From: Promethearchaeota archaeon
GTDB lineage: Archaea > Asgardarchaeota > Lokiarchaeia > Sigyniarchaeales > SOKP01
Length of the DNA: 64,000 nucleotides
NCBI GenBank assembly: GCA_048938855.1
Contig: JBHLLT010000005.1
Location: 103,571-167,570, forward strand
Direction: 5' to 3'
In this document: positions 1 to 64,000 of the stretch, piece by piece
Position numbering within the stretch: the stretch's first letter is position 1
Layout of the letters: the number at the start of each line of letters is the position of its first letter
Program-made: the position numbers and the translations under genes
Notes under the pieces: generated by a model
What the model saw: the letters and a program-made list of their open reading frames with translations, nothing else
Databases searched by the model: none
Told to the model about the DNA's origin: nothing

Positions 1-2
1 TA

Positions 3-518
3 ATTCCCCATGCAGTAGACCAAGATGCTCATTTTCGTTTATCGAGAGATGTATTGCCTAAGCTCGGGTATTATAAACCTGCATCTATTCAATGTGTCTT
101 TCTACCAAGTCTACAACAAAGCGGCAAAATGTCAGCATCAGTTAAGACAACAGCAATCTTTACAAAAGACAAGCCAGATGCTGTAAAAAAGAAAATTAAT
201 AATGCATTCACCGGAGGACAAGCGAACGCTAAATTACAAAGAGAATTAGGAGGAAACCCAGCAATATGTCCCGTTTATAAATACCATTTTATGCTGTTTA
301 CATTAGATGATAATGAAATCAGAGAAATTCAATCAAAATGCACTAATGGAGAACTACTATGCGGAGACTGTAAAAAAGATTTAATAGGAAAGGTAAATAA
401 ATTTCTCAGTGAACACCAAAGAAAGAGAGAAAAAGCGAAAGACAAACTAGAAGATTTTCTCCTAAAAGAAAAAATTGACGTAAAATCAATGATACGTGAA
501 AGATCTTCCAATAAATGA
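3..518 (+). CDS. trpS: Tryptophanyl-tRNA synthetase, C-terminal part (5' end outside window)
   Basis: Frame is open from the window edge: IPHAVDQDAHFRLSRDVLPKLGYYKP...KMSAS...AFTGG...LLCGDCKK, matching archaeal/eukaryote-type TrpRS motifs. Confidence 0.93.
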   Translation: MPHAVDQDAHFRLSRDVLPKLGYYKPASIQCVFLPSLQQSGKMSASVKTTAIFTKDKPDAVKKKINNAFTGGQANAKLQRELGGNPAICPVYKYHFMLFTLDDNEIREIQSKCTNGELLCGDCKKDLIGKVNKFLSEHQRKREKAKDKLEDFLLKEKIDVKSMIRERSSNK

Positions 519-714
519 AGATTATAACAACATCTCAACTATGAATTTTGGTAAATTTAATCTAAATTTTATAATATTTTTATAAATAAGTGTTAAAAAT
601 TTTTCAATGAAACTTTTCCTAAATGAAAATTTTTCTAAAATTTTATATAGTTCTCAAAATACAATATATTGAGAAATTTATTAAATATAAGTATTATATT
701 TAGGTTCGTTCTAA

Positions 715-1173
715 TTGAAAAAAGAAAAAGCCTTAGACGAAATCGACCGAGATATTCTTAGAACTCTACAAGCAAATGCTCGTACTAGCTACAGAGAGAT
801 ACAAGATCAACTTGGTATTTCAATTGGGACAATTCATAACCGAATTTCAAAGCTAAAGAAGAATGGTGTTATTGAAGGATATACTCTACGCTTAAACAAT
901 GAAAAATTAGGATATAAATTGGCTTTCCTCATAAGAATCAATTGTGATGGTAAGTTTACAGAAGAGATTTTAAACGACCTTTCAAAAATTCCTGAAGTGT
1001 GTTCTATCTTTCATACAACGGGAGAACAATCAGCAGCGTTAATCTGCAGGTTTCGAGAAAGCGATGACGTCCATAAATTCATTCGCGACCTTAATCAAAA
1101 AGAGTATATTACCCGTACTAACTCAAACATGATATTAAAAGAATACAAAAATTCTAGTTTCGTAGAGATCTAG
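715..1173 (+). CDS. Lrp/AsnC family transcriptional regulator
   Basis: LDEIDRDILRTLQANARTSY wHTH plus C-terminal RAM domain (TTGEQS); TTG start. Confidence 0.93.
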   Translation: MKKEKALDEIDRDILRTLQANARTSYREIQDQLGISIGTIHNRISKLKKNGVIEGYTLRLNNEKLGYKLAFLIRINCDGKFTEEILNDLSKIPEVCSIFHTTGEQSAALICRFRESDDVHKFIRDLNQKEYITRTNSNMILKEYKNSSFVEI

Positions 1174-1278
1174 GGTTAAGTAACTTTGTTTTTAATATTT
1201 CCATAAACTTTTTTTAATTTTGTGATTTAGGGATCTATATAAATACGAATTTAAATTTACAGTAAAGAAGTGAAATAG

Positions 1279-2868
1279 ATGAGCAATGTTCCAATAATTA
1301 TTTTAAAAGAAGGGACAGAAGAAGTACGTGAAAAGGAAGCACGAAAACAGAATATAACAGCAATGGTTGCGATAGCAGAGACAGTGCGGTCCACTCTAGG
1401 GCCTAAAGGTATGTCTAAAATGCTTGTTGACTCTATGGGAGATGTAACAATTACTAATGACGGAGCTGAAATTTTATCTAATTTAGACATCGAAAATATT
1501 GCAGCAAACATGATGGTCAATGTAGCTAAATCTATTGATGATGATATAGGTGATGGAACTACATCAGCAGTTATTTTCTCTGCTGCTTTATTAGAAAATG
1601 CTTTAGAATTAATTGAGCAAGATATTCATCCAAAACCTATTATACATGGATATAAGCTGGCAGCCGATAAAGCCTTAGAAATTATTAAAGAGATCTCAGT
1701 AAAGATCTCAAGTGGAGATGATGAAATTCTTAAAAATGCTGCGAAAACTGCAATGAATGCTAAAGATATATCCTCTTTAAAAGATTTTTTTGCAGATTTA
1801 GCATTTAAAGCAATTAAAAATATAACTGATGATGATGGAAAAACATTCTCAAAAGTGGGTAACGTAAAAATTGTTAAAGCTCCAGGAAAATCACTTAAGG
1901 AAACAGAACTAATTAATGGCGTCTATACCCAAAAAGATAAAGTAAATTCTATGATGCCAGACACCATTAAGAACGCAAAGATCGCTGTGATTCGAAGAAA
2001 ATTGGATGTAAAAAAGACTGAATTTGATGCACAAGTTCGAATCTCAAGTCCCGCAGAAATTCAGAAATTTCTTGACCAAGAGGATAAAATTCTTACAAAT
2101 TTCTTAGAAATATTCAAGAAATTAGGAGTAAATTTGATTGTAAATAGTAGTGATGTATCAGATAAATTCGGTGCATACTTAGCAAGAGAAGGAATCGCAG
2201 CCATCAAAAATGTTGGTGAGAGTGATTACAAATCAATTTTAAAAGCTGTGGGTGCTAAACTAGTAGATGATTTAACATCTCTCTCTGAGGATGATTTAGG
2301 GTTTGCTGAAAAAGTACATTTTGAGAAATTAGGTGATGATGAATACACATTATTTTCAGGCTGCAAAAATCCTAAATCTGTATCAATTTTACTTAAAGGT
2401 GGGCTTGATAAGATTCTTACAACTGCAGAAGTCTCATTACACGATGTATTATCCGTTATTGCTAAAATAATTGATACAAAAGCAGTTGTGGCAGGAGGAG
2501 GAGCAATATATATAGAACTCTCTAAATTAATTCGAGAATACGCTAATCAAATTGGTGGAAAAGAACAATTAGCTGTTAATGCATTTGCTTTAGCACTTGA
2601 AGAAATCCCAAAAACTTTGATAAAAAACGCAGGACTTGAGGAAATAGAGAAACTCACCGAGTTAAGAGCAGCACATAAATCTGAAGCTGATAAATGGATT
2701 GGTATTGATACTATCACTAATACTGTTGGAGATAATTTTAAAAAAGGAATCGTTGAGCCTGCAGAATTAATTAACCATATTATAAAATCTGGAAGCGAGT
2801 TAGCTACATTAATTTTGAGAGTAGACAGGATTATTAGTGCTAAGGGAAGTAGACCAGAAGGGTTATAA
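1279..2868 (+). CDS. ths: Thermosome (group II chaperonin) subunit
   Basis: STLGPKGM, TITNDG, GDGTTS, GGGA and IVEP motifs; 529 aa. Confidence 0.96.
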   Translation: MSNVPIIILKEGTEEVREKEARKQNITAMVAIAETVRSTLGPKGMSKMLVDSMGDVTITNDGAEILSNLDIENIAANMMVNVAKSIDDDIGDGTTSAVIFSAALLENALELIEQDIHPKPIIHGYKLAADKALEIIKEISVKISSGDDEILKNAAKTAMNAKDISSLKDFFADLAFKAIKNITDDDGKTFSKVGNVKIVKAPGKSLKETELINGVYTQKDKVNSMMPDTIKNAKIAVIRRKLDVKKTEFDAQVRISSPAEIQKFLDQEDKILTNFLEIFKKLGVNLIVNSSDVSDKFGAYLAREGIAAIKNVGESDYKSILKAVGAKLVDDLTSLSEDDLGFAEKVHFEKLGDDEYTLFSGCKNPKSVSILLKGGLDKILTTAEVSLHDVLSVIAKIIDTKAVVAGGGAIYIELSKLIREYANQIGGKEQLAVNAFALALEEIPKTLIKNAGLEEIEKLTELRAAHKSEADKWIGIDTITNTVGDNFKKGIVEPAELINHIIKSGSELATLILRVDRIISAKGSRPEGL

Positions 2869-2912
2869 TTTTTTATTTATTTTATTTTTTATTTTCTATT
2901 TTTATTTCTTTA
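2869..2912 (+). terminator. Oligo-T tract terminator after the thermosome gene
   Basis: Several T4-T6 runs directly after the stop codon, typical of archaeal intrinsic termination. Confidence 0.55.
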
Positions 2913-3043
2913 TTGAATCATAATCATCTTAAAGATCTGAGAAAAATAAAAAAGAAAAACTAAAAAAATTTCATTTAATTCTTCTATTTACATTTAAAGA
3001 TATATTAAAGTGTTCAATACTAAAATTCTTTATCTGACCTAAA

Positions 3044-4915
3044 ATGGAAGCAATTGATGATATTAACTTGGAAAAACTTAAAGCACTTAATAATCAACCT
3101 GTTTTAAATGTTGTAAATGAATTTATAGCTCTTTGTAAACCTTCTAAAGTTACAGTAATAACAGACTCTCAAGAAGATATTGATTATGTTAGAAAAAGAG
3201 CTATTGAGCTTAATGAAGAAACAAAACTCAATTTAAAGGGTCATACAGTACATTATGATGGGTTCTTCACAATGAGTAATCATGATCAAGCGAGAGATAA
3301 AGGACATACTCAAGTTTTAGTGCCTGAAAGCGAAATAGAGTCATACCCTTGGATAAATACTATGGAACGAGAAAGGGGCCTAAAAGAAATCTTGGAAATT
3401 ATGGATGGATGCATGAGAAATCATGAATGCGTTATTAGATTTTTCTGTTTAGGGCCAAAAGATTCTAAATTTTCAATTTTGGCACTTCAATTAACAGATT
3501 CTTTTTATGTAGCTCATTCGGAAGATATTCTTTATAGAGCGGGTTATGAAGAATTTAAAAATCTTAATGGATCTAATGATTTCTTCTACTTTATTCATTC
3601 TTCAGGAGAATTAACTGGTGATCCTCCTGTAACTAAAAACCTTGACAAAAGAAGAATATATATTGATTTAAAACAAGGCCGTGTACTTTCGGTTAATAAT
3701 CAGTACGCTGGAAATTCACTTGGATTAAAGAAACTTGGTTTACGTTTAGGAATTTATAAAGCCAATAATGAAGATTGGTTGACAGAACATTATTTTGTCA
3801 TGGGTGTCCATCCAAGAAGAAAAAACAGGACTTCTTTCTTTTGTGGTGCATTTCCATCAGCTTGTGGTAAGACAAGTACAGCAATGTTACCAGGCCAGAC
3901 TATAGTAGGGGATGATATTGCATACCTTCGAGTGTGGGAAGATGGTTATGCTCATTCGGTAAATATTGAGAAGGGAATTTTTGGAATCATAAAGGATGTA
4001 AATGCTAAAGATGATCCTGTTATTTTTGAATCTCTTACAACCCCTCGAGAAACAATATTTTCTAATGTACTAGTTAAAAATGGAAGTTGTTTTTGGTTAG
4101 GAGATGGACGCGAAACTCCAAATAATGGAACGAATTTCTCAGGTTATTGGTATCAAGGAAAAAAAGATGAAGATGGCAAAGAAATTCCTCATGCCCACCC
4201 AAATGCCAGGTACACAATTGGTATTGAAGAACTAGATAACGCCGATCAAAATTTACATAATCCCGATGGTGTACCTGTTCATGGAATTCTCTATGGCGGC
4301 CGAGATAGTGATACCATGCCACCTGTACTTGAAAGTACCGATTGGGATCATGGAGTTTTTTTAGGTGCTTCAATTGAATCAGAAACTACCTCTGCTACCT
4401 TAGGAGCAGAAGGAGTAAGAACACAACAGCCTATGGCTAATCTTGATTTCTTAGTTGTTAGTTTGGGGAAATATCTCAAAAATCACCAAGATTTTGGTAA
4501 AAGGCTTAAATATCCTCCAAAAGTTTTTGCAACAAATTATTTTCTTAAAAATGAAGAAGGAAAATATTTAAACGGAATATTAGATAAATTATGTTGGGTA
4601 ATTTGGGCAGAAGGACGAGTTTATAATGATTTTACAGCAATAAGTACACCAATTGGAAATATACCTAAATTTAATGATTTAAAAACCTTATTTAAACAAT
4701 ACCTTGATAAAGAATATACAGAAAAAAATTATGTTGAACAATTCTCGTTACGACCTTCAAAGTTATTAGAAAAATTGGATCGTATAGAAGCAATGTATAA
4801 AAAAGAAGAAGGAGTACCTGATTTTTTCTGGAAAATTCTTAATAAACAAAGAAGTAGTTTATCAGCATTAAAAGATAAATTTCAAGCCGAAGAAATCTCT
4901 CCTTTACTATTTTAA
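3044..4915 (+). CDS. pckG: Phosphoenolpyruvate carboxykinase (GTP)
   Basis: YAGNSLGLKK, AFPSACGKTS, VGDDIAY, HPNARY and YGGRD motifs. Confidence 0.96.
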   Translation: MEAIDDINLEKLKALNNQPVLNVVNEFIALCKPSKVTVITDSQEDIDYVRKRAIELNEETKLNLKGHTVHYDGFFTMSNHDQARDKGHTQVLVPESEIESYPWINTMERERGLKEILEIMDGCMRNHECVIRFFCLGPKDSKFSILALQLTDSFYVAHSEDILYRAGYEEFKNLNGSNDFFYFIHSSGELTGDPPVTKNLDKRRIYIDLKQGRVLSVNNQYAGNSLGLKKLGLRLGIYKANNEDWLTEHYFVMGVHPRRKNRTSFFCGAFPSACGKTSTAMLPGQTIVGDDIAYLRVWEDGYAHSVNIEKGIFGIIKDVNAKDDPVIFESLTTPRETIFSNVLVKNGSCFWLGDGRETPNNGTNFSGYWYQGKKDEDGKEIPHAHPNARYTIGIEELDNADQNLHNPDGVPVHGILYGGRDSDTMPPVLESTDWDHGVFLGASIESETTSATLGAEGVRTQQPMANLDFLVVSLGKYLKNHQDFGKRLKYPPKVFATNYFLKNEEGKYLNGILDKLCWVIWAEGRVYNDFTAISTPIGNIPKFNDLKTLFKQYLDKEYTEKNYVEQFSLRPSKLLEKLDRIEAMYKKEEGVPDFFWKILNKQRSSLSALKDKFQAEEISPLLF

Positions 4916-4939
4916 AACTGAGCTATTATGAGATAGAAA

Positions 4940-5671
4940 TTATACCAAATACTTTAACCCTGCTCTCACTTTATAGGTTTTATTAATTCTGTCTAATTCA
5001 ATAAAACGCTTAATTTCTAAATTATTTAAAAAATCTCGCATCTCTACTTTATCTTTTTTTAATTCTTCCGCTAAACCTTCAATATTATTCTCGTAATTTC
5101 GAAGTGTCTGGAGTAAAGATGAATATTCTTCATAAATATGGTTAACTAAGTAAGTGATAGATTCTCTTATATTTAGATTAGTTTCTGTACTTGTTGGAAA
5201 AATTTTACTATCTTCTGGCAAATAATTTTGGGATCGAATTACTTCTGGAGGGCGAGCACTTTTAATATCTTGTTTATTTGCTAAATACACTATAGGAGTA
5301 TTTGGAGGTAATATTTTCCTAATCGAGTTCAGTATCATTATCGCACTATCATCTTTCTCTGGAGCAGCAGCATCGAATAAAAAGATGATTCCATCTGAAC
5401 CACTAGTGCAAATACTTCTCATTACAGAAAATCGCAACAGACCTGGTGTTCCAAATAAAAAGACATCGAATCCATTTAGTTTTACGCTGCCTAAATCCAT
5501 TGCAACTGTGTAAAACTTATCATCCTTACCTTTAGCTTCAACATTCAATGCATTACTGTCTAAAGCTCTTATATAGCTTGACTTTCCCGACTGAAGAGGT
5601 CCTGAAACTAATATTTTTATTTTTTTCACCACACGATTACTAATGCAATTGAAAGTTGATTTTACTTTCAT
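4940..5671 (-). CDS. Small GTPase (MglA/CvnD-like) with C-terminal winged-helix-like extension
   Basis: G1 GPLQSGKS, TVAMDLG, LFGTPG, G4 NKQD; real start may be the GTG near 5632. Confidence 0.85.
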   Translation of the reverse strand: MKVKSTFNCISNRVVKKIKILVSGPLQSGKSSYIRALDSNALNVEAKGKDDKFYTVAMDLGSVKLNGFDVFLFGTPGLLRFSVMRSICTSGSDGIIFLFDAAAPEKDDSAIMILNSIRKILPPNTPIVYLANKQDIKSARPPEVIRSQNYLPEDSKIFPTSTETNLNIRESITYLVNHIYEEYSSLLQTLRNYENNIEGLAEELKKDKVEMRDFLNNLEIKRFIELDRINKTYKVRAGLKYLV

Positions 5672-6186
5672 TTAGATATTATATTAATTATTTTAATACA
5701 TAGATATTATATTTATTATTTTCCCAATAATATTTTTAATAGTTATTTTGTCGTTTTAATTATAAAATCTTATTTCTCATTTCAAGTTTTTGTTTTTATC
5801 AAAGAACTTCATTATTCCCTCTGTGTTAACCAGAAACAATGAGTTATAATTAATTTTATAAAAATTGTATCGACAAAAAAGTATTTATTTTTCCGAAATT
5901 AGTCATTTGTATATTTTTACTTAATCTAGAAATTACTTTATAAAATCAATAGTTTTTGAAGCATTGTGATCAAAGAGTTACTTTTTCTGTAAAAATCCGA
6001 CCTTAAATTAATGGTTTCAATCAAAAGTAGAAAATCTTATAAATAATTTTGTCAATAATAAACAATAAAAAATATTTGAAATACTTATCCAAATTAAAAA
6101 TAATTTTCAAAAATAATAAACAATTTCTAGCAAAATAATAGATTATAACAAAATCTTAATTATAAATTGAAAGAAATGGAGAACTT

Positions 6187-9100
6187 ATGAATAGTAATAT
6201 AATGGTAATTGGAGGCGGAATTTCTGGGATTGAGGCAGCATTGACTTTAGGAGAACAAGGATATAAAGTGATCTTAGTTGAGAAAACTCCCTCTGTTGGA
6301 GGGAGAATGGCACAATTAGATAAAACATTTCCCACTTTAGATTGTAGTATATGTATACTCGCACCTAAGATGGTTGAAGTGTCTAGACACCCTAACGTAG
6401 AGCTACTAGCATACTCTGAAATACAAGAAGTAGATGGTCAAGCAGGAAATTTTAATGTCAAAGTTCTTAAAAAATCGAGATATGTTGATTGGGATGTTTG
6501 TACCGGTTGTGGGCAATGCATGGAGAAATGTCCCATGAAGAAAATACCTTCAGAATTTGAAGAAGGTATGGGTAATCGTACTGCGATCTATATTCCTTTT
6601 CCACAAGCAGTGCCAAGAAAAGCCGTTATTGATGCGAAAAAATGCTTATACCTAACAAAAAACGCCTGTAAACTCTGTGAAAAAGAATGTGAAGCTGGAG
6701 CGATTAATTGGGACATGAAAGATGAAATAGTAGAATATAATGTAGCTTCTATCATATGTGCTACAGGTTACGACCAATTAGATCCAAGTGTTCTTGATCG
6801 ATATCATTATGGGGAATACCCTAATGTGATTACTGCTATGCAATATGAAAGATTATTAAGTGCATCTGGTCCTACTGAAGGAGAGTTATTACGACCCTCT
6901 GATAAAAAACATGCATATAATATTGGCTTTATTAGTTGTGTTGGCTCAAGGAACATGGACCTTTGTTCTTATTGCTCTAAATTCTGTTGTATGTATCAAA
7001 CCAAGGAAGGGGTTGTTACAAGAGAACATTCACCAGATACAAATGTTACCATCTTTTTCAATGATTCTCGAGTCATTGGAAAGAACCAAGAAGAATTCAT
7101 TGAAAGAGCTAAGGATGAGTATAAACTTATATATTATAGAGGAATTCCTGGAGATATTCGTGAAAATCCTGAAAATCATAATCTTTACGTAAAGCATGCT
7201 AATTTAGATACAGGTGAAGTTGAGACCAGTGAATTTGACTTAGTTGTCCTTGCAAATGCAGTTACTCCACGAAAGGATGCTGAAAACTTAGCAAATATAT
7301 TGGGTATTGAACAAAATGAATTAGGTTTCTTTAAAACTAGAAATTCCACAGAAGATCTTCTCTCTTCAAGAGAAGGAATTTATGTGACCGGATCATGCCA
7401 ATCTCCTGATGATATCGCAAATTCAGTCGCAAAAGCAGGGGGCGCCGCTGCTTTAGCAGCTAGTCATGCAGTCCCATTAAGTGGAGAAGAAACTAAAGTA
7501 GAGCTTCCTCCTCTTAAAGCCATAAATCCGAAAGATGAACCTCATATTGGAGTATTCATCTGTCGCTGTGGTATTAATATTGCGGGATATATAGATGTTC
7601 CTTCGTTAGTTGAATATGCAAAAACTCTTCCCAATGTTGTGTATTCCATGGAAAATAAATATAGTTGCTCACAACTAACTCAAGATATTATAAAGGAAAA
7701 AATCGAGGAGTTAAATTTAAATAGGGTTGTAGTTGCAGCATGTACACCAAGGACCCACGAACCCTTGTTTCAAAAGACTATTAGAGAAGCGGGCTTAAAT
7801 GAATATTTATTTAATTTCGTAAGTATAAGAGAGTTAGACTCATGGGTTCACATGAATAATAACCCCAAAGCAACTGATAAAGCTAAAGATCTCATTAGAA
7901 TGGGGGTTGCTCGAGTAGCAGCACAAAAACCAGAATTAAAGATAAAAGGAAAGGTTATTCCTGAAGCAATGGTGGTTGGTGGTGGTATAGCTGGAATGAG
8001 TGCTGCTTTGGAAATTGCTAATAAAGGATTTAAAGTGCATTTAGTCGAGAAAGAGGATAAATTAGGTGGACAATTAAACTCTATTTATAAAATTAACTTT
8101 GATAGGATTGATTCAAAGGAGTTCTTAGATGCTAAATTAAAGGAATTTAATGAACAAAAAAATCTTAACGTATATTTAAACTCAGAAGTCATTGATGTAA
8201 AAGGATCAATCGGAGATTTTAAAGTTAAAATAAGGGAAAATAATGAAGGAAAAGATATTAATCTGAATATTGGTACTATAATTGCTGCAACAGGTGCATA
8301 TGAATATAAACCTAAAGGATGGTATCATTATGGCGAAAATGATAATGTAATGACTCAACTTGAATTATCTGATAGACTCAAGAATAACGATCTTAAGGAT
8401 GGAGAAAGTATTGTTTTTATCCACTGTGTGGGATCTAGACAACCAGAAGGAGGGAATGGAGTTACATATTGCTCATTAATCTGTTGTTCTGAATCAATTC
8501 GACACGCCTTATATGTAAAAGAAACATATCCAAACTCAACTATTTATGTCTTATATAGAGATATCCGAGTGGGTACTGCTGAAGAAGCTTATTATTGGAA
8601 AGCACGTGAAAATGTAAATTATATACGATTTAATGAATATCCTACTGTTGATCCTATTAATGGTAAGTTAAATGTAAATGTTAAAGATATTTTAACTCAA
8701 ACGGACCTTACTATTGAAGCTGACAAAGTGGTTTTATCAACCCCTTTAATACCTCATGATACCCAAAAATTAGGTGAGATGATAAAATGTGCCAGAGATC
8801 AAAATGGTTATTTTCTAGAAGCTCACGTGAAATTAAGACCTGTTGATTTTGCCACTGATGGTATATATTTAGCAGGTACTTGTCATGGTCCTAAAGGTAT
8901 TGCGGATTCAATCTCACAAGCTCGAGGTGCAGCAGCTCACGCTTTAATTCCTCTAATATCTGGAGAAGTGGAGAATGAACCTCTTATTTCAGTAGTAGAT
9001 CCTTCCTTATGTATTGCATGCCAAAAATGTGAAGAGGTTTGTAACTTTGGAGCTATAGGAGTGAATTTTGATAACGACATATTAGTTTCAGAATCTAATC

Positions 9101-9669
9101 CACTTTTATGTAAAGGTTGTGGAGACTGTTCGGCCGCATGTCCTGCAGGAGCGATCACAATGAGTCATTTTGCAGATAATCAAATATATCCAATGATACG
9201 TGAAGCCGTTAGGGGCGAATATAAAGATGAAAGACCTAGAATTGTAGCATTCTTATGTAATTGGTGTAGTTATGCTGGCGCTGATACCTGTGGAGTAAGT
9301 CGTTTCCAGTATCCAACGAATATTCGACCAATAAGAGTTATGTGCACTGGGAGAATACCAAAAAGTTTTATTTTACAAGCATTTCTGGAAGGAGCTGATG
9401 GTGTGCTTGTTGGGGGATGTCATATTGGTGATTGCCACTATTTAGAAGGTAATTATGACATGCAGCAACGTTATAATGAGTTAAAGGACATACTTGAAAG
9501 TGTAGGCATCAATTCTGACAGATATCGCCTTGAATGGGTGAGTGCATCAGAAGGAAAGCGATTTTCTCAAATTGTCACTGAATTTGTTAACCAAATTAAA
9601 GAGTTAGGGCCACTCCCTAAAATGGGTGATAAAGTTGGAAAAAAAGAAAAAGCTAAGGAGGGAGTATAA
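6187..9669 (+). CDS. hdrA: Heterodisulfide reductase subunit A (two HdrA flavin modules) fused to C-terminal MvhD
   Basis: GGGISG and GGGIAG FAD motifs, LDKTFPTLDCSIC, two CVGSR...CC motifs, ferredoxin motifs; C-terminal CNWCSYAGAD/RVMCTGR/GCHIGDCHY is MvhD. Confidence 0.95.
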   Translation: MNSNIMVIGGGISGIEAALTLGEQGYKVILVEKTPSVGGRMAQLDKTFPTLDCSICILAPKMVEVSRHPNVELLAYSEIQEVDGQAGNFNVKVLKKSRYVDWDVCTGCGQCMEKCPMKKIPSEFEEGMGNRTAIYIPFPQAVPRKAVIDAKKCLYLTKNACKLCEKECEAGAINWDMKDEIVEYNVASIICATGYDQLDPSVLDRYHYGEYPNVITAMQYERLLSASGPTEGELLRPSDKKHAYNIGFISCVGSRNMDLCSYCSKFCCMYQTKEGVVTREHSPDTNVTIFFNDSRVIGKNQEEFIERAKDEYKLIYYRGIPGDIRENPENHNLYVKHANLDTGEVETSEFDLVVLANAVTPRKDAENLANILGIEQNELGFFKTRNSTEDLLSSREGIYVTGSCQSPDDIANSVAKAGGAAALAASHAVPLSGEETKVELPPLKAINPKDEPHIGVFICRCGINIAGYIDVPSLVEYAKTLPNVVYSMENKYSCSQLTQDIIKEKIEELNLNRVVVAACTPRTHEPLFQKTIREAGLNEYLFNFVSIRELDSWVHMNNNPKATDKAKDLIRMGVARVAAQKPELKIKGKVIPEAMVVGGGIAGMSAALEIANKGFKVHLVEKEDKLGGQLNSIYKINFDRIDSKEFLDAKLKEFNEQKNLNVYLNSEVIDVKGSIGDFKVKIRENNEGKDINLNIGTIIAATGAYEYKPKGWYHYGENDNVMTQLELSDRLKNNDLKDGESIVFIHCVGSRQPEGGNGVTYCSLICCSESIRHALYVKETYPNSTIYVLYRDIRVGTAEEAYYWKARENVNYIRFNEYPTVDPINGKLNVNVKDILTQTDLTIEADKVVLSTPLIPHDTQKLGEMIKCARDQNGYFLEAHVKLRPVDFATDGIYLAGTCHGPKGIADSISQARGAAAHALIPLISGEVENEPLISVVDPSLCIACQKCEEVCNFGAIGVNFDNDILVSESNPLLCKGCGDCSAACPAGAITMSHFADNQIYPMIREAVRGEYKDERPRIVAFLCNWCSYAGADTCGVSRFQYPTNIRPIRVMCTGRIPKSFILQAFLEGADGVLVGGCHIGDCHYLEGNYDMQQRYNELKDILESVGINSDRYRLEWVSASEGKRFSQIVTEFVNQIKELGPLPKMGDKVGKKEKAKEGV

Positions 9670-9671
9670 AA

Positions 9672-10202
9672 TTGACAGAGATGATTAAGAAAAATTCTAA
9701 AAATTTAGACCATAATTTTCGCTATGAAATTAGTAAAAAAGTTGGCGCAAAATCGCTTCTAAACTGTATTCAATGTGGAGTATGTAGCTCAGGTTGTACT
9801 GTAACTGAATATGTTGATATGCAACCTCATCGAGTTGTTGCATCTTGCCTTTTAGGCTTAAAGGATGATGTTCTTTCGAGTCAAGCAATTTGGACTTGTT
9901 CTTTATGCCATAGATGCACTGAACGATGCCCAAAGAATGTAGACTACTCTTTTATTCTTGCTATTCTTCGAAACATGTGTGTTAAAGAAGGAAAAATACC
10001 CAAAGAATACTCTGGCACTGTTGTCACGATATATGATAATGGATTTGTAGTGCCATATAGTGGTAGCTTAAAAGACAATATAGATAGAAGAAGAAATAGG
10101 ATGGGACTACCTCAACTCACAGCTCCCAATCTAGATGAAATTAGATTTATAATAGAAGAAACGGGATTAGGAGATCTCGCAAAAAAAAAGGAGGATGAGT
10201 AA
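9672..10202 (+). CDS. hdrC: Heterodisulfide reductase subunit C
   Basis: CIQCGVCSSGC and IWTCSLCHRCTERCP 4Fe-4S motifs; lies between hdrA and hdrB. Confidence 0.92.
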   Translation: MTEMIKKNSKNLDHNFRYEISKKVGAKSLLNCIQCGVCSSGCTVTEYVDMQPHRVVASCLLGLKDDVLSSQAIWTCSLCHRCTERCPKNVDYSFILAILRNMCVKEGKIPKEYSGTVVTIYDNGFVVPYSGSLKDNIDRRRNRMGLPQLTAPNLDEIRFIIEETGLGDLAKKKEDE

Positions 10203-11086
10203 TGAAAGAACTCGCATTATATTTAGGATGTACAATACCTTTAAAATTACCTCATTTAGAGAAGGCATTTCGAGATGTCGCAGGTATTTTGAATGTAAAG
10301 TTAAAAGAAATGGAGGGAGTAAGTTGTTGTCCTGAACCAGTATCTCTACAATCATTAAATATCGATACTTGGGTCACTTTAGGAGCAAGAAATTTGGCTA
10401 TTGCTGAAAAAATGGGTTTGGACATACTTACAATATGTTCAGGGTGCTATGAAACATTAAAAACAGTAAGTGTACTCTTAGAAGAAGATAAGGAATATCT
10501 CAAAAAAATTAATGGGATATTAAAAAAGATTAATTATACTTATGCTGGAAAAACCAAAGTGTATCATTTTGTGGAACTCTTTAGTCAACCAGATTGGTTA
10601 GAAAAAATTAAATCTTTAACAATAAAACCACTTGATGATTTGACTCTTGCTGTTCATTATGGCTGTCATCTCATAAGGCCTAGTAAAATTATGCAATTTG
10701 ATCATCCTGAGAAACCTGAAAAAATAGATATAATTCTTCAAACACTGGGGGCAAAAACCATTGAGTTTGCGAGTAAACTAGAATGTTGTGGATATTGTGC
10801 TAGGCTACAAGAAGAAATAGGTGAAAAACTTGTTGAAGATAAGATGACAGAATTATGCGAACTTGAAGAGGAAGTTGATGCGTTAATTGCAGTTTGCCCA
10901 GCCTGTACAACACAATATGATAGAAAAGAAAAAATAATTTCCAGAAGAACAGGAAAGGAGTTAACTATACCTGTTCTCTATTTAGCGGAAATTATGGCAA
11001 TTGCATTAGGAGTTGAACTTCAAGATCTTAGTTTAACAAACAGAAGCGTTAAACCAAATAAATTAATAAATAAATTAACAACCTAA
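10202..11086 (+). CDS. hdrB: Heterodisulfide reductase subunit B
   Basis: Two CCG-type domains (YLGC, SCCP, CSGC, HYGCH, CCG, CPAC); start overlaps hdrC stop. Confidence 0.93.
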   Translation: MKELALYLGCTIPLKLPHLEKAFRDVAGILNVKLKEMEGVSCCPEPVSLQSLNIDTWVTLGARNLAIAEKMGLDILTICSGCYETLKTVSVLLEEDKEYLKKINGILKKINYTYAGKTKVYHFVELFSQPDWLEKIKSLTIKPLDDLTLAVHYGCHLIRPSKIMQFDHPEKPEKIDIILQTLGAKTIEFASKLECCGYCARLQEEIGEKLVEDKMTELCELEEEVDALIAVCPACTTQYDRKEKIISRRTGKELTIPVLYLAEIMAIALGVELQDLSLTNRSVKPNKLINKLTT

Positions 11087-11174
11087 AATGTGTAACTTTT
11101 TTTTAACACTAAGAAAACTAATAAAAATAAAAAGAAATTTTAAAATAAAATGTGAAAAAAAGGAGTAATATAAT

Positions 11175-11870
11175 ATGATAATTACACAACAAAAAGATGT
11201 AAGCGAAATATATGAATTGATAAAACCATACGACAAAATTTTAATTACTGGTTGTGACGGGTGTTGTCAGCCTCCTCGATCTCTCAACGAAGCAAAACTT
11301 TTGGGACAATTATTAGAACTAAAAGCAAGGACTGAAGGTAAAGAATTAAAATGGAAAGCTATTACAGTACTACGACAATGCGATGATAGGATCGTTGCTA
11401 CGACATGTCGTCCTTATGAAGAAGACTTTGATGCTGTTGTTTCTTTAGCGTGTGGACTAGGGGTTGTAATGATGAATAAAGTTCTTCCTAAGATTTTGAC
11501 CTACCCTGCTCAAAATAGTATGTATGGAGGAGCTCAAGACAATAGCCAAAATAACTATATTGAATTATGTGAAACATGTGGGGATTGTATAATCGGTGAA
11601 ACAGGTGGGGTGTGTCCTCGTGCGGGGTGTGCTAAACATCTCAGCAATGGACCCTGTGGAGGGATGGTTGAAGGTATGTGTGAAGTGGGTGGCTACACCA
11701 TTCCCTGTGCGTGGGTACGGATATGGCAAAGATTAAAAGAATTTGATAGGCTTGATCTTTTCAAAAAATACCGAGGACCAAGAGATTATCGGAAGTCCAC
11801 AAGTCCAGGTTATAGCAATATCCATAAAGATTATACTAATATTGAAGAAAAAAAGGAGGCGAATAAGTAA
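11175..11870 (+). CDS. metV: Methylene-THF reductase small Fe-S/Zn subunit MetV
   Basis: GCDGCC, SLACGLG, CETCGDC...TGGVCP...CAKHLSNGPCGG...CEV...CAW; abuts metF. Confidence 0.9.
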   Translation: MIITQQKDVSEIYELIKPYDKILITGCDGCCQPPRSLNEAKLLGQLLELKARTEGKELKWKAITVLRQCDDRIVATTCRPYEEDFDAVVSLACGLGVVMMNKVLPKILTYPAQNSMYGGAQDNSQNNYIELCETCGDCIIGETGGVCPRAGCAKHLSNGPCGGMVEGMCEVGGYTIPCAWVRIWQRLKEFDRLDLFKKYRGPRDYRKSTSPGYSNIHKDYTNIEEKKEANK

Positions 11871-12824
11871 ATGGCAAAAAGACCAGCATATAGTAATTTA
11901 TGTAAAGCAATTGAAGCAGGCCATTTTGTATTTACTGGAGAGCTTGAGCCAAAGAAAATATTGAATCTTGACGAAATTATCCATTCTGCTAAAGAAATGA
12001 AAAAGACTGGTAGAATAGTAGCTGCTAACGTAACAGATGGCCCACAGGGTGATGCATACATGTCTTCAATGGTGCCAAGTTATCTTGTTCAAGAACAAGC
12101 AAATATCGAAGCTGTATGGCAAGTAACTGTAAGAGATAGAAATCGAGTAGCTCTTTTTGGAGACATTCTCTCAGGAGCAGTTCTTGGTTTAAAAAATATT
12201 CTTACTCTTACTGGAGACCATACTGCGTTAGGAGACCATAAAAAAGGACGTCCCGTATACGATATTGACAGCACACAATTTGTAGAAATGCTTTCTATGA
12301 TGATTGATGAGGGTACGGATTATGAAGGAAATGAAATTGAAGGTGGTAAAATTGAGATGAATTTTGGATGTGTTGCGAACCCTAATAGTGATCCACGCGA
12401 ACCTGAAATCTTTAAGGTGGGTAGGAAGGTAGAACAAGGGGTAGATTTTATTCAAACTCAAACAGCATTCGATATTGATCAGGCTAAAGAATTTCTTAAA
12501 GAACTTGAACAATTCAATGTTCCTGTTTTATTGGGGATCTTTCCTCTAAAATCTCATGGGATCGCATGGTACTTCGATAATTTTATTCCAGGTGTCTCAG
12601 TACCAAAGGAACTTCTTAAATCTCTTAAGAAGGCAGAGAAAGATAATAAAAGTAATAAACCTGCGAAGTATGCTGCTATTGATAAAATTAATATCGAATA
12701 TTTCAAACCGTTCATTAATGAAATTAAGAAAACCACTAAAGTTGCTGGAATTCACTGCATGGCTGTTGAATATGAAAGGTTGTTCGCACCCCTTCTTGGA
12801 GATTATCCTGAATACGTAAAATAA
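11871..12824 (+). CDS. metF: Methylenetetrahydrofolate reductase catalytic subunit
   Basis: FVFTGELEP, NVTDGP, VRDRNR, LTGDH, GVDFIQTQ and GIHCMA motifs. Confidence 0.93.
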   Translation: MAKRPAYSNLCKAIEAGHFVFTGELEPKKILNLDEIIHSAKEMKKTGRIVAANVTDGPQGDAYMSSMVPSYLVQEQANIEAVWQVTVRDRNRVALFGDILSGAVLGLKNILTLTGDHTALGDHKKGRPVYDIDSTQFVEMLSMMIDEGTDYEGNEIEGGKIEMNFGCVANPNSDPREPEIFKVGRKVEQGVDFIQTQTAFDIDQAKEFLKELEQFNVPVLLGIFPLKSHGIAWYFDNFIPGVSVPKELLKSLKKAEKDNKSNKPAKYAAIDKINIEYFKPFINEIKKTTKVAGIHCMAVEYERLFAPLLGDYPEYVK

Positions 12825-12885
12825 GTCATATATTTTGATTTTTTTATATTAAATGTTATATTTTTTTGAATTTAAATAAATAAAA

Positions 12886-13365
12886 GTGAGAAGAACCGTG
12901 AAAAATCTAGATGATAAAGATAAAAGAATTCTTGAAATGCTTCTCGAGGATTCTAGAAGACCATATCATGAAATTGCTGCAGATCCACAAGTTCAATTAT
13001 CAGAATCTACGGTTAGGAAAAGAGTTATCAAATTACAAGAGGAAGGAGTAATTGAAAAATTCACTATAAAGATTTGCCGTGAAGATGAAAGATGTATAAT
13101 TGCATTCCTTACATTAATTCCGAAAAGTTTAGCGGAAACAAAAGAATTATTAAGAGAAGCGCAAGTTCTACCTCAATGTGAAGAAGTTTATTTTCTTGCA
13201 GGGGAATGTGGCGTTTTAATAAAAGTAAATGTACCTGAAATTATTGAATTAGATGCACTGATAGAGTCATTTCGTGGTCGTGCTGATGTAAAAAGCGTGG
13301 AGAGAGTTTGCGTTGTCCTTAGGCCTATAAAGACAATTATTGGGTCCCAGGGTCGAGTGCTTTAA
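12886..13365 (+). CDS. Lrp/AsnC family transcriptional regulator
   Basis: LDDKDKRILEMLLEDSRRPY...LSESTVRKRV..L.EEGVIEKFT. Confidence 0.92.
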   Translation: MRRTVKNLDDKDKRILEMLLEDSRRPYHEIAADPQVQLSESTVRKRVIKLQEEGVIEKFTIKICREDERCIIAFLTLIPKSLAETKELLREAQVLPQCEEVYFLAGECGVLIKVNVPEIIELDALIESFRGRADVKSVERVCVVLRPIKTIIGSQGRVL

Positions 13366-13494
13366 ATTATTTTTAAATATTTTTTAGAAAAAAGTTAGAA
13401 CTGGACTAGTCTCAATATCTTCACAGAATTCTTACTCCAAAAAAAAACATTTTTAAAAGTAAATAATATTTATTCTCACTTTAATTACTTACAC

Positions 13495-14415
13495 GTGATT
13501 TTATTGAGAAAATTTGTCAATAATGTTTATATAGTGAAACCTTTTAATCCTAATACACCTGATTGCTGTGTGTATATGGTTGATACTAGAAGTGAAGATG
13601 GCTTAGTATTAATTGATGTGGGGACAAGCTTTGAACCTATTCAAGATATTGAGAAAGAGGGATTTGCACTCAAGAATATTAAACACTGCCTTATAACTCA
13701 TGGTCATTTTGATCATTATGGAGCTTGCTTTAAACTAAAAGAGTATAATAAAGATATTAAATTTTATGCCCATGAATTGGATGTTAAGGCTATTGAACAA
13801 GAAATAATAAATCCTAATATTGCCCAGCTTTATGCAGAGTATAAATATGAACGGATTAAAATCACCAATAAAGTAAAGGCTGATAACGAACTCTTAAAAT
13901 TTGGGAATTTAGAATTTAGATGTATACATATTCCTGGGCATACTCCTGGATCAGTTGCTTATCTCTTAGAATTGGAAGGAAAAAAGATTTTATTTGCTGG
14001 AGATCTTCCAGGTATAGCTATAAATTATCAGGGAGGTAATTTAGGAGCTTATCTTAAATCAATGCACAAGCTATTAAACTTAGAAATTGATATTAGCTGT
14101 GAAGGTCATGAAGATCTCATATTTCCAGCAGAAAGAGTGAAGAAGTACATTAAAGGATACATGAAGCTTAATGAGAAACTCAACATTGTAGTACTAGAAA
14201 ACCCATCTGATATTGAATCCTTACTTGAGTTGGCAAAAGTATCAAAAGAGCTTTCATTTTATGAAAATGTACTAGATTTTAGTAATTATGTACTAGAAAT
14301 TGCACCAGATAATAAGCTCGCTAAAAATCTAATTAGAGAAGCAAAGAAACATAATCCAGCAAAAATTAATTGGATTAAAGGCTTAATAGAACGAGCCTCC
14401 GAATCGAGAAAATAG
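13495..14415 (+). CDS. MBL-fold metallo-hydrolase with C-terminal TPR-like helices
   Basis: THGHFDH, PGHTPGS, FAGD, EGH. Confidence 0.88.
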   Translation: MILLRKFVNNVYIVKPFNPNTPDCCVYMVDTRSEDGLVLIDVGTSFEPIQDIEKEGFALKNIKHCLITHGHFDHYGACFKLKEYNKDIKFYAHELDVKAIEQEIINPNIAQLYAEYKYERIKITNKVKADNELLKFGNLEFRCIHIPGHTPGSVAYLLELEGKKILFAGDLPGIAINYQGGNLGAYLKSMHKLLNLEIDISCEGHEDLIFPAERVKKYIKGYMKLNEKLNIVVLENPSDIESLLELAKVSKELSFYENVLDFSNYVLEIAPDNKLAKNLIREAKKHNPAKINWIKGLIERASESRK

Positions 14416-14448
14416 TAATGTTTTTAAAAAATACAGTTTATTTAAATT

Positions 14449-15051
14449 CTAGTTAAACCAATTAACAGCTGAAACTAACTTGTGCTTATAATATTTCCCT
14501 AAAATTAATCTTAGGATGTCCTCAAAACAATCTAAAACCCCCTCTCCACTAAGCGCAATTGTAAATTTCCACTCTAAAACCCTAAATTTATCATACTTTA
14601 TTTCATCTAAGAAATTTCTTGGATTAAATTTGTCTGGTAAATCTTGTTTGTTAAATGCAAGAATTATTGGTATTTCTTTGAGTGATTCACGGAAATAAGA
14701 GATAAGTTCTTGCCACGATGCTAAATTGCGCTCATATACTTCCTCTTGAGAATCAGCTATAAAAATGATACCATCAACAGCTCTTAGGGTTATTGGTCTG
14801 GTAACAAAATAAAAATCTTGTCCAGTTGTAGTATAGATGTGTAGTTTTAATTTCCATTCCTCATTTTGGAATGTAACAGTACCATAATCAAAAAATAACG
14901 TCCTATTTACTGTAGATTCAATACTTTGGAGTGCTTCTCCCTTTCCAAAGTGGGAAAACAAAGCTTTTATAGTAGTAGTCTTTCCTGATAGTGCTGGACC
15001 AAAATACACAATTTTAATGCTGATTGTCTTATCACAGTGATCAATAATCAT
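14449..15051 (-). CDS. mglA: MglA-like small GTPase
   Basis: KIVYFGPALSGKTT, RTLFFDY, YTTTGQDFY, VDGIIFIADSQ, NKQDLP. Confidence 0.9.
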   Translation of the reverse strand: MIIDHCDKTISIKIVYFGPALSGKTTTIKALFSHFGKGEALQSIESTVNRTLFFDYGTVTFQNEEWKLKLHIYTTTGQDFYFVTRPITLRAVDGIIFIADSQEEVYERNLASWQELISYFRESLKEIPIILAFNKQDLPDKFNPRNFLDEIKYDKFRVLEWKFTIALSGEGVLDCFEDILRLILGKYYKHKLVSAVNWFN

Positions 15052-15118
15052 GATTATAGATCTAAAAGAACATTTTTAAAAGCCAATTTTTTAAAGATAT
15101 TGTAATATTTAAAAATTG

Positions 15119-15154
15119 CTTGATATTATCAAGTATTTAGTAGACTTTGTCAAG
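15119..15154. promoter_or_regulatory. Putative MarR operator pair upstream of the MarR-GNAT gene
   Basis: Perfect palindrome CTTGATA-T-TATCAAG (15119-15133) and a degenerate copy GTAGACT-T-TGTCAAG (15140-15154) just before a TTTAAATA box. Confidence 0.55.
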
Positions 15155-15192
15155 ATTTAAATATATAAAATCATAATATAATTTGAAAAACT

Positions 15193-16116
15193 ATGATAGC
15201 AGAATTGGAGAAAATTAGAAAAATACGTAGCTTTAACCGTTTTTACACTAATTTACTTGGTTTGCTGGAAAGAACACTCCTAAAAAGTGAATATTCTTTA
15301 ACCGAAGTAAGAATAATGTTTGAGCTAAATCGCTTATCCTCAACTACTGCTAGTGAACTTGTTAGAATGCTTCAATTGGATCCAGCATATCTAAGTAGAA
15401 TTTTAAGTAGTTTTGAGAGAAATAAACTGATTCATAAGAAACAATCAAATCAAGATATGCGTAAGCAGTTGCTTTCTTTAACGACTGAGGGAAAAAAAGT
15501 AATATCGGAACTTCAGGATAAAGCAGATGAGCAAATTAAGGATTTACTTACCAACATACCAAACAATGAACAAAATCAACTTGTAACTGCGATGAGTAAT
15601 ATTGAGCGAATTTTAAACCCTGAACATCCTAAATCAGGATTTTATAATATCCGCTCACACAGGCCAGGGGATATAGGATATATTATCTTTAGGCATGGAG
15701 TGATTTATGCCATGGAGTATCAACTTGATGAGACTTTTGAAGCTTATGTGGCTAAATATATGGCAGAATTTATTGAAAATTACAATAGAAACACCGAAAG
15801 ATTATGGATTGTTGAGAAAGGAACTGAGATTATTGGTTCAATCGCTATTGTCAAAAATGATGATACAACTGCACAATTACGATGGCTTCTAGTTGAACCT
15901 CATATGCGGAATAAGGGAATCGGAACAAAACTCATGGATGAAGCACTCAATTTTTGTAAAAATCGGGGTTATCAAAAAATAATATTAGGGACATTTAGTG
16001 ATCTATTAAACGCTCGTAGGTTATATAAAAAAAATGGTTTTCAATTAGTTCAATCTAAATCTCACACGATTTGGGGCCAAAACTTAACAGAAGAGCAATG
16101 GGAGTTGAAGTTATAG
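15193..16116 (+). CDS. MarR HTH + GNAT acetyltransferase fusion
   Basis: IRSFNRFYT...LDPAYLSRIL MarR domain; AQLRWLLVEP..RNKGIGTKL...ARRLYKKNGF GNAT domain. Confidence 0.93.
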   Translation: MIAELEKIRKIRSFNRFYTNLLGLLERTLLKSEYSLTEVRIMFELNRLSSTTASELVRMLQLDPAYLSRILSSFERNKLIHKKQSNQDMRKQLLSLTTEGKKVISELQDKADEQIKDLLTNIPNNEQNQLVTAMSNIERILNPEHPKSGFYNIRSHRPGDIGYIIFRHGVIYAMEYQLDETFEAYVAKYMAEFIENYNRNTERLWIVEKGTEIIGSIAIVKNDDTTAQLRWLLVEPHMRNKGIGTKLMDEALNFCKNRGYQKIILGTFSDLLNARRLYKKNGFQLVQSKSHTIWGQNLTEEQWELKL

Positions 16117-16202
16117 TTTCATAAAAAAAGTTCTAGAGAAGTTCAAGAATTACATCTATTTATTGAAAAAAACATATTCCAATCTATATACTAAATATAA
16201 AA

Positions 16203-16568
16203 GTGGTTGCTTTGAATATAGAAGATAGAAACAAAATTGAAAAAATTATTAAAGATAGGAATGAAAGTGATAAAAAATTAAAAGAATTCAACTCAAAAGT
16301 TTACAGTGCTTTTTTAAATATGGAAAGACAAACATACTCGGATAGAATTCTAAAAAAAGTTTATAAAGAGTTAATAGCAGTAGGTATTTCGATTGTATTA
16401 AATTGTGAATCATGTATGGAATGGCATATTAAAGAAGCTTTAAGATCTGGGGCCTCTGAAGGACAAGTTTTAGAAGCAATTGAAGTTGGAATTGAAATGG
16501 GTGGAGGTCCTGCAACGGTTTCAAGTAGGTTCGCCTTGAAAGTATTAGAATATTACATTTCCTCTTAA
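16203..16568 (+). CDS. Carboxymuconolactone decarboxylase/AhpD-like protein
   Basis: KELIAVGIS...CESCMEWH...EMGGGP. Confidence 0.88.
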   Translation: MVALNIEDRNKIEKIIKDRNESDKKLKEFNSKVYSAFLNMERQTYSDRILKKVYKELIAVGISIVLNCESCMEWHIKEALRSGASEGQVLEAIEVGIEMGGGPATVSSRFALKVLEYYISS

Positions 16569-16743
16569 TAATCTTTAAAAAGACTAAAATTAACCCTTCA
16601 TCTTCAAAAATTGTCTTAATATTTGGAATTGGAAACCTAGAAAACTTTTAATTGTTGAATTTAATTAAAAAAATAATCATAAATAATATTTTGAAAGAGG
16701 TTTTTCTAATTTTATAGAAATTTAATCTCTTCTAAAGATACTA

Positions 16744-17910
16744 ATGATCAGAGTAGCCAGAATTAAAAAAAATCTTAAACAATTTGCTTTTCCTCGATTA
16801 TCAGGAACAAGATTTGAACTTGAAGCTTTCAATAAAGTAAAAAGGGAAGTAGAGAATTTAAATTTGGATTACGAAATCCAACGTTTTACATTTAGCTCTT
16901 TTTATTCGCGATTGTATCCTAAAATAGCATTTTCATCAGGATCATTAATTTTTATATTACTATTAATATTTTTGAATATTTCTATGATTTTATCTTTAGT
17001 TTTGATTTTTGTATTACTGAGTATAGTTATAGTGTCATTTGCCTTGACTAGAAATCCTGAAAAAATTAAAATTTATTCAAAATTGAAATCTCAAAACCTA
17101 CTTACTAAGATTAAATCTAATTCAAATAAAGCTGAGAATCCTAATAGAGTTGCCTTATTTATGAGTCATTTGGATTCCAAGGGACAAAGATTCACTATCA
17201 GAATCCGGATAAGAGTAATCAAGTTATGGATTGCCTCATCAGTTGTTCTACCTTTTTTTATTGTACTTAGAAACTTTCAATTTCTAGGTTTAGAGCTGAT
17301 ATTTTTAATTACAGGGCTGATTCCGTTAACATTAAATATATTTGCTTCTGTAATACTAGTTCTAAATAAAACTGAAAATAGTTCTATGGGTGCAGTTGAT
17401 AACGCATCAGGTATAGCATGCAATTTAGAACTTCTAAATTATTATAATAACCCTGAAAATAGATTAAAGAATTACGACATGTGGTTTCTTTTTAGTGGTG
17501 CTGAAGAATGCGGAACAATTGGTATTAGGCATTTCTATAATAAATTAAATAATTTTGATCCTGAAAAATCAGTAATATTTAATTTTGAATCTATCGCCAA
17601 TTTTGTATTTCTTTTTCCAGGAGATAATGAAGGAAGTCATCTCCAAGATATTGACCATTTGTTATTGAATAATAATAGAAGACTTCCTATCAGACATTAT
17701 TTTACAAGTAGAGTATTAGGCACTCATTCTGATGGTGGTTTTTTAGGAGATAAGGGATTTCAAGGATATGGAATTGGTGAGGTTCAAGCATATGAGTATA
17801 TGCACACCCCAAACGATACTATTGATAAAGTAAATACTGTAATTTTAAAGAAATTATGTTTGGTTCTTACAGATACTTTAAAAGAACATGATTCCAACTT
17901 TACGTTCTAA
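16744..17910 (+). CDS. Membrane-embedded M28 family metallopeptidase
   Basis: SHLDS, GAVDNASG, GAEE, HSD, HTPNDT motifs with inserted TM hairpins. Confidence 0.87.
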   Translation: MIRVARIKKNLKQFAFPRLSGTRFELEAFNKVKREVENLNLDYEIQRFTFSSFYSRLYPKIAFSSGSLIFILLLIFLNISMILSLVLIFVLLSIVIVSFALTRNPEKIKIYSKLKSQNLLTKIKSNSNKAENPNRVALFMSHLDSKGQRFTIRIRIRVIKLWIASSVVLPFFIVLRNFQFLGLELIFLITGLIPLTLNIFASVILVLNKTENSSMGAVDNASGIACNLELLNYYNNPENRLKNYDMWFLFSGAEECGTIGIRHFYNKLNNFDPEKSVIFNFESIANFVFLFPGDNEGSHLQDIDHLLLNNNRRLPIRHYFTSRVLGTHSDGGFLGDKGFQGYGIGEVQAYEYMHTPNDTIDKVNTVILKKLCLVLTDTLKEHDSNFTF

Positions 17911-18054
17911 GAATCATAAAAAGCATCTCATAAAGGTATACAAGCTAATATTAACAAATTGAGTGAAATTTTGATATAGGTTATGAAAAAAAATATATAT
18001 AAGATTTGGATCTTATAACGAAATACTTTTTTTCAAAAAAAATTTAAAATTTGG

Positions 18055-18825
18055 TTGAGATTTATGCCGATTGATAGAAAAAGTCTGATAGTTATAATTA
18101 TGGCTATTTTTATTGCAGGAGGAGTGTCTGGTGGTTTTATAGGTTATTATTTTCCTAGATTAGGGGAAGGAAGAACGTTTAATGCCGTTGTTGACGGCAA
18201 TTTTAATGCTGCTGAAGGATGGCAATACTCAGATTGGCAATTCATAGAGTATTTGCTAACTGATGATGATAATTTAGCGACACATAATTTCTTTTATGTC
18301 CATTTAACTACCGATTCACTATATATTCTAATAGATTTTGCAAGTGATATTACTTCCGACACTACTGGTGAATTTCTTGCTGTTTGGATTGATACTGACA
18401 ATTCTCTTAGCGAATTTACAAGTGATATCCATTGGAATGCCTTCGCTACAAATCCAGGACATGAATTGTTATGTTATATTCCACAAGCGGAACATATCAA
18501 TTCTACTCTTAATTTAGGGGGTCATGAATACAATACAACCTTAAATCATACAATTTCTAGAGTGGAATATGGATTCCAATCTTCAATAAATTCTCCAAAT
18601 TTGCATCGCATTTTTGAAATAGAAATAGAGAGAACAGCTTTAAAAGGACTTAATTCTACAAATTTCAATGTAGCATTTCTAGGATATGGAACTGTGTTTA
18701 TTCCAATATATATTGATTATGGTTTTTGGGGTGCTCCAACACTTTTTGCTTCAGAATTCTATGATCACAGTGGATGGGTGAGAGAACGGACTTACTTCAA
18801 ATGTGGATATGGAGTAGAAATGTAG
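18055..18825 (+). CDS. Membrane-anchored extracellular hypothetical protein (possible DOMON/CBM9-like beta-sandwich)
   Basis: N-terminal TM; VDG...W, LYILID, VWIDTDN, FEIEI pattern. Confidence 0.6.
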   Translation: MRFMPIDRKSLIVIIMAIFIAGGVSGGFIGYYFPRLGEGRTFNAVVDGNFNAAEGWQYSDWQFIEYLLTDDDNLATHNFFYVHLTTDSLYILIDFASDITSDTTGEFLAVWIDTDNSLSEFTSDIHWNAFATNPGHELLCYIPQAEHINSTLNLGGHEYNTTLNHTISRVEYGFQSSINSPNLHRIFEIEIERTALKGLNSTNFNVAFLGYGTVFIPIYIDYGFWGAPTLFASEFYDHSGWVRERTYFKCGYGVEM

Positions 18826-18898
18826 AAAGCATTCTTAAAACTATTTAATTTTTTTTTTTGTTAAATACTATATTTGGTAATTTCACTAAATTTGTGAG

Positions 18899-19069
18899 TT
18901 AAAATTTAAAAAGAATTATATTATCCATTAGAGAAAGAACTCCTGCTCTAAAAAAATGATCAGTAATGTGAATCGATTCAAACCCTAGTCCTTCAACTTT
19001 TAGTGTTAAATCTTTAATATCGGGATATGTATGGTGCGTTAAATCTCTTAGTGAATATCTAAATCTCAT
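18899..19069 (-). pseudogene. N-terminal remnant of an LLM-class (luciferase-like) oxidoreductase
   Basis: MRF...VEGLGFESIHITDHFF resembles the LLM GFDSxWxxDH motif; frame ends after about 56 aa. Confidence 0.55.
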
Positions 19070-19251
19070 AAGTTTAAAAAAACAATTGATATAATCAGTC
19101 TTATCGTTTATAGGGGAAAATGATATTGCTTCATATAAAGAAGAATTTTTAAATAAAGTGAAATAATTAAAATCTTGGTACAATAATATGTACATGAATG
19201 TCCAAAATTAAAAGAATTTTAAATCAAAATTATTTAAGAAGGTGATAATTA

Positions 19252-19548
19252 ATGGGTATATATTTAATTCTATGGGAAGTAGATTGGACTAAAATTCCAA
19301 TCGATAGAAAAGAAAGAGGTATAGGCTGGAATGGGTTATTAGCTTTAGTAAGGAAAGATATGCAAGAAGGGATAACAAAAGATTGGGGAGCATTCGTAGG
19401 TGAAACAAAGGGTTATAGCATCATGGATGCTTCAGAGGTAGAGCTTGGTAAGGCATTACAAAAATATGTTCCATTTACTAAATTTGATATAAAGGCAATC
19501 GCAACATTAGATCAAGTTCAAGAAGTTATAGATGATTTAAAAAAGTAA
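19252..19548 (+). CDS. Small alpha/beta protein (DUF3303-like)
   Basis: GGTGA SD; KDWGAFVGETKGYSI...YVPF pattern. Confidence 0.65.
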   Translation: MGIYLILWEVDWTKIPIDRKERGIGWNGLLALVRKDMQEGITKDWGAFVGETKGYSIMDASEVELGKALQKYVPFTKFDIKAIATLDQVQEVIDDLKK

Positions 19549-19901
19549 ACTAAACTTAGCCAAATAAGCCAAATGAATTTCGCTATCTTACTTTTTTTTT
19601 TGATTTTTAATATTAATTTAACCTTTTTTGCTACTTCATAAATATCCTTATCCGTACTCTCTAGATGATCTTCAATTTTAGGGTGTTCCATGACGAATTT
19701 TCTACTATCTAAGCATAGTGTTAGCTCCTAACTTCACTCGGGTATTTTTTTGAAAATTTTACACATCTCTTCGTATGAGAAACTTAAACAGTGTCAAGAA
19801 ACTTAAACTTTTAATATGATAATTAAGCACTAAACTATAAAAAATAAAATCGTAATTTACTTATTTATTTTTAAAAATAATAAATATTATTACCAAACTA
19901 A

Positions 19902-20363
19902 ATGTCAGTAAAAGGATTTAACTCAAAAGAATTAGAAGAGCTAAAATCAATTAAAATAGGTAAATGGGATATAATCTCAGAATATCATCGAATTGACTGG
20001 GTTAAAGCTGGATATAATGAAGAAGAAGCAAAAATTCATGGTATTGTGATAGCAATTGTTGGATATCAAGCACGATTAGGAAAGGAAACTCAAAAATACA
20101 AATTAGAACAAAAAGGAAAAGAAAAAGGTGTATCAGTAGTCCATAGAAAACAAGAGAAATGGATTACGACGAAAGAATTTGATAAAATTATAAATAAAAT
20201 TGGCGATAAATATTATAAAGAAGTATTCTCTCCTGCCATAGAAAACTTATATAATAAAGGTTATTCTTACGACGAGGTAAAGAAAGCAGTTGATATCCCA
20301 TCAAAAATAGGAGCTAAAATAACCTTAGATAAATTTATACCTTATCTGTCAACTTATTTATAA
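19902..20363 (+). CDS. Hypothetical protein
   Basis: 153 aa ORF with genome-like codon use; no recognised motif. Confidence 0.7.
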   Translation: MSVKGFNSKELEELKSIKIGKWDIISEYHRIDWVKAGYNEEEAKIHGIVIAIVGYQARLGKETQKYKLEQKGKEKGVSVVHRKQEKWITTKEFDKIINKIGDKYYKEVFSPAIENLYNKGYSYDEVKKAVDIPSKIGAKITLDKFIPYLSTYL

Positions 20364-20636
20364 TTATAAGAAAGAAAAACGATTTAACCTCATCTTCTTT
20401 GCTAACTTCTAAAATTTCCTTTATTTTTTCTTTACTAGCTTTTATATCACCCATAAATAAGTATTGTAAATTTGACGTAGAGATTTTTCTCTCTTTTATC
20501 GGAGCCAAAATATTGGTCTATTGTTTTTTTATATAGTATCAAAAATATTAATCTAATAACCAATAAAATCGGTTTAATATATTTCATTTCGATATTGAAA
20601 CATAATGAGTGAATTATAAAAATAGAAGTATTTGTT

Positions 20637-21446
20637 ATGATAGCATCTTCAAAAAAGTATGAGCTGTCAATTCTAAAATCTATATTATTAGTGTTAGGAT
20701 CCTTTATGTCCAGTTATTGTTTAGGACTTACCATTCACGAGATAGGGCATGCTATTGCACTCTCTTTAGCTGGAGCATCTGATATAAGAATATTCGTGCA
20801 TCCTTTCTCTTTATCCTATTACAATAATAGCTCTTTACCCACAGATATAATGCCATTTATAGGGAGTATGGGACCACTTTTCAATCTCGGATGTGCAACA
20901 ACAATTATTCTCGTATTATGGCGTAAACGTAATCCGAAACTTTTACCTTTATTGATGTGGGTTGGTATTGCTTATTTCAGTGAGGGTGTTTCTATTATAA
21001 TGAATATTTCTGATATATCAATAACAAGTGATTGGGGAAAAGTAATCATATTCGGAGGGATATCACCTATTATACTTGGAATTATTGGAGTTTTATTCAT
21101 AACTCTTGGTTGCATATTAATACTCCTTCTATTGCCATTAGAAAATATCTCTCCTCATGACTCAATCTGGAGAATCGGGTTAACATCAATCGGTTTTGTA
21201 TTTTATTTTGCCTTTTCGTTAGTATATGTCTTAGCTCTTGACCCAATCAATATAACTGGTAGATTAATTGCACTCATATCAGCTTTATTCCTATTAATTT
21301 TTATTACAACTAGTTATAAACACGTTTTTCATTTACTAGATCGTTTCTCACATACTAAAATTTCCTCAGCTAGTTGGTATACTGTTTTAATTGCACTTGG
21401 ATCTGGTGTTGCTATTATTATAATCGATTTTGCCTTCTTTTATTAA
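20637..21446 (+). CDS. M50-like intramembrane metallopeptidase
   Basis: HEIGH in a TM segment, GPLFN and SDW motifs, multiple TMs. Confidence 0.75.
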   Translation: MIASSKKYELSILKSILLVLGSFMSSYCLGLTIHEIGHAIALSLAGASDIRIFVHPFSLSYYNNSSLPTDIMPFIGSMGPLFNLGCATTIILVLWRKRNPKLLPLLMWVGIAYFSEGVSIIMNISDISITSDWGKVIIFGGISPIILGIIGVLFITLGCILILLLLPLENISPHDSIWRIGLTSIGFVFYFAFSLVYVLALDPINITGRLIALISALFLLIFITTSYKHVFHLLDRFSHTKISSASWYTVLIALGSGVAIIIIDFAFFY

Positions 21447-21614
21447 ATCAAATTTCTCAATTTTGTAAACAAACAAATTAACTATTAAAAAACCTAAGTC
21501 CATTTATAAAATAAGTTTTATGTCCCTTATAAGAAAATTTTTGGAGATCTAAAAACTTCGATAAAGGAATTCAACATTCCAAATATAAAATTAAAGAAGA
21601 ATTGAAAAAAATTT

Positions 21615-21965
21615 CTACAATATACTTTTGATTTTTCTAGCTAACCTCTTAGCGCTTTCATCAGCACTCTCAAGAATCTTAAACATCTCCTCAGGATTGA
21701 CTATTAAGGCCGCATCAAGAAGTTTTTGAAGACCAATTACAGTATTAATACGTTCATTCTTCTGAAGGTGGAAAATTACCATCCCTAATTGATTTTTCAG
21801 CTTACCCTTCTCGGATTCTAATGCCAATCGCAAAAGTGCGGGACAAACCTCCTCAATAGTTTCGCGACTCACTCGCCTAGCATACTCGTAAATTTCAGCC
21901 CTTTGGGCCTCTGTGAGCTGTTCAACCTTCTCCTCCAACTTAGATACTTGATTCAATTTTGACAT
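21615..21965 (-). CDS. Hypothetical all-helical protein
   Basis: 116 aa ORF with SD-like GTGAG and a BRE-TATA upstream. Confidence 0.75.
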   Translation of the reverse strand: MSKLNQVSKLEEKVEQLTEAQRAEIYEYARRVSRETIEEVCPALLRLALESEKGKLKNQLGMVIFHLQKNERINTVIGLQKLLDAALIVNPEEMFKILESADESAKRLARKIKSIL

Positions 21966-22048
21966 TTTTCTTACTCACATCCCATTTTTTTGATTTTATA
22001 ATTTTATTTTTTAATATTTTTTGACTATTTACTATATTCTCACTCATA

Positions 22049-22064
22049 TATATAAATGTTTTCG
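22049..22064 (-). promoter_or_regulatory. BRE-TATA promoter for 21615..21965
   Basis: Minus strand reads CGAAAACA-TTTATATA. Confidence 0.65.
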
Positions 22065-22487
22065 GTCAAAAAAATGATTTTTTTTCGCGAATTCTGGCAA
22101 AATAAAAATTCTCATCTTTTTAATTTCTACAAAATGACAGAAAAATGATCATTTAATCTAAGGGGATCTTTGTGGGCAAGAATAAATTTGCTTTAAATTT
22201 GATCTAGATATACGGAAACAAAACCGGAATTCTTTTGACCGAAAAAAGCAAATTATGATGGGCAATGTCACCCTTCAGTCATATGACGACAAAAAAACGA
22301 TCAACAATCGACATTCCACTTTTAATTATTAACAGATTTGATCACGATCGCCGTTTTCCGTTATAAAAAATGAATATTATTTTGAATAAGAAAATTTTAA
22401 TTCCGAAAAAATAGGTGATAAGATTCATTAATTTTGGCGTTATTATGTAAAAGGATGATCGTTCTACTGCTACTCAATGATCGAAAA

Positions 22488-22503
22488 GCGACACATTTAT
22501 ATA
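22488..22503 (+). promoter_or_regulatory. BRE-TATA promoter for 22556..22825
   Basis: GCGACACA-TTTATATA about 50 bp upstream of the ATG; GAGGGA SD. Confidence 0.65.
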
Positions 22504-22555
22504 TCAAATTTTATTATCATAAATTGTAAAACAATAAAATAATTGAGGGAACAAG

Positions 22556-22825
22556 ATGGGTCAAATAAATATGGAAGAAAAATTGGATGATATGATGAGC
22601 TATTATAAAAAGATTCGCGAATCCTTAGCAGGGTTATCTGATATTGTAAATCTTAATTTTCGCGAGAAGGATTTCTACTATCAAGCTGCATTTGATAATT
22701 TAAAAGCTCTTCATGATAATGTATTAGAAGTATTAAAAGCTTCCTTTACTCCTCGTGAGATTCGGATGCGTTTACGCGAGTTAGAATTTGACGAGAAAGA
22801 AGCTGAGAAAGTCTTTCCATTATAA
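22556..22825 (+). CDS. Hypothetical helical protein
   Basis: 89 aa ORF with promoter and SD. Confidence 0.75.
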   Translation: MGQINMEEKLDDMMSYYKKIRESLAGLSDIVNLNFREKDFYYQAAFDNLKALHDNVLEVLKASFTPREIRMRLRELEFDEKEAEKVFPL

Positions 22826-22841
22826 TTTTTTATATTAATAA

Positions 22842-23222
22842 TTAATAAGTATATACTACCAAAATCTTCTCCCAAAGATTTTTTCTATTCTTAACTATGA
22901 TTAAAATCATTAAACCTCCCATAATTACATAGTTCAGAATTCTCGCATATAGAAAACCTAATTCTAGATCTCCATTTACTGCAAAGGCTAGGACTAATAG
23001 CCCAACAATATCATAAGGATTTATGAATGGCCAAAAGATAGGATTGTATGGATGCATTAGGAAATCTAAAAGAATGTGGAATAAACTTCCCAGCATACAT
23101 GATAACAAAAAATTAGGAGTTAATCTACATACTTTCTTTAGTTTTGTTTTATCAAGAGGAAAAATAAAAGATGTTAATATGGGGTAAAAGATAAATGTCA
23201 TAAAGATATATCGGTATATCAA
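22842..23222 (-). pseudogene. Probably 5'-truncated membrane metal-dependent hydrolase (YdjM/DUF4184-like)
   Basis: Keeps GSLFHILLDFLMHPYNPIFWPF but lacks the N-terminal His motifs of the family. Confidence 0.5.
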
Positions 23223-23360
23223 AAATCACCGAAAAACTGGACTACATATCTCTTAAATATAATTTTACTGATTTTTTAAATAATAAAAAATTTGTATGTG
23301 GAAATATAACATTGTTGGTTATTGAATGTTTGAAATCGACAATTTTCTTATATATAAAGC

Positions 23361-25127
23361 GTGAAAATTCATATGAAAAAAAGTTATGTGATATTTTTTG
23401 TTTTTATTAGTTTCTTTTTATTAAATTTCTTAAATACTCGATTGAGTATAACTACGAGCGCTTCATGTTTAAACTTTAAAATTAGAAACGATTATGGAGT
23501 TTATTTTGGTAATAATGAAGATCACGCTATTCCCCAGATTTCTAACACCGTTATAACTTTTGTACCGAATGGCTCAATATGGTATGATGGCTCAACAATA
23601 ATGTATGGAGCTGCTATACTTGGCTATACTAATGTAAGTGGATTAAGTTGGTTTCAAGGAGGGATGAATGAAAAGGGATTAGCATTTGATTTAACCTCTG
23701 TACCTTATACAACGCCAAATCTTCATAGCGAGAGACCGCAGAATTTAGTCCCGGAACTATTCAGTTGTGAAACAGTTACAGAAGTTATTGATTATAAAGC
23801 AGCACATGGAGTTTATCAACAAGAGGGAAGCATTCAATCAATGTATCTTGATATCACGGGGGAATCTGTAGTGATTAACATAGGGGTGGATGGTGAAATC
23901 GATTTTTTCCGTAATAATGAAACTTTTCAATTAGCTTCTAATTATTATTTTAATGATACTTCACGAGGTAATCCAAGTTCAGATGCAATTAGAAGATATA
24001 ATGCTGCGGAACAAAAACTTAAAGATATTAACGCAAGTAGTCCTATCTCGATAGAATATATCATAAATGTTTTAGATGCAGCTCATTTTGAAGGACCACT
24101 TGTAAATACTTTATATTCGAACATTTTTGACGTTGAAAACGGCATTATTTATCTGTATTATTTTCACCAATTTGGAGAAGTTGTAATATTAAATCTTGAA
24201 GAAGAATTAGCTAAAGGTTGGCATTCTTATCGAATTTGTGATTTATTTTCTCAGGATCTTGTAGATAAAGCATTAAATGAATATCAAAATTATTCAATTT
24301 TGATACGATTTTTGCCAACTGATATCCTACTTTTATTTGCGACAATTCTTCTTGATATAATTATTAGTATATACACAATATTTCTAATTATTAAGAAATT
24401 GGTCCATAAAATTGGTAAGCCTAACCAAGAAAGAAAGCTTAAAGCGAATATTGATTCATCTAAAGGACTCCGTATGCAAATATTTCTTTCCTTGGGTACA
24501 ATTTGGTCTTTTTTAAGCTTCTCGATGATCTACTGGAATCATTCTGGAGAATGGTGGCCATTTTTTGATAACATTCCTATTTTACAATTACCTCTCTTAC
24601 CCTTTTATGCCTTTCATAATTTTTTCTTGTTAATTAGTGTACTTAGCATTTTTCTAATTGCATTTCTTTCATTTTCATTTAGCAACAAAGGAGAGTTTGT
24701 TTTATTAATAAAAAGTGGCTTAACTCTTGGAAAAGAAAAAAAATGGAGACTTATAATTAACTTTAGTATTCCAATATTATTAGGTATCGTAATTCTCATT
24801 CTAGAACGATTCAATTTCATTGCTAAGGTAGATTGGCTGACGTTTATAATAATGTATCCTTTAATAGTAGTTATGCTAATGATACTCATTCCATTAGCCA
24901 AAAAGAAGGCCATTAAAGACCAAAATGAGCCCAAAGATAGATCTATAATATATCTGCTAAAAACCAGTGTTTTTTTAATTTTAACCTGGGCAATTTGGTT
25001 TTTACCACTTCTTTTAACTGGGGTCTTGGATCATATGTATATTTTATTCCTGTTGACCCTATGTATATCTTTAATTGTTGTTTCCTGTATTGAGTTTTCT
25101 AATAATTACCGAAAGCATGGAAAATGA
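23361..25127 (+). CDS. Exported Ntn-hydrolase (C45/choloylglycine hydrolase-like) fused to a polytopic membrane domain
   Basis: Signal peptide, then AS-C-LNF...FGNNED, GGMNEKGL, SNY, RRY, TLYSNIFD; about 7 C-terminal TMs. Confidence 0.8.
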   Translation: MKIHMKKSYVIFFVFISFFLLNFLNTRLSITTSASCLNFKIRNDYGVYFGNNEDHAIPQISNTVITFVPNGSIWYDGSTIMYGAAILGYTNVSGLSWFQGGMNEKGLAFDLTSVPYTTPNLHSERPQNLVPELFSCETVTEVIDYKAAHGVYQQEGSIQSMYLDITGESVVINIGVDGEIDFFRNNETFQLASNYYFNDTSRGNPSSDAIRRYNAAEQKLKDINASSPISIEYIINVLDAAHFEGPLVNTLYSNIFDVENGIIYLYYFHQFGEVVILNLEEELAKGWHSYRICDLFSQDLVDKALNEYQNYSILIRFLPTDILLLFATILLDIIISIYTIFLIIKKLVHKIGKPNQERKLKANIDSSKGLRMQIFLSLGTIWSFLSFSMIYWNHSGEWWPFFDNIPILQLPLLPFYAFHNFFLLISVLSIFLIAFLSFSFSNKGEFVLLIKSGLTLGKEKKWRLIINFSIPILLGIVILILERFNFIAKVDWLTFIIMYPLIVVMLMILIPLAKKKAIKDQNEPKDRSIIYLLKTSVFLILTWAIWFLPLLLTGVLDHMYILFLLTLCISLIVVSCIEFSNNYRKHGK

Positions 25128-25197
25128 TTATCTATTACGATATTCCAAAAAAATATGAGTTATTTAATACAACTGATGCAATTTATAAGCATTCTCT

Positions 25198-25545
25198 CTA
25201 TTTTAATGTAATTTCAATGAAAATCGATTTCTTTTCCCCTTCCCGACCTTCTTTAAACATCAGTTTAAACGTGCGATATTTTTTCTTAAATAATACAATG
25301 ATAGGTTTAGAATCATTATCTGAGAGAATGCGAGCCATTCCATTAATGTATTCGCTCTTAGGTTTACCTCGCATGCTAGAAGGAACAATTTTGACATTTG
25401 GATTATTAGTAATACGTTTGAATTTGTATCTTCCTTGTAATGTCACAACATATATTTTATTATCATTTTCTACGAACCATACCGGCGTAGCTATGGGATC
25501 TCCATTCTTTTTGTATGTTATTAGGCTAATATATTTACCTTCCAT
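25198..25545 (-). CDS. PPOX-class probable F420-dependent oxidoreductase
   Basis: YISLITYKKNGDPIATPVWF...KFKRITNNPNV...RGKP...G.ARIL. Confidence 0.85.
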   Translation of the reverse strand: MEGKYISLITYKKNGDPIATPVWFVENDNKIYVVTLQGRYKFKRITNNPNVKIVPSSMRGKPKSEYINGMARILSDNDSKPIIVLFKKKYRTFKLMFKEGREGEKKSIFIEITLK

Positions 25546-25838
25546 AATGCTTAAATCAATTTTTTATTGTAATTAAATGCTTAACCTATATTTTATTAAT
25601 TACCTTAAAGGTTGGTAAACTTAATCAATAATTTCTTAATTAAATTCAAGTTTTCATCGAAATTAGATTCTGTATTTACCTATTCATTCCATCTTCAAAG
25701 AAAATTGAAAAAAATTCATCCATATTCTCTTCTTTTGTTGAAAGGAAAATTTTGAAAAACACAAAAAGCTATATTTATGAATTTTATGTTTTTTATAGAA
25801 TGTTTAATCTGCTATAAGGGAAAAAAGGGGTAGCTATA

Positions 25839-28253
25839 ATGAAAATAAAATTGAAAAATGTTATTGCTTTTTTGTTGTTATTTTTTGTAGTCTTTTCAAT
25901 TTCCACTCAAATTAATATTAAAAATTGTAATGAACCTACTCAAGGGGAAATAGGAATTAGAAGATTAAATTTAAAGCAAGCAGGGTCTTGGAATAATTTT
26001 ACATTTATCCACTTTACTGATTTAAATTGGACTGTTGCGAGTAATTACGATTGGTGTTCTGGTTCAGGTACTTGGGGTGACCCTTATTTAATCGAAAACA
26101 TGATAATTAATGCGAGTGATTCTCCAACTGGGAGCGGCATTTTTATTGAAAATTCCGTTAATGTTTATTTTACAATTAGAAATGTTACAATATTTGAAGC
26201 CACCAATGGAATTAGATTAGAAAATACGAATAAAGGAACCTTAGTTAATAATTCATTATTAAACAACATCGAATCAGGAATTTATGCCGAAAATTGCGTT
26301 AACATTACGATTTCGAGAAATCAATTAATTAATAATGGTAAATTTGGATTATATTTATACTCAAATTGCCTTAATAATAAAATAGTTGAAAATACTGTAA
26401 AAAATAATGGTGCAATTTTTGGAGATGCTGGAATTTATCTTGAAAATCTTTGCAATGATAATGAAATCCTAGAAAATCATGTATATGATAACAATGTTTA
26501 CGGGATAAATCTTGAAAACTCTTGTGAAGGAAACTTGATTTATAATAATACACTTAAAAATCTTATAACAAATCAGCAAGATTATGGTATAAGATTAAAT
26601 AGTGGTTGTAATCAGAATAATATCTCAAGAAATTTAATGGAAAATCTTGATAATTATGGAATATACTTGATTACCTCTGATGGAAACTCAATATCGAATA
26701 ATAAAATATTTGATATCTCTACTGGAATGTACATATTAATAGCTCAGCAAAGTGAATTAATGAGCAATACGATATCTGGTGGTTCTATAGCAATTAGTAT
26801 GAGTGCCTGTAATGATGGCGATATAATTGGTAATTTTATAAATAATACAGCTAGTTATGGTATAAGAATCTACACAAATTCCGACGACAATGAGTTTAGC
26901 GATAATATTATTAAAGATAATATTGGTATTGGAATAGAACTTTACACGCCTTTGAATGATAATAATTTGTTCTATAAAAATTCCTTTATCTCAAATGGAG
27001 TTCACGTTTTTGATAATGGAACGGCAAATTTTTGGAATAATACAATGATCGGGAATTATTGGGATAATTACACCGGTTCAGATTTAGATAACAATCACAT
27101 TGGTGATACCCCATTTAATATTCTTGGTGGAGCAAATTCAATCGATAATCTTCCTATAGTTGACCATGATTCCCCCAGTATTATAATTAATACTCCAACT
27201 TCGAGTATATATGGCTCCAATGCACCTGAATTTAACATAATTGTCAATGAAACTTATATTTATTCCATGTGGTATACTATAAATAATAGTGTTAAAAGAT
27301 ACTATTTTACAGAGAACGGAACAATTAACCAAGGCGCATGGGACGCATTAAATGATGGTAATGTAATTATTACGTTTTATGTTCGAGATATCACATGGAA
27401 AATTGGTTCTAATTCGATAGATTTAATTAAAAGTTCCTCTCAAGGCCCTGATGGTGGACCTTTTCCTTTCCAGATAATTATTATCATTATTATTAGTATC
27501 ATTCTAATATTGGTGATAATAATTACTGGAGTCGTAGCGAGAGGGATGACAATTAAGCGAAAAATAAAAAAATCAAGAAATTTAAATGAAGAACAGCTAG
27601 AGAAAGCACAATACTTTAAAGATGTCACAAGTATTCTTACAATTTTAGCCATACATAAAGAATCAGGTTTATGTCTTTCGAAAATTGCCCTTCAGGAGGG
27701 TATTGGTTTGGATGAAAATTTATTTACTGGTTTTATATCTGCAATGGGAAGTTTTAAAAATGAACTTGCTAAACAGATGGGTCTACGAGTTCGGGGTGAA
27801 GGTGGAGATAATACTATCGTGTATAATGAATTTACAATAACTCTTATGGATGGTGAATATCTTAGATTAGGCTTAGTTTCACATAAAAGTCTTGGAGATT
27901 CAATAAAAGTACATTGTGGACAGGTTTTAAGGGCTTATGAAATTAAACGTGTTAATGATTTAAAAAATTTTGATGGTGAAATCCAAATTTTCAAAGATTT
28001 TGAGGAGACAATTGAAACAGGGCTTGACATGAATTTAAATAAAAAATCCTTCCTTAATGTAAAAGAATTAAGTAAATATAATGCTCATGAATCATTTAAA
28101 AACATTCTGATTGATTTTAGTTCGAGGTCTGAAGGATTTTATCCTTCAGAAATTGCTGTTATCCTTGTACAAGAAATGAATATTTCAAGTCAAGAAGCTC
28201 ATTTTATGGTCTACGAAGCCTATAAAAATCATCTATTTATACCAATAACCTAA
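25839..28253 (+). CDS. Single-pass receptor-like protein: signal peptide, NosD/PbH1 beta-helix, Ig-like domain, TM, cytoplasmic longin-like domain, wHTH-like tail
   Basis: GSGTWGDPYLIEN, repeated N-I-xx-N...GI-x-L units, GNYWDNY; long Ile-rich TM; ILAIHKESGLCL...LFTGFISAMGSF..EL...NFDGEIQIF. Confidence 0.82.
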   Translation: MKIKLKNVIAFLLLFFVVFSISTQINIKNCNEPTQGEIGIRRLNLKQAGSWNNFTFIHFTDLNWTVASNYDWCSGSGTWGDPYLIENMIINASDSPTGSGIFIENSVNVYFTIRNVTIFEATNGIRLENTNKGTLVNNSLLNNIESGIYAENCVNITISRNQLINNGKFGLYLYSNCLNNKIVENTVKNNGAIFGDAGIYLENLCNDNEILENHVYDNNVYGINLENSCEGNLIYNNTLKNLITNQQDYGIRLNSGCNQNNISRNLMENLDNYGIYLITSDGNSISNNKIFDISTGMYILIAQQSELMSNTISGGSIAISMSACNDGDIIGNFINNTASYGIRIYTNSDDNEFSDNIIKDNIGIGIELYTPLNDNNLFYKNSFISNGVHVFDNGTANFWNNTMIGNYWDNYTGSDLDNNHIGDTPFNILGGANSIDNLPIVDHDSPSIIINTPTSSIYGSNAPEFNIIVNETYIYSMWYTINNSVKRYYFTENGTINQGAWDALNDGNVIITFYVRDITWKIGSNSIDLIKSSSQGPDGGPFPFQIIIIIIISIILILVIIITGVVARGMTIKRKIKKSRNLNEEQLEKAQYFKDVTSILTILAIHKESGLCLSKIALQEGIGLDENLFTGFISAMGSFKNELAKQMGLRVRGEGGDNTIVYNEFTITLMDGEYLRLGLVSHKSLGDSIKVHCGQVLRAYEIKRVNDLKNFDGEIQIFKDFEETIETGLDMNLNKKSFLNVKELSKYNAHESFKNILIDFSSRSEGFYPSEIAVILVQEMNISSQEAHFMVYEAYKNHLFIPIT

Positions 28254-28471
28254 GAATTTGGTAATCTAATTTATTCAAAATTTAGAATTATTTTGGTTTT
28301 TTAATCAAAATCTTCAGGAAGATTCTTACTTTTAAGAACTAATTTGTGTTAGTGAAAAGATGAAATTATTCTTAATCCTCTTTATTCAGTTTCTTATATT
28401 CTAAATTAATGTAGATTAGGAACTGTTTTAAAAAAAAAAAAAAGATTTTAGAAATATTTTTTTTCGAATCC

Positions 28472-29158
28472 TCATAATCCAATGACTCTTGTGAAATAAG
28501 ATACCGGGCCAACTGGCAATATACCATATCCAAATCCCACATCCATTGGGATGCCAACATCCCATAATACCGCAGCAAGGGCCCATCCTCCTTCAGGTAA
28601 AACTAAAACCGGGTTTTCGGCTCCTGGGGGAATGACGGAAGGATCATATTCACAATATTCCGCTGTAGTGCTCAGAAACATTAACATCGGTACCGGCACG
28701 TATTCACTTTCAGTATTTGGCATGGTGATTAGAAACGACCTTCGAAATAATAGATTGTAATTGGTATCAGTAGTCTTAAACACTCCCTCACCCATGACAA
28801 ACCAAACGTTAATAAACCAGACCTGAAAAACTGGGCAATAAAAACAAAAATCGGTTTGCAGAATTAATCCAGCTGTAAGCATTCCCAGCATAGTATACAC
28901 TTTTTTACCTGAATCATCATAGATTTTTTGATGGAAAACTGCTTTCACCGATGGAGGCTCACCGCCTTTACCATATTCAATCTTCCCTACGATAAGATCA
29001 GTGGCATTGATATCTAAATCATCTCCTCTTGCCTTGAATAAGATGTGATTAGAGCCACAAGCGCTCACTGTTGTAACAAGTGCGAAGATAGTGATTAAAA
29101 AAGTCGTAGCGATCAGTGTTTTAGTCATTTTTGATTTCTTTTTCATTACAATTTTCAC
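28472..29158 (-). CDS. Hypothetical exported protein
   Basis: Basic N-terminus plus hydrophobic signal ending VSA-C; 228 aa. Confidence 0.7.
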   Translation of the reverse strand: MKIVMKKKSKMTKTLIATTFLITIFALVTTVSACGSNHILFKARGDDLDINATDLIVGKIEYGKGGEPPSVKAVFHQKIYDDSGKKVYTMLGMLTAGLILQTDFCFYCPVFQVWFINVWFVMGEGVFKTTDTNYNLLFRRSFLITMPNTESEYVPVPMLMFLSTTAEYCEYDPSVIPPGAENPVLVLPEGGWALAAVLWDVGIPMDVGFGYGILPVGPVSYFTRVIGL

Positions 29159-29404
29159 TTTTAATATTTTTTTTTATTTTACCTCGGTATTTTTTTCCGC
29201 CTTTAATGTAAATACCATAAAATGTTGAGAAAAATCGTATTTATAATTGAGCTTCCAATAGTTCCATGGAAGTTTTAAAAAATTGTGGAACAATGTATTT
29301 TATAATTAGAAGAAAACCGAAAAAATTTTTCCTTTATTGTTACCCTATTCTTTATTTTCAACTTATTTTAGATTTTCAATTCTAAATTTTGCTTTTCAAG
29401 GATT

Positions 29405-29875
29405 TCAACTAATTTTATTATCTTTCTGATCTATTTTATATTTTTCACGAGCAAAAAAAATTAGTAATGGGATTAATAACTCATACACGCCTTTTCCTAA
29501 ATCGGTTAGTTCATAATTAACTCGAATGGGTTGTGTATTACTTACTGTTCGAGTTACAACATGGTATTCTTCAAACTCTTTCAATCGTGTCGCCAACGTG
29601 CGTGAATTTATATTTGGTAAAGCTCGACGAATATCATTGAAAAATGGTTTTCCTTTAATTCTAATGATATATATTAGATCCATTGTCCATTTTTTTTGTA
29701 AAAATTTTAGTGCATCATTGAGAAAAAGTAACTCTTTTTGTATATGAGCATCATCATGCACAAAAGTTTCGAAATCTTTCTTAAGTCCCTTCATCACCGC
29801 TTCACGCATTAAAGGTATTTGTTCATCCATCTCTTTCCATATAATAGAAAGTTCTTTAATCAAATTAATCTCCAT
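29405..29875 (-). CDS. HxlR family winged-helix regulator
   Basis: KKWTMDLI...FNDIRRALPNINSRTLATRLKE...PIRVNYELTDLG. Confidence 0.92.
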   Translation of the reverse strand: MEINLIKELSIIWKEMDEQIPLMREAVMKGLKKDFETFVHDDAHIQKELLFLNDALKFLQKKWTMDLIYIIRIKGKPFFNDIRRALPNINSRTLATRLKEFEEYHVVTRTVSNTQPIRVNYELTDLGKGVYELLIPLLIFFAREKYKIDQKDNKIS

Positions 29876-29993
29876 AAAATCTCAACTCGTTTCTATGATT
29901 CCAAATTTCTCTCATAATTCAAATAAATTTCTTTTTGATTATAATTTTTCAAAATCAGCAAAATTTTTCGCATCCCTACTACATTTAATTATA

Positions 29994-30923
29994 TTAATCT
30001 TTTGAAAGGCCATCTACGAAGTTCTTCACATTCTTCAAGGCTTTTCTGAATTCAGGTGTCAATTTACCTATCATTGGAATCGCGCTAAAAATAAGAAATG
30101 CATGAAACATTCCTTCCCACACATCAAGAGTTACGGAAACACCCTGTTTTTTCATTTTTTCTGCAATAATTAAAGAATCATTGAGTAACATTTCTCTTGT
30201 TCCCACTTGTAGAAATATTGGAGGAAATCCATTGAAATCAGCAAAAATAGGTGAGATTTCCGGATTTTCTGGAGACTCCGTGTGTATATATGCTTTAGCA
30301 CTAGTTTTCATATTTTCCATATTGAAAAAAACATCTTCCTCAATTTTCGTCATCATAGTTTCACTAGTTAAGGTTAGGTCAGTCCAGGGCGACAAACATA
30401 TAGCTGCTTTTGGTTGAGGTAAATTTTGAGTACCAATTCGATGAAGTAAAGCCAGAGTCAATCCCCCTCCAGAAGAATCACCCATGATAATTATCCTTTC
30501 TGCCGGAATGGATTTTTCTTCTAACAACCATTTATATGTAAAAAATGCGTCATCTAAGCCAGCGGGATACGGATCTTCTGGAGCAAGCCGGTAATTTATG
30601 CTGTATGCATTAAGATTTAACTTTTTACATAATATTGATACGAATCTTCTGTGAGATATATAGGATCCGCTAAAATATCCCCCCCCGTGCAAATATAGCA
30701 TGACTCTTGATTTAGTGTCTTCTGAATTCAACGAAAATTTTTCTGCGGGAATATTTCCTATTTGAATTTCTTTAAGAGTTATACCTTTAGCAGGCTTCAT
30801 CTTTAAAAACATTTTTTCAAATTCTTTTCTAAATTCATCTACATTCTTCATATCGAAGACAAAATCCTTTTGGACTTCCATTTTCTTCATTATCATATTC
30901 GCAAACATACTTACCATTTTCAT
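29994..30923 (-). CDS. HSL-family alpha/beta hydrolase (esterase/lipase)
   Basis: HGGG, YRLAPE, GDSSGG, LSPWTD, GMFHAF. Confidence 0.93.
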   Translation of the reverse strand: MKMVSMFANMIMKKMEVQKDFVFDMKNVDEFRKEFEKMFLKMKPAKGITLKEIQIGNIPAEKFSLNSEDTKSRVMLYLHGGGYFSGSYISHRRFVSILCKKLNLNAYSINYRLAPEDPYPAGLDDAFFTYKWLLEEKSIPAERIIIMGDSSGGGLTLALLHRIGTQNLPQPKAAICLSPWTDLTLTSETMMTKIEEDVFFNMENMKTSAKAYIHTESPENPEISPIFADFNGFPPIFLQVGTREMLLNDSLIIAEKMKKQGVSVTLDVWEGMFHAFLIFSAIPMIGKLTPEFRKALKNVKNFVDGLSKD

Positions 30924-31041
30924 TTTTCACCTTCAATTTAATTTATTTTTTCCACCAGATGTATTAATTACATTAGGTTTTATTTTTAAAGTTAATTTAA
31001 AATAACCATACAAAGTATTTAAAGACATAAGTATTTTGAAT

Positions 31042-31068
31042 TTCACTAAGTGAAGTAAAATTCACTTA
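31042..31068. promoter_or_regulatory. Overlapping inverted repeats, putative regulator operator
   Basis: TTCACT-A-AGTGAA (31042-31054) and TAAGTGAA-N6-TTCACTTA (31047-31068) between divergent genes. Confidence 0.5.
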
Positions 31069-31154
31069 CTTACTCTCATCATCGTATGATAACAAAAATC
31101 AGTTTCTCCTCATTAAGAATCTTTTATATAAGTTCTTGAATAATTTAATTTAGA

Positions 31155-31949
31155 ATGATTAAGAAAAAGAAAAAACCCAAATTTTTCATAACCCCTTTTC
31201 CTCCAGAACGTTTGGCGATAGTGGATTTAATGAAGGATGCTATGAACCATCCTACAATATATGGTTTCTTAGAATTGGACGTGACAATTGCCCGTGACTA
31301 TATTCGGCAGAAGAAAAAAGAAACTGGTGAAAAATTATCATTTACGGGATATATTGCATATTGTATGGCGAAAGTAATTGATGAAAATAAATTCTTACAT
31401 GCCTGGAGAAAAGGAAAGAAGAATCTCTATATTTTTGATGATGTTGACATTATGACGATGGTTGAACGTGATGTTGGAGGAAAAAAAGTACCCATAGGTC
31501 ATATCATACGAGCCGCAAATAAAAAAACAATCCAAGAAATTCATCAAGAAATAAGATCTGCTCAAACTAACAAGCTAGGGGGGACTTATCAAGATCAAAG
31601 GCAATTAAATTATGAAAAATTGCCATGGATATTTAAAAAATTAATGTGGCGTAAATTTAAGAGAGATCCATTTTTTGTTAAAAAATTTACTGGCACCTGC
31701 TCATTAACAGCAGTTGGAATGTTCGGAAAAGGAACAGGGTGGGGAATGACCCCAACAGGCGATACTTTTGCAATTATCCTTGGAGGAATCGGCAAAAAGC
31801 CCGCTGTTATTGATAATCAAGTGGTTACTCGTGAATTTTTAAGCATTACATTATGTTTTAACCATGATATCATTGATGGAGCTCCAGCCTCAAGATGTGC
31901 CATGAGAATTAAATCCATGATTGAAAATGGTGAAGGGCTTATTAAGTAA
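31155..31949 (+). CDS. Stand-alone 2-oxoacid dehydrogenase E2-type acyltransferase catalytic domain
   Basis: GGIGKKPAV...REFLSITLCFNHDIIDGAPA; no lipoyl domain. Confidence 0.88.
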   Translation: MIKKKKKPKFFITPFPPERLAIVDLMKDAMNHPTIYGFLELDVTIARDYIRQKKKETGEKLSFTGYIAYCMAKVIDENKFLHAWRKGKKNLYIFDDVDIMTMVERDVGGKKVPIGHIIRAANKKTIQEIHQEIRSAQTNKLGGTYQDQRQLNYEKLPWIFKKLMWRKFKRDPFFVKKFTGTCSLTAVGMFGKGTGWGMTPTGDTFAIILGGIGKKPAVIDNQVVTREFLSITLCFNHDIIDGAPASRCAMRIKSMIENGEGLIK

Positions 31950-32187
31950 ACTACTATCTTTACTAATTTTGAAGTAAATTTTAAATAATTGAATGAATGT
32001 GAGTAAACTTTAAGTTTTTTAATTTTAAAATAGTAAATTATTCATTTCTCTCTAATTTGATGATTACGTATCTTAATTCATCTGAACACATTCTAAAAGA
32101 TATAACTTCGACAATATTTTCTTTAGAATCTTTAGTCATGATTAGCCTTTTTGTGAAGATCAACTGAAACCTTCTAATGAGTTATTT

Positions 32188-32283
32188 ATGGACTACGCAG
32201 GACCAGTTATTCTTATTATAATCGGTTCAGTAATCTCGTTCTTAGTAGTACTAGTTCTTGTAATTATGATTCGCAATAAGTAA
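32188..32283 (+). CDS. 31-aa single-TM microprotein, or leftover C-terminal anchor of a lost surface protein
   Basis: MDYAGPVILIIIGSVISFLVVLVLVIMIRNK*; below the ORF-track cutoff. Confidence 0.45.
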   Translation: MDYAGPVILIIIGSVISFLVVLVLVIMIRNK

Positions 32284-32317
32284 GTTTTATTTTAAGTTTT
32301 ATTCAAGCTATCTTTGA

Positions 32318-32983
32318 TTAATAAAGAAAGGGAATTAGTCTTTTAGTGTTCTTTTTATAATCTTCAAATTCTCTGCCAAATTTCTTTAACAGAATTTTTT
32401 CTTCTTCAATTATACGCATCCTATATATTAAGAAACTGTATACAAGCATAATAATAAGAGTTATAATAGATCTAAATACAAGGCAGAAACCAATCGTAGC
32501 AATTAAAGCACCTGAATACATAGGATTTCTAATATACCGATATACGCCTTGGGTAAAAAGTTGGTGATCCTCTTCAGTGATTAATTCTCCAGTTCCAAAT
32601 CTTCCTATCTGAGCTCTCGCCACTATTATAAGGAAACTGCCAGTAAGGTAAAGAATGAATCCTATATAACTGACCAAAACACTGTCCCAAACAGGAAAAA
32701 TCTGGGAAATGAGCAATCGATTTTCTAGAAATGCACCAATTAGGAAGAATGGAGATAATAATATCATCATTAATAATAAAATATCAAAAATTTTTGAAGG
32801 GTGTCTTACTTCTGGGATGGAGCGTATTAATGTATCAGCAAGAGTAACCATATAAGCCATCAGTAAATATATGACATAAATGTGATTTGAGTATATTTCT
32901 GGTACAAAAATTAGATAAAAAATATTCTGATAAATGATATAAAGAAAAATGAAAAACATTAGTTTTTTTACAACTTCTTTCAT
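32318..32983 (-). CDS. Isoprenylcysteine carboxyl methyltransferase/PEMT family membrane protein
   Basis: HQLFTQGVYRYIRNPMYSG...EEKILLKKFG..FEDY...RLIP. Confidence 0.9.
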   Translation of the reverse strand: MKEVVKKLMFFIFLYIIYQNIFYLIFVPEIYSNHIYVIYLLMAYMVTLADTLIRSIPEVRHPSKIFDILLLMMILLSPFFLIGAFLENRLLISQIFPVWDSVLVSYIGFILYLTGSFLIIVARAQIGRFGTGELITEEDHQLFTQGVYRYIRNPMYSGALIATIGFCLVFRSIITLIIMLVYSFLIYRMRIIEEEKILLKKFGREFEDYKKNTKRLIPFLY

Positions 32984-33264
32984 TTTTAGATTGCTTTCTT
33001 TTGATAAGAGTATGATATAAATAATTATAAAAATTTTACGGAAATTGTTCGTTTCCTCATTTGATTGATGCTAGATAAAAATTAAAGACATTGGAACAAA
33101 TGAGATATGTGCATTTATCAATTTTGGAAAAAGATTATGATTGTTTTATATTATTTTCCTTTTCGAAAACCTTACATTTAATAATTCAAAATAATAAATA
33201 TCATGATTAATTTCAATAATTATAAGTATAATTTACAATTTACAGTAAGGATGTGAATGAATAA

Positions 33265-33930
33265 ATGACAATTATTACAACAAAAAAGCCATTTGAAGAA
33301 GTTCTTACTGCTATAAAGAACACCAAAAGAATTGGTATTGTTTCATGTGGTTCTTGTGCTGCTATGTGTCAAACTGGTGGTGAAGAAGGCGCTAAGGAAA
33401 TGGCAGAGAAATTAGAGAAAGAAGGATTCCAAATTAATGTTATAATCGTTCCTGAAGAAGTATGTGATAATCGGGTAATGATGAAAGATTTCAGAAAAAT
33501 TGATAGCGAATTACAAGATATCGATGCTATTTTAACTTTAAGCTGTGGTCTTGGAGTAGCAAGTATAACGAAAGTACTCGAAAGAAAGTATCCTCACATT
33601 CCAGTTTTTATTGGAACAAATACGGAATTCATGGGGATGACAGAAAGGATTGGACGTTTTTATATGAGATGTCGAGGATGCGGTGATTGTTTACTAAATG
33701 AAACTGGAGGGATTTGTCCTATAACAACCTGTGCAAAATCACTTATGAATGGACCATGTGGAGGTATGGTAAGAGGTAAATGTGAGGTCGGTAATTATGA
33801 AAGAGATTGTGGTTGGGTGTTGATTTTCAATAGATTAAAAGAATTGGGAAGATTAGACTTATATTCTAAATTAAGGGATCCTGTAGATTGGAGTGAATCT
33901 GGTCACCAACGAGAAGTAGTATGGAGGTAG
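33265..33930 (+). CDS. metV: MetV paralog 2
   Basis: CGSCAAMCQTGG, SCGLG, CRGCGDC...TGGICP...CAKSLMNGPCGG...CEV...CGW. Confidence 0.9.
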   Translation: MTIITTKKPFEEVLTAIKNTKRIGIVSCGSCAAMCQTGGEEGAKEMAEKLEKEGFQINVIIVPEEVCDNRVMMKDFRKIDSELQDIDAILTLSCGLGVASITKVLERKYPHIPVFIGTNTEFMGMTERIGRFYMRCRGCGDCLLNETGGICPITTCAKSLMNGPCGGMVRGKCEVGNYERDCGWVLIFNRLKELGRLDLYSKLRDPVDWSESGHQREVVWR

Positions 33931-33936
33931 TCTGTA

Positions 33937-34866
33937 ATGGCAGAAAAGAAAATATATTCAAAATTAGGTGAAATGATAGCAAAAGGAGAATTTGTATTAA
34001 CTGGAGAATTAGAACCTGAAAAAACCTGTGACCTTTCCCATACGATTCAAGAAGCCAGAGAAATGGCGCCATACGTCGTTGCTGCGAATGTGACAGATAG
34101 TCCTTTAGCAATTGTTACAATTAATTCCATGGCAGCATCCCATATTATCCAGACAGAGACAGGTCTCGAATGTGTATGGCAATTAACTGTTCGTGATTGC
34201 AATAAAATTGGTCTTGCTGGCCAGATTATGGGCGCTCAAGCATTGGGTTTAAATAATGTTCTCTCTCTTACTGGTGATCATACAGCTTTAGGAGATTGTC
34301 CTGAAACAAAACCTGTATTTGATTTAGATTCGGCTACATTAATTAAGTTAGTACGAGAGATGGTTGATAAAGGATCAATTAATGGTCATGAAATTGAGCA
34401 TCCTCCTAAAATGCATGTCGGTGGAGCAGCTAATCCAAATGCTGATCCTATGGAAGCTGAGATCCTAAAAATTGGCAGAAAAGCGGAAGCAGGTGCAGAA
34501 TTTATTCAAACACAAGTAGTATACGACATTGATATGACTGCAGAGTTTTTAAGGGAAATAAAGAAATATAATGTGCCAGTATTTTTAGGAATATTTCCAA
34601 TGAAGAGCTATGGAATTGCTAAGGGATTTGATATGTTTGTTCCTGGTGTTGATGTCCCAAAAGATATTCTTGAAAGATGGAAACGTGTAAAAACAGACGT
34701 TTCTGACAAGAAAGAGCAAAAACAATTGTATGACCAATTGAATTATGAATTTTTCAAGCCTTTTATCAGTGAACTGAAATCAAAAGGTTTACTCTCTGGC
34801 GTTCATTGTATGGCTGTTCATTATACCAGAATTTTTCCTAAATTAATCGAGGTTATCAAATCATAG
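33937..34866 (+). CDS. metF: MetF paralog 2
   Basis: FVLTGELEP, NVTDSP, TVRDCN, LTGDH, AEFIQTQ, GVHCMA. Confidence 0.93.
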   Translation: MAEKKIYSKLGEMIAKGEFVLTGELEPEKTCDLSHTIQEAREMAPYVVAANVTDSPLAIVTINSMAASHIIQTETGLECVWQLTVRDCNKIGLAGQIMGAQALGLNNVLSLTGDHTALGDCPETKPVFDLDSATLIKLVREMVDKGSINGHEIEHPPKMHVGGAANPNADPMEAEILKIGRKAEAGAEFIQTQVVYDIDMTAEFLREIKKYNVPVFLGIFPMKSYGIAKGFDMFVPGVDVPKDILERWKRVKTDVSDKKEQKQLYDQLNYEFFKPFISELKSKGLLSGVHCMAVHYTRIFPKLIEVIKS

Positions 34867-35003
34867 ATTCTTTAGACGAATCCACTTTATTTTCTATTTT
34901 ACTTTTTCTTTATTTTTTTTAAAAAATAGTATATAAATAAAACTATCTTCAAGTTACTTATCATTTATTAAATGATATTTGAGAAATTCAACGGTAATTA
35001 AAA

Positions 35004-36161
35004 ATGGACATAAATGAAATAAAAATTGGTATCGAGAATACGTATACTTTTCCTTTTGAAAATGGTATTAGGACCACAAAACTATATGAGAAACATGGTT
35101 TTGACTCATTATGGTACACAGATCATATAATGAGTTGGTTCCCTGATGCAATTTGGACACCCGATTTAGTAAATATGTCTACTTTTCTACGAAAACCCCA
35201 TGATTTTTATAATGTTTTTCCTACAATGGCAGTCGCAGCAAATAATACAAAAAAAGTATTTCTAGGAACAATTGTTACAGAAACTTTTCGACATCATCCT
35301 GCTTTACTTGCTCATATGATTATAACTCTAGATCATATCTCAAAAGGGAGGGTAATTCTTGGAATAGGAGCAGGTGAAGGGGAGAATATAATTCCCTATG
35401 GGATAAAATGGGAAAAACCTGTAAGCCGATTAGAAGAGGCAATAAAAATTATCAAATTATTATGGAAAAGGGATAAAAAAGTTCATTTTGATGGTAAATT
35501 TTGGAAACTAAGGGATGCCGTTCTTTCTTTGAAACCTTATAAAGGAACAAGACCACCTCCAATATGGATCGGAGCTTTTGGGCCTAAGATGCTTGAGTTG
35601 ACAGGTAAGTTAGGGGATGGTTGGTTACCATATGCTTTACCTGTGAAAAAATATAATGAGTGTCTTGAAAAAATAAAATTATCAGCTAAAAAGGAGGGAC
35701 GCAAACCTGGTGAAATAACCCCAGGAGTAGGTCTTTGTTTGATAATTGATGAAAAACAAGAAGTATGTGAGAAAATGCTGGAAGCTCCTCTAATAAAAAA
35801 TCAAATGTTGACAGCTCCAGATAGGTATTTTAAAGAGTATGGTCTTTCTCATCCACTAGGTGATGAATTTTATGGTGCTATAGATTATATCCCAACAAGA
35901 TATGACAAAGAGACATTATTGGAAGCATATGAGAAAATTCCCGTCGATATGTGTAAAGATTTTTTCGTATATGGTACGCCTGATAATGTCATTGGAAAAA
36001 TTGAAGAATACATTAAAGTAGGGGCAAGGCATTTAGTAATTTTTAACTATACACCAATGTGTGATATTAATAGAGTAAATAGTTCTTATATATGCATCAA
36101 AAAAGTATTAGATTATTTTAAAGAAGAAAGATCGAAATTAGTTGAAGCAATTCAAGATTAA
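35004..36161 (+). CDS. LLM-class flavin/F420-dependent oxidoreductase
   Basis: GFDSLWYTDH, RHHP, TLDHISKGRVILGIGAGE, PPIWIGAFGPKML, DGWLP. Confidence 0.9.
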   Translation: MDINEIKIGIENTYTFPFENGIRTTKLYEKHGFDSLWYTDHIMSWFPDAIWTPDLVNMSTFLRKPHDFYNVFPTMAVAANNTKKVFLGTIVTETFRHHPALLAHMIITLDHISKGRVILGIGAGEGENIIPYGIKWEKPVSRLEEAIKIIKLLWKRDKKVHFDGKFWKLRDAVLSLKPYKGTRPPPIWIGAFGPKMLELTGKLGDGWLPYALPVKKYNECLEKIKLSAKKEGRKPGEITPGVGLCLIIDEKQEVCEKMLEAPLIKNQMLTAPDRYFKEYGLSHPLGDEFYGAIDYIPTRYDKETLLEAYEKIPVDMCKDFFVYGTPDNVIGKIEEYIKVGARHLVIFNYTPMCDINRVNSSYICIKKVLDYFKEERSKLVEAIQD

Positions 36162-36198
36162 AATTTATTATTCAAATTCTATTTCTTATGCTTACATT

Positions 36199-37257
36199 TT
36201 AACCGAAGGAAATACCTCCTGGCTTTGTTAACAGACTCCAATCTTCCCAAGCATAACTAGTATCAATCATAGTAGGAGAATTACAACTATCACAATTTTC
36301 TGTAGATTTTAAATATTTTTGAAATTCTGGAAGGTTCATGGCTTCACTGACTGACACTTCTCTCAAATTTGCCAAAGGTTTATCTAACTGAAGGCAATTC
36401 TCAATATCACCATTAGAATTAATAAATATAAAGACTTTTCTTGCGTGGCATCGATATGGTTTCTTTCCTCCGATAAAGTGCTTTAGATACATTTCTGAAT
36501 TTAATATGTGAGATCCATTCTTTTTAGCATTTAAAATTCTTTCAAATACAGCGCTTATTTCTTGATTAGATGCAGAGAATTCCCTCTTTTCATCTAAATC
36601 ACCTGTAGAATAATGACGAATAGTATTTATTACATTAAATGCTATGGGAATCTCAAGTTTATCACCTAAAGCTATCATTTCATCAACACGATGAATATTA
36701 AATTTACTTATTGAAAAACTAAATTGTAAAGAAATAAGAGGATAATCCCTTTTTATTATCTCAACAGAATCCATAATTCTATCATATAATCCAGGTAATG
36801 ATCTTATTTTATCATGTTCTTCTTTTACAGGAGAATCAAGAGACATGAGAATAAGATCAATATCATCTCCAAACTCCGAAATCCGCTTAGGAATAAGAAA
36901 TCCATTAGTAACCATACCTATGATGGCAAAATTAGCCTCATGCTTAGCAAATTTTATAATCTCTGTTATATCTTTACGAATAGTAGGCTCACCGCCCCAC
37001 AGAATTGATATCAAAAAACCTTCTTTCTTAGCTTCTAGATATATTCGTTTAATTTCTTCTAAGGTCAATTCATTCTTAACAGAATTATCCTTCCAAAAAC
37101 ATGATTGACAATCACAATTACATTTTAATGTAGTAAGAAAATGGAATATGAATGGTTTGCCTCCAACATCCTTTGCTTTTTTAGCTGCTAAAGCCAATCT
37201 AGCTATTAATTTACTTTTTCGACGTTTAATTTCTTTAGCTGACAATTTTTGTTCCAT
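36199..37257 (-). CDS. Radical SAM protein with C-terminal SPASM/twitch-like domain
   Basis: CNCDCQSC (CxxxCxxC), WGGEP, VTNG, C-terminal C...GDIENC...CDSC. Confidence 0.9.
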   Translation of the reverse strand: MEQKLSAKEIKRRKSKLIARLALAAKKAKDVGGKPFIFHFLTTLKCNCDCQSCFWKDNSVKNELTLEEIKRIYLEAKKEGFLISILWGGEPTIRKDITEIIKFAKHEANFAIIGMVTNGFLIPKRISEFGDDIDLILMSLDSPVKEEHDKIRSLPGLYDRIMDSVEIIKRDYPLISLQFSFSISKFNIHRVDEMIALGDKLEIPIAFNVINTIRHYSTGDLDEKREFSASNQEISAVFERILNAKKNGSHILNSEMYLKHFIGGKKPYRCHARKVFIFINSNGDIENCLQLDKPLANLREVSVSEAMNLPEFQKYLKSTENCDSCNSPTMIDTSYAWEDWSLLTKPGGISFG

Positions 37258-37275
37258 GATTTTTGTTCCATGATT
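37245..37275. repeat. Perfect 14-bp tandem duplication spanning the radical SAM start codon
   Basis: ATTTTTGTTCCATG x2 (37245-37258, 37259-37272) followed by ATT. Confidence 0.9.
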
Positions 37276-37282
37276 ATAATTT

Positions 37283-39076
37283 TTATGTTTTTAAATAATC
37301 TCTTGAATGATGGTACAAACTTATATTTAATCCAAGTAATTTTTCTTTGTCAATTTTAATTATTTCTCGATCATAGGTAAGTAAACCATTAATTTCTTGT
37401 TCAACATCTGTAATCTGAGTGTAAACAGCAGCACTTAATCCCTTTTGGATTAACTTTTTTAGTTTTGCGACTAATCTTTCATATCTTTTAGTTAATTTTA
37501 GTTTATCTGGAAAATTTCGGTATATAAAACTTTTTTGAAAGCTCCACATATGATCTTTTATTTTAAGGCCTAGTCCCCCAAATTCACCAACTACTGCAGC
37601 ACGTGTAATAATTTTATCTTTTTGGGGCATTATTGGATTTGGATAGCTATGACGATCACATATATCTCCTACACCAACATCATACCATCCACTTGCTGCA
37701 TCAATAAGACGTGATGGATCAAGTTTACGTATTCTTTTCACAACTTCTTCTGTATCAAATTGACCCCAACCTTCATTAAATGGAACCCAAGCAACTATTG
37801 AAGGAGAATTTATTAATGTTTTTATCATAGAATCTAACTCATTCAAATAGTTTTTCTTATCAGATTCATACCTAGTTTCTTTACGTTCTTTGATATTATT
37901 TGGTATCTCAACAATCTCAATAAATCCTCCATTAGGCATATCCTGCCAAACTAAGATGCCTTTTTTATCACAATGATAATACCATCTAACTGGTTCCATT
38001 TTAACATGTTTGCGAATCATGTTAAAACCAAGTTCTTTTGTTATATCTATATCATATCGTAATGCCTTATCTGTAGGCGCAGTATATAATCCATCGGGCC
38101 AATATCCCTGATCAAGAGTTCCATATTGAAAAAGAGGTTTATTATTCAATTCTATATGCTTAATACCGTATTCAGTTTTACTGAGTGAAATTTTTCGCAT
38201 ACCGAAATAGCTTTCTACATTATCTATAATTGTCTTATCTCTTTCAATTTCGACTTTAATACTATAAAGATATGGCGATTCTGGACTCCAAAGATTAGGT
38301 AATTTAACGCTTAATATAATATCTTTTTTCTTAGTTTTCTTTTCAGTTATAATTTGATTTTCTTTATTAAGAACACATATATGGATGAGATTATCTCTCT
38401 TTTGATCTTTAATATTTACACTAAGTTTTAAAGTCTCATTATCGATATTTGAAACCATTTTCAGACTTTCAATATAAGTTTCCGAAACAGGTTCCAGCCA
38501 CACTGTTTGCCATATACCCGAAACTGCAGTATAAGTAATAAAACTAGGTTTTAGCGATTGCTTACCACGTTCCTGACGTCCTTTATCAGATGGATCCCAT
38601 ACAGACAGAATTATTTCATTTTCTTTTGATTGAGTTAGAAAATCTGAAATTTCAAATTTAAAAGGTGTGTATCCTCCTTTATGAGTACCCACTACATTCT
38701 TATTAACCCAAATTTCAGTTTCCCAATCAACTGCACCAAAGTGTAATAGAATTTTCTTTCCAAACCAAGATTTTGGAATCTTAAAATTACGATAATACCA
38801 TAATTTTTGGTTAGGTTTTAACTTCCTTCCTACTCCGGATAATGCAGATTCTACAGGAAAAGGAACAAGAATTTTTCCTTGAAAATTCTTTGCAAACTCC
38901 TCTTGTTTTGGGAGAATAGCATAATCCCAAAGTCCGTTTAAACTTAACCAATCTTCACGTCTAAGTTGTGGTCTAGGATATTCAGGAAGTGGATTCTTTG
39001 GATCAACTTCTTTTGCCCATCGAGTCATTATCTGATCTTTAATGGGTTGCCATTGAGAATTTGTATGGTGTACCAT
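37283..39076 (-). CDS. Glycoside hydrolase family 2
   Basis: [64 protein letters not shown]. Confidence 0.93.
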
Positions 39077-39083
39077 AATTTAT

Positions 39084-40106
39084 TTAAGTATAATAAAGGA
39101 ATTTGCCATTCTTTTCAATTTTATTTACTTTTCCATCAGCTTCGAGATAAAAAAGATGACCTAAAACTTCACTTAACGCCATATAAGAATTCATCTCATC
39201 TAAATCTTCTCCAAAATGGATTTGAGAAATTCTATATGCTGTTAATGGATTATCCTTAATAACATCTGAAATTTCTTCTAATCTCTTTTTATGATGTTCT
39301 TTAATCTGTAAAATTCGCTCATGTGGATTATAAATAATTTCTTGGTGAGCGGGAAAAATTATTCCAGGTTTTAAGTTGTCAATTTTATCCAATGAAGCTA
39401 AATAATGTTTTAAAATATTATTAAACTCCTTATCTTTATATCTATCTGTTAAATTTGGGGGAATTATGAAATTTCCGATATGAGGAGTAATTCGGCTTAA
39501 AATGTGGTCACCTGAAAATAGATATTTCTTTTCCTTATCAAATATGCAAATATGACCAAAACTGTGTCCGGGGGTCCAAATTATATATAGCCTTTCAAAT
39601 AAAATGTCTCCATCATGGACGATTAAATCAGGTTTTTGATATTGTAAAAATCTTGGCCAAAACATATAGAACTGAACAACCCTATCTCCTTGTTCTTTAC
39701 TAATTCCATATTTCATTAAATGGTTAGCCATGACTTTAGCTTCATGTTCTAGCTCATGCAAGTTGTCATGTTTTGTTTCCCATTTTAAAATCTCATGAGA
39801 TATATCATGCATTAAGATTTTTATTTCAGGATTTTTCTTTTTGAGTATTTTAATTAATCCTATATGGTCTGTGTGCATATGCGTAATAATGCAATAATCA
39901 AGATCTTGAATAGACATATTTAATTTGTCAAAAGCAAGGAAAAACTTTTTCTTCCAGTTTCCCATATTTAAACCAGAATCAATAAGAATATTTTTCCCAT
40001 TTATCTTAAACAAATAAAGGCAAACATATTTAACTGCGAAGGGTACATCTATTTTAATCTGATAGATTCCTTCAATTTCTTTCACAGTAATTTTTGAGCT
40101 TGACAA
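39084..40106 (-). CDS. MBL-fold metallo-hydrolase
   Basis: THMHTDHIG, TPGHSFGH, SGDHIL, PAH. Confidence 0.9.
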   Translation of the reverse strand: MSSSKITVKEIEGIYQIKIDVPFAVKYVCLYLFKINGKNILIDSGLNMGNWKKKFFLAFDKLNMSIQDLDYCIITHMHTDHIGLIKILKKKNPEIKILMHDISHEILKWETKHDNLHELEHEAKVMANHLMKYGISKEQGDRVVQFYMFWPRFLQYQKPDLIVHDGDILFERLYIIWTPGHSFGHICIFDKEKKYLFSGDHILSRITPHIGNFIIPPNLTDRYKDKEFNNILKHYLASLDKIDNLKPGIIFPAHQEIIYNPHERILQIKEHHKKRLEEISDVIKDNPLTAYRISQIHFGEDLDEMNSYMALSEVLGHLFYLEADGKVNKIEKNGKFLYYT

Positions 40107-40370
40107 TGTTAACTTATTTAATATTCTAACTTTAATAGGTAAAAGGTTCAGAATTTTTGTACTTTCTGAAATAGATATGACATATTAGTTTGACAAAAAA
40201 TTAAGAAATATTTGAAAAAAATAATGATCAAAGTCTCATTAATTAAATAGAGATGATATGTTATGAATTTCAACGCAAAGAATTTATGAATAATATTAAA
40301 AATAGATTTTTCTATTATTCTAATTACATTATTTTAAAAAATAATTCAAATTAAAAGGCTGATAAATTAG

Positions 40371-41846
40371 ATGGAAAAAAAATTAGAAAAGCGTTTAAAC
40401 AAGATTCTCAAAAAAGAAAGATTTCAAGGGAAGATGATTAATTACATGTCTAAAGTAGGAAAACTCTTACTTTTTATATTACCTATTGCCCTCTTAATAG
40501 TTACACTTCTTGCCCTTATTCAAGCACTTGATTTCACGCTAAAAATTGTTTATATGGTAATTTTAGTCATATATACATTTAATTCCTGTATGTTATTGCT
40601 AGGTGCTAACTCTACCGAAAGTTCTCTTAAAATGAGATTAAAATTTGAAAGAAAGCGAGGAAGACCAATTGATAGCCTTGATGGATTTGATTTACTCTCC
40701 AGCAGTGTGAAAAGGGTTACAAACTTATTAAAAATTATTTCACTCATTTGTTTTACTGCCATCGTATTATTTGCGATTATGATAGTTATCAATCTTCTTG
40801 ATATAGGATTTGCTGCTGCGGGTTTTGCACTTGTAGGATTAGGATTATCAATTTTAATCCGTAGTTTAAATCTCAATATTCATGATGTAAACGGTCTTCA
40901 AGATTTCTATAAACCAACTACACATCAAATTTTCCTAGATAACTTTTTCGCTGAAATTTTATCAAATCACTTAGATCCAGTAACATTTCTTAAATGGGAT
41001 GAATATTTAGCAGAATTAAATAAAATCCTAAATCTTGATTTTGTTCAGAAAATAAAAGAAACTGAACCGGATGAATTACCTATAACTTTTGCTATTGAAA
41101 AGTTATTATTTCTTTACTATCTTAAATTTCAAGAAGTTCTATCTGAAGATCAATTAATTCAAGAATTAAGAGAAATCATTGATGTTGATTCGGTTAATTT
41201 TAGCATCGAAAAGGGTGTATATATAGAAGGGGCATGGTATTTTAGCATGAAAGATATATATAAACTTTTTAACTATATAAAGAAATATAATCCTGGCTTT
41301 TTTACTATAATAGACAGATTACAACTAGAATTAGCAGATAATATTGAACGGATATCAAAAGATCCTATATATCTTGACTCTACAGCTCAAGAAGTAGTGT
41401 ATCTTAATTCAGAATTAAATATTTTTGTATATTTGTATAACAATCATCCTGAAGCAAAGAAATTCACAGTTAAAGTGAATGCACCTGGTTTCGAACCTTC
41501 AAAGCTTAAATTAGATGTACAAGTAGAAGGTGTAGGGGAATTTGTTATTCCAAATGCTCCTATTCCCTTAATATCATCTGAGAGTAGAGATATTGTCGGA
41601 GTTTTGTCAACTATGTTAGAAAATGGAGATACAACTTGGTTAACATTAGAACCTCGCGAAACGGGAGAACAAACGATACAAATATTTTTATTGTCTGAAG
41701 ATGGAACGATAATAGAAGGAAAAACAAGGGTAGTAAAAGTAACAAAAAATATTAAAGATTACCTTAAAAAATTAAGTTCAATTGGAAGTCTTTTAGGCGG
41801 ATTAGCAGTACCTATTGCTCGAATTTTACCAGCATTTCTGACTTAA
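40371..41846 (+). CDS. Hypothetical membrane protein (4 N-terminal TMs, soluble helical region, beta-rich C-terminal domain)
   Basis: 491 aa ORF; hydropathy pattern. Confidence 0.75.
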   Translation: MEKKLEKRLNKILKKERFQGKMINYMSKVGKLLLFILPIALLIVTLLALIQALDFTLKIVYMVILVIYTFNSCMLLLGANSTESSLKMRLKFERKRGRPIDSLDGFDLLSSSVKRVTNLLKIISLICFTAIVLFAIMIVINLLDIGFAAAGFALVGLGLSILIRSLNLNIHDVNGLQDFYKPTTHQIFLDNFFAEILSNHLDPVTFLKWDEYLAELNKILNLDFVQKIKETEPDELPITFAIEKLLFLYYLKFQEVLSEDQLIQELREIIDVDSVNFSIEKGVYIEGAWYFSMKDIYKLFNYIKKYNPGFFTIIDRLQLELADNIERISKDPIYLDSTAQEVVYLNSELNIFVYLYNNHPEAKKFTVKVNAPGFEPSKLKLDVQVEGVGEFVIPNAPIPLISSESRDIVGVLSTMLENGDTTWLTLEPRETGEQTIQIFLLSEDGTIIEGKTRVVKVTKNIKDYLKKLSSIGSLLGGLAVPIARILPAFLT

Positions 41847-42073
41847 AAAATTTTTTTCTTATTTTTTCTTATAGATTTTTTTCTTTAATCTATTAATTTA
41901 TTTATTATTTTTTTCCTAAACCATTAATAGAATATCCCATGTAGAATTTTTGTCGCATAAATTTAAATATAAATACTTGACTAGTAATGTGTTTGAATTA
42001 AATAAATAGGAAAGGATAGATTTTATCTTTAAATCTCGTTTCAATAAAATGAAAAGCTAATTCTTTTAAAAAA

Positions 42074-44173
42074 GTGGTGAAAATAAAATTGATTGTGTCA
42101 GAGCTTTATCAAAATGAAGAAATGTTTAAAGAACTTTTTGAGAATATAAACACAGGAGTTGCGATATATGAAACTAAAGATAATGGGGAGAGTTTCATAG
42201 TTAGAGAAATGAACATTGCAGGATTAAAATTTTGGGAACTTACTAGAAATGATCTTATTGGGAAAAATCTTCTTGATGTATTTCCAAATGTGGATGAGTT
42301 AGGATTTATAGATATTTTAAGAATGGTTTGGAAAACGGGAAGCCCTAAGCGTACTCCATCAGCTTTACATCAAGATGACAGAATGTATGGTTGGACTGAA
42401 ATGTATATTTATAGATTACCATCAAAAAAAGTCGTTACAATTTTTGAAACTCAAACAAAACTAATTGAAGCTGAAAAAAAACGTAGAGAAACAGAAAACA
42501 AATTAGAGAGACTAAATAAGGAGTTAGAAGAAAGAATTAAGGAAAGCTCTAAGGAATTAAAAGAATCAGAGGAGAAATATCGCAAATTATTTGAAAATTC
42601 TCCTATTGCAATTATGGAACAAGATTATTCTGAGGTAAAAAGTTATGTGGATCAATTAAAATTATCAGGAATTACTGATTTTGAGAAATTTCTTGATGAG
42701 AACCCTAAAGAAGTTGTAAAGTTAATGGCAATGGGTAAAGTAATTGATGCGAATAAAAAAACTTTGGAGATATACAAAGCCAGTAATAAAGAGGAGTTCA
42801 TTTCAAAAGCCAATCACTTAGCAGAAATAAATGAGCATAACCTTACTGATGAGGTTTTGGATTATAATAAAAAAGAATATCTCTCTTTCATTAAAGGAGA
42901 AACAATTTATGAATCAGAAATTGCTTCCAAAACCTTCACAGAAGATAAAATCTATTTACATGCAAAAACTTCAATATTGCCTGGATTTGAGAATTCATGG
43001 GCAAAAGTTGTAGTTACTCTTATGGATGTAACTGAAAATAAAATTGCTGAAGAGAAATTAAAGGAATCTGAAGAAAAGTTTAAAACTCTTGCTGATCAAT
43101 CATTGATGGGTATTTTCATTATCCAAGACAATAAAACAATGTATGCTAATCAAAAACTTGCTGATATGATGGGTTATCCATTTGAACAGGTAATCAACAG
43201 GACCTTAGAAGAACAATTGATAAGAGTTCATCCTGATGATAGAAAATTTGTTGAAGAACAAGCAATAAAAAAACAAAAGGGAGAAAAAGATGTTGTAAAT
43301 CAATATCAATTTCGTTATATTAAAGAATCAGGAGAATTAATGTGGATCGAGGTGTATTCCAAAACGATATTATATGGAGGGAAGTCCGCCAATTTTGTAA
43401 CGTTCATAGATATAACGGATCAGAAAAAAATTGAAAAGGCATTACAAGAATCTGAGGAGAAATATCGAAAAGCATACTACCAAGCGAACTTATATAGGGA
43501 TATTTTCGCTCATGATATTAACAATATTCTTCAAAATATTTGTTCTTCAGTTGAATTAAGCTCACTTTATCTTAATAACCCTGAAAAGCTTCACACTATC
43601 AAGGAATTATATGAAATCGTAGACGAACAAGTTAATCGAGCAAAAAAACTCATATTAAATGTAAGAAAAATAACTGAATTAGATGAATCTGAAATTGTTT
43701 TGGATAAAATAGAAGCTAACTATATATTAAAAAGTGCCATAGAGTTTTTGGAATCAAGTTTTCAAAGAAGAAATATTAATATTAAAATTAACACGCCCAT
43801 GAAAAAAAATTATGTTTATGCGGATAATCTCTTATTAGATGTGTTTGAAAATATTTTAATTAATGCCGTTAGATATAATAATAAGTCCACAATTGATATC
43901 GTAATCGATATTACTAAAGAACAAAAAGAAGATAAAAGTTATGTTAAAATGGAATTTAAAGATAATGGAATAGGTATTTCTGATTATCGTAAGAAAAGCA
44001 TATTCGAAAGAGGAACAAAGAAATCACAAAAAAGTAAAGGAATGGGGTTAGGTTTATCTTTAGTAAAGAAAATAATTGATAGATATATAGGAAAAATTTG
44101 GGTCGAGGATAGAATAGAGGGAGATTATAAACAAGGAAGTAATTTTATAATTATGATTCCTTCTGCTTCTTAA
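42074..44173 (+). CDS. Multi-PAS sensor histidine kinase
   Basis: Three PAS-like units (VHPDDR, DIT), H-box AHDINN, NILINA, DNGIG, GMGLGL. Confidence 0.93.
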   Translation: MVKIKLIVSELYQNEEMFKELFENINTGVAIYETKDNGESFIVREMNIAGLKFWELTRNDLIGKNLLDVFPNVDELGFIDILRMVWKTGSPKRTPSALHQDDRMYGWTEMYIYRLPSKKVVTIFETQTKLIEAEKKRRETENKLERLNKELEERIKESSKELKESEEKYRKLFENSPIAIMEQDYSEVKSYVDQLKLSGITDFEKFLDENPKEVVKLMAMGKVIDANKKTLEIYKASNKEEFISKANHLAEINEHNLTDEVLDYNKKEYLSFIKGETIYESEIASKTFTEDKIYLHAKTSILPGFENSWAKVVVTLMDVTENKIAEEKLKESEEKFKTLADQSLMGIFIIQDNKTMYANQKLADMMGYPFEQVINRTLEEQLIRVHPDDRKFVEEQAIKKQKGEKDVVNQYQFRYIKESGELMWIEVYSKTILYGGKSANFVTFIDITDQKKIEKALQESEEKYRKAYYQANLYRDIFAHDINNILQNICSSVELSSLYLNNPEKLHTIKELYEIVDEQVNRAKKLILNVRKITELDESEIVLDKIEANYILKSAIEFLESSFQRRNINIKINTPMKKNYVYADNLLLDVFENILINAVRYNNKSTIDIVIDITKEQKEDKSYVKMEFKDNGIGISDYRKKSIFERGTKKSQKSKGMGLGLSLVKKIIDRYIGKIWVEDRIEGDYKQGSNFIIMIPSAS

Positions 44174-44300
44174 ATCCCAAGAATATAATCTTCTTTAATA
44201 CATACTTAGTTAATGGAAAATAAAATTGTTCTATTCCCTCAAAATTATCCTTTAAAATATTACTATAAACTTTAAAAGGTATACAGATGAAAATGAAATT

Positions 44301-45818
44301 ATGGAAACATATGACTTAGTTGTGATTGGGAGTGGAGTAGGATTAACTGTTCTAAATATGGGCCTTCAATTCGGAATGAAATGTGCACTTTTAGAAAACA
44401 CTAAAATGGGAGGTACATGTTTAACGAGGGGGTGCATCCCTTCTAAAGTACTAGTTTATCCTGCTGATTTAATCCGAGAATCCCAACATGCTAATAAAGT
44501 TGGTATAAAATTCAACATTGAGAATATCGATTGGGAACTAATTACTAAAAGAATGTGGTCCCAAATCGATGAAAGCAAACTGATTGAAGAAGGGCTTTCC
44601 ACCGTTTCTAATTTAGACGTGTATAAGGGGATAGGTGAATTTATAGGAGAATATGAAATGAAAGTTCTTGATAAAAAGGGAAAAGAAATGGGGCATTTTA
44701 AAGGTAAGCGTTTTGTTATTGCTTCGGGAGCAAGATCTTTCATACCTCCGATAGAAGGAATAGATGATATGGATTATATCACTAATGAAAATTTCTTTGG
44801 TGATAGGTTTCCAAAAAAACCATGGAAAAGCCTCATTATAATTGGAGGTGGTGTAATAGCAGCGGAATTTGCTCATATATTCTCTGCGATGGGAACTGAT
44901 GTAACAGTGGTAGAGATGCTACCACGCTTAATTATAACAGAAGAACCTGAGATTAGTCATTTTTTAGAAAATAATTTTAGTAAACATATGAAAGTTTTAG
45001 TAAATGAAAAGGCAATAAAGACATACTGGAAGAAGAAACAAAAAGCTGTCTTGATTAAAAATATGCAGACCGGAGTAGAAAAGGAAATATTAGCAGAGGA
45101 AATTCTCATTGCAGCAGGACGAAAATCTAATGCTGATTTATTAAAAGTAGAAAATAGTGGTGTAGAAACAGATAAAAGAGGTTGGATAAAAACCAATCAA
45201 TACCTTGAAACAAATAAACCGAATATATGGTGTATTGGTGATGCCAATGGGTTATACCAATTCCGTCATAAGGCAAATTATGAGGCAGAAATTTGCACGA
45301 ATAACATATTTAGACCAGAAGATCAAAAGAGATCTGCTGATTATTCTGCAGTACCCTGGGCTATCTTTACATACCCCCAAATAGGACATGTTGGAATGAC
45401 TCAAGCAGAAGCTATTGATAACGGTTATGAAATTTATGTAGCAATGAAAAATTATTCTAGCATAGCAAAAGGTTTTGCTTTGGGCTTCGAAAAGGGGCAA
45501 GATGATGATGGTTTTGTAAAATTAATTGTTGATAAATCTTATAAAATATTAGGAGCACATGTTATAGGACCTCATGCTGCTCTTTTAATACAACCTTTTG
45601 TTTATTTGATGAATTCTGGTTTCACCTGTAGTTTACCTGAAGATATGGATGAAATAGATATACCTAAAGTAGAAAGAGCTTGTCCAGAAGCAGGTTCTTT
45701 TATGCCTATTTATAAATCAATGGTAATTCATCCCTCTCTTAATGAAGTTACCGGTTGGGCAATCGGTAATTTAAAACCTGTAAATATCAAAATGGAACAC
45801 CATCATCACCACCATTAA
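44301..45818 (+). CDS. Flavoprotein disulfide reductase (dihydrolipoamide dehydrogenase/mycothione reductase-like) with C-terminal His6
   Basis: GSG.G, GGTCLTRGCIPSK redox disulfide, GGGVIAAE, IGDANG, IHPSLNE. Confidence 0.9.
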   Translation: METYDLVVIGSGVGLTVLNMGLQFGMKCALLENTKMGGTCLTRGCIPSKVLVYPADLIRESQHANKVGIKFNIENIDWELITKRMWSQIDESKLIEEGLSTVSNLDVYKGIGEFIGEYEMKVLDKKGKEMGHFKGKRFVIASGARSFIPPIEGIDDMDYITNENFFGDRFPKKPWKSLIIIGGGVIAAEFAHIFSAMGTDVTVVEMLPRLIITEEPEISHFLENNFSKHMKVLVNEKAIKTYWKKKQKAVLIKNMQTGVEKEILAEEILIAAGRKSNADLLKVENSGVETDKRGWIKTNQYLETNKPNIWCIGDANGLYQFRHKANYEAEICTNNIFRPEDQKRSADYSAVPWAIFTYPQIGHVGMTQAEAIDNGYEIYVAMKNYSSIAKGFALGFEKGQDDDGFVKLIVDKSYKILGAHVIGPHAALLIQPFVYLMNSGFTCSLPEDMDEIDIPKVERACPEAGSFMPIYKSMVIHPSLNEVTGWAIGNLKPVNIKMEHHHHHH

Positions 45819-45887
45819 TACTCCTGTAGAAAACTGCTTCTTTCAAATATTCTAAATTTATTTTAAAGTTTCTCAAAAAGAATACAT

Positions 45888-46097
45888 AAAAAAATTGAAA
45901 TTCTTGTTTCAAAAGAAGATATTGAAGTCGAGTAATTTATTAAAATTTAATTCGCTGATAATGGTGATGGTATTGAAGTCATTAGAACTCTTCAAATAGA
46001 GGAATGGGTTTGGTATTGTCGCTTGTTAAAAAGACCATAAACCGATATAATGGAAAAAGGAAGTAATTTTGTACTCTCAATACCAAAAGTCATTTAA
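45888..46097 (+). pseudogene. Decayed histidine kinase HATPase fragment
   Basis: KKIEILVSKEDIEVE*FIKI*FADNGDGIE / RGMGLVLSLVKKTINRYNGK / KGSNFVLSIP*, with two stops and two frameshifts. Confidence 0.75.
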
Positions 46098-46174
46098 TGC
46101 TAATTCACTTTTTTGAGTTATTATATATACTCAACCATCAACTATTTAGATTTATAAACAAATATTAAGATTAG

Positions 46175-48109
46175 ATGGTAATAAAAAACTCTAGTTCCAA
46201 AACTGATAAGACAATAGGACAAATTTTCACTTCAAGTTATATTGCTGAATTTATGGTTAATAACCTTAAAAAGTATATAATAGACTGGAAAACTAATCCT
46301 AACACTATAAGGATTTTGGAGCCTTCAGTAGGAGAAGGTATATTTTTAAAATTTCTCCTAAAAAATAATTTTACTGATATAACTGCTTATGAAATAGATA
46401 CTAGCCTAAAAGAAAATCTATTAAATTTGTATCCGAATGTAGAGTTCCACTTTGAAAATTTTTTAGGAGCCGGTTTCGATGAAAAATTTGATATCATAAT
46501 TGGAAATCCCCCATATTTAGGCCAAAATTACAATTCTGAAGTATTTCAAGATTATGTTAAAAAGTTTTCGTTATGTAAAAAATACTTTATAGGAAATATG
46601 GATTTTTTTTATTATTTTATTCATATGGGAATAGAAAAGTTGAATCCCGGCGGACTATTAACCTTTATAACTACAAATTACTGGATTACTAAATCTAAAA
46701 AAACTGGAATAAAGTATCTCAAACCTCATATATTAGAAGAGTGTTTTTTACTACAATATATAGATTTATCGCATTTACAACTGTTTGAGGGTGCTAAAGG
46801 GCAGCATAATTGTATCTTTGTTCTGCAGAAAAAGACTGAACAAGATAAATTTCAAAAAAAAAATAGAAATATTGAAGTAATCCAACTATTTAGAGTAAAA
46901 AATTTGAATCAAAACTCTTTTAATGAGACAATTCTGAGAGATCTAATGTATAACGTGGAGTCAAACAAAATCAAGAAATATACTTCAGCATTAACAAATC
47001 ATGATTTAAGAAAAGATCACAGTTGGAATCTTCTCTATTCAGAGGAGGTTAAATCATTTACAGATAAATTTGAGAAATATTGTAAAGTTCAAGGAAAAAT
47101 TTCATTGTTGAAAGATTTTTTTATAATTCGCAATGGTTTAATTCTTATAAAGGATTCAATATTCATTCTAAATGAGGGAAAAGACTTAAAAATTAGGAAG
47201 AATGATTTTTTTATCAATATAAATGGTGAATTCATAAAACTAAATAATATCGAGAAATATAGAATAAAGAGAATATATAAAAGTAAATCCATAAAGCCTT
47301 TTGGATATCAAAAAGAAAAAAATGGTAGATATCTAATATATTTTAATAAAAACGAATTTAATTCAGAAAAAGTCCAAAATAGAAACATAATCATAGAATC
47401 TAAATATCAAACTCTTTCTAAATATTTAAAACAATTCAAATTTGAATTAGAAGATATATTAACTAATGCAAAAGAAAATCCAGAAGATATATATTTCCCA
47501 AGAAGAGGTTCTTTTATTAGAATGTTCAACCAAAAGAATATTGAAACCTTATTAGATCTCGAACCTCTATATGACTCACACCCTAAAATATTCTTCAAAT
47601 ATATATCAGAAGAAAATGTTTTTGGATATTCAGATGAGCAATATTATGCTACATCAGACACTTATTTTCTTTGGCCAAAGATTCCAGAAGAAAATATTGA
47701 CTATTTATTTATTTTAGCATACCTAAACTCTAAAGTGGTACAATTTTTATACAAGGCAAAAAATATTAAAATTAAACGGAGTAAAACTAAACTCGAGCAA
47801 GTTTTACCAATTCCCAATTTAGAAAATTTTCAAACTCCAGGGAAAATTGAAATTGTAAATCTAATTAAAATTCTTACTAAATTTCTAATAACAAATAGTA
47901 TTGATAATAAACTGTTGAATAATAATTTAAGATCTCTAGCTCATTTTTCAGGTATGAATTATAATGAGAGTAAGAATAGAATTTTTGAAGCGATAAAACT
48001 AAAAAAAAATGATCTTATCAGTGAATATATAGACTATCTTTTCTATCAATTGTTTGAAATAAGTGAAAGCAAGTTGAATTTCTTATTAAAAAAATATTAT
48101 AACCCTTAA
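46175..48109 (+). CDS. N6-adenine DNA methyltransferase (gamma class, Eco57I/TaqI-like), no adjacent endonuclease
   Basis: GQIFT, ILEPSVGEGIFL (motif I), IIGNPPY (motif IV), LAYLNS in C-terminal TRD-like part. Confidence 0.88.
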   Translation: MVIKNSSSKTDKTIGQIFTSSYIAEFMVNNLKKYIIDWKTNPNTIRILEPSVGEGIFLKFLLKNNFTDITAYEIDTSLKENLLNLYPNVEFHFENFLGAGFDEKFDIIIGNPPYLGQNYNSEVFQDYVKKFSLCKKYFIGNMDFFYYFIHMGIEKLNPGGLLTFITTNYWITKSKKTGIKYLKPHILEECFLLQYIDLSHLQLFEGAKGQHNCIFVLQKKTEQDKFQKKNRNIEVIQLFRVKNLNQNSFNETILRDLMYNVESNKIKKYTSALTNHDLRKDHSWNLLYSEEVKSFTDKFEKYCKVQGKISLLKDFFIIRNGLILIKDSIFILNEGKDLKIRKNDFFININGEFIKLNNIEKYRIKRIYKSKSIKPFGYQKEKNGRYLIYFNKNEFNSEKVQNRNIIIESKYQTLSKYLKQFKFELEDILTNAKENPEDIYFPRRGSFIRMFNQKNIETLLDLEPLYDSHPKIFFKYISEENVFGYSDEQYYATSDTYFLWPKIPEENIDYLFILAYLNSKVVQFLYKAKNIKIKRSKTKLEQVLPIPNLENFQTPGKIEIVNLIKILTKFLITNSIDNKLLNNNLRSLAHFSGMNYNESKNRIFEAIKLKKNDLISEYIDYLFYQLFEISESKLNFLLKKYYNP

Positions 48110-48227
48110 CAAAATTGATTATTCATGCTCCATATCCTTATTATTCAGAATCAATAAGTTTTTATAACTATAATAGTATATTTTATATGTAAATTGTTGA
48201 TTGACAAACTCTTATTGATCACAAAAG

Positions 48228-48848
48228 GTGAAAAATATGCCAGATGAATTTGATGATTTTATTGACGCAATTAAAAAATATTTTAAAATAGACTCAGATA
48301 TGGTTGATGTTGATTTCTTATTTATTCCAGAATCGAAAAATAATCTAAATTTAGATTCCCAAAATAATATGGAGAAGGGATTCAAGATATCATATCATTT
48401 TGAAGCAGGTATGAAAAAACCCGAATTTAAGTTTGAAGGAAATGTTGACAATAAAAAAATTCGAGATATAATAAAAAATTTAAATTTATCAAAATATCCA
48501 ACTTCAAAAAAACGATTTGAGAGTAGCTCTCAAAAAGAAATTGATGTTAAACAACTTTCCTTAGATATTCCTGAACAAGAACAGGTTTTAGCAGTAGCAG
48601 AACCACTGACTGAGATTAATGATTATAAGGAGTATTCTGAAATTATACTTGATATTCCTGGGATTAATAAAGAAGACGTTAGGATAAATATAATTGAAAA
48701 AGGAACTAAACTACTATTTACTGCTGAAAATTCTAGTAGAAAATATAAAAAGATAGTGTCCTTACCTTTCAAAGCGTCTACTAATAATTATGAAGTGGAA
48801 GTTAAGAATGGATTAGCTATTATTAACTTAAAGAAACTATATATATAA
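48228..48848 (+). CDS. hsp20: Hsp20/alpha-crystallin family protein
   Basis: EPLTEI...DIPGINKEDV...RKYKKIVSLP...KNGLAII. Confidence 0.85.
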   Translation: MKNMPDEFDDFIDAIKKYFKIDSDMVDVDFLFIPESKNNLNLDSQNNMEKGFKISYHFEAGMKKPEFKFEGNVDNKKIRDIIKNLNLSKYPTSKKRFESSSQKEIDVKQLSLDIPEQEQVLAVAEPLTEINDYKEYSEIILDIPGINKEDVRINIIEKGTKLLFTAENSSRKYKKIVSLPFKASTNNYEVEVKNGLAIINLKKLYI

Positions 48849-48899
48849 TAATTAAAATTTAATAATATGAGAATAAATTTAATTGAGTGATGAGCAAAT

Positions 48900-51125
48900 A
48901 TGAGTGGGATTACTCGAGAATATAGTGGAAATGGAATAAAAGTAAGAATAAAGGATGCATATAAAGGAGATGCTGGAAGAGGTCGGATAAGAATAGATCC
49001 TGATGTAATTGATGAACTTGAACTTCGAACTGGTGATGTAATTGAAATTGCCCATGAGATGAATGGGCGAAAAACTGCAGCTCTTTTATTTCCAGGGAAA
49101 ATAGAGGATAAAGGGACAAATACAGCAAGAATAGATTCCTCATTGAGAAGAAACATTGGAGCCTCATTAGATGATATTGTGGAAATTCGCAAAATTGAAG
49201 CAAGTTTAGCAGAACGGATAACATTTGCAGGATATGAAGAATCAATAATTTTAAGAACACCTCAACAACTGACACAAATTTTGGAAAATCGAGTTGTCAC
49301 TCGAGGAGATATTTTAAGCTTCAATGCTATGGGTCGTAGAATAGATCTTGTTGTTATTGATTACCATCCTAAAGCTGATGCGGTTCGGATTGATTTAGAC
49401 ACAAAAATAACTATGTCCGAAAAAAGTAGCAAAGAACTTGAAGAATTAGAAAGAAGAAAAGTGACATATGAAGATATAGGCGGATTGGAAGAGGAAATTC
49501 AAAGGATTCGTGAAATGATTGAATTACCTATAAGACACCCTGAATTATTCAAAAGGATTGGTATTGATCCACCTAAAGGAGTATTGCTACATGGTCCACC
49601 TGGTACAGGAAAAACATTGTTAGCGAGAGCAGTAGCTGGAGAAACAGATGCATACTTTGAAACAATCAGTGGACCAGAAATTATGAGTAAATTTTACGGT
49701 CAAAGTGAAGAAAATCTTCGCAAGGTTTTTGAGAAGTCTAAAGAAATGGCCCCATCAATAATATTTATAGATGAATTAGATTCAATTGCCCCTAAGAGGG
49801 GTGAAGTTACTGGTGAAGTAGAACGAAGAGTGGTAGCCCAACTACTTTCACTATTAGATGGTTTAGAAGGAAGAGGAGAAGTAATTGTTATAGGGGCAAC
49901 AAATCGAGTTAATGATATCGATCCTGCTCTCAGACGCCCAGGACGGTTTGATAGAGAAATTGAGATTGGGGTTCCCGATACTGATGGAAGATATGAGATT
50001 TTATTGATTCATACGCGTGGAATGCCATTAGATAGTGATGTTAATCTTCGTCTTATCGCTGAAAAAACTCATGGTTTTGTAGGAGCGGATATTGAAGCCT
50101 TGGCAAAAGAGGCTGCTATGTTAGCAATAAGAGAATTATTACCAAAAATAGATTTAGATAAACCAATACCTCTTGAAATCCTAAAGGATCTCCAGATTAA
50201 AATGGAAAATTTTGAATCTGCTAGAACTAGTATTGAGCCTTCAGCTTTACGAGAAGTATTAATCAGCCAGCCCACTGAGACATGGGATGATATTGGAGGA
50301 TTGAAAGAGGCTAAACAACAACTCCAAGAAGTTATAGAATGGCCTTTAAAATATCCAGAATTATACAGTCATTTGCACTCTAAACCACCTAGCGGTATAT
50401 TACTTTATGGACCACCTGGAACAGGAAAGACACTTTTAGCAAAAGCTTTAGCCCATGAAAGTGAAGTAAATTTTATTTCAGTAAAAGGACCCGAATTTTT
50501 ATCTAAATGGGTAGGGGAGAGTGAAAAAGCCGTAAGGGAAACCTTCCGAAAAGCAAGATCAGCATCTCCATGTATAATATTTTTTGATGAAATTGATGCT
50601 ATTGCAGGGATGAGGGGGAGATTTGCTAGTTCTCAAGTTACGGAGCAAGTCGTGTCCCAATTATTAACTGAAATGGATGGATTGGAGGGTCTTAAAGATG
50701 TAATTTTATTGGCCGCAACAAATAGATCAGATATGTTAGATCCTGCGTTATTAAGATCAGGGAGATTTGGTAGACATATTGAAATCCCCCTACCAGACAA
50801 GGATGCTCGTATTGAAATATTTAAAATTCATCTCAAAAATAAACCTTTAGCGGAAGATGTAGATATTAACCAAATGGCGCAAGATTTGGAAGGGTATACT
50901 GGGGCTGACATTCAAGCAATTGCAGAAGAAGCTACACTTTTGACAATTAGAGATGCAGTTGCAGATTCAAGTATTAATACTCAGAATGCTGAGTCTGTTA
51001 AAGTGGTGAAAATCTCAAAAGCTCAACTTGACAAAGCTATTGAAAAAGTCTTAAAATCGGCGGATAAAGCCAAAATATCTCATGAAATGTATGCCAAAGA
51101 ACCTTCAGAAGAATTATATCGTTAA
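48900..51125 (+). CDS. cdc48: CDC48/VAT AAA+ ATPase
   Basis: N-domain [10 protein letters not shown]; two GPPGTGKT Walker A and FIDE/FFDE Walker B motifs; ALRRPGRFD. Confidence 0.97.
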
Positions 51126-51156
51126 TAATTTAAAAAAAATCAATTAAACAAAAAAA

Positions 51157-51957
51157 GTGATGAAACTAATGGAATTAGAAAAGCAGGAAGGACAAAATAT
51201 GTTTATAAGTATGGATAATCTACTCGAGATATTAGGAAACCCAACTAGAAGGATTATTCTTTCGAAATTAGCAAAAGTTCCATTAGGTGCCTCAGAATTA
51301 GCCGCATCATTTGGTAAAAAGATTTCAAGACAAGCAATTCACAGCCAACTTAAAATGCTTTCTGAATATGGGATCATTGAAAGTTTTGGCGAAGATCCAC
51401 GAAATACTAAATATCGTATTAATAGCAGCCTTTCTTTGAGAATTGATATTACTCCAGATTATTATAATATAAATTATAATGTTTCTAAAATTGATGATAC
51501 TAGAGAGAGTTTAAAATTAAAAGATACAGGCGTTCAAGTAGATTATCAAAAAATCAAGCATCCTGATAAGAAACTTAGGTTTATAGGTGAAAAAATTAAA
51601 GAAATTGAACAAAATTTAAGTGGATTAGAGCGAGAAAGAAATGCTCTTCTACATAATAAAGAATGTTTTATTTTAGAACTAAAAAAAATTATAAGAGATC
51701 AATATGAAAAAGACCTAGAAACAAAAGAGCAACCTAATTTGGAGAAGGAGGTTTTCTATACACTATTTTATAATCCAATAAAATATTTTGACAGAATCAA
51801 TATTGATAAATTATTAGATGATATGTTCTTTTCAGAAATGGGGCCTATTAGAAGGGATCAACATAAAGTCTCCATAAGGCACCTCCTTAAAGATTTGTCT
51901 AAACTTATGGGCATTTTAAGGGAAGATGAGGAAGATTTTTGGTTTTTTGACATTTAA
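51157..51957 (+). CDS. Phr/HSR1-like heat-shock regulator (ArsR-type wHTH + coiled coil)
   Basis: LLEILGNPTRRIIL..L...P..ASEL...LSLRIDITP matches the Phr N-terminal pattern; operonic with hsp20-cdc48. Confidence 0.8.
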   Translation: MMKLMELEKQEGQNMFISMDNLLEILGNPTRRIILSKLAKVPLGASELAASFGKKISRQAIHSQLKMLSEYGIIESFGEDPRNTKYRINSSLSLRIDITPDYYNINYNVSKIDDTRESLKLKDTGVQVDYQKIKHPDKKLRFIGEKIKEIEQNLSGLERERNALLHNKECFILELKKIIRDQYEKDLETKEQPNLEKEVFYTLFYNPIKYFDRINIDKLLDDMFFSEMGPIRRDQHKVSIRHLLKDLSKLMGILREDEEDFWFFDI

Positions 51958-52001
51958 ATTATTTTTTTTTTGAAGTTTTAAACTCTTAAACGAGGAAATA
52001 A

Positions 52002-52505
52002 ATGATGAATTTGCAGGATTTAAAGAAGAAAATGCCTAAAATTTTCGAGCAAGTCAAAAATGATGTAAAAAAGACATATGGGAGGCATAGAGCAGGTTTA
52101 AGCCTTGGACTTGTCGAAATGGGAATGTATAGAGGAGCTTTTATTGGAGGAATGCATTTTAGTCCAGGTACAGATATCGTAATGAACAAAACTCCTTTAA
52201 AGATTATTTTAAAAGAACAACCATCTGAAATTGTATGGTCTTATACATATCACATTTTATTACACGAATACATTCATTCGTTAGGGATTCTCAACGAAGA
52301 GCAATGTAAAATAATTACACTTAAAATTACTGAGAAAGTATTTAAAGAAAATAACCATCCTGCTATAATCTTAGCGAAAAATGGGATCGGTGCTTTTTTT
52401 CCTAATTTACCTTTAATTTACGCTCCTCCAGATCTCAGTTCTGATGGAATTCCAATTGATTATATATTTAATTTTGACCAGGAGAGTTATGATTATTATT
52501 CTTGA
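52002..52505 (+). CDS. HExxH putative zinc metallopeptidase
   Basis: ILLHEYIHSLG. Confidence 0.7.
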   Translation: MMNLQDLKKKMPKIFEQVKNDVKKTYGRHRAGLSLGLVEMGMYRGAFIGGMHFSPGTDIVMNKTPLKIILKEQPSEIVWSYTYHILLHEYIHSLGILNEEQCKIITLKITEKVFKENNHPAIILAKNGIGAFFPNLPLIYAPPDLSSDGIPIDYIFNFDQESYDYYS

Positions 52506-52567
52506 AAATTAAAATTATTAATTATTTTTCGCATATTCAAGAAGAGATGTTTCTAATTTGAGACATA

Positions 52568-52930
52568 TTAGCCTAAAATTTGATTGAGGGTATTAATTAA
52601 TCTTCTATGAGTGAATGGTTTATCCAAGAACCCTTTTGCCCCACAGGAATATACTTCTTCTTTTATAGTTTTATCTGCACTCGCAAAAATAACTCTCGAA
52701 TCATGATCAATTTGTAGAATTTCTTTCAAAGCATCTAATCCATTTTTTATTGGCATTCTATAATCTAAAATTACAATATTAGGTTTTTCAGGAAAATTCT
52801 TAAACATTTTAATTGCTTCATTCCCATTATTAGCAATACCTAACACTTGAAATCCAGACATCTTTAATAAGAGCTCATATAATCTTTGAAGATCTCGATC
52901 ATCTTCTGCAATGAAAATAGTTTTTATTAT
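52568..52930 (-). CDS. Single-domain response regulator (CheY-like); full domain needs an ATA start or a 1-nt indel
   Basis: Frame extends upstream of the tracked Met as IIKTIFIAEDDRDLQRLY; also ILDYRMPIKNG, ASA, KPF. Confidence 0.85.
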   Translation of the reverse strand: MIKTIFIAEDDRDLQRLYELLLKMSGFQVLGIANNGNEAIKMFKNFPEKPNIVILDYRMPIKNGLDALKEILQIDHDSRVIFASADKTIKEEVYSCGAKGFLDKPFTHRRLINTLNQILG

Positions 52931-53194
52931 TCATCACCTTCAGTGTACAATACACTGTATTTATGCTAATTACTTCAGATGTTTGAATTATTATTTGTTT
53001 TCTTAATAAAATTGCAAACCTATTACAGAAATTATTATATTTATGCTTTAACATTTAGAAAAAAAGTAGTTCAGTCATAGTTTCAATTAGAAATATTTTA
53101 ATCTAATTAGGTTTAAAACTATTACCGTAAATTTTTTTTGTATATTATGTTTAGATGAATTTAGAATACTTTTATTAAACAAGAAAAGGGAAAA

Positions 53195-54280
53195 ATAATT
53201 ACACAAATACAACCCATTGATAAAGATCTTGATGAAGAGAAAGAATCTATTGAAAAAAGTTTAGAATTCTCTCCAGAACAATTAATTCTCAAATGGAAAT
53301 TTCAAAACGTAGATAAAAAACTTACCTATGATATAAAACGATGTATTGGATGCTCTTTATGTAAAATTGTTTGCCCTGTTGATGCAATTGAACTTGGTCC
53401 AATTCCGGAGATTGCTCAAGGAACTTTAGATGAAACTAATCCAAAAATCTTAATAGATCATGAAAAATGCTGTTATTGTATGCTTTGTGCTATAGTTTGT
53501 CCTAATGACGCTTTTCATGAAAACATCACTCCTGAAAAACAAATTAATCTTAATGAATTTCCTTCAATTGGCAAATTTTTTAAAATTAATATGAAAAAAT
53601 GCATTGAAGATTCTAACAATGAAACCTGTCAACTCTGTCTTACTGTGAGAGATAGGAATAACATAAAAGATTTTTTTAAAATTCAAAAGGAATGTCCTAC
53701 TCAATGTTTCTCAATTGATTCTCCTATTAAAGGAAATGTGATTATTAAAAAAAACATGCTTCATAAGTGTGATCCACAAGGATGTAAAGCTTGTGTAAAT
53801 ATTTGTCCTACAGAATCTTTTTTTATACCTGAAAGTGCTGAAGATGTAATTAAATACGGAAAGATTGCTTGTAATGAAGATGAGTGTTTCTACTGTGGAG
53901 CATGTGAAAATTCATGTCCTGATGAGTTAATTATTGTTGATAGAAAAGATGTCATAATAGAAAATCCCAAAAAAAAGGGAAATTACCCATGGATTCAAGG
54001 TTGGATAAAAAATATTAAAGATATAATTAGAAAAGCATTAGTTCAAGGTAAACAACAAATACAAATCCCTCTGATTGAAGAAGAAGTAAAGAAGCTTAAA
54101 GAAAAAATAGAAGAATCTGTTCCTCAATTATCTAAGGAAGATCGAGAAAAATTAAATCAATTGAATGAGAAGATTCAAACGTTTCTTAGATCTCCAAAAA
54201 TTAGATATTGGATAAAAGATAAAAAAACAAAAAAAATTACAAGCGAATTTAATAATTTCTTGAAAAAGAATAATAGATGA
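53195..54280 (+). CDS. FwdF-like polyferredoxin; start inferred at ATA/ATT
   Basis: Open frame from 53165 contains CIGCSLCKIVCP and CCYCMLCAIVCP at and before the tracked Met, then further CxxCxxC..CP motifs. Confidence 0.82.
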   Translation: MITQIQPIDKDLDEEKESIEKSLEFSPEQLILKWKFQNVDKKLTYDIKRCIGCSLCKIVCPVDAIELGPIPEIAQGTLDETNPKILIDHEKCCYCMLCAIVCPNDAFHENITPEKQINLNEFPSIGKFFKINMKKCIEDSNNETCQLCLTVRDRNNIKDFFKIQKECPTQCFSIDSPIKGNVIIKKNMLHKCDPQGCKACVNICPTESFFIPESAEDVIKYGKIACNEDECFYCGACENSCPDELIIVDRKDVIIENPKKKGNYPWIQGWIKNIKDIIRKALVQGKQQIQIPLIEEEVKKLKEKIEESVPQLSKEDREKLNQLNEKIQTFLRSPKIRYWIKDKKTKKITSEFNNFLKKNNR

Positions 54281-54456
54281 AAAATTAAACAGTAGACATA
54301 ACAATGATTTAATTATTCCTAATTCGAAAAACTAATAAACTGCAATAAATCTGATTTAGTTCTAAACCATTTAAATTCTTTTTCTTTAAATATTTTTAGT
54401 TATAAATAAGTTAAGTAAACTTCATATGAATTTCTGAAATCAGAGTAAATCAAATT

Positions 54457-54744
54457 ATGATTATTAAAACCAAAGTAAAGTTTAATAGAAGGAATAATAC
54501 CAAATATATTATTGTTTGGATCCAAAAACATAAAGATTTTGACAGAGATGTTCAAGGAATTTTAAATTTCTTTAAAAAGCAAATAACTTATACTCTAATT
54601 AGTAGATTCCATCAGTATTATAAAATTACCTCAAATAATCCCGCTATAATGCTATCGCTTATCTCCTCTATTCAAGATCTAATTGCTGAAAATTATCTAG
54701 GAGCCGAAGAATCAATAGAAGTTCAAGAATCAGCAAATTTATGA
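54457..54744 (+). CDS. Hypothetical protein
   Basis: 95 aa ORF filling the intergenic space. Confidence 0.6.
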   Translation: MIIKTKVKFNRRNNTKYIIVWIQKHKDFDRDVQGILNFFKKQITYTLISRFHQYYKITSNNPAIMLSLISSIQDLIAENYLGAEESIEVQESANL

Positions 54745-54872
54745 CTTACTAATACTATTTGGATCTTAATTATCAGAGAATAACTTTTTTGAAATAAATA
54801 TTGAAATTATACTGAAAATAATACAAGTAAGTTGTTTTTGATAATTTTTGTACTTGGAAAAACAGAAAAAAA

Positions 54873-54974
54873 TGGGAGAGGGGGGATTCGAACCCCCGGC
54901 CCCTTGGTCCCAAACCAAGATTCACGCTGTAGAGAAGAGTCCTACAGTATCATACCAAGCTAGACCACCCTCCC
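54873..54974 (-). tRNA. tRNA-Pro(UGG) with a 28-nt intron at position 25/26 (54921-54948); CCA not encoded
   Basis: Acceptor GGGAGGG/CTCTCCC-A; D arm GTCT-AGCTTGGTA-TGAT; anticodon arm CTTGG-TTTGGGA-CCAAG; T arm GGGGG-TTCGAAT-CCCCC; bulge-helix-bulge at the intron ends. Confidence 0.95.
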
Positions 54975-55194
54975 TTTCAGGAATGGGATTTTTTTTTTAA
55001 AGATTTTCTATAAAGAATCTTGAGTTTCGAAGATAAATCAAAAATCAAAATAGTAATCTTATATATGAGCTAGTATAAATAAAAAAAAAATAATATTCTA
55101 AAAAAGTTTTGCCGTTAATAATTAGGTTTTTTGTTAATAATTAATATCTATGATATCCTTATAATGAATAAAATCCTCTTTTTGCATAAGAAGG

Positions 55195-55782
55195 ATGAAA
55201 AAAAAAATTGGACTTGTAAAAATTGGGGAAGTAGATCAATCAATTTTAGAAAAGCTAAAAACTAATTTGGAACTCAATTTTAAAGATTTTAAAATTTCGG
55301 TGGATATTCTACAAGAAATAATTACGCTAGAAAATTCAGAGTATAATAAAAGTCGAAGTCAATATAACGCACCTAAGTTATTAGATAAAATCAATTCACT
55401 TATCCAAGAAAAACAATATTTTCGTGTTCTTGGAATAATAGATCATGATATCTACTCAAACCCATACTTTTTTTTACTGGGGCAAGCAGAAAGTCCAAAA
55501 AAAGATAAACCATGGCAGCCAGTTGGTGCATTAATTTCAATTACAAGACTTAGAGAAGCTTTTTATCGAAGACCCGAAGATGAGGTTCTTTTCGAACAGA
55601 GGATATTAAAAGAGGCTACGCATGAGTTAGGACACACATTCAGCTTGTCTCATTGTCATAAATACTGTATTATGCGATTTTCAAATTCCATAACTGATAC
55701 TGATAATAAACCATCATCATTTTGTAATTCTTGTTTAAAAAATCTAAGAAGATTCTTAAAGAATCTAGATATTGCTTTTTAG
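55195..55782 (+). CDS. amzA: Archaemetzincin (M54 zinc peptidase)
   Basis: RSQY, HELGHTFSLSHC..CIMRFSN....D.K...FCNSC. Confidence 0.92.
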   Translation: MKKKIGLVKIGEVDQSILEKLKTNLELNFKDFKISVDILQEIITLENSEYNKSRSQYNAPKLLDKINSLIQEKQYFRVLGIIDHDIYSNPYFFLLGQAESPKKDKPWQPVGALISITRLREAFYRRPEDEVLFEQRILKEATHELGHTFSLSHCHKYCIMRFSNSITDTDNKPSSFCNSCLKNLRRFLKNLDIAF

Positions 55783-56781
55783 AAATCTTTTTTCAAATAC
55801 TCTATAGAGCTCTTCACCTATGTTTGAAATTTTCTTATTATTTTTAACTAATTTTATTAAATTAGGTGGAATCTTTTGTAGACCAAAATAAGCTCCTGCT
55901 AAGCTTCCCCCAATTGCTCCTACTGTATCACTGTCTCCTCCTGAAGTTGAAAGCTCGAAAATACACTCTTTGAAGGAAGATAATTTTTTTAAGAAAATAA
56001 AAAGCGAACATACGACAGTACTTATCGCATATGGATGAACAAATGCTTGTCCTAAATATTCTTCAATGAAATATGGAGACTTAACTCCAATTTGAGAAAA
56101 TTTTATTAGACCTGAATCAATTGGCATATCTAAATTTGATTTCAATTTGGATAATATTTCAATAAATTCCTTCCATATTTCATCCTCAGAATTTAAAATG
56201 GAATTAGTTATGACATTAAAAAACTCATCGACAGAGAATCCGGTTTCGGGATTTTTCTCAATTAAATAAGCGATTGCACTCGCAATAACAACTGCACCGG
56301 CTGAAGCGGCTGAATGAGAGTGTGTAATAATGCTTGATTTTATCGCAGCAGTCTTTAGAGCTTTTGCGTCTCTACAGTATAACAATCCAATCGGAGCAAT
56401 TCTCATAACTGTACCATTTCCCCCAGAATTTGAAGCGGCTTGTTTCCATGGAACTCCATATCTTAGTTTTCGAATAGAAGAGATACAACCATAACCCGGA
56501 CCAATTGGAGGATCATCTAACCAATTTATGAACTCTCTGATGATATAGTCAACTTTAAATCCATTACCTTTAATCAGTGCTTCAGCAAGATGTAATGTTA
56601 GCTGAGTATCATCTGTATAACTCTTAAAAATTGACTTATTTTGCTGAACGAATCTTTCGAAATCATCAAAATATGAATAGATATGCGTACGGAGCTTCCC
56701 TTCCCAAGGATGACCCAGTGAATCTCCAATGGCTACGCCTAATAAGCACCCTTGAAACTTGTCTAATAAATTTATTTTCAT
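55765..56781 (-). CDS. ADP-ribosylglycohydrolase (DraG/ARH family)
   Basis: GVAIGDSLG, YTDDTQLT, GNGTVMRIAP, ITH, GGDSDTVGAI. Confidence 0.93.
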   Translation of the reverse strand: MKINLLDKFQGCLLGVAIGDSLGHPWEGKLRTHIYSYFDDFERFVQQNKSIFKSYTDDTQLTLHLAEALIKGNGFKVDYIIREFINWLDDPPIGPGYGCISSIRKLRYGVPWKQAASNSGGNGTVMRIAPIGLLYCRDAKALKTAAIKSSIITHSHSAASAGAVVIASAIAYLIEKNPETGFSVDEFFNVITNSILNSEDEIWKEFIEILSKLKSNLDMPIDSGLIKFSQIGVKSPYFIEEYLGQAFVHPYAISTVVCSLFIFLKKLSSFKECIFELSTSGGDSDTVGAIGGSLAGAYFGLQKIPPNLIKLVKNNKKISNIGEELYRVFEKRFLKSNI

Positions 56782-56930
56782 ACTACCTCATAATAAAATT
56801 TTTGCTTTAAATATAAATGCTATATGTATAATTCAAATCAATACATTAGTCTACTATTAAAAAGTATTATATACAAAATTTACTAATAGTTTCTTTAATT
56901 TATGGATTAAAAAGAATAAGGAGGATCCTG

Positions 56931-57830
56931 ATGCCTAGGATAGATAAATTGAAAAATGTGATAACAGCTATGATCACACCGTTTAAAGAAGATTTAAATT
57001 TGGATGAAATAAAATATCGAGAATTCATTCGATTCCAAATTGATAACGGTTGTCAAATTTTAACAATGGGGACAACTGGAGAGAGTCCCACGATGTCTCA
57101 TGAAGAACATCACACAGCTATGGAAATTGCTATCGACGAAGCAAGTAAAAGTAGTAAGAATCCATTTGTTTTAGTAGGAACTGGTAGCAACTCAACAAAA
57201 GAAGCCATATCCTTATCTAAGTATGCTGAAAAAGCTGGGGCTGATGGAATATTAGTGGTGGTACCTTACTATAATAAACCAGATCAACACTCTTTAATAG
57301 ACCATTTTTCTGCCATAGCAGATTCCGTTTCTCTTCCAATTATTTTATATAACGTTCCAAGTCGGACCGGAAGAAATTTAGAACCTGATACTGTTTCTAC
57401 ATTAGCTAATACAAGAGATAATATAATAGGGATTAAATGTGCAAGTGGAAATATTGATCAAATTACTAATATCATTAAAACAACCCCCCATGATTTTATT
57501 GTTTTAAGTGGTGATGATAGCATGACATACCATATAATGGCTCTAGGTGGTAAGGGTGTAATAAGTGTAGCCTCTAATATTATTCCTTCAATGATGGTGG
57601 AATTTTCTAACACTATGTTAAATAATAACTGGGAGAAAGCAAGAAATATGCAACTTCAACTTTATGATTTGTTCAAAGTTCTCTTTATTGAAACTAATCC
57701 TGGACCTGTAAAATTTGCTGCTAGTGTAATGGGATTAATGAATATAAGGATGCGAATGCCACTTACTCCACCATTAAAAACAAATCAAAATAAAATATTG
57801 GATGTATTAAGAGGATTAGATTTAATTTAG
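56931..57830 (+). CDS. dapA: 4-hydroxy-tetrahydrodipicolinate synthase
   Basis: GTTGES, PYYNKP, LYNVPSRTG, catalytic Lys in GIKCASG, LSGDD, ETNPGP. Confidence 0.95.
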   Translation: MPRIDKLKNVITAMITPFKEDLNLDEIKYREFIRFQIDNGCQILTMGTTGESPTMSHEEHHTAMEIAIDEASKSSKNPFVLVGTGSNSTKEAISLSKYAEKAGADGILVVVPYYNKPDQHSLIDHFSAIADSVSLPIILYNVPSRTGRNLEPDTVSTLANTRDNIIGIKCASGNIDQITNIIKTTPHDFIVLSGDDSMTYHIMALGGKGVISVASNIIPSMMVEFSNTMLNNNWEKARNMQLQLYDLFKVLFIETNPGPVKFAASVMGLMNIRMRMPLTPPLKTNQNKILDVLRGLDLI

Positions 57831-57839
57831 AAGAAAGGG

Positions 57840-58673
57840 GTGCAAGCAAATTTGATTAAATTACTTATTTTAGGACCAACTGGCAATACAAGTAGGATAA
57901 TAAGTAAATTAGCTTTCGAAGATGATGAAATTGAGGTTGTAGCAGCCTGCGACATATCTCATATTAATGACGAATTAGGTTTTTTGTTAGGTGTGAATGA
58001 TCTAAACAAAATCAGAATAACCGATGTTAAAAATTTACAAAAAATTATCAATGAAACTTGCCCGGATGTAGTAGTGGATTTTACCATAGCAACGGCAACT
58101 GAAAAAAATTGTTTGATATGTGCACAGAATGGTATTCGGTGTGTAATCGGTACGACAGCACTATCTGAAGAATTCTTAAATAAATTTGAAGAACTTGTAA
58201 AGTTAAATGAAGCACCAGCAGTCATATCTCCTAATATGGCTACTGGAGTGAATATACTCTTTAATATGGCATCAATATTAACTAAATATTTAAATGATTG
58301 GGATATTGAGGTTTTTGAAGCACACCATAATAGAAAAATAGACGTCCCAAGCGGTACTGCATTAAAAATTGGGCAAATAATATGTAATACACTTGGTTCT
58401 GATTTTGATAAAATAACTAAATTTGGGCGATATAAAGGACCTAATAAACGCTTAATTGGAGCAAAAAATGAGATTGGAATTCATTCCATTAGAGCAGGAG
58501 ATATTGTAGGAGATCACACAATATTATATGCTGGACCTGGAGAAAGGATTGAATTAAAACATCAAGCTCATAGTAGAGAATGCTTCGCTAATGGAGCTAT
58601 TAAGGCAATAAAATTTATCGTAAATGCAAAAGAAAATAAAATTTACTCTACAAATGAAGTATTAGGTTTATAA
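57840..58673 (+). CDS. dapB: 4-hydroxy-tetrahydrodipicolinate reductase
   Basis: VDFT, VIGTT, SPNMATG, EAHHNRKIDVPSGTA, RAGDIVGDH. Confidence 0.94.
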   Translation: MQANLIKLLILGPTGNTSRIISKLAFEDDEIEVVAACDISHINDELGFLLGVNDLNKIRITDVKNLQKIINETCPDVVVDFTIATATEKNCLICAQNGIRCVIGTTALSEEFLNKFEELVKLNEAPAVISPNMATGVNILFNMASILTKYLNDWDIEVFEAHHNRKIDVPSGTALKIGQIICNTLGSDFDKITKFGRYKGPNKRLIGAKNEIGIHSIRAGDIVGDHTILYAGPGERIELKHQAHSRECFANGAIKAIKFIVNAKENKIYSTNEVLGL

Positions 58674-58719
58674 TATATCTATACAGAGTGTAATTAATTA
58701 CTTCTCATTTGAAATTTTT

Positions 58720-60477
58720 TTAGGACTCTTTAAATAACCTAATAATAAATTTTGCACCTTTATTTCTTCCCTCAGATTCTATGAAAATTTCACCATTATG
58801 TAAATTGGTAATTTCTTTTGCGATGAAGAGTCCTAATCCAGCACCCTCTATGTCAACATTTAAATCCATTCCATAACGTTCAATTTTACCAAATTTTTTA
58901 AATAAAACTTCCTTCTCGTCATCTGTTATTCCTACACCTGTGTCTTTAACTTCAATATCTATATTCTTTTCAGTTTCACTAAGCAGAATCGTAATAATAC
59001 CTGCTGGTGGAGTATTTTTGATTGCATTTGACAATAAATTGATAATAACCTGTTCCAACCTCAATACATCTACTTCAAAATACAGATTATCTGGTAACTT
59101 ACTTTTTATTGTTAAGTTTCTACTCTTTGCTAAATACTTCATTTCTCTAATACTTCTTTCGATAATTACCACTAAATCTTCTTTTTTTTTTATTAATTCT
59201 AATTTACCAGTATCTAATCTCGAAGTGTTTAAAAGATCCTCAATTAAATTTTTAAGGCGTACGCTGCCATCATATAAAATATTAATTAAGTCTGAGTTAC
59301 TATGATTTACGAATTCATCTTTTTTTTCTAATAACATTTGAGATACACCATATATTGATGTTAAAGGTGTTTTTAATTCATGAGAAATTCTAGTGATAAG
59401 ATTTTTTCGCATTTGATCAAGCTCTTTTAATCTCACATTCTCTTCAAAAATTAGTTTGTCAAATTCTTTTTTTTCAGTTATATCTACCCCTACAATTAAA
59501 ACTGCTGAATTACCTTGATAAATAATTGAACTACTATTAATATCTAACCATCTTACATCTCCATTCATAGGAATAATTCTGATATCTAAGCGAGTACTGC
59601 CATTGAGACCCCCCATCTGGTTAGATTTAAAAAGTCCATATACTAAATTTAAATCCTCTGGAAATAAAAGTCTCTCAAATAATTCTTTTGGTCTCCACAT
59701 TTCTACTTCTTGGCGAGAATATCCAATTATTTCCATTAACTTAGGATTAATAAATTTAAATAAATCATCTTGAATAATAGCGATTGAGACATCGGAAAAT
59801 TCAGCTATTGATCTAAATTTTTCTTCAGATTCCCTTAAATCGTCCTCTACTTTCTTTCGCTCATTAATTTCATTTGTTAGTTTTGTTAATGCAACAGCCA
59901 TGTCAGCTTTGGTCGCTTCATCGGTTGTTAATAGTTTTTCAATTTCTTCTTCAATAGTAATGTTTGAAGGTTCAACTGAAAATTCATCAAATTCATCCCC
60001 CTCTGCAATAAATTTTGTCTGTACTGCCCAACAATTAGTTTTAAAATGTCTTGAGCAATATCCCGCCATTTTCCCAGCTACCATACCACTTCCCCAACAA
60101 ACACCTAGAGCTTTTTGGTATCGCCCCTCCCAACTATCTTTAACTTGAAAACAACACTTTTTACTACTTTCATCAATTGATATAAGTTCCCAATGACCCC
60201 AACCAGCTACAGCAGCAATATTAGCTATCGCCTTAAAACCTTCTCTAAAGTTTGGAAAATCCTGAAATACTTCCCAGTCAGCATCTACGCTATTACGGCC
60301 TTCACTTTGTAGAGCTAGATTGAAACGTTTTGGTCCGACCATGAATTGCATACCAGACATTAACCCTGCAAGAGTTGTATCAACCCACATCATAGCCACC
60401 GGAAGTTTTTCAAAAGTACAAGTGCCTTTTCCTGGTTCCCATTCAATATCTATATTACTTACATTGATTTTAGTCAT
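58720..60477 (-). CDS. Sensor histidine kinase with N-terminal V4R/XylR-like domain and a PAS domain
   Basis: AGWGHW...DSWE...AGY...CWA.QT.FIA.GD; PAS ending DITE; SHELKTPL, NLLSNAIK, DTGVG, GAGLGL. Confidence 0.9.
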   Translation of the reverse strand: MTKINVSNIDIEWEPGKGTCTFEKLPVAMMWVDTTLAGLMSGMQFMVGPKRFNLALQSEGRNSVDADWEVFQDFPNFREGFKAIANIAAVAGWGHWELISIDESSKKCCFQVKDSWEGRYQKALGVCWGSGMVAGKMAGYCSRHFKTNCWAVQTKFIAEGDEFDEFSVEPSNITIEEEIEKLLTTDEATKADMAVALTKLTNEINERKKVEDDLRESEEKFRSIAEFSDVSIAIIQDDLFKFINPKLMEIIGYSRQEVEMWRPKELFERLLFPEDLNLVYGLFKSNQMGGLNGSTRLDIRIIPMNGDVRWLDINSSSIIYQGNSAVLIVGVDITEKKEFDKLIFEENVRLKELDQMRKNLITRISHELKTPLTSIYGVSQMLLEKKDEFVNHSNSDLINILYDGSVRLKNLIEDLLNTSRLDTGKLELIKKKEDLVVIIERSIREMKYLAKSRNLTIKSKLPDNLYFEVDVLRLEQVIINLLSNAIKNTPPAGIITILLSETEKNIDIEVKDTGVGITDDEKEVLFKKFGKIERYGMDLNVDIEGAGLGLFIAKEITNLHNGEIFIESEGRNKGAKFIIRLFKES

Positions 60478-60861
60478 GATTTCTTTTGCACCCTAATAAC
60501 CTTAAATGTTTAATTTTTGATATAAACCTAATAAACTTCTATTATTTAACATTTATGGCTATGATGATAAGGAGAGAAATTTAAAACAATTACATTTATG
60601 TCATCAAAATAATCATAACCCTTTTAATAGTGAATATGATTAAATATGTAAATTAGTAAAAGATAAAATTATAAAAATTATCAGTGCAGATCAGTATTAT
60701 CATTAATCTTTTTAGCTAAAAGCTTAAATTAAGATTTCATAACGCCAACACTTCATCGAGAATAATAAGGGGTATCCAAGCCCTAATAGTCTCACTTTTT
60801 ATAATTTTATCTCAATATTAAATAAGAAGACCTGATTTTTTATTTTTAATGTTTCAGTTAA

Positions 60862-62172
60862 CTACTTCAAATGATCTGGAATTGTCTGATCTCTAAGTAA
60901 ATCTTCAAATGTTTCATTTTTACGGATTTTATATACTTTTCCATTATTTATTAAGAATTCGGCAGGGCGAGGCCTTGAATTATATGGACTGCTCATAGTA
61001 TAACCGTAAGCACCAGTATCTAATATTGCAAGATAATCTCCTTCTTGCAATTTCGATAACTTTCTTTCATTTCCAAGAATATCACCTGATTCGCAAATTG
61101 GCCCAACAATATCATAATTCAAGTTATCTTTTTTATTTATCTTACACTCAATAATATGATGATAAGAACCATAGAGCGTAGGGCGTATTAATGTATTAAA
61201 TCCGGCATCTATTCCAGCAAATAATTTAAAGCCATTATTTTTTATAGTATTAATTTGCGATAAAATAATGCTTGATTCACCAGAAATGTATCGTCCTGGC
61301 TCAATAAAGAGGATTGGCTTGCCAATATCTCCTCTTTCAACCATTTCTTTAAATCTATTAATTACAATTTCGCTATATTTTTTTAAATCAATTGGATTCT
61401 CTTCAGGATGATACGGAATGCCTATACCCCCACCAAAATCTACGAATTCAAATTGAATTCCTAATGATTTTGCTATCGTTTCAATTATTTGTAAGAACTT
61501 CATTGTTGGTTTCTCGAAATCGGTAGCATCTATAATTCCTGAACCTATGTGTTGATGAATACCGAACTTTTTAAACCCTAAATCCTTTGCTTTAGAATAT
61601 GTTTGTACAATTTGGTTTTCTAGAATACCAAATTTTATATTTCTACCCGCAGTTATTGTATGTGGATGATGTCCCGCACCAAATTCAGGATTAAACCTAA
61701 ATGAGATAACACTTTTCTTTTTCCCTTGCTTATCATAGAACTTGGCTAATCTAATCAGTTGACTATAGCTATCTAGATTAATCAATATATCTTTCTCAAT
61801 AGCAAATTCAAAATCCTTATTGGTAAACATATTTCCAGTATAAATGATTTGGTCAGTAGAAATTCCCGTTTTCAAACAAGTATAGATTTCTCCTACAGAG
61901 GAACAATCATAATTGGAACCTTCAGAATTTAAAATTTTTAAAATGGCCATATTTGAATTTGATTTTACCGCAAAGTAAATTTGGTTATCTCTGTAAACTG
62001 AATTTAGAACTTCCTTTAATTCTTGGTATCTCTTTCTAATCATTTGTTCATTAGTAATATAGATAGGAGTACCGTAATTTTCAGCAATTTCCAAAGCATC
62101 TAAATTAGCAATATGTAAGATTCCCTCTCTATATTCTAAATCTTTATTTTTTAACCAAGCGTTATAATTCAT
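60862..62172 (-). CDS. lysA: Diaminopimelate decarboxylase
   Basis: YGTP, FAVKSN (PLP Lys), KFG, HIGS, DFGGG, EPGR, GPICESGD, GAYG, YNSRPRPAE. Confidence 0.96.
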   Translation of the reverse strand: MNYNAWLKNKDLEYREGILHIANLDALEIAENYGTPIYITNEQMIRKRYQELKEVLNSVYRDNQIYFAVKSNSNMAILKILNSEGSNYDCSSVGEIYTCLKTGISTDQIIYTGNMFTNKDFEFAIEKDILINLDSYSQLIRLAKFYDKQGKKKSVISFRFNPEFGAGHHPHTITAGRNIKFGILENQIVQTYSKAKDLGFKKFGIHQHIGSGIIDATDFEKPTMKFLQIIETIAKSLGIQFEFVDFGGGIGIPYHPEENPIDLKKYSEIVINRFKEMVERGDIGKPILFIEPGRYISGESSIILSQINTIKNNGFKLFAGIDAGFNTLIRPTLYGSYHHIIECKINKKDNLNYDIVGPICESGDILGNERKLSKLQEGDYLAILDTGAYGYTMSSPYNSRPRPAEFLINNGKVYKIRKNETFEDLLRDQTIPDHLK

Positions 62173-62186
62173 AAGATTAATAACCT

Positions 62187-63068
62187 TTAGATTTCAATTT
62201 TTTCAAGCATTCCATCAAAAACTTTTTCGACTGGGCCTTCCATGAGGACAGTCTTACCAGTATAAGTTATCTTTAAATCTCCACCATCATTATGAATAGT
62301 TATCGGTGCTTTTTCATCAAATATCCCTAGAATGGCACCTGCGACAACAGTTGCGCAAGCGCCAGTACCACAGGATTTTGTAATCCCCACCCCTCTCTCA
62401 AAAACTCTCATAATTGCTTCTTTTTTTGAAATTGCTTGAACAAATTCAACATTAGTCTTTTTTGGAAAGCGCTCATTTGATTCTATTGTAGCTCCATACC
62501 TATTTAATTCATCATCATTTAAGTTTTTTTCAACAAATGTGATAGCATGTGGATTCCCCATTGAAACCGCTGTAAACCTAAAAATCTTATCTAGAGCTAC
62601 TATAGGTTCATTTACACATTGATGTACAGCACTTTCTAAAATAACAGGTATATCTTCACATTTTAGAATTGGAGGGCCCATATCAATCTCCACAGTTTTA
62701 ACCTCTTCGTCAATTATCTTAAGCTTAGCTATCATAATTCCCTTAAGTGTTTCTATGTAAATTTGATCTTTTTTCACAATATTATTCTCATAGATATATT
62801 TTGAAAAACATCTTATCCCATTTCCACAGCTCTCACTTTCTGTTCCATCATTATTAAATATCCTCATTTTAATATCAGCATCTATAGATTCACATACAAA
62901 TATTAACCCATCTGCACCTATAGAAAAATGAATTTCACACAATTTACGAGCTAAGACTGATTTTTTTCCTTCAGGAATCCTCCATTTAATATCATTAATA
63001 ATAATATAATCATTACCTAGGCCGTGAAATTTAGTGAAGTCTAAATTATCGAGAGTTAGCTGTTCCAT
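62187..63068 (-). CDS. dapF: Diaminopimelate epimerase
   Basis: KFHGLGNDY, GADG, CGNGIRC, MGNPH, NVEF, ERGVG.T.SCGTG. Confidence 0.96.
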   Translation of the reverse strand: MEQLTLDNLDFTKFHGLGNDYIIINDIKWRIPEGKKSVLARKLCEIHFSIGADGLIFVCESIDADIKMRIFNNDGTESESCGNGIRCFSKYIYENNIVKKDQIYIETLKGIMIAKLKIIDEEVKTVEIDMGPPILKCEDIPVILESAVHQCVNEPIVALDKIFRFTAVSMGNPHAITFVEKNLNDDELNRYGATIESNERFPKKTNVEFVQAISKKEAIMRVFERGVGITKSCGTGACATVVAGAILGIFDEKAPITIHNDGGDLKITYTGKTVLMEGPVEKVFDGMLEKIEI

Positions 63069-63192
63069 GAAATTTATAGGTTTTAGTTATTGACAATAAT
63101 ATTAAATTTCATTTATAATTGAAAAAAATTTCTAAAGTGAATATTAATTAGAACTCATAATTTTTATATAATATATTTTTATCGAAATAGGT

Positions 63193-63753
63193 GTGGTAAA
63201 GTACATGATGAACTATAAAAAGATATCATTATCATTTCTATTGCTTTTCATGATAATTCCAATTAACAATGCTATGGCTTTCACATATATTGATAATATG
63301 AAAAATGGAAACTATATTTTTTTCCTAACTGATTTAGATATTGATGTTAATATTGAACTTAACGTAACCCATCCTGGAGCTGGGAATTTTACCCTTTTCC
63401 TATTTAACACGAGACCAGTTCAATCCTATGTAAATGATGATAACTCGTTAAATGAGAAAATTTTTAATCATAGTATCGCCTACAGTCTAGAGGATAATCC
63501 ATACTTGAATTATACTGCACCTGAGGAAAAGATCTATTATGTTGAGATTATACTAATTGAGGGCGGATCAGATACTTTATATTTCACGTCTATAATTTCA
63601 TATACTAATGGTACGGTTATAGATAAAGATTTAACCCAATATTACTTGCCTATAATTCCAAGTTTTACGATCGAAATTGTTATAACCTCAATTATATTCT
63701 CAATTGGATTAATAGTCTTTGTATCCAAAAAGAAAATTCAAAAACTTGAATAG
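63193..63753 (+). CDS. Exported protein with C-terminal sorting-type anchor (Loki-CTERM-like)
   Basis: Signal peptide (..NAMA), beta-rich body, C-terminal IPSF + TM + KKK. Confidence 0.7.
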   Translation: MVKYMMNYKKISLSFLLLFMIIPINNAMAFTYIDNMKNGNYIFFLTDLDIDVNIELNVTHPGAGNFTLFLFNTRPVQSYVNDDNSLNEKIFNHSIAYSLEDNPYLNYTAPEEKIYYVEIILIEGGSDTLYFTSIISYTNGTVIDKDLTQYYLPIIPSFTIEIVITSIIFSIGLIVFVSKKKIQKLE

Positions 63754-63872
63754 ATGAAAATTGACATCTATATTATTTAAATAATTGTCAAATTCAATAA
63801 ACAAATTTTATATTTTTTATAACGTTTTTTTCAATATCAATAAAAACTTAATAAATCAATGTGTGATGTAAA

Positions 63873-64000
63873 ATTTCCTTCGATGAATTAAGCAAAAAAT
63901 TAGCAGAATTTATGAAAGATACTGAAGAAATCGAACTCAAAGATGTTGATCTATTTGCAGAGTATCTTGAATTTCAAATGCTGCCAAGTATCGTTCAAGC
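63873..64000 (+). CDS. Hypothetical protein, 5' part only (runs off the window)
   Basis: Open frame (I/M)SFDELSKKLAEFMKDTEEIELKDVDLFAEYLEFQMLPSIVQ; first ATG at 63912. Confidence 0.55.
   Translation, partial: MSFDELSKKLAEFMKDTEEIELKDVDLFAEYLEFQMLPSIVQ

Follow-up and report, generated by a model that had tools for sequence, protein, structure and literature searches.

A candidate Hdr-linked MetVF complex for the missing Mer step in a Loki-type Asgard archaeon

The five genes hdrA::mvhD, hdrC, hdrB, metV and metF form a compact operon in the genome of a Loki-type Asgard archaeon (Promethearchaeota), and we see about an even chance that their products act as one soluble complex in the methylene/methyl-H4MPT step, replacing the missing Mer and coupled through Hdr to ferredoxin and a disulfide. 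Loki-3-type Lokiarchaeia, which abound in marine sediments, were reported to have the H4MPT Wood-Ljungdahl branch but no typical mer (PMC8027215); the operon offers a concrete candidate for this step. It is relevant, too, to whether H4MPT can be a substrate of archaeal MetF and to the wiring of Hdr-type methylene reductases, of which the acetogen complex was never purified whole (PMC9430772). The kind of system is already known in archaea (Syntrophoarchaeum) and from Moorella and Sporomusa; the Asgard case adds a variant to it, useful for sharper tests but not a category of its own, and no published description of this case was found in a search that excluded most subscription journals.

Operon structure and conservation

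All five ORFs lie on the plus strand of the window (the whole stretch of 64,000 nucleotides that was analysed): hdrA::mvhD (6187..9669; 1160 aa, HdrA with a C-terminal FlpD/MvhD), hdrC (9672..10202; 176 aa, 2x[4Fe-4S], TIGR03290 match below the cut-off), hdrB (10202..11086; 294 aa, two CCG domains, TIGR03288 match below the cut-off), metV (11175..11870; 231 aa, PF12225, a cysteine-rich Fe-S subunit) and metF (11871..12824; 317 aa, PF02219). The gaps between them are 2, -1, 88 and 0 bp, and ORF and profile checks agree with a preliminary description of this DNA in gene set, co-orientation and gaps; the archaeal, Asgard host proposed there is likewise borne out. Co-transcription of the genes is very probable. 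The 88-bp gap before metV is AT-rich. A promoter/terminator scan with bacterial-type models on this archaeal DNA gave chance-level, uninformative counts (33 vs 34.5; 5 vs 3.9). An Lrp/AsnC regulator gene (12886..13365, plus strand) stands directly 3' of metF in 66/71 loci and probably belongs to the metVF-hdr unit. The same window holds a second metV-metF pair (33265..34866, plus strand) with no Hdr linkage, 39% (MetV) and 48% (MetF) identical to the operon copies and a candidate for a folate/anabolic role. Neither of these features was noted in the preliminary description, nor was the tandem two-flavin HdrA fusion.

Of the 71 loci fetched by MetF similarity, 58, nearly all from Promethearchaeota, share the order mvhD-hdrC-hdrB-metV-metF, so that the adjacency is not due to chance, and the conservation for which a synteny survey had been suggested is indeed present. 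Among the other 13, seven have this order truncated at the end of a contig and three begin at or inside metF; two of the 71 have mvhD immediately 5' of metV, and one, labelled Bathyarchaeia, has hdrA 3' of metF. Tandem hdrA::mvhD-hdrCB adjoins metV(F) in two further Asgard families (L159, L160), metVF stands beside hdrA/mvhD in Bathyarchaeia and Syntrophoarchaeum as well, and some genomes of the host's family show unlinked metVF only (e.g., G058, G069, G176).

It is quite improbable that the genes are merely co-regulated, or that Hdr is a non-bifurcating wire; in that case MetVF would draw on free ferredoxin, like the enzyme of Clostridium ljungdahlii, and Hdr would have another job. The AT-rich gap could hold a promoter, the genome has many Hdr paralogues and the complex of S. 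ovata holds together loosely and could not be purified intact (PMC9430772), but every locus has a short gap before metV (about 35-126 bp), shorter still where metV follows mvhD (26-40 bp), the link recurs in differing gene orders across lineages, and the predicted interface and the chimeric operons presented below point to physical coupling.

The fused HdrA::MvhD and its link to MetV

HdrA::MvhD scored 1190 bits against NF040770 (HdrA2; cut-off 1100) and comprises two fused thioredoxin-reductase-like flavin domains followed by a C-terminal MvhD (PF02662, residues 1019-1141); HdrA and MvhD domains account for all 1160 residues, and a GltD/NAD(P)H module is absent. The first flavin half (6187..7476, plus strand; residues 1-430) has an FAD motif, Cys53/Cys56 (Cys194/Cys197 of 5ODC), Glu221 and Lys273 (the Glu356/Lys409 bifurcation signature) and the HA4 ligands C251/C263/C267/C268; C56, E221, K273 and the HA4 ligands are invariant across 18 tandem HdrA proteins. 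This half alone contains an inserted 2x[4Fe-4S] ferredoxin domain (6481..6702, plus strand), the putative low-potential exit. An HdrA N-terminal-type domain (7531..7956, plus strand) provides the shuttle-cluster ligands C459/C461/C494/C519 and H524. The second flavin half (7957..8976, plus strand) retains the FAD motif and HA4 ligands, lacks the inserted ferredoxin and the Cys197 equivalent, and has Ser/Arg at the Glu356/Lys409 positions. The C-terminal 2x[4Fe-4S] and MvhD [2Fe-2S] domain (8977..9624, plus strand) is the presumed electron-input arm and the predicted docking surface for MetV; the residues implicated in arm-to-FAD transfer, an MvhD His/Asp and an HdrA Cys pair, are conserved.

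Published Hdr structures show that it is the opposite protomer whose FAD is reduced by the arm and whose inserted ferredoxin receives electrons from the shuttle cluster (PMC12350162, PMC13580544); the fused HdrA retains exactly one such set of arm, FAD, shuttle and ferredoxin. Judged from its sequence, HdrA joins two unequal halves of a pseudo-dimer in one chain and has a single complete bifurcation path, and the cofactor and ligand signature of the bifurcation suggested in the preliminary description is intact; true flavin-based bifurcation by the complex is likely. In HdrB both non-cubane clusters have their full set of ligands (C10, C42, C43, C79, C82; C155, H156, C195, C196, C232, C235), with the His that follows the last Cys of methanogen HdrB replaced by Thr.

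For MetV, neither a PDB relative in sequence nor a close match in fold was found. Its predicted complex with the C-terminal ferredoxin::MvhD, folded without the HdrA N-terminal domain that normally packs on the arm and with HdrC and HdrB not among the partners, scored 0.73 against 0.00 for the best control; the runs agreed on 100% of contacts, the partner pLDDT was at least 85, and in calibration the docking mark was reached by 58/80 solved pairs and 2/110 mismatched pairs. The prediction would be a mimic if the N-terminal domain of MetV were homologous to that of HdrA or to MvhG; no homology to either was detected with the shallow profiles at hand. MetV thus probably docks on the ferredoxin/MvhD arm of HdrA, and the physical link between MetV and HdrA/MvhD that had been anticipated finds a predicted counterpart.

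Chimeric operons bear on the same contact. In eight genomes (five of the genus, three of the family) metVF stands at the end of a paralogous Hdr operon, with hdrB upstream in 6/8, accompanied by hdrC wherever the region extends far enough. The HdrA body in these eight is closer to another paralogue (53-75% vs 40-60% identity), whereas the arm is closer to that of the present operon (63-68% vs 34-54%). AU tests rejected the alternatives (p = 0.0011 and 0.0006), the arm being tested as C-terminal ferredoxin and MvhD together, a region picked after the identity switch had been seen; with MvhD alone, the paralogue grouping was not rejected (p = 0.058). It is thus the C-terminal ferredoxin and MvhD arm, as far as sequence comparison goes, that stays with metVF, although the eight chimeras may stem from a single event and linkage alone may explain part of the pattern. 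A simple loss of hdrCB in nine genus relatives was considered and rejected, as metVF ends a paralogous Hdr operon in the five of them examined with longer flanks; L054 is the sole clear loss of hdrCB from the orthologous operon. Two lines, the predicted complex and the chimeric relatives, suggest that MetV sits on the electron-input arm.

Pterin substrate and direction of coupling

The genome has Fwd (FwdA-like), Ftr, Mch, Mtd, MptG and CdhC/D/E, with Mch in 25/25 genus genomes and MptG in 41/41 family genomes, whereas Mer above the cut-off was found in 0/61 family genomes: the Mer model TIGR03555 (cut-off 349 bits) gave at most 171 bits in 41 relatives and 355-500 bits on the true Mer of other Asgard archaea, which served as positive control. 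By gene content, the H4MPT branch of the host is complete but for Mer. A luciferase-like gene 3' of the second metVF (35004-36161) scored 160 bits, and several relatives have nothing above about 100 bits with the Mer model, so that this gene was not accepted as Mer. A divergent Mer may nevertheless be among the distant luciferase-like paralogues, which reach about 170 bits (PMC8027215). Fhs was likewise found in 0/61 family genomes, so that a folate Wood-Ljungdahl branch from CO2 or formate is absent, and the folate-based methyl branch claimed in the preliminary description finds no support; the H4MPT enzymes are present.

The host probably uses folate too, given FolD in the genome, FolP in relatives (above the cut-off in 37/41 family genomes, but not in this one) and two metVF pairs; the paucity of other folate enzymes expected of hosts in which MetFV is proposed to replace Mer is, on the same grounds, not found here. 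Which metVF copy serves which pterin can only be inferred. The operon MetF has the catalytic-type residues Glu24, Asp116 and Gln198, and its active-site residues gave no readout of pterin preference. In the MetF tree it groups with ANME-1, Syntrophoarchaeum and Bathyarchaeia on a branch (100/98 support) apart from the sampled bacterial MetF, which included no Moorella or Sporomusa sequence and a Calderihabitans stand-in that is not Hdr-linked; it is 43% identical to an ANME-1 MetF. This grouping, with the lack of Moorella's NAD(P)H module in HdrA, speaks against the label "acetogen-type". Four other Asgard families have archaeal-type metVF within 0.2-4 kb of a true mer, and in a fifth (L160) mer comes after the hdr-metVF operon; Fhs is absent from all of these, and the five Fhs-positive genomes of family f9 have MetF of the bacterial group. 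Membership of the archaeal clade does not fix the substrate, because Fhs-positive, Mch-negative genomes (G025, G032) contribute copies to it as well, and action of ANME-1 MetF on H4MPT-bound C1 is itself a proposal (Chadwick et al., 10.1101/2021.09.25.461819).

We consider H4MPT the rather probable substrate of the operon MetF. That the complex instead reduces methylene-tetrahydrofolate, drawn from a folate C1 pool (serine/glycine and FolD) and coupled to Hdr, is unlikely: MetF is a folate enzyme in the characterised cases (PMC9430772), FolD and the relatives' FolP are at hand, and related Asgard archaea with Fhs carry archaeal-clade MetF (PMC12222021), but Fhs is lacking while the H4MPT branch wants only Mer, the second metVF is available for folate, the Hdr-linked type occurs only in Fhs-negative genomes of the order sample (few independent lineages), and H4F at the MvhD port would permit only ferredoxin-consuming methyl synthesis.

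With H4MPT as substrate, HdrA::MvhD-HdrC-HdrB-MetV-MetF would form one soluble complex in which MetF turns over the pterin and MetV sits on the arm, where hydrogenase, formate dehydrogenase or Elp docks in methanogens. The arm would feed the sole competent FAD, in the first half of HdrA, from which one electron pair would reach a disulfide by way of HdrC/HdrB and the second would travel via shuttle cluster and inserted ferredoxin domain to ferredoxin. The net reaction would be 2 methyl-H4MPT + Fd(ox) + R-S-S-R <=> 2 methylene-H4MPT + Fd(red) + 2 R-SH, a bifurcation in methyl oxidation and a confurcation in methyl synthesis. With potentials that are partly assumed (methylene-H4MPT, -320 mV; disulfide case, -280 mV), it is near equilibrium with H4MPT, and methyl oxidation with H4F costs +37 to +73 kJ. 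Methylene reduction would use up reduced ferredoxin, opposite to the Moorella proposal; the coupling of methylene reduction to ferredoxin reduction, which the preliminary description proposed to assay, probably has the wrong sign if MetV is on the MvhD arm.

The two wirings predict opposite ferredoxin coupling. In the Moorella/Sporomusa type, which we hold to be improbable here, MvhAG from elsewhere would sit on MvhD and MetVF would take high-potential electrons via HdrC/HdrB while ferredoxin is reduced. This was proposed for S. ovata (PMC9430772) and would suit hdrCB directly 5' of metV in most loci, an MvhA/VhuA-type hydrogenase in the genome, the energetics (-2 to -34 kJ, on the same partly assumed potentials), and the missing Mcr, without which CoM-S-S-CoB is not an obvious HdrB substrate. 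HdrB, however, keeps all its non-cubane cluster ligands, MetV is predicted on the arm, the arm and not hdrCB stays with metVF in the chimeras and L054, Syntrophoarchaeum clusters lack hdrBC, and S. ovata MetV pulled down HdrA, not HdrB (PMC9430772).

Comparison with known systems

Taken as a whole, the preliminary description is supported for the Asgard host, the adjacency, the bifurcation signature and the predicted link, and not supported for the folate branch, the acetogen type and, probably, the sign of coupling. The Hdr-type (type IV) MTHFR of Moorella thermoacetica, HdrCBA-MvhD-MetVF (Mock et al. 2014, as cited in PMC9430772), and that of Sporomusa ovata (Kremp et al. 2022, PMC9430772) share with the Asgard operon the same six components in one cluster and a tandem two-flavin HdrA, in S. 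ovata also with the Glu/Lys signature in one flavin domain only. Unlike both, the Asgard operon fuses MvhD to HdrA and has the order A::D-C-B-V-F. Its HdrA is without the GltD/NAD(P)H module of Moorella, as is that of S. ovata, whose HdrA in turn lacks the methanogen-type inserted ferredoxin kept in the Asgard first half. The Asgard host, moreover, is without Fhs and has an H4MPT branch, and its MetF groups with archaeal enzymes, apart from the bacterial ones sampled.

Clusters of metFV-hdrA-mvhD in Ca. Syntrophoarchaeum are already in print (Chadwick et al., 10.1101/2021.09.25.461819 / PMC9012536), with MetF electrons proposed to enter HdrA bifurcation/confurcation (PMC9012536). ANME-1 and Syntrophoarchaeum share the MetF clade and a host with the H4MPT branch but no Mer. 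The Asgard operon differs from Syntrophoarchaeum in including HdrC/HdrB and in joining HdrA, its partner half and MvhD in one polypeptide, and its host differs from both in lacking Mcr/Acr. With five genes and a single chain for the HdrA dimer and MvhD, this compact form lends itself well to heterologous expression and cryo-EM.

The methanogen HdrABC-MvhD takes interchangeable donors, MvhAG, FdhAB and ElpAB (5ODC, 7BKB, 8RVU; PMC12350162, PMC13580544, PMC13518236). The Asgard form shares with it the full set of ligands and signature residues for one bifurcation path but is a one-sided fused pseudo-dimer whose operon has no mvhAG, fdh or elp, with MetVF as the proposed donor module. The methanogen acceptor, CoM-S-S-CoB, is made by Mcr, whereas McrA was not found in the Asgard genome (97% complete). 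We tentatively suggest, at less than even odds, that MetVF joins the modules that plug into the Hdr input arm, and that in Loki-type Asgard archaea it makes the methylene/methyl-H4MPT step a reversible flavin-based bifurcation with ferredoxin and a disulfide other than that of CoM/CoB; if so, the missing-Mer gap would be filled, an H4MPT-specific MetF would be at hand, and the wiring proposed for Moorella would be reversed.

Operon structure, host and conservation

ORF calling bore out the five co-oriented reading frames listed in the preliminary description (hdrA::mvhD, hdrC, hdrB, metV and metF, with gaps of 2, -1, 88 and 0 bp), which together with a following lrp gene occupy 6187-13365 of the window on the + strand. 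Family scans identified HdrA with a C-terminal MvhD domain, HdrC, HdrB, MetV (PF12225) and MetF (PF02219). Thermosome, Lrp and small-GTPase genes are present on the contig, and the named relatives are nearly all Promethearchaeota, including Loki_b31 and AMARA_5S; from these relatives and the gene content we infer a Loki-3-like host. Two small Ras/Arf-like GTPase genes lie on the - strand on either side of the operon region (window 4940-5671 and 14449-15051), the upstream one being kept beside hdrA in most relatives.

Conservation was surveyed in 71 loci retrieved by MetF similarity. The order mvhD(fused)-hdrC-hdrB-metV-metF was found in 58 of them and was interrupted by a contig edge in another seven; metV immediately follows mvhD in two, three start at or within metF, and one, labelled Bathyarchaeia, has hdrA downstream of metF. 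An Lrp gene is located 3' of metF in 66 of the 71 loci. In two other Asgard families (loci L159 and L160), metV or metV-metF stands upstream of a tandem hdrA::mvhD-hdrC-hdrB; in Bathyarchaeia, a ferredoxin::MvhD-metV-metF unit is grouped with ftr and metFV; and in Ca. Syntrophoarchaeum, several hdrA and mvhD genes, but no hdrBC, come after metV-metF (a metFV-hdrA-mvhD cluster already in print; 10.1101/2021.09.25.461819). Because these arrangements differ, the link between metVF and hdr/mvhD recurs in varied gene orders, and the adjacency for which a synteny survey had been proposed is conserved. Three genomes from a single genus within the family (G058, G069 and G176; L199-L201) show only unlinked metVF, with a wider metV-metF gap.

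The HdrA arm and its predicted contact with MetV

HdrA is a fusion of two HdrA flavin halves. The first contains the Cys pair equivalent to Cys194/Cys197 of methanogen HdrA, the inserted ferredoxin domain, the HA4 ligands and Glu221/Lys273, which correspond to Glu356/Lys409, a marker of bifurcating flavins (PMC9430772). The second carries a shuttle-cluster domain at its N-terminal side, a C-terminal ferredoxin domain and MvhD, but neither the ferredoxin insert nor an equivalent of Cys197, and its residues at the Glu356/Lys409 sites are Ser/Arg. In cryo-EM structures, a mobile arm of one protomer (HdrA N- and C-terminal domains with MvhD) reduces the FAD held by its counterpart, and the low-potential electron passes from the shuttle cluster to the inserted ferredoxin of the protomer that holds this FAD (PMC12350162, PMC13580544). 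Judged by its residues, the fused chain retains exactly one such arm-FAD-shuttle-ferredoxin path. HdrA::MvhD has no Moorella-type GltD/NAD(P)H module, HdrB retains every non-cubane cluster ligand, and McrA was not found in the host genome (3.95 Mb, 97% complete, 7% contaminated).

The whole genome encodes at least a dozen HdrA-like ORFs but no more than about five HdrB genes that stand alone, a surplus resembling that described for ANME-1, and several of its HdrA genes come in two parts, with the break after the Cys194/197 region. Elsewhere, an hdrCBA-mvhD cluster that includes hydrogenase-like genes (G000:C24:10075-19894) has as neighbours apparent DsrE/F/H and TusA sulfur-carrier genes (N-termini, by eye), which offers a lead for the HdrB disulfide.

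A MetV-Hdr/MvhD link, for which structure prediction had been suggested as a check, was predicted between MetV and the C-terminal ferredoxin::MvhD segment with a score of 0.73 (best control 0.00), in a model built without the HdrA N-terminal domain and with this segment as the only Hdr partner. Its contacts were 100% shared by three runs, with partner pLDDT of at least 85; in calibration, 58 of 80 solved pairs but just 2 of 110 mismatched ones attained the docking mark. As MetV has neither a PDB relative by sequence nor a close fold, recall of a similar complex is unlikely. On the ferredoxin domain the predicted interface takes in both cluster loops, and on MvhD two helices, at about residues 940-990 and 1058-1110 of HdrA::MvhD; we equate one of the helices with the VhuD helix that reportedly binds the Vhu and Fdh modules (PMC13518236).

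Independently of this prediction, the same segment is set apart by chimeric relatives. Another large Hdr operon of the host lies on the contig that holds the window (L038; G000:C79:26332-40216); it reads hdrC-hdrB-frhB-like-split hdrA-long mvhD-tandem hdrA-mvhD, followed by an Flx/Asr-like NAD(P)H module and a further frhB-like gene. The equivalent, paralogous operon of eight relatives ends in metVF, the place taken in the host by the Flx/Asr-like module. The HdrA body of these eight chimeras is 53-75% identical to the paralogue versus 40-60% to the focal gene, whereas their C-terminal ferredoxin and MvhD are 63-68% identical to the focal gene versus 34-54% to the paralogue, a conflict upheld by separate trees (AU p = 0.0011 and 0.0006). 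Since the chimera arm switches to the focal type, the segment predicted to bind MetV is the one that stays with metVF. The chimeras may derive from a single recombination event, and linkage could contribute to the retention of the arm with metVF.

Probable pterin and the absence of canonical Mer

The genome carries Mch, Mtd, Ftr, MptG and CdhC/D/E, as well as an FwdA-like gene (280 bits, under the cut-off) with probable fwdD/fwdB neighbours downstream; searches of it detected no Fhs and no Mer over the cut-off. Across the family, Fhs and Mer over the cut-off were each found in 0 of 61 genomes and MptG in 41 of 41. TIGR03555 gave 355-500 bits on true Asgard Mer and at most 171 bits on 41 relatives, so the absence of Mer is not a failure of the model, and it agrees with the report of Loki-3 without a typical mer (PMC8027215). 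The folate-based Wood-Ljungdahl methyl branch of the preliminary description is thus not upheld, and H4MPT is probably the pterin of the Hdr-linked MetVF, although FolD is present, FolP occurs in 37 of 41 family genomes (not in the host), and a second metVF pair (window 33265-34866) complicates assignment of a pterin to the focal copy. This second metV-metF is followed by an F420-type luciferase-like oxidoreductase (window 33265-36161 in all; 160 bits to Mer, cut-off 349).

The focal MetF groups with enzymes of ANME-1, Syntrophoarchaeum, Bathyarchaeia and Hadarchaeales, and a 100/98 branch divides this group from the bacterial MetF in the tree (a set without Moorella and Sporomusa); the focal protein is 43% identical to an ANME-1 MetF and 34% to that of Calderihabitans. 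The five Fhs-positive genomes of family f9 have MetF of the bacterial group; against H4MPT, the archaeal clade also takes in copies from Fhs-positive genomes without Mch. Four other Asgard families have archaeal-type metVF at a distance of 0.2-4 kb from a true mer, and a fifth family (L160) has mer downstream of the hdr-metVF operon; no Fhs was found in the genomes of these five families. At these loci (L147, L149-L151, L154-L156, L160 and L166), MetVF and Mer coexist as parallel routes.

Outside the window, the acetyl-CoA synthase gene cdhC (L217, G000:C49:457497-458963, - strand) is interrupted by a 30-nt hairpin insert that is in frame, contains a TAG stop and has bulge-helix-bulge geometry; its excision restores the codon of relatives. 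An insert occurs at the same site in G016 (L235; perfect 4-bp central helix) and at a nearby site in G004 (L244), G018:C4 cdhC has an internal TAG, and 27 of 30 loci lack the insert, a candidate tRNA-type intron in an mRNA.

Energetics, wiring and known systems

If MetVF occupies the mid-potential port, the net reaction would be 2 methyl-pterin + Fd(ox) + disulfide <=> 2 methylene-pterin + Fd(red) + 2 thiol. Taking -320 mV for the methylene/methyl-H4MPT couple, -450 to -500 mV for ferredoxin and -140 mV for the disulfide, we calculated -10 to 0 kJ, hence a reversible reaction; with H4F at -200 mV (PMC9430772), methyl oxidation would cost +37 to +46 kJ, and a disulfide at -280 mV would push both cases towards methyl synthesis. 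Methylene reduction would use up reduced ferredoxin in either case, a coupling opposite in sign to the Moorella proposal and, if MetVF sits at this port, to the assay suggested earlier (methylene reduction with ferredoxin reduction). Wiring in which H2 enters via MvhAG and MetVF docks on HdrBC is energetically feasible (-2 to -34 kJ), and an MvhA-type hydrogenase is encoded in the genome, which makes this wiring a possible, though less probable, alternative to MetVF on the arm.

No report of an hdrA::mvhD-hdrC-hdrB-metV-metF operon in Asgard archaea was found in the literature searched, which was short on subscription papers. It has the same set of components as the Hdr-type MTHFR found in Moorella and Sporomusa, and for Syntrophoarchaeum/ANME-1 an archaeal metFV-hdrA-mvhD cluster has been published together with a Mer-replacement proposal (10.1101/2021.09.25.461819). 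The operon is real and conserved, and is a variant of these already known Hdr-metVF systems: it would work like those of Moorella/Sporomusa and Syntrophoarchaeum/ANME-1, but falls outside the acetogen enzymes because the folate branch that defines them was not found in its host.

Follow-up and report, generated by a model that had tools for sequence, protein, structure and literature searches.

Background

In Asgard archaea, the genes for longin domains, roadblock domains and small GTPases belong to the most strongly expanded of those that resemble eukaryotic ones. In eukaryotes, platforms composed of longin and roadblock domains regulate small GTPases, as in Mon1-Ccz1, TRAPP, GATOR1, FLCN-FNIP, Ragulator and DENN; as a rule, one such domain joins another to form a pair, to which a partner protein, in most cases a small GTPase, is bound. 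Possession of a longin fold is no proof that GTPases are bound: in longin SNAREs and AP sigma subunits it makes contacts of another kind. To our knowledge, almost nothing is known about the connections of these domains and GTPases in Asgard archaea. Longin-GTPase and roadblock-GTPase fusions occur in these organisms and have been interpreted as indicating that the fused domains interact functionally (PMC10933270; bioRxiv 10.1101/2020.10.19.343400), and an NPRL2/NPRL3-like family is reported to have expanded in the same archaea and to occur in fusions with signalling domains (bioRxiv 10.1101/2020.10.19.343400).

Here we analyse a gene lying in a 64,000-nt stretch of DNA (the window) from a Promethearchaeota archaeon (Asgardarchaeota; Lokiarchaeia; Sigyniarchaeales; SOKP01), assembly GCA_048938855.1, contig JBHLLT010000005.1, positions 103,571-167,570 of the forward strand. 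Its 804-aa product is predicted to carry an extracellular beta-helix, a single transmembrane (TM) helix and a cytoplasmic tail with a longin-type core.

Comparison with known longin and roadblock systems

Among described proteins, the highest structural score against the tail belongs to the longin domain of the Lokiarchaeota Roadblock-Longin protein 8yqg, from the same phylum and with the same alpha/beta/alpha sandwich (VIA Z 11.1 over 137 residues); 9jue, 7yh1 and 7f8m are other structurally similar Asgard longin or roadblock proteins. These four are soluble, whereas the tail forms the end of a predicted single-pass surface protein and bears an extra small C-terminal domain. At the level of sequence, similarity of the tail to 8yqg and the other solved chains was undetectable even with a family profile: no PDB chain was found at E <= 10, and the tail alone gave a single chance-level match (Hemophilin, E 0.59).

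The first longin of Mon1/Fuzzy/HPS1 (PF19036) is also similar in structure, with Z of 10.9 for Fuzzy/CPLANE, 7.7-9.0 for Mon1-Ccz1 and 7.5-8.7 for human MON1A-CCZ1. The 'SG' turn between beta1 and beta2 and the 'D..L..GF..A...F' first helix of the tail resemble those of this family, whose profile gave no direct match to the 804-aa protein and 12.3 bits with one soluble paralogue. Mon1, Fuzzy and HPS1 are tri-longin Rab GEF subunits, while our protein has one longin domain and spans the membrane. Ragulator-Rag, in which membrane-attached LAMTOR roadblock dimers dock Rag GTPases, and MglB-MglA (Z 8.6-10.2) have in common with the tail the idea of a longin or roadblock platform that is fixed to a membrane and serves a small GTPase. 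Their roadblock matches, however, cover model residues 20-132 only and leave the roadblock N-terminal helix unused, the tail being longin-type; moreover, Ragulator is anchored via a lipidated adaptor and the 804-aa protein via its own TM helix behind an ectodomain.

The Asgard NPRL2/NPRL3-like longins share with the tail the layout of a longin followed by a small C-terminal domain, and a GATOR1 chain scores Z 8.3, but the text describing that family includes no transmembrane or extracellular forms (bioRxiv 10.1101/2020.10.19.343400). Pfam NPR2 (PF06218) had no match genome-wide at E <= 1. The longin SNAREs VAMP7, Sec22b and Ykt6 are membrane-attached with a cytoplasmic longin, like the tail (VAMP7 Z 11.0, Sec22 10.4). 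They are built as N-terminal longin, SNARE motif and C-terminal anchor, with no ectodomain, whereas the order in our protein is ectodomain, TM helix and longin, and the SNARE motif is absent. NosD/CASH beta-helix proteins are strongly alike in the ectodomain repeats and unrelated in the rest of their architecture. Literature searches, with the asCOG tables outside their range, returned no description of Asgard longin proteins that span the membrane or act as receptors.

The gene and the topology of its product

The gene coincides exactly with an ATG-to-stop open reading frame, whose features are collected in Table 1. A scan for bacterial-type promoters and terminators gave results at chance level and does not apply to an archaeal host. 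The DNA is present at sediment and mangrove sites, and no RNA run was listed among the sequencing runs.

Table 1. Features of the gene and of the encoded 804-aa protein (coordinates in the window)
Feature	Residues	Coordinates	Strand	Evidence
Whole gene, predicted type-I single-pass membrane protein	1-804	25839..28253, stop codon included	+	ORF list, translation
N-terminal signal peptide or signal anchor	1-28	25839..25922	+	basic MKIKLK, then hydrophobic 8-26
Predicted extracellular right-handed parallel beta-helix, NosD/CASH type	29-441	25923..27161	+	Pfam, TIGR03804, Cys ladder, sequons
Candidate Ig-like stalk and Ser/Gly/Pro linker	442-541	27162..27461	+	Atlas model alignment, homologue with Big_13
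Predicted transmembrane helix	542-567	27462..27539	+	Kyte-Doolittle peak 3.6 at residues 544-566
Juxtamembrane basic stretch and helix alpha0	568-598	27540..27632	+	positive-inside residues, model helix 10-24, conservation
Predicted cytoplasmic longin-fold core	599-734	27633..28040	+	AF2, VIA, Foldseek, hhalign, orthologue identity
Small C-terminal alpha/beta domain, possibly winged-helix-like	735-804	28041..28250	+	AF2, weak structural matches

The original prediction had proposed a signal peptide followed by an Asn-rich beta-helix with regularly placed Cys, and both are borne out, the former as a predicted signal peptide or signal anchor. Hydropathy places a hydrophobic segment directly behind the basic N-terminus, and residues ~99-413 match Pfam NosD (5e-35) and Beta_helix (6e-27), with TIGR03804 para_beta_helix repeats at 1.5e-12. 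Asn makes up 16.7% of the ectodomain. A ladder of Cys at positions 153/177/205/229/257, spaced by 24-28 residues, corresponds to about one Cys per coil, and most of the 15 N-glycosylation sequons of the ectodomain fall within the beta-helix. The Ig-like segment, also proposed there, had no Pfam match at E <= 10, but stands as a lead: in the ESM Atlas model of the same protein, residues 436-541 align to Big_7/Big_13 Ig-like domains with TM-scores of 0.73-0.78, and one homologue (P0202) carries Big_13, so that residues ~442-541 may be Ig-like.

The single TM helix, at ~545-567 by hydropathy, is followed by RGMTIKRKIKKSR, a positive-inside flank. N-X-S/T sequons number 15 before the helix and 1 after it, Cys 8 and 2 respectively, and this asymmetry suggests that the C-terminus is cytoplasmic, as previously proposed for the last ~230 residues. 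The juxtamembrane segment is closed by a conserved F-x-D motif, whose D595 is kept in 92% of family members. Hydropathy, flank charge and the distribution of sequons and Cys thus predict a type-I single-pass layout, with a signal, one TM helix, the N-terminal part outside and the C-terminal part inside, and most module-bearing homologues have the same layout. The 804-aa protein is therefore predicted to be a glycosylated type-I surface protein with a cytoplasmic tail.

The cytoplasmic tail has a longin-type fold

The tail comprises 230 aa and was modelled by AlphaFold2 (AF2) with pLDDT 91.3 and pTM 0.87. It contains the motifs IHKESGLCL at 605, DENLFTGF at 625, YNEFTITL at 662 and FDGEIQIF at 711. 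The core follows the order beta-beta-alpha-beta-beta-beta-alpha-alpha and is modelled as a three-layer alpha/beta/alpha sandwich with a five-stranded antiparallel sheet (in model numbering, strands 25-32, 38-43, 84-88, 91-97 and 101-107, helices 52-72 and 113-135), with an extra juxtamembrane helix (10-24) preceding beta1. The best 50 VIA matches (Z 7.5-11.1) are without exception longins or roadblocks, with 8yqg, the VAMP7 longin and Fuzzy/CPLANE at the top, and Foldseek gave a probability of 1.0 against MglB, LAMTOR and VAMP7. The longin matches align model residues 24-160 over 119-137 residues and include a third helix (146-160), whereas the roadblock matches begin past the roadblock's first helix and end at about residue 132, spanning 101-108 residues. 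The topology is thus that of a longin rather than of a roadblock, with an extra C-terminal helix instead of the roadblock N-terminal one. What had been called longin-like by pattern recognition is confirmed at the level of the predicted structure, in which residues 599-734 adopt a longin-type fold.

No Pfam family matched the tail at E <= 10 and no NCBIfam model matched it; among the longin sequence families considered (Longin, Fuz_longin_1, Sybindin, Sedlin_N, SRX, NPR2 and Folliculin), the cut-offs of the Pfam families were not reached. By profile comparison, the tail family aligns with a stand-alone longin (L063) at an hhalign probability of 95.4%, and this protein passes Pfam Fuz_longin_1 (PF19036) with 33.6 bits (cut-off 26.1). 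In the organism's own genome, a longin-Roc/Ras/Arf fusion (L047) has a longin half that also aligns with the core (95.8%, E 8e-9). These comparisons point to a relationship of the core both to the Mon1/Fuzzy-type longin, through a Pfam link that is transitive only, and to a GTPase-fused longin.

Regarding the short winged-helix-like end of the original prediction, residues 735-804 do form a confidently modelled small alpha/beta domain: folded alone, it reaches an AF2 pLDDT above 90 throughout, and its helix-strand-helix-helix-strand order fits a winged helix (wHTH). Its structural matches are weak, with a best Foldseek E of 0.58 and a best VIA Z of 5.7, none exceeding 8, and they mix RRE/PqqD-like domains with wHTH proteins (MarR, PerR, AsnC and LexA). 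The winged-helix assignment is consequently a weak one. In this protein the domain carries a net charge of -1, against a family mean of +0.5, the third helix averages -0.3, and by charge computation no basic recognition helix or surface, as expected of a DNA-binding wHTH, is found.

A mobile module reused across Asgard archaea

It had been suggested that the same cytoplasmic module might be found with swapped ectodomains in Asgard genomes, and the module does recur in this way: 234 cluster representatives carry it at E <= 1e-3, usually in a protein that starts with a signal peptide and continues with a variable ectodomain, a TM helix, 5-25 further residues and the module. The ectodomains ahead of it include Big_1, MG4, Big_3_5, NosD/Beta_helix, PMBR and SpaA. 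In the organism's own genome there are about 12 full copies, eight on single-pass proteins, three on soluble proteins and one on a polytopic membrane protein, and a match is present in 278 of 301 sampled Asgard genomes (E <= 1e-10). Atlas taxa of the module are 100% Archaea, and the names of the source organisms (Loki, Thor, Hel, Heimdall, Hod and Hermod) point to Asgard archaea only; one 2.4-kb module contig labelled as a Neomarinimicrobiota bacterium is probably mis-binned. The tail is a mobile module, reused behind varied ectodomains across Asgard archaea.

Of all parts of the protein, orthologues agree most closely in the longin core, with 79-90% identity against 60-67% for the beta-helix. 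In 27 of 148 module-bearing homologues, and in the soluble paralogues of the same genome, the module is extended by a helical tail of about 200 aa, which gives a sub-threshold match to MIT (20.8 bits, cut-off 30) and weak matches to Vps4 MIT or TPR; the 804-aa protein is without this extension. The same beta-helix and Ig ectodomain modules are also found on proteins of the same genome with cytoplasmic tails of 8-19 residues. Two other long tails behind similar Ig ectodomains (L073 and L074) proved unrelated to the module (hhalign 0.2%).

Relationship with small GTPases

The original prediction had inferred a receptor that would pass glycan or cell-contact sensing to small GTPase switches, and had named the GTPases at 4940 and 14449 of the window as possible partners; the genome has roughly 100 small GTPases. 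Both genes are real, but the nearer lies 10.8 kb from the gene, and a genomic association was not found. Within 5 kb of the 13 module paralogues of the genome (12 full-length and one core-only), a GTPase occurs in 23% of cases against a background of 21%, which is no enrichment. An orthologue search with the single protein gave 13 loci, all of close orthologues, which share no gene order, and none of twelve orthologous loci holds a GTPase gene. A GTPase HMM found no GTPase domain in any of the 150 best module-bearing proteins. It should be noted, however, that operons joining Asgard GTPases to longin or roadblock genes are reported to be rare (PMC10933270), which makes the missing association weak evidence. 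The one positive link of the tail to GTPases is its homology to the GTPase-fused longin, and from this homology we infer that the tail may be coupled to small GTPases.

Proposed function and alternative explanations

The reading that we prefer, and in which we place about even confidence, is that of a glycosylated surface protein whose tail most likely serves as a membrane-anchored docking platform for a cytoplasmic partner. By analogy with its fold family, the carbohydrate-type beta-helix, raised on its Ig-like stalk, probably has a glycan or the surface of a partner cell as its target, either to bind or to act upon. About 30 residues beneath the membrane would lie the longin domain, followed by the small winged-helix-like domain. 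Since these domains as a rule work in pairs, clustering of the ectodomains may bring two tails together; alternatively, the second member of the pair may be a soluble paralogue of the module, or the related longin of a longin-GTPase fusion protein. Pairing would set the cytoplasmic partner beneath the point at which the ectodomain makes contact. Beyond the predicted architecture, topology and fold, the modular reuse, the conservation of the core and the homology to a GTPase-fused longin, this reading is what we infer, as regards ligand binding, pairing and partner alike, and likewise any activity of the protein as a GEF or GAP. A bolder version, tentative and in our view rather unlikely, sees in these proteins a phylum-wide class of Asgard type-I receptors with a membrane-proximal longin output, coupling contact of the cell surface with a glycan or a partner cell to small-GTPase switches through pairing with soluble longin adaptors or longin-GTPase fusions.

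The protein could instead be a structural surface glycoprotein or adhesin of an Asgard envelope that has no S-layer, with a non-signalling longin tail that sorts, clusters or anchors it, for example to ESCRT-type or cytoskeletal machinery, protrusions or vesicles. Cultured Lokiarchaeia do show numerous unordered surface proteins and no S-layer (PMC9834061), and the short-tailed beta-helix/Ig proteins of the same genome are plain anchored surface proteins. The MIT-like extension and the failure to find a genomic link to GTPases, around either paralogues or orthologues, would agree with such a role; that extension, however, is weakly assigned and missing from the 804-aa protein. The conservation of the core above that of the ectodomain, together with its homology to GTPase-fused longins, fits specific docking better than a passive anchor. 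We consider this explanation possible but on balance doubtful, and it overlaps with the docking platform that we favour, which is common to both, the partner being what differs. It is improbable that the protein is a carbohydrate-active enzyme held at the membrane, such as a lyase, hydrolase or epimerase of the beta-helix class, whose tail only regulates or positions it. The NosD/CASH and pectin-lyase-like beta-helix class includes many polysaccharide-modifying enzymes, and AlgG epimerase gave a weak match (E 0.47), but no catalytic family of Pfam or NCBIfam was above threshold. The same tail is found behind non-enzymatic Ig-like and macroglobulin ectodomains, suggesting that its role is independent of any beta-helix enzyme.

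Still less credit is due to a membrane-tethered one-component transcription regulator binding DNA through its winged-helix-like end. The secondary-structure pattern of the last 70 residues and the MarR, PerR, AsnC and LexA matches suggest it, but all these matches are below noise, RRE/PqqD-type peptide-binding domains are equally frequent among them, and the domain is near neutral, with no net positive charge on the helix at the recognition position. We give hardly any credence to the reading as NosD, a factor that matures nitrous oxide reductase in the periplasm and whose name the protein bears in public: the NCBI record of the identical protein is titled 'nitrous oxide reductase family maturation protein NosD', and about two dozen of 86 listed homologues are called 'NosD maturation protein' or 'NosD domain-containing protein'. 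In spite of the strong Pfam NosD match, the protein stays, at 88.5 bits, below the curated cut-off of 300 of the NCBIfam subfamily model TIGR04247, whose match is confined to the beta-helix repeats (profile 143-329 on residues 241-429), so that the Ig stalk, the TM helix and the 230-aa longin tail are all outside it; we know of no true NosD with these three parts. The neighbouring genes have no nos functions. Pfam nos_propeller had no match in the genome, nor in control genomes, and is hence uninformative. The public name is not supported, and the present analysis corrects this misleading annotation.

Significance

A membrane-proximal longin behind exchangeable ectodomains, present in nearly every sampled Asgard genome, offers a concrete and testable entry point into the wiring of these domains, and the tail itself is a small, well-folding bait for the discovery of partners. 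If the partner is a GTPase, surface-tied, membrane-localised GTPase regulation would predate eukaryotes. If the receptor reading is true, these proteins would represent a prokaryotic forerunner of the chain that leads, at eukaryotic membranes, from a receptor through a longin GEF or GAP to a GTPase.

Architecture and constraint of the 804-aa protein

The architecture originally predicted for this protein proved accurate, with an open reading frame, a signal or anchor, a NosD beta-helix with regularly spaced cysteines, an Ig-like part and one transmembrane helix (see Table). Asparagine makes up 16.7% of the ectodomain, which carries 15 N-X-S/T sequons, and the cysteines at residues 153, 177, 205, 229 and 257 recur with a period of 24-28 residues, about one per beta-helix coil. 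Concerning the Ig-like stalk, the superposition was obtained from a structural model, and Pfam gave no match in this segment. Just one sequon and two cysteines are located C-terminal to the transmembrane helix; the layout is that of a type-I protein, with the C-terminus predicted to be cytoplasmic. The public name "NosD maturation protein" is not supported, as the score is 88.5 bits against a curated cut-off of 300.

Identity to the 804-aa protein was calculated part by part in eight orthologues and amounts to 79-90% for the longin core, 60-67% for the beta-helix, 38-62% for the transmembrane helix and 60-71% for the C-terminal small domain. The strongest purifying selection acts on the intracellular longin. 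The close orthologues come from MAGs of Promethearchaeota (Asgard, Loki-group). The window itself is AT-rich (G+C about 30%), in an assembly of 3.95 Mb that is 97% complete, and its tRNA-Arg(TCT) with a putative intron fits an archaeal genome. The N-terminal part of the upstream neighbour is weakly AAT/Ntn-hydrolase-like (Pfam AAT 22.3 bits, slightly below the cut-off of 23.2), and its C-terminal half, from its translation judged by eye, has a multi-spanning look.

Table. Coordinates of the features discussed (G000, genome carrying the window; C, its contigs)
Feature	Position	Strand	Remarks
Open reading frame, ATG to stop	window 25839-28253	+	804 aa
Signal or anchor	residues 8-26		basic N-terminus, then hydrophobic stretch
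Beta-helix	residues ~99-413		Pfam NosD 5e-35, Beta_helix 6e-27; TIGR03804 repeats match too
Ig-like stalk	residues 442-541		superposes on Big_7/Big_13 Ig-like domains, TM 0.73-0.78 (ESM Atlas model of the 804-aa protein)
Transmembrane helix	residues ~545-567		single, strong; followed by RGMTIKRKIKKSR
Longin core	residues 599-734
C-terminal small domain	residues 735-804
Longin-GTPase fusion, L047	G000:C62:27911-28789		292 aa; longin 5-126, Roc/Ras/Arf-type GTPase domain 131-291
Soluble paralogue with helical extension, L036	G000:C70:85075-86445		~456 aa
Soluble paralogue with helical extension, L037	G000:C90:49257-50624		~456 aa
Soluble paralogue with helical extension, L038	G000:C72:1865-3229		~456 aa
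Receptor with helical extension, L041	G000:C34:77564-82240		1,559 aa
Polytopic protein, L039	G000:C1:43255-45468		738 aa, ~10 or more hydrophobic segments; terminal longin core only, 614-736, E 3e-19
Upstream neighbour	window 23361-25127	+	588 aa
tRNA-Arg(TCT)	window 54873-54970	-	98 nt; intron probably present

Longin fold of the cytoplasmic tail

The tail (residues 575-804) had no match in Pfam (E <= 10), NCBIfam or PDB sequences, and no solved chain was found with the tail-family profile. AlphaFold2, supplied with an alignment of 29 sequences (A1), returned a confident model (pLDDT 91.3, pTM 0.87) in which a juxtamembrane helix precedes a beta-beta-alpha-beta-beta-beta-alpha-alpha order and then a small helical/beta domain. 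Using this model, Foldseek matched MglB, LAMTOR2/3, the VAMP7 longin, an Asgard roadblock, Fuzzy-Inturned and TRAPPII in the PDB with probability 1.0 and E of about 6e-5 to 4e-4. In VIA, a structural search of 48,161 chains independent of Foldseek, the 50 best matches were all longin or roadblock proteins, among them the longin domain of a Lokiarchaeota Roadblock-Longin protein (Z 11.1), VAMP7 (11.0), Fuzzy/CPLANE and MK-D1 Roadblock3 (both 10.9) and MglB (10.2), with TRAPP, AP sigma, SRX, Mon1-Ccz1, FLCN and GATOR1 ranked lower. Longin matches aligned over 119-137 residues (model residues 24-160), the last helix included, whereas roadblock matches aligned over 101-108, started past the roadblock's own first helix and stopped near model residue 132; the tail topology is therefore of the longin type. 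A longin fold of this part was the outcome originally named as support, and we hold the architecture and fold of the protein with high confidence.

Distant longin proteins of the same genome were collected with the module profile. The stand-alone longin L063 (128 aa) scores 33.6 bits (cut-off 26.1) with Pfam Fuz_longin_1, which models the first longin domain of FUZ/MON1/HPS1, and it aligns with the module family profile at an hhalign probability of 95.4% (E 1.8e-8); for the longin of the L047 fusion these values are 95.8% and 7.9e-9. Fuz_longin_1 is weak on L047 (17.2 bits) and on one soluble module paralogue (12.3 bits), and therefore the Mon1/Fuzzy-type link of the module is transitive, not direct. 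A small GTPase gene is located 1.2 kb upstream of L047.

Folding of the last 70 residues on their own (A3) gave a good model, which had no significant structural neighbours (Foldseek best E 0.58; VIA Z <= 5.7, none above 8). The weak matches mix peptide-binding RRE/PqqD-type winged helices with classical wHTH regulators; the charge of the domain is near neutral, and the net positive charge sought family-wide on its candidate recognition helix was absent. This small domain is tentatively classed as winged-helix-like and probably protein-binding.

Distribution and reuse of the module

The tail was searched exhaustively with HMMER in 1.84 billion cluster representatives, and 234 of them matched at E <= 1e-3. 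Varied outer parts precede a shared cytoplasmic module, the swapping pattern originally proposed as a check. The majority have a signal peptide, a long variable ectodomain, one transmembrane helix, 5-25 residues and the module; these proteins are about 300 to more than 2,000 aa long, and stand-alone forms of 231-257 aa exist. Among 46 long members, Pfam recognized Big_1 (9), MG4 (6), Big_3_5 (3), NosD/Beta_helix (2), PMBR and SpaA ectodomains, and no model covered the module. The genome of the window has about 12 full copies, including eight single-pass (730-1,559 aa) and three soluble (~456 aa) ones. L039 is polytopic with the longin core at its end, so the module is also placed behind multi-pass membrane domains.

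Module matches at E <= 1e-10 occur in 278 of 301 sampled Asgard genomes (89/90 of the high-quality ones), with 26 of the 30 sampled families represented. Named sources are Asgard lineages throughout, and the database names are "hypothetical", "parallel beta-helix repeat protein" or "NosD". A 2.4-kb contig labelled 'Candidatus Neomarinimicrobiota bacterium' encodes a partial homologue (P0188, 540 aa) with a tail 77% identical to that of the 804-aa protein; the contig was probably misbinned, and a true bacterial member is less likely. A 1,373-aa representative (P0020) matches the tail in 13 separate stretches, and single members of alignment A2 give isolated strong matches to unrelated Pfam families (Spiralin, MBD, KH_12, Skp1, Gp_dh_C), which suggests chimeric or artificial library sequence.

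Two proteins, L073 (G000:C91:16439-17290) and L074 (G000:C2:3020-3933), share the Ig-like ectodomain repeats of the subject gene and have different long cytoplasmic tails (283-305 aa), which Pfam does not match and which are unrelated to the longin module (hhalign 0.2%). Further relatives have tails of just 8-19 residues. The ectodomain toolkit is joined to several different inner ends.

Possible coupling to GTPases and possible roles of the tail

The two ORFs originally named as GTPases, 4940-5671 and 14449-15051, do encode small GTPases; the nearer is 10.8 kb from the subject gene, in a genome with about 100 small GTPase genes. GTPases are not enriched within 5 kb of the module (23% of 13 paralogues vs 21% of background ORFs), no gene order is common to the orthologous loci, which lack a GTPase gene, and a GTPase domain is absent from all of the 150 best module-bearing proteins. 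In a single case, paralogue G000:C91:19621-21915, the gene is flanked by two GTPase genes with a roadblock gene nearby. According to published work, Asgard GTPases rarely share operons with longin or roadblock genes, and longin-GTPase fusions are common (PMC10933270; bioRxiv 10.1101/2020.10.19.343400). Absent synteny therefore counts weakly against coupling, and the homology to a fused longin counts moderately in its favour. The tail may couple to GTPases; a small GTPase as its partner is possible, though less likely than not.

The stretch G000:C91:12872-26096 encodes a 1,473-aa surface protein (283-aa cytoplasmic tail), a 518-aa GTPase-containing protein, a module-bearing 764-aa receptor and two more small GTPases; a roadblock gene (C91:23873-24124) is located there as well. 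At G000:C90:45862-50627 the genes of a soluble module paralogue (456 aa) and of a 987-aa single-pass surface protein are adjacent and divergent, with a gap of ~430 bp.

The main rival explanation is that the tail serves in sorting or anchoring. It is favoured by a helical extension of the module (~200 aa) that 27 of 148 homologues carry, the soluble paralogues of this genome among them; in L036, L037, L038 and L041 it is all-helical, 170-200 aa long, with sub-threshold Pfam MIT scores (17.5-20.8 bits, cut-off 30) and weak matches to Vps4-MIT or consensus-TPR, making a putative ESCRT link possible. Cultured Lokiarchaeia, moreover, show many surface proteins and no S-layer (PMC9834061).

The expansion of longins in Asgard archaea is already known; a description of a transmembrane form was not found in the searchable literature. 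For the tail as a docking platform, we consider the case evenly balanced. The membrane-anchored longin would pair with a second longin, and the pair would dock a cytoplasmic partner beneath the engaged ectodomain. Candidates for the second longin are the tail itself upon clustering, soluble paralogues and the longin part of longin-GTPase fusions.
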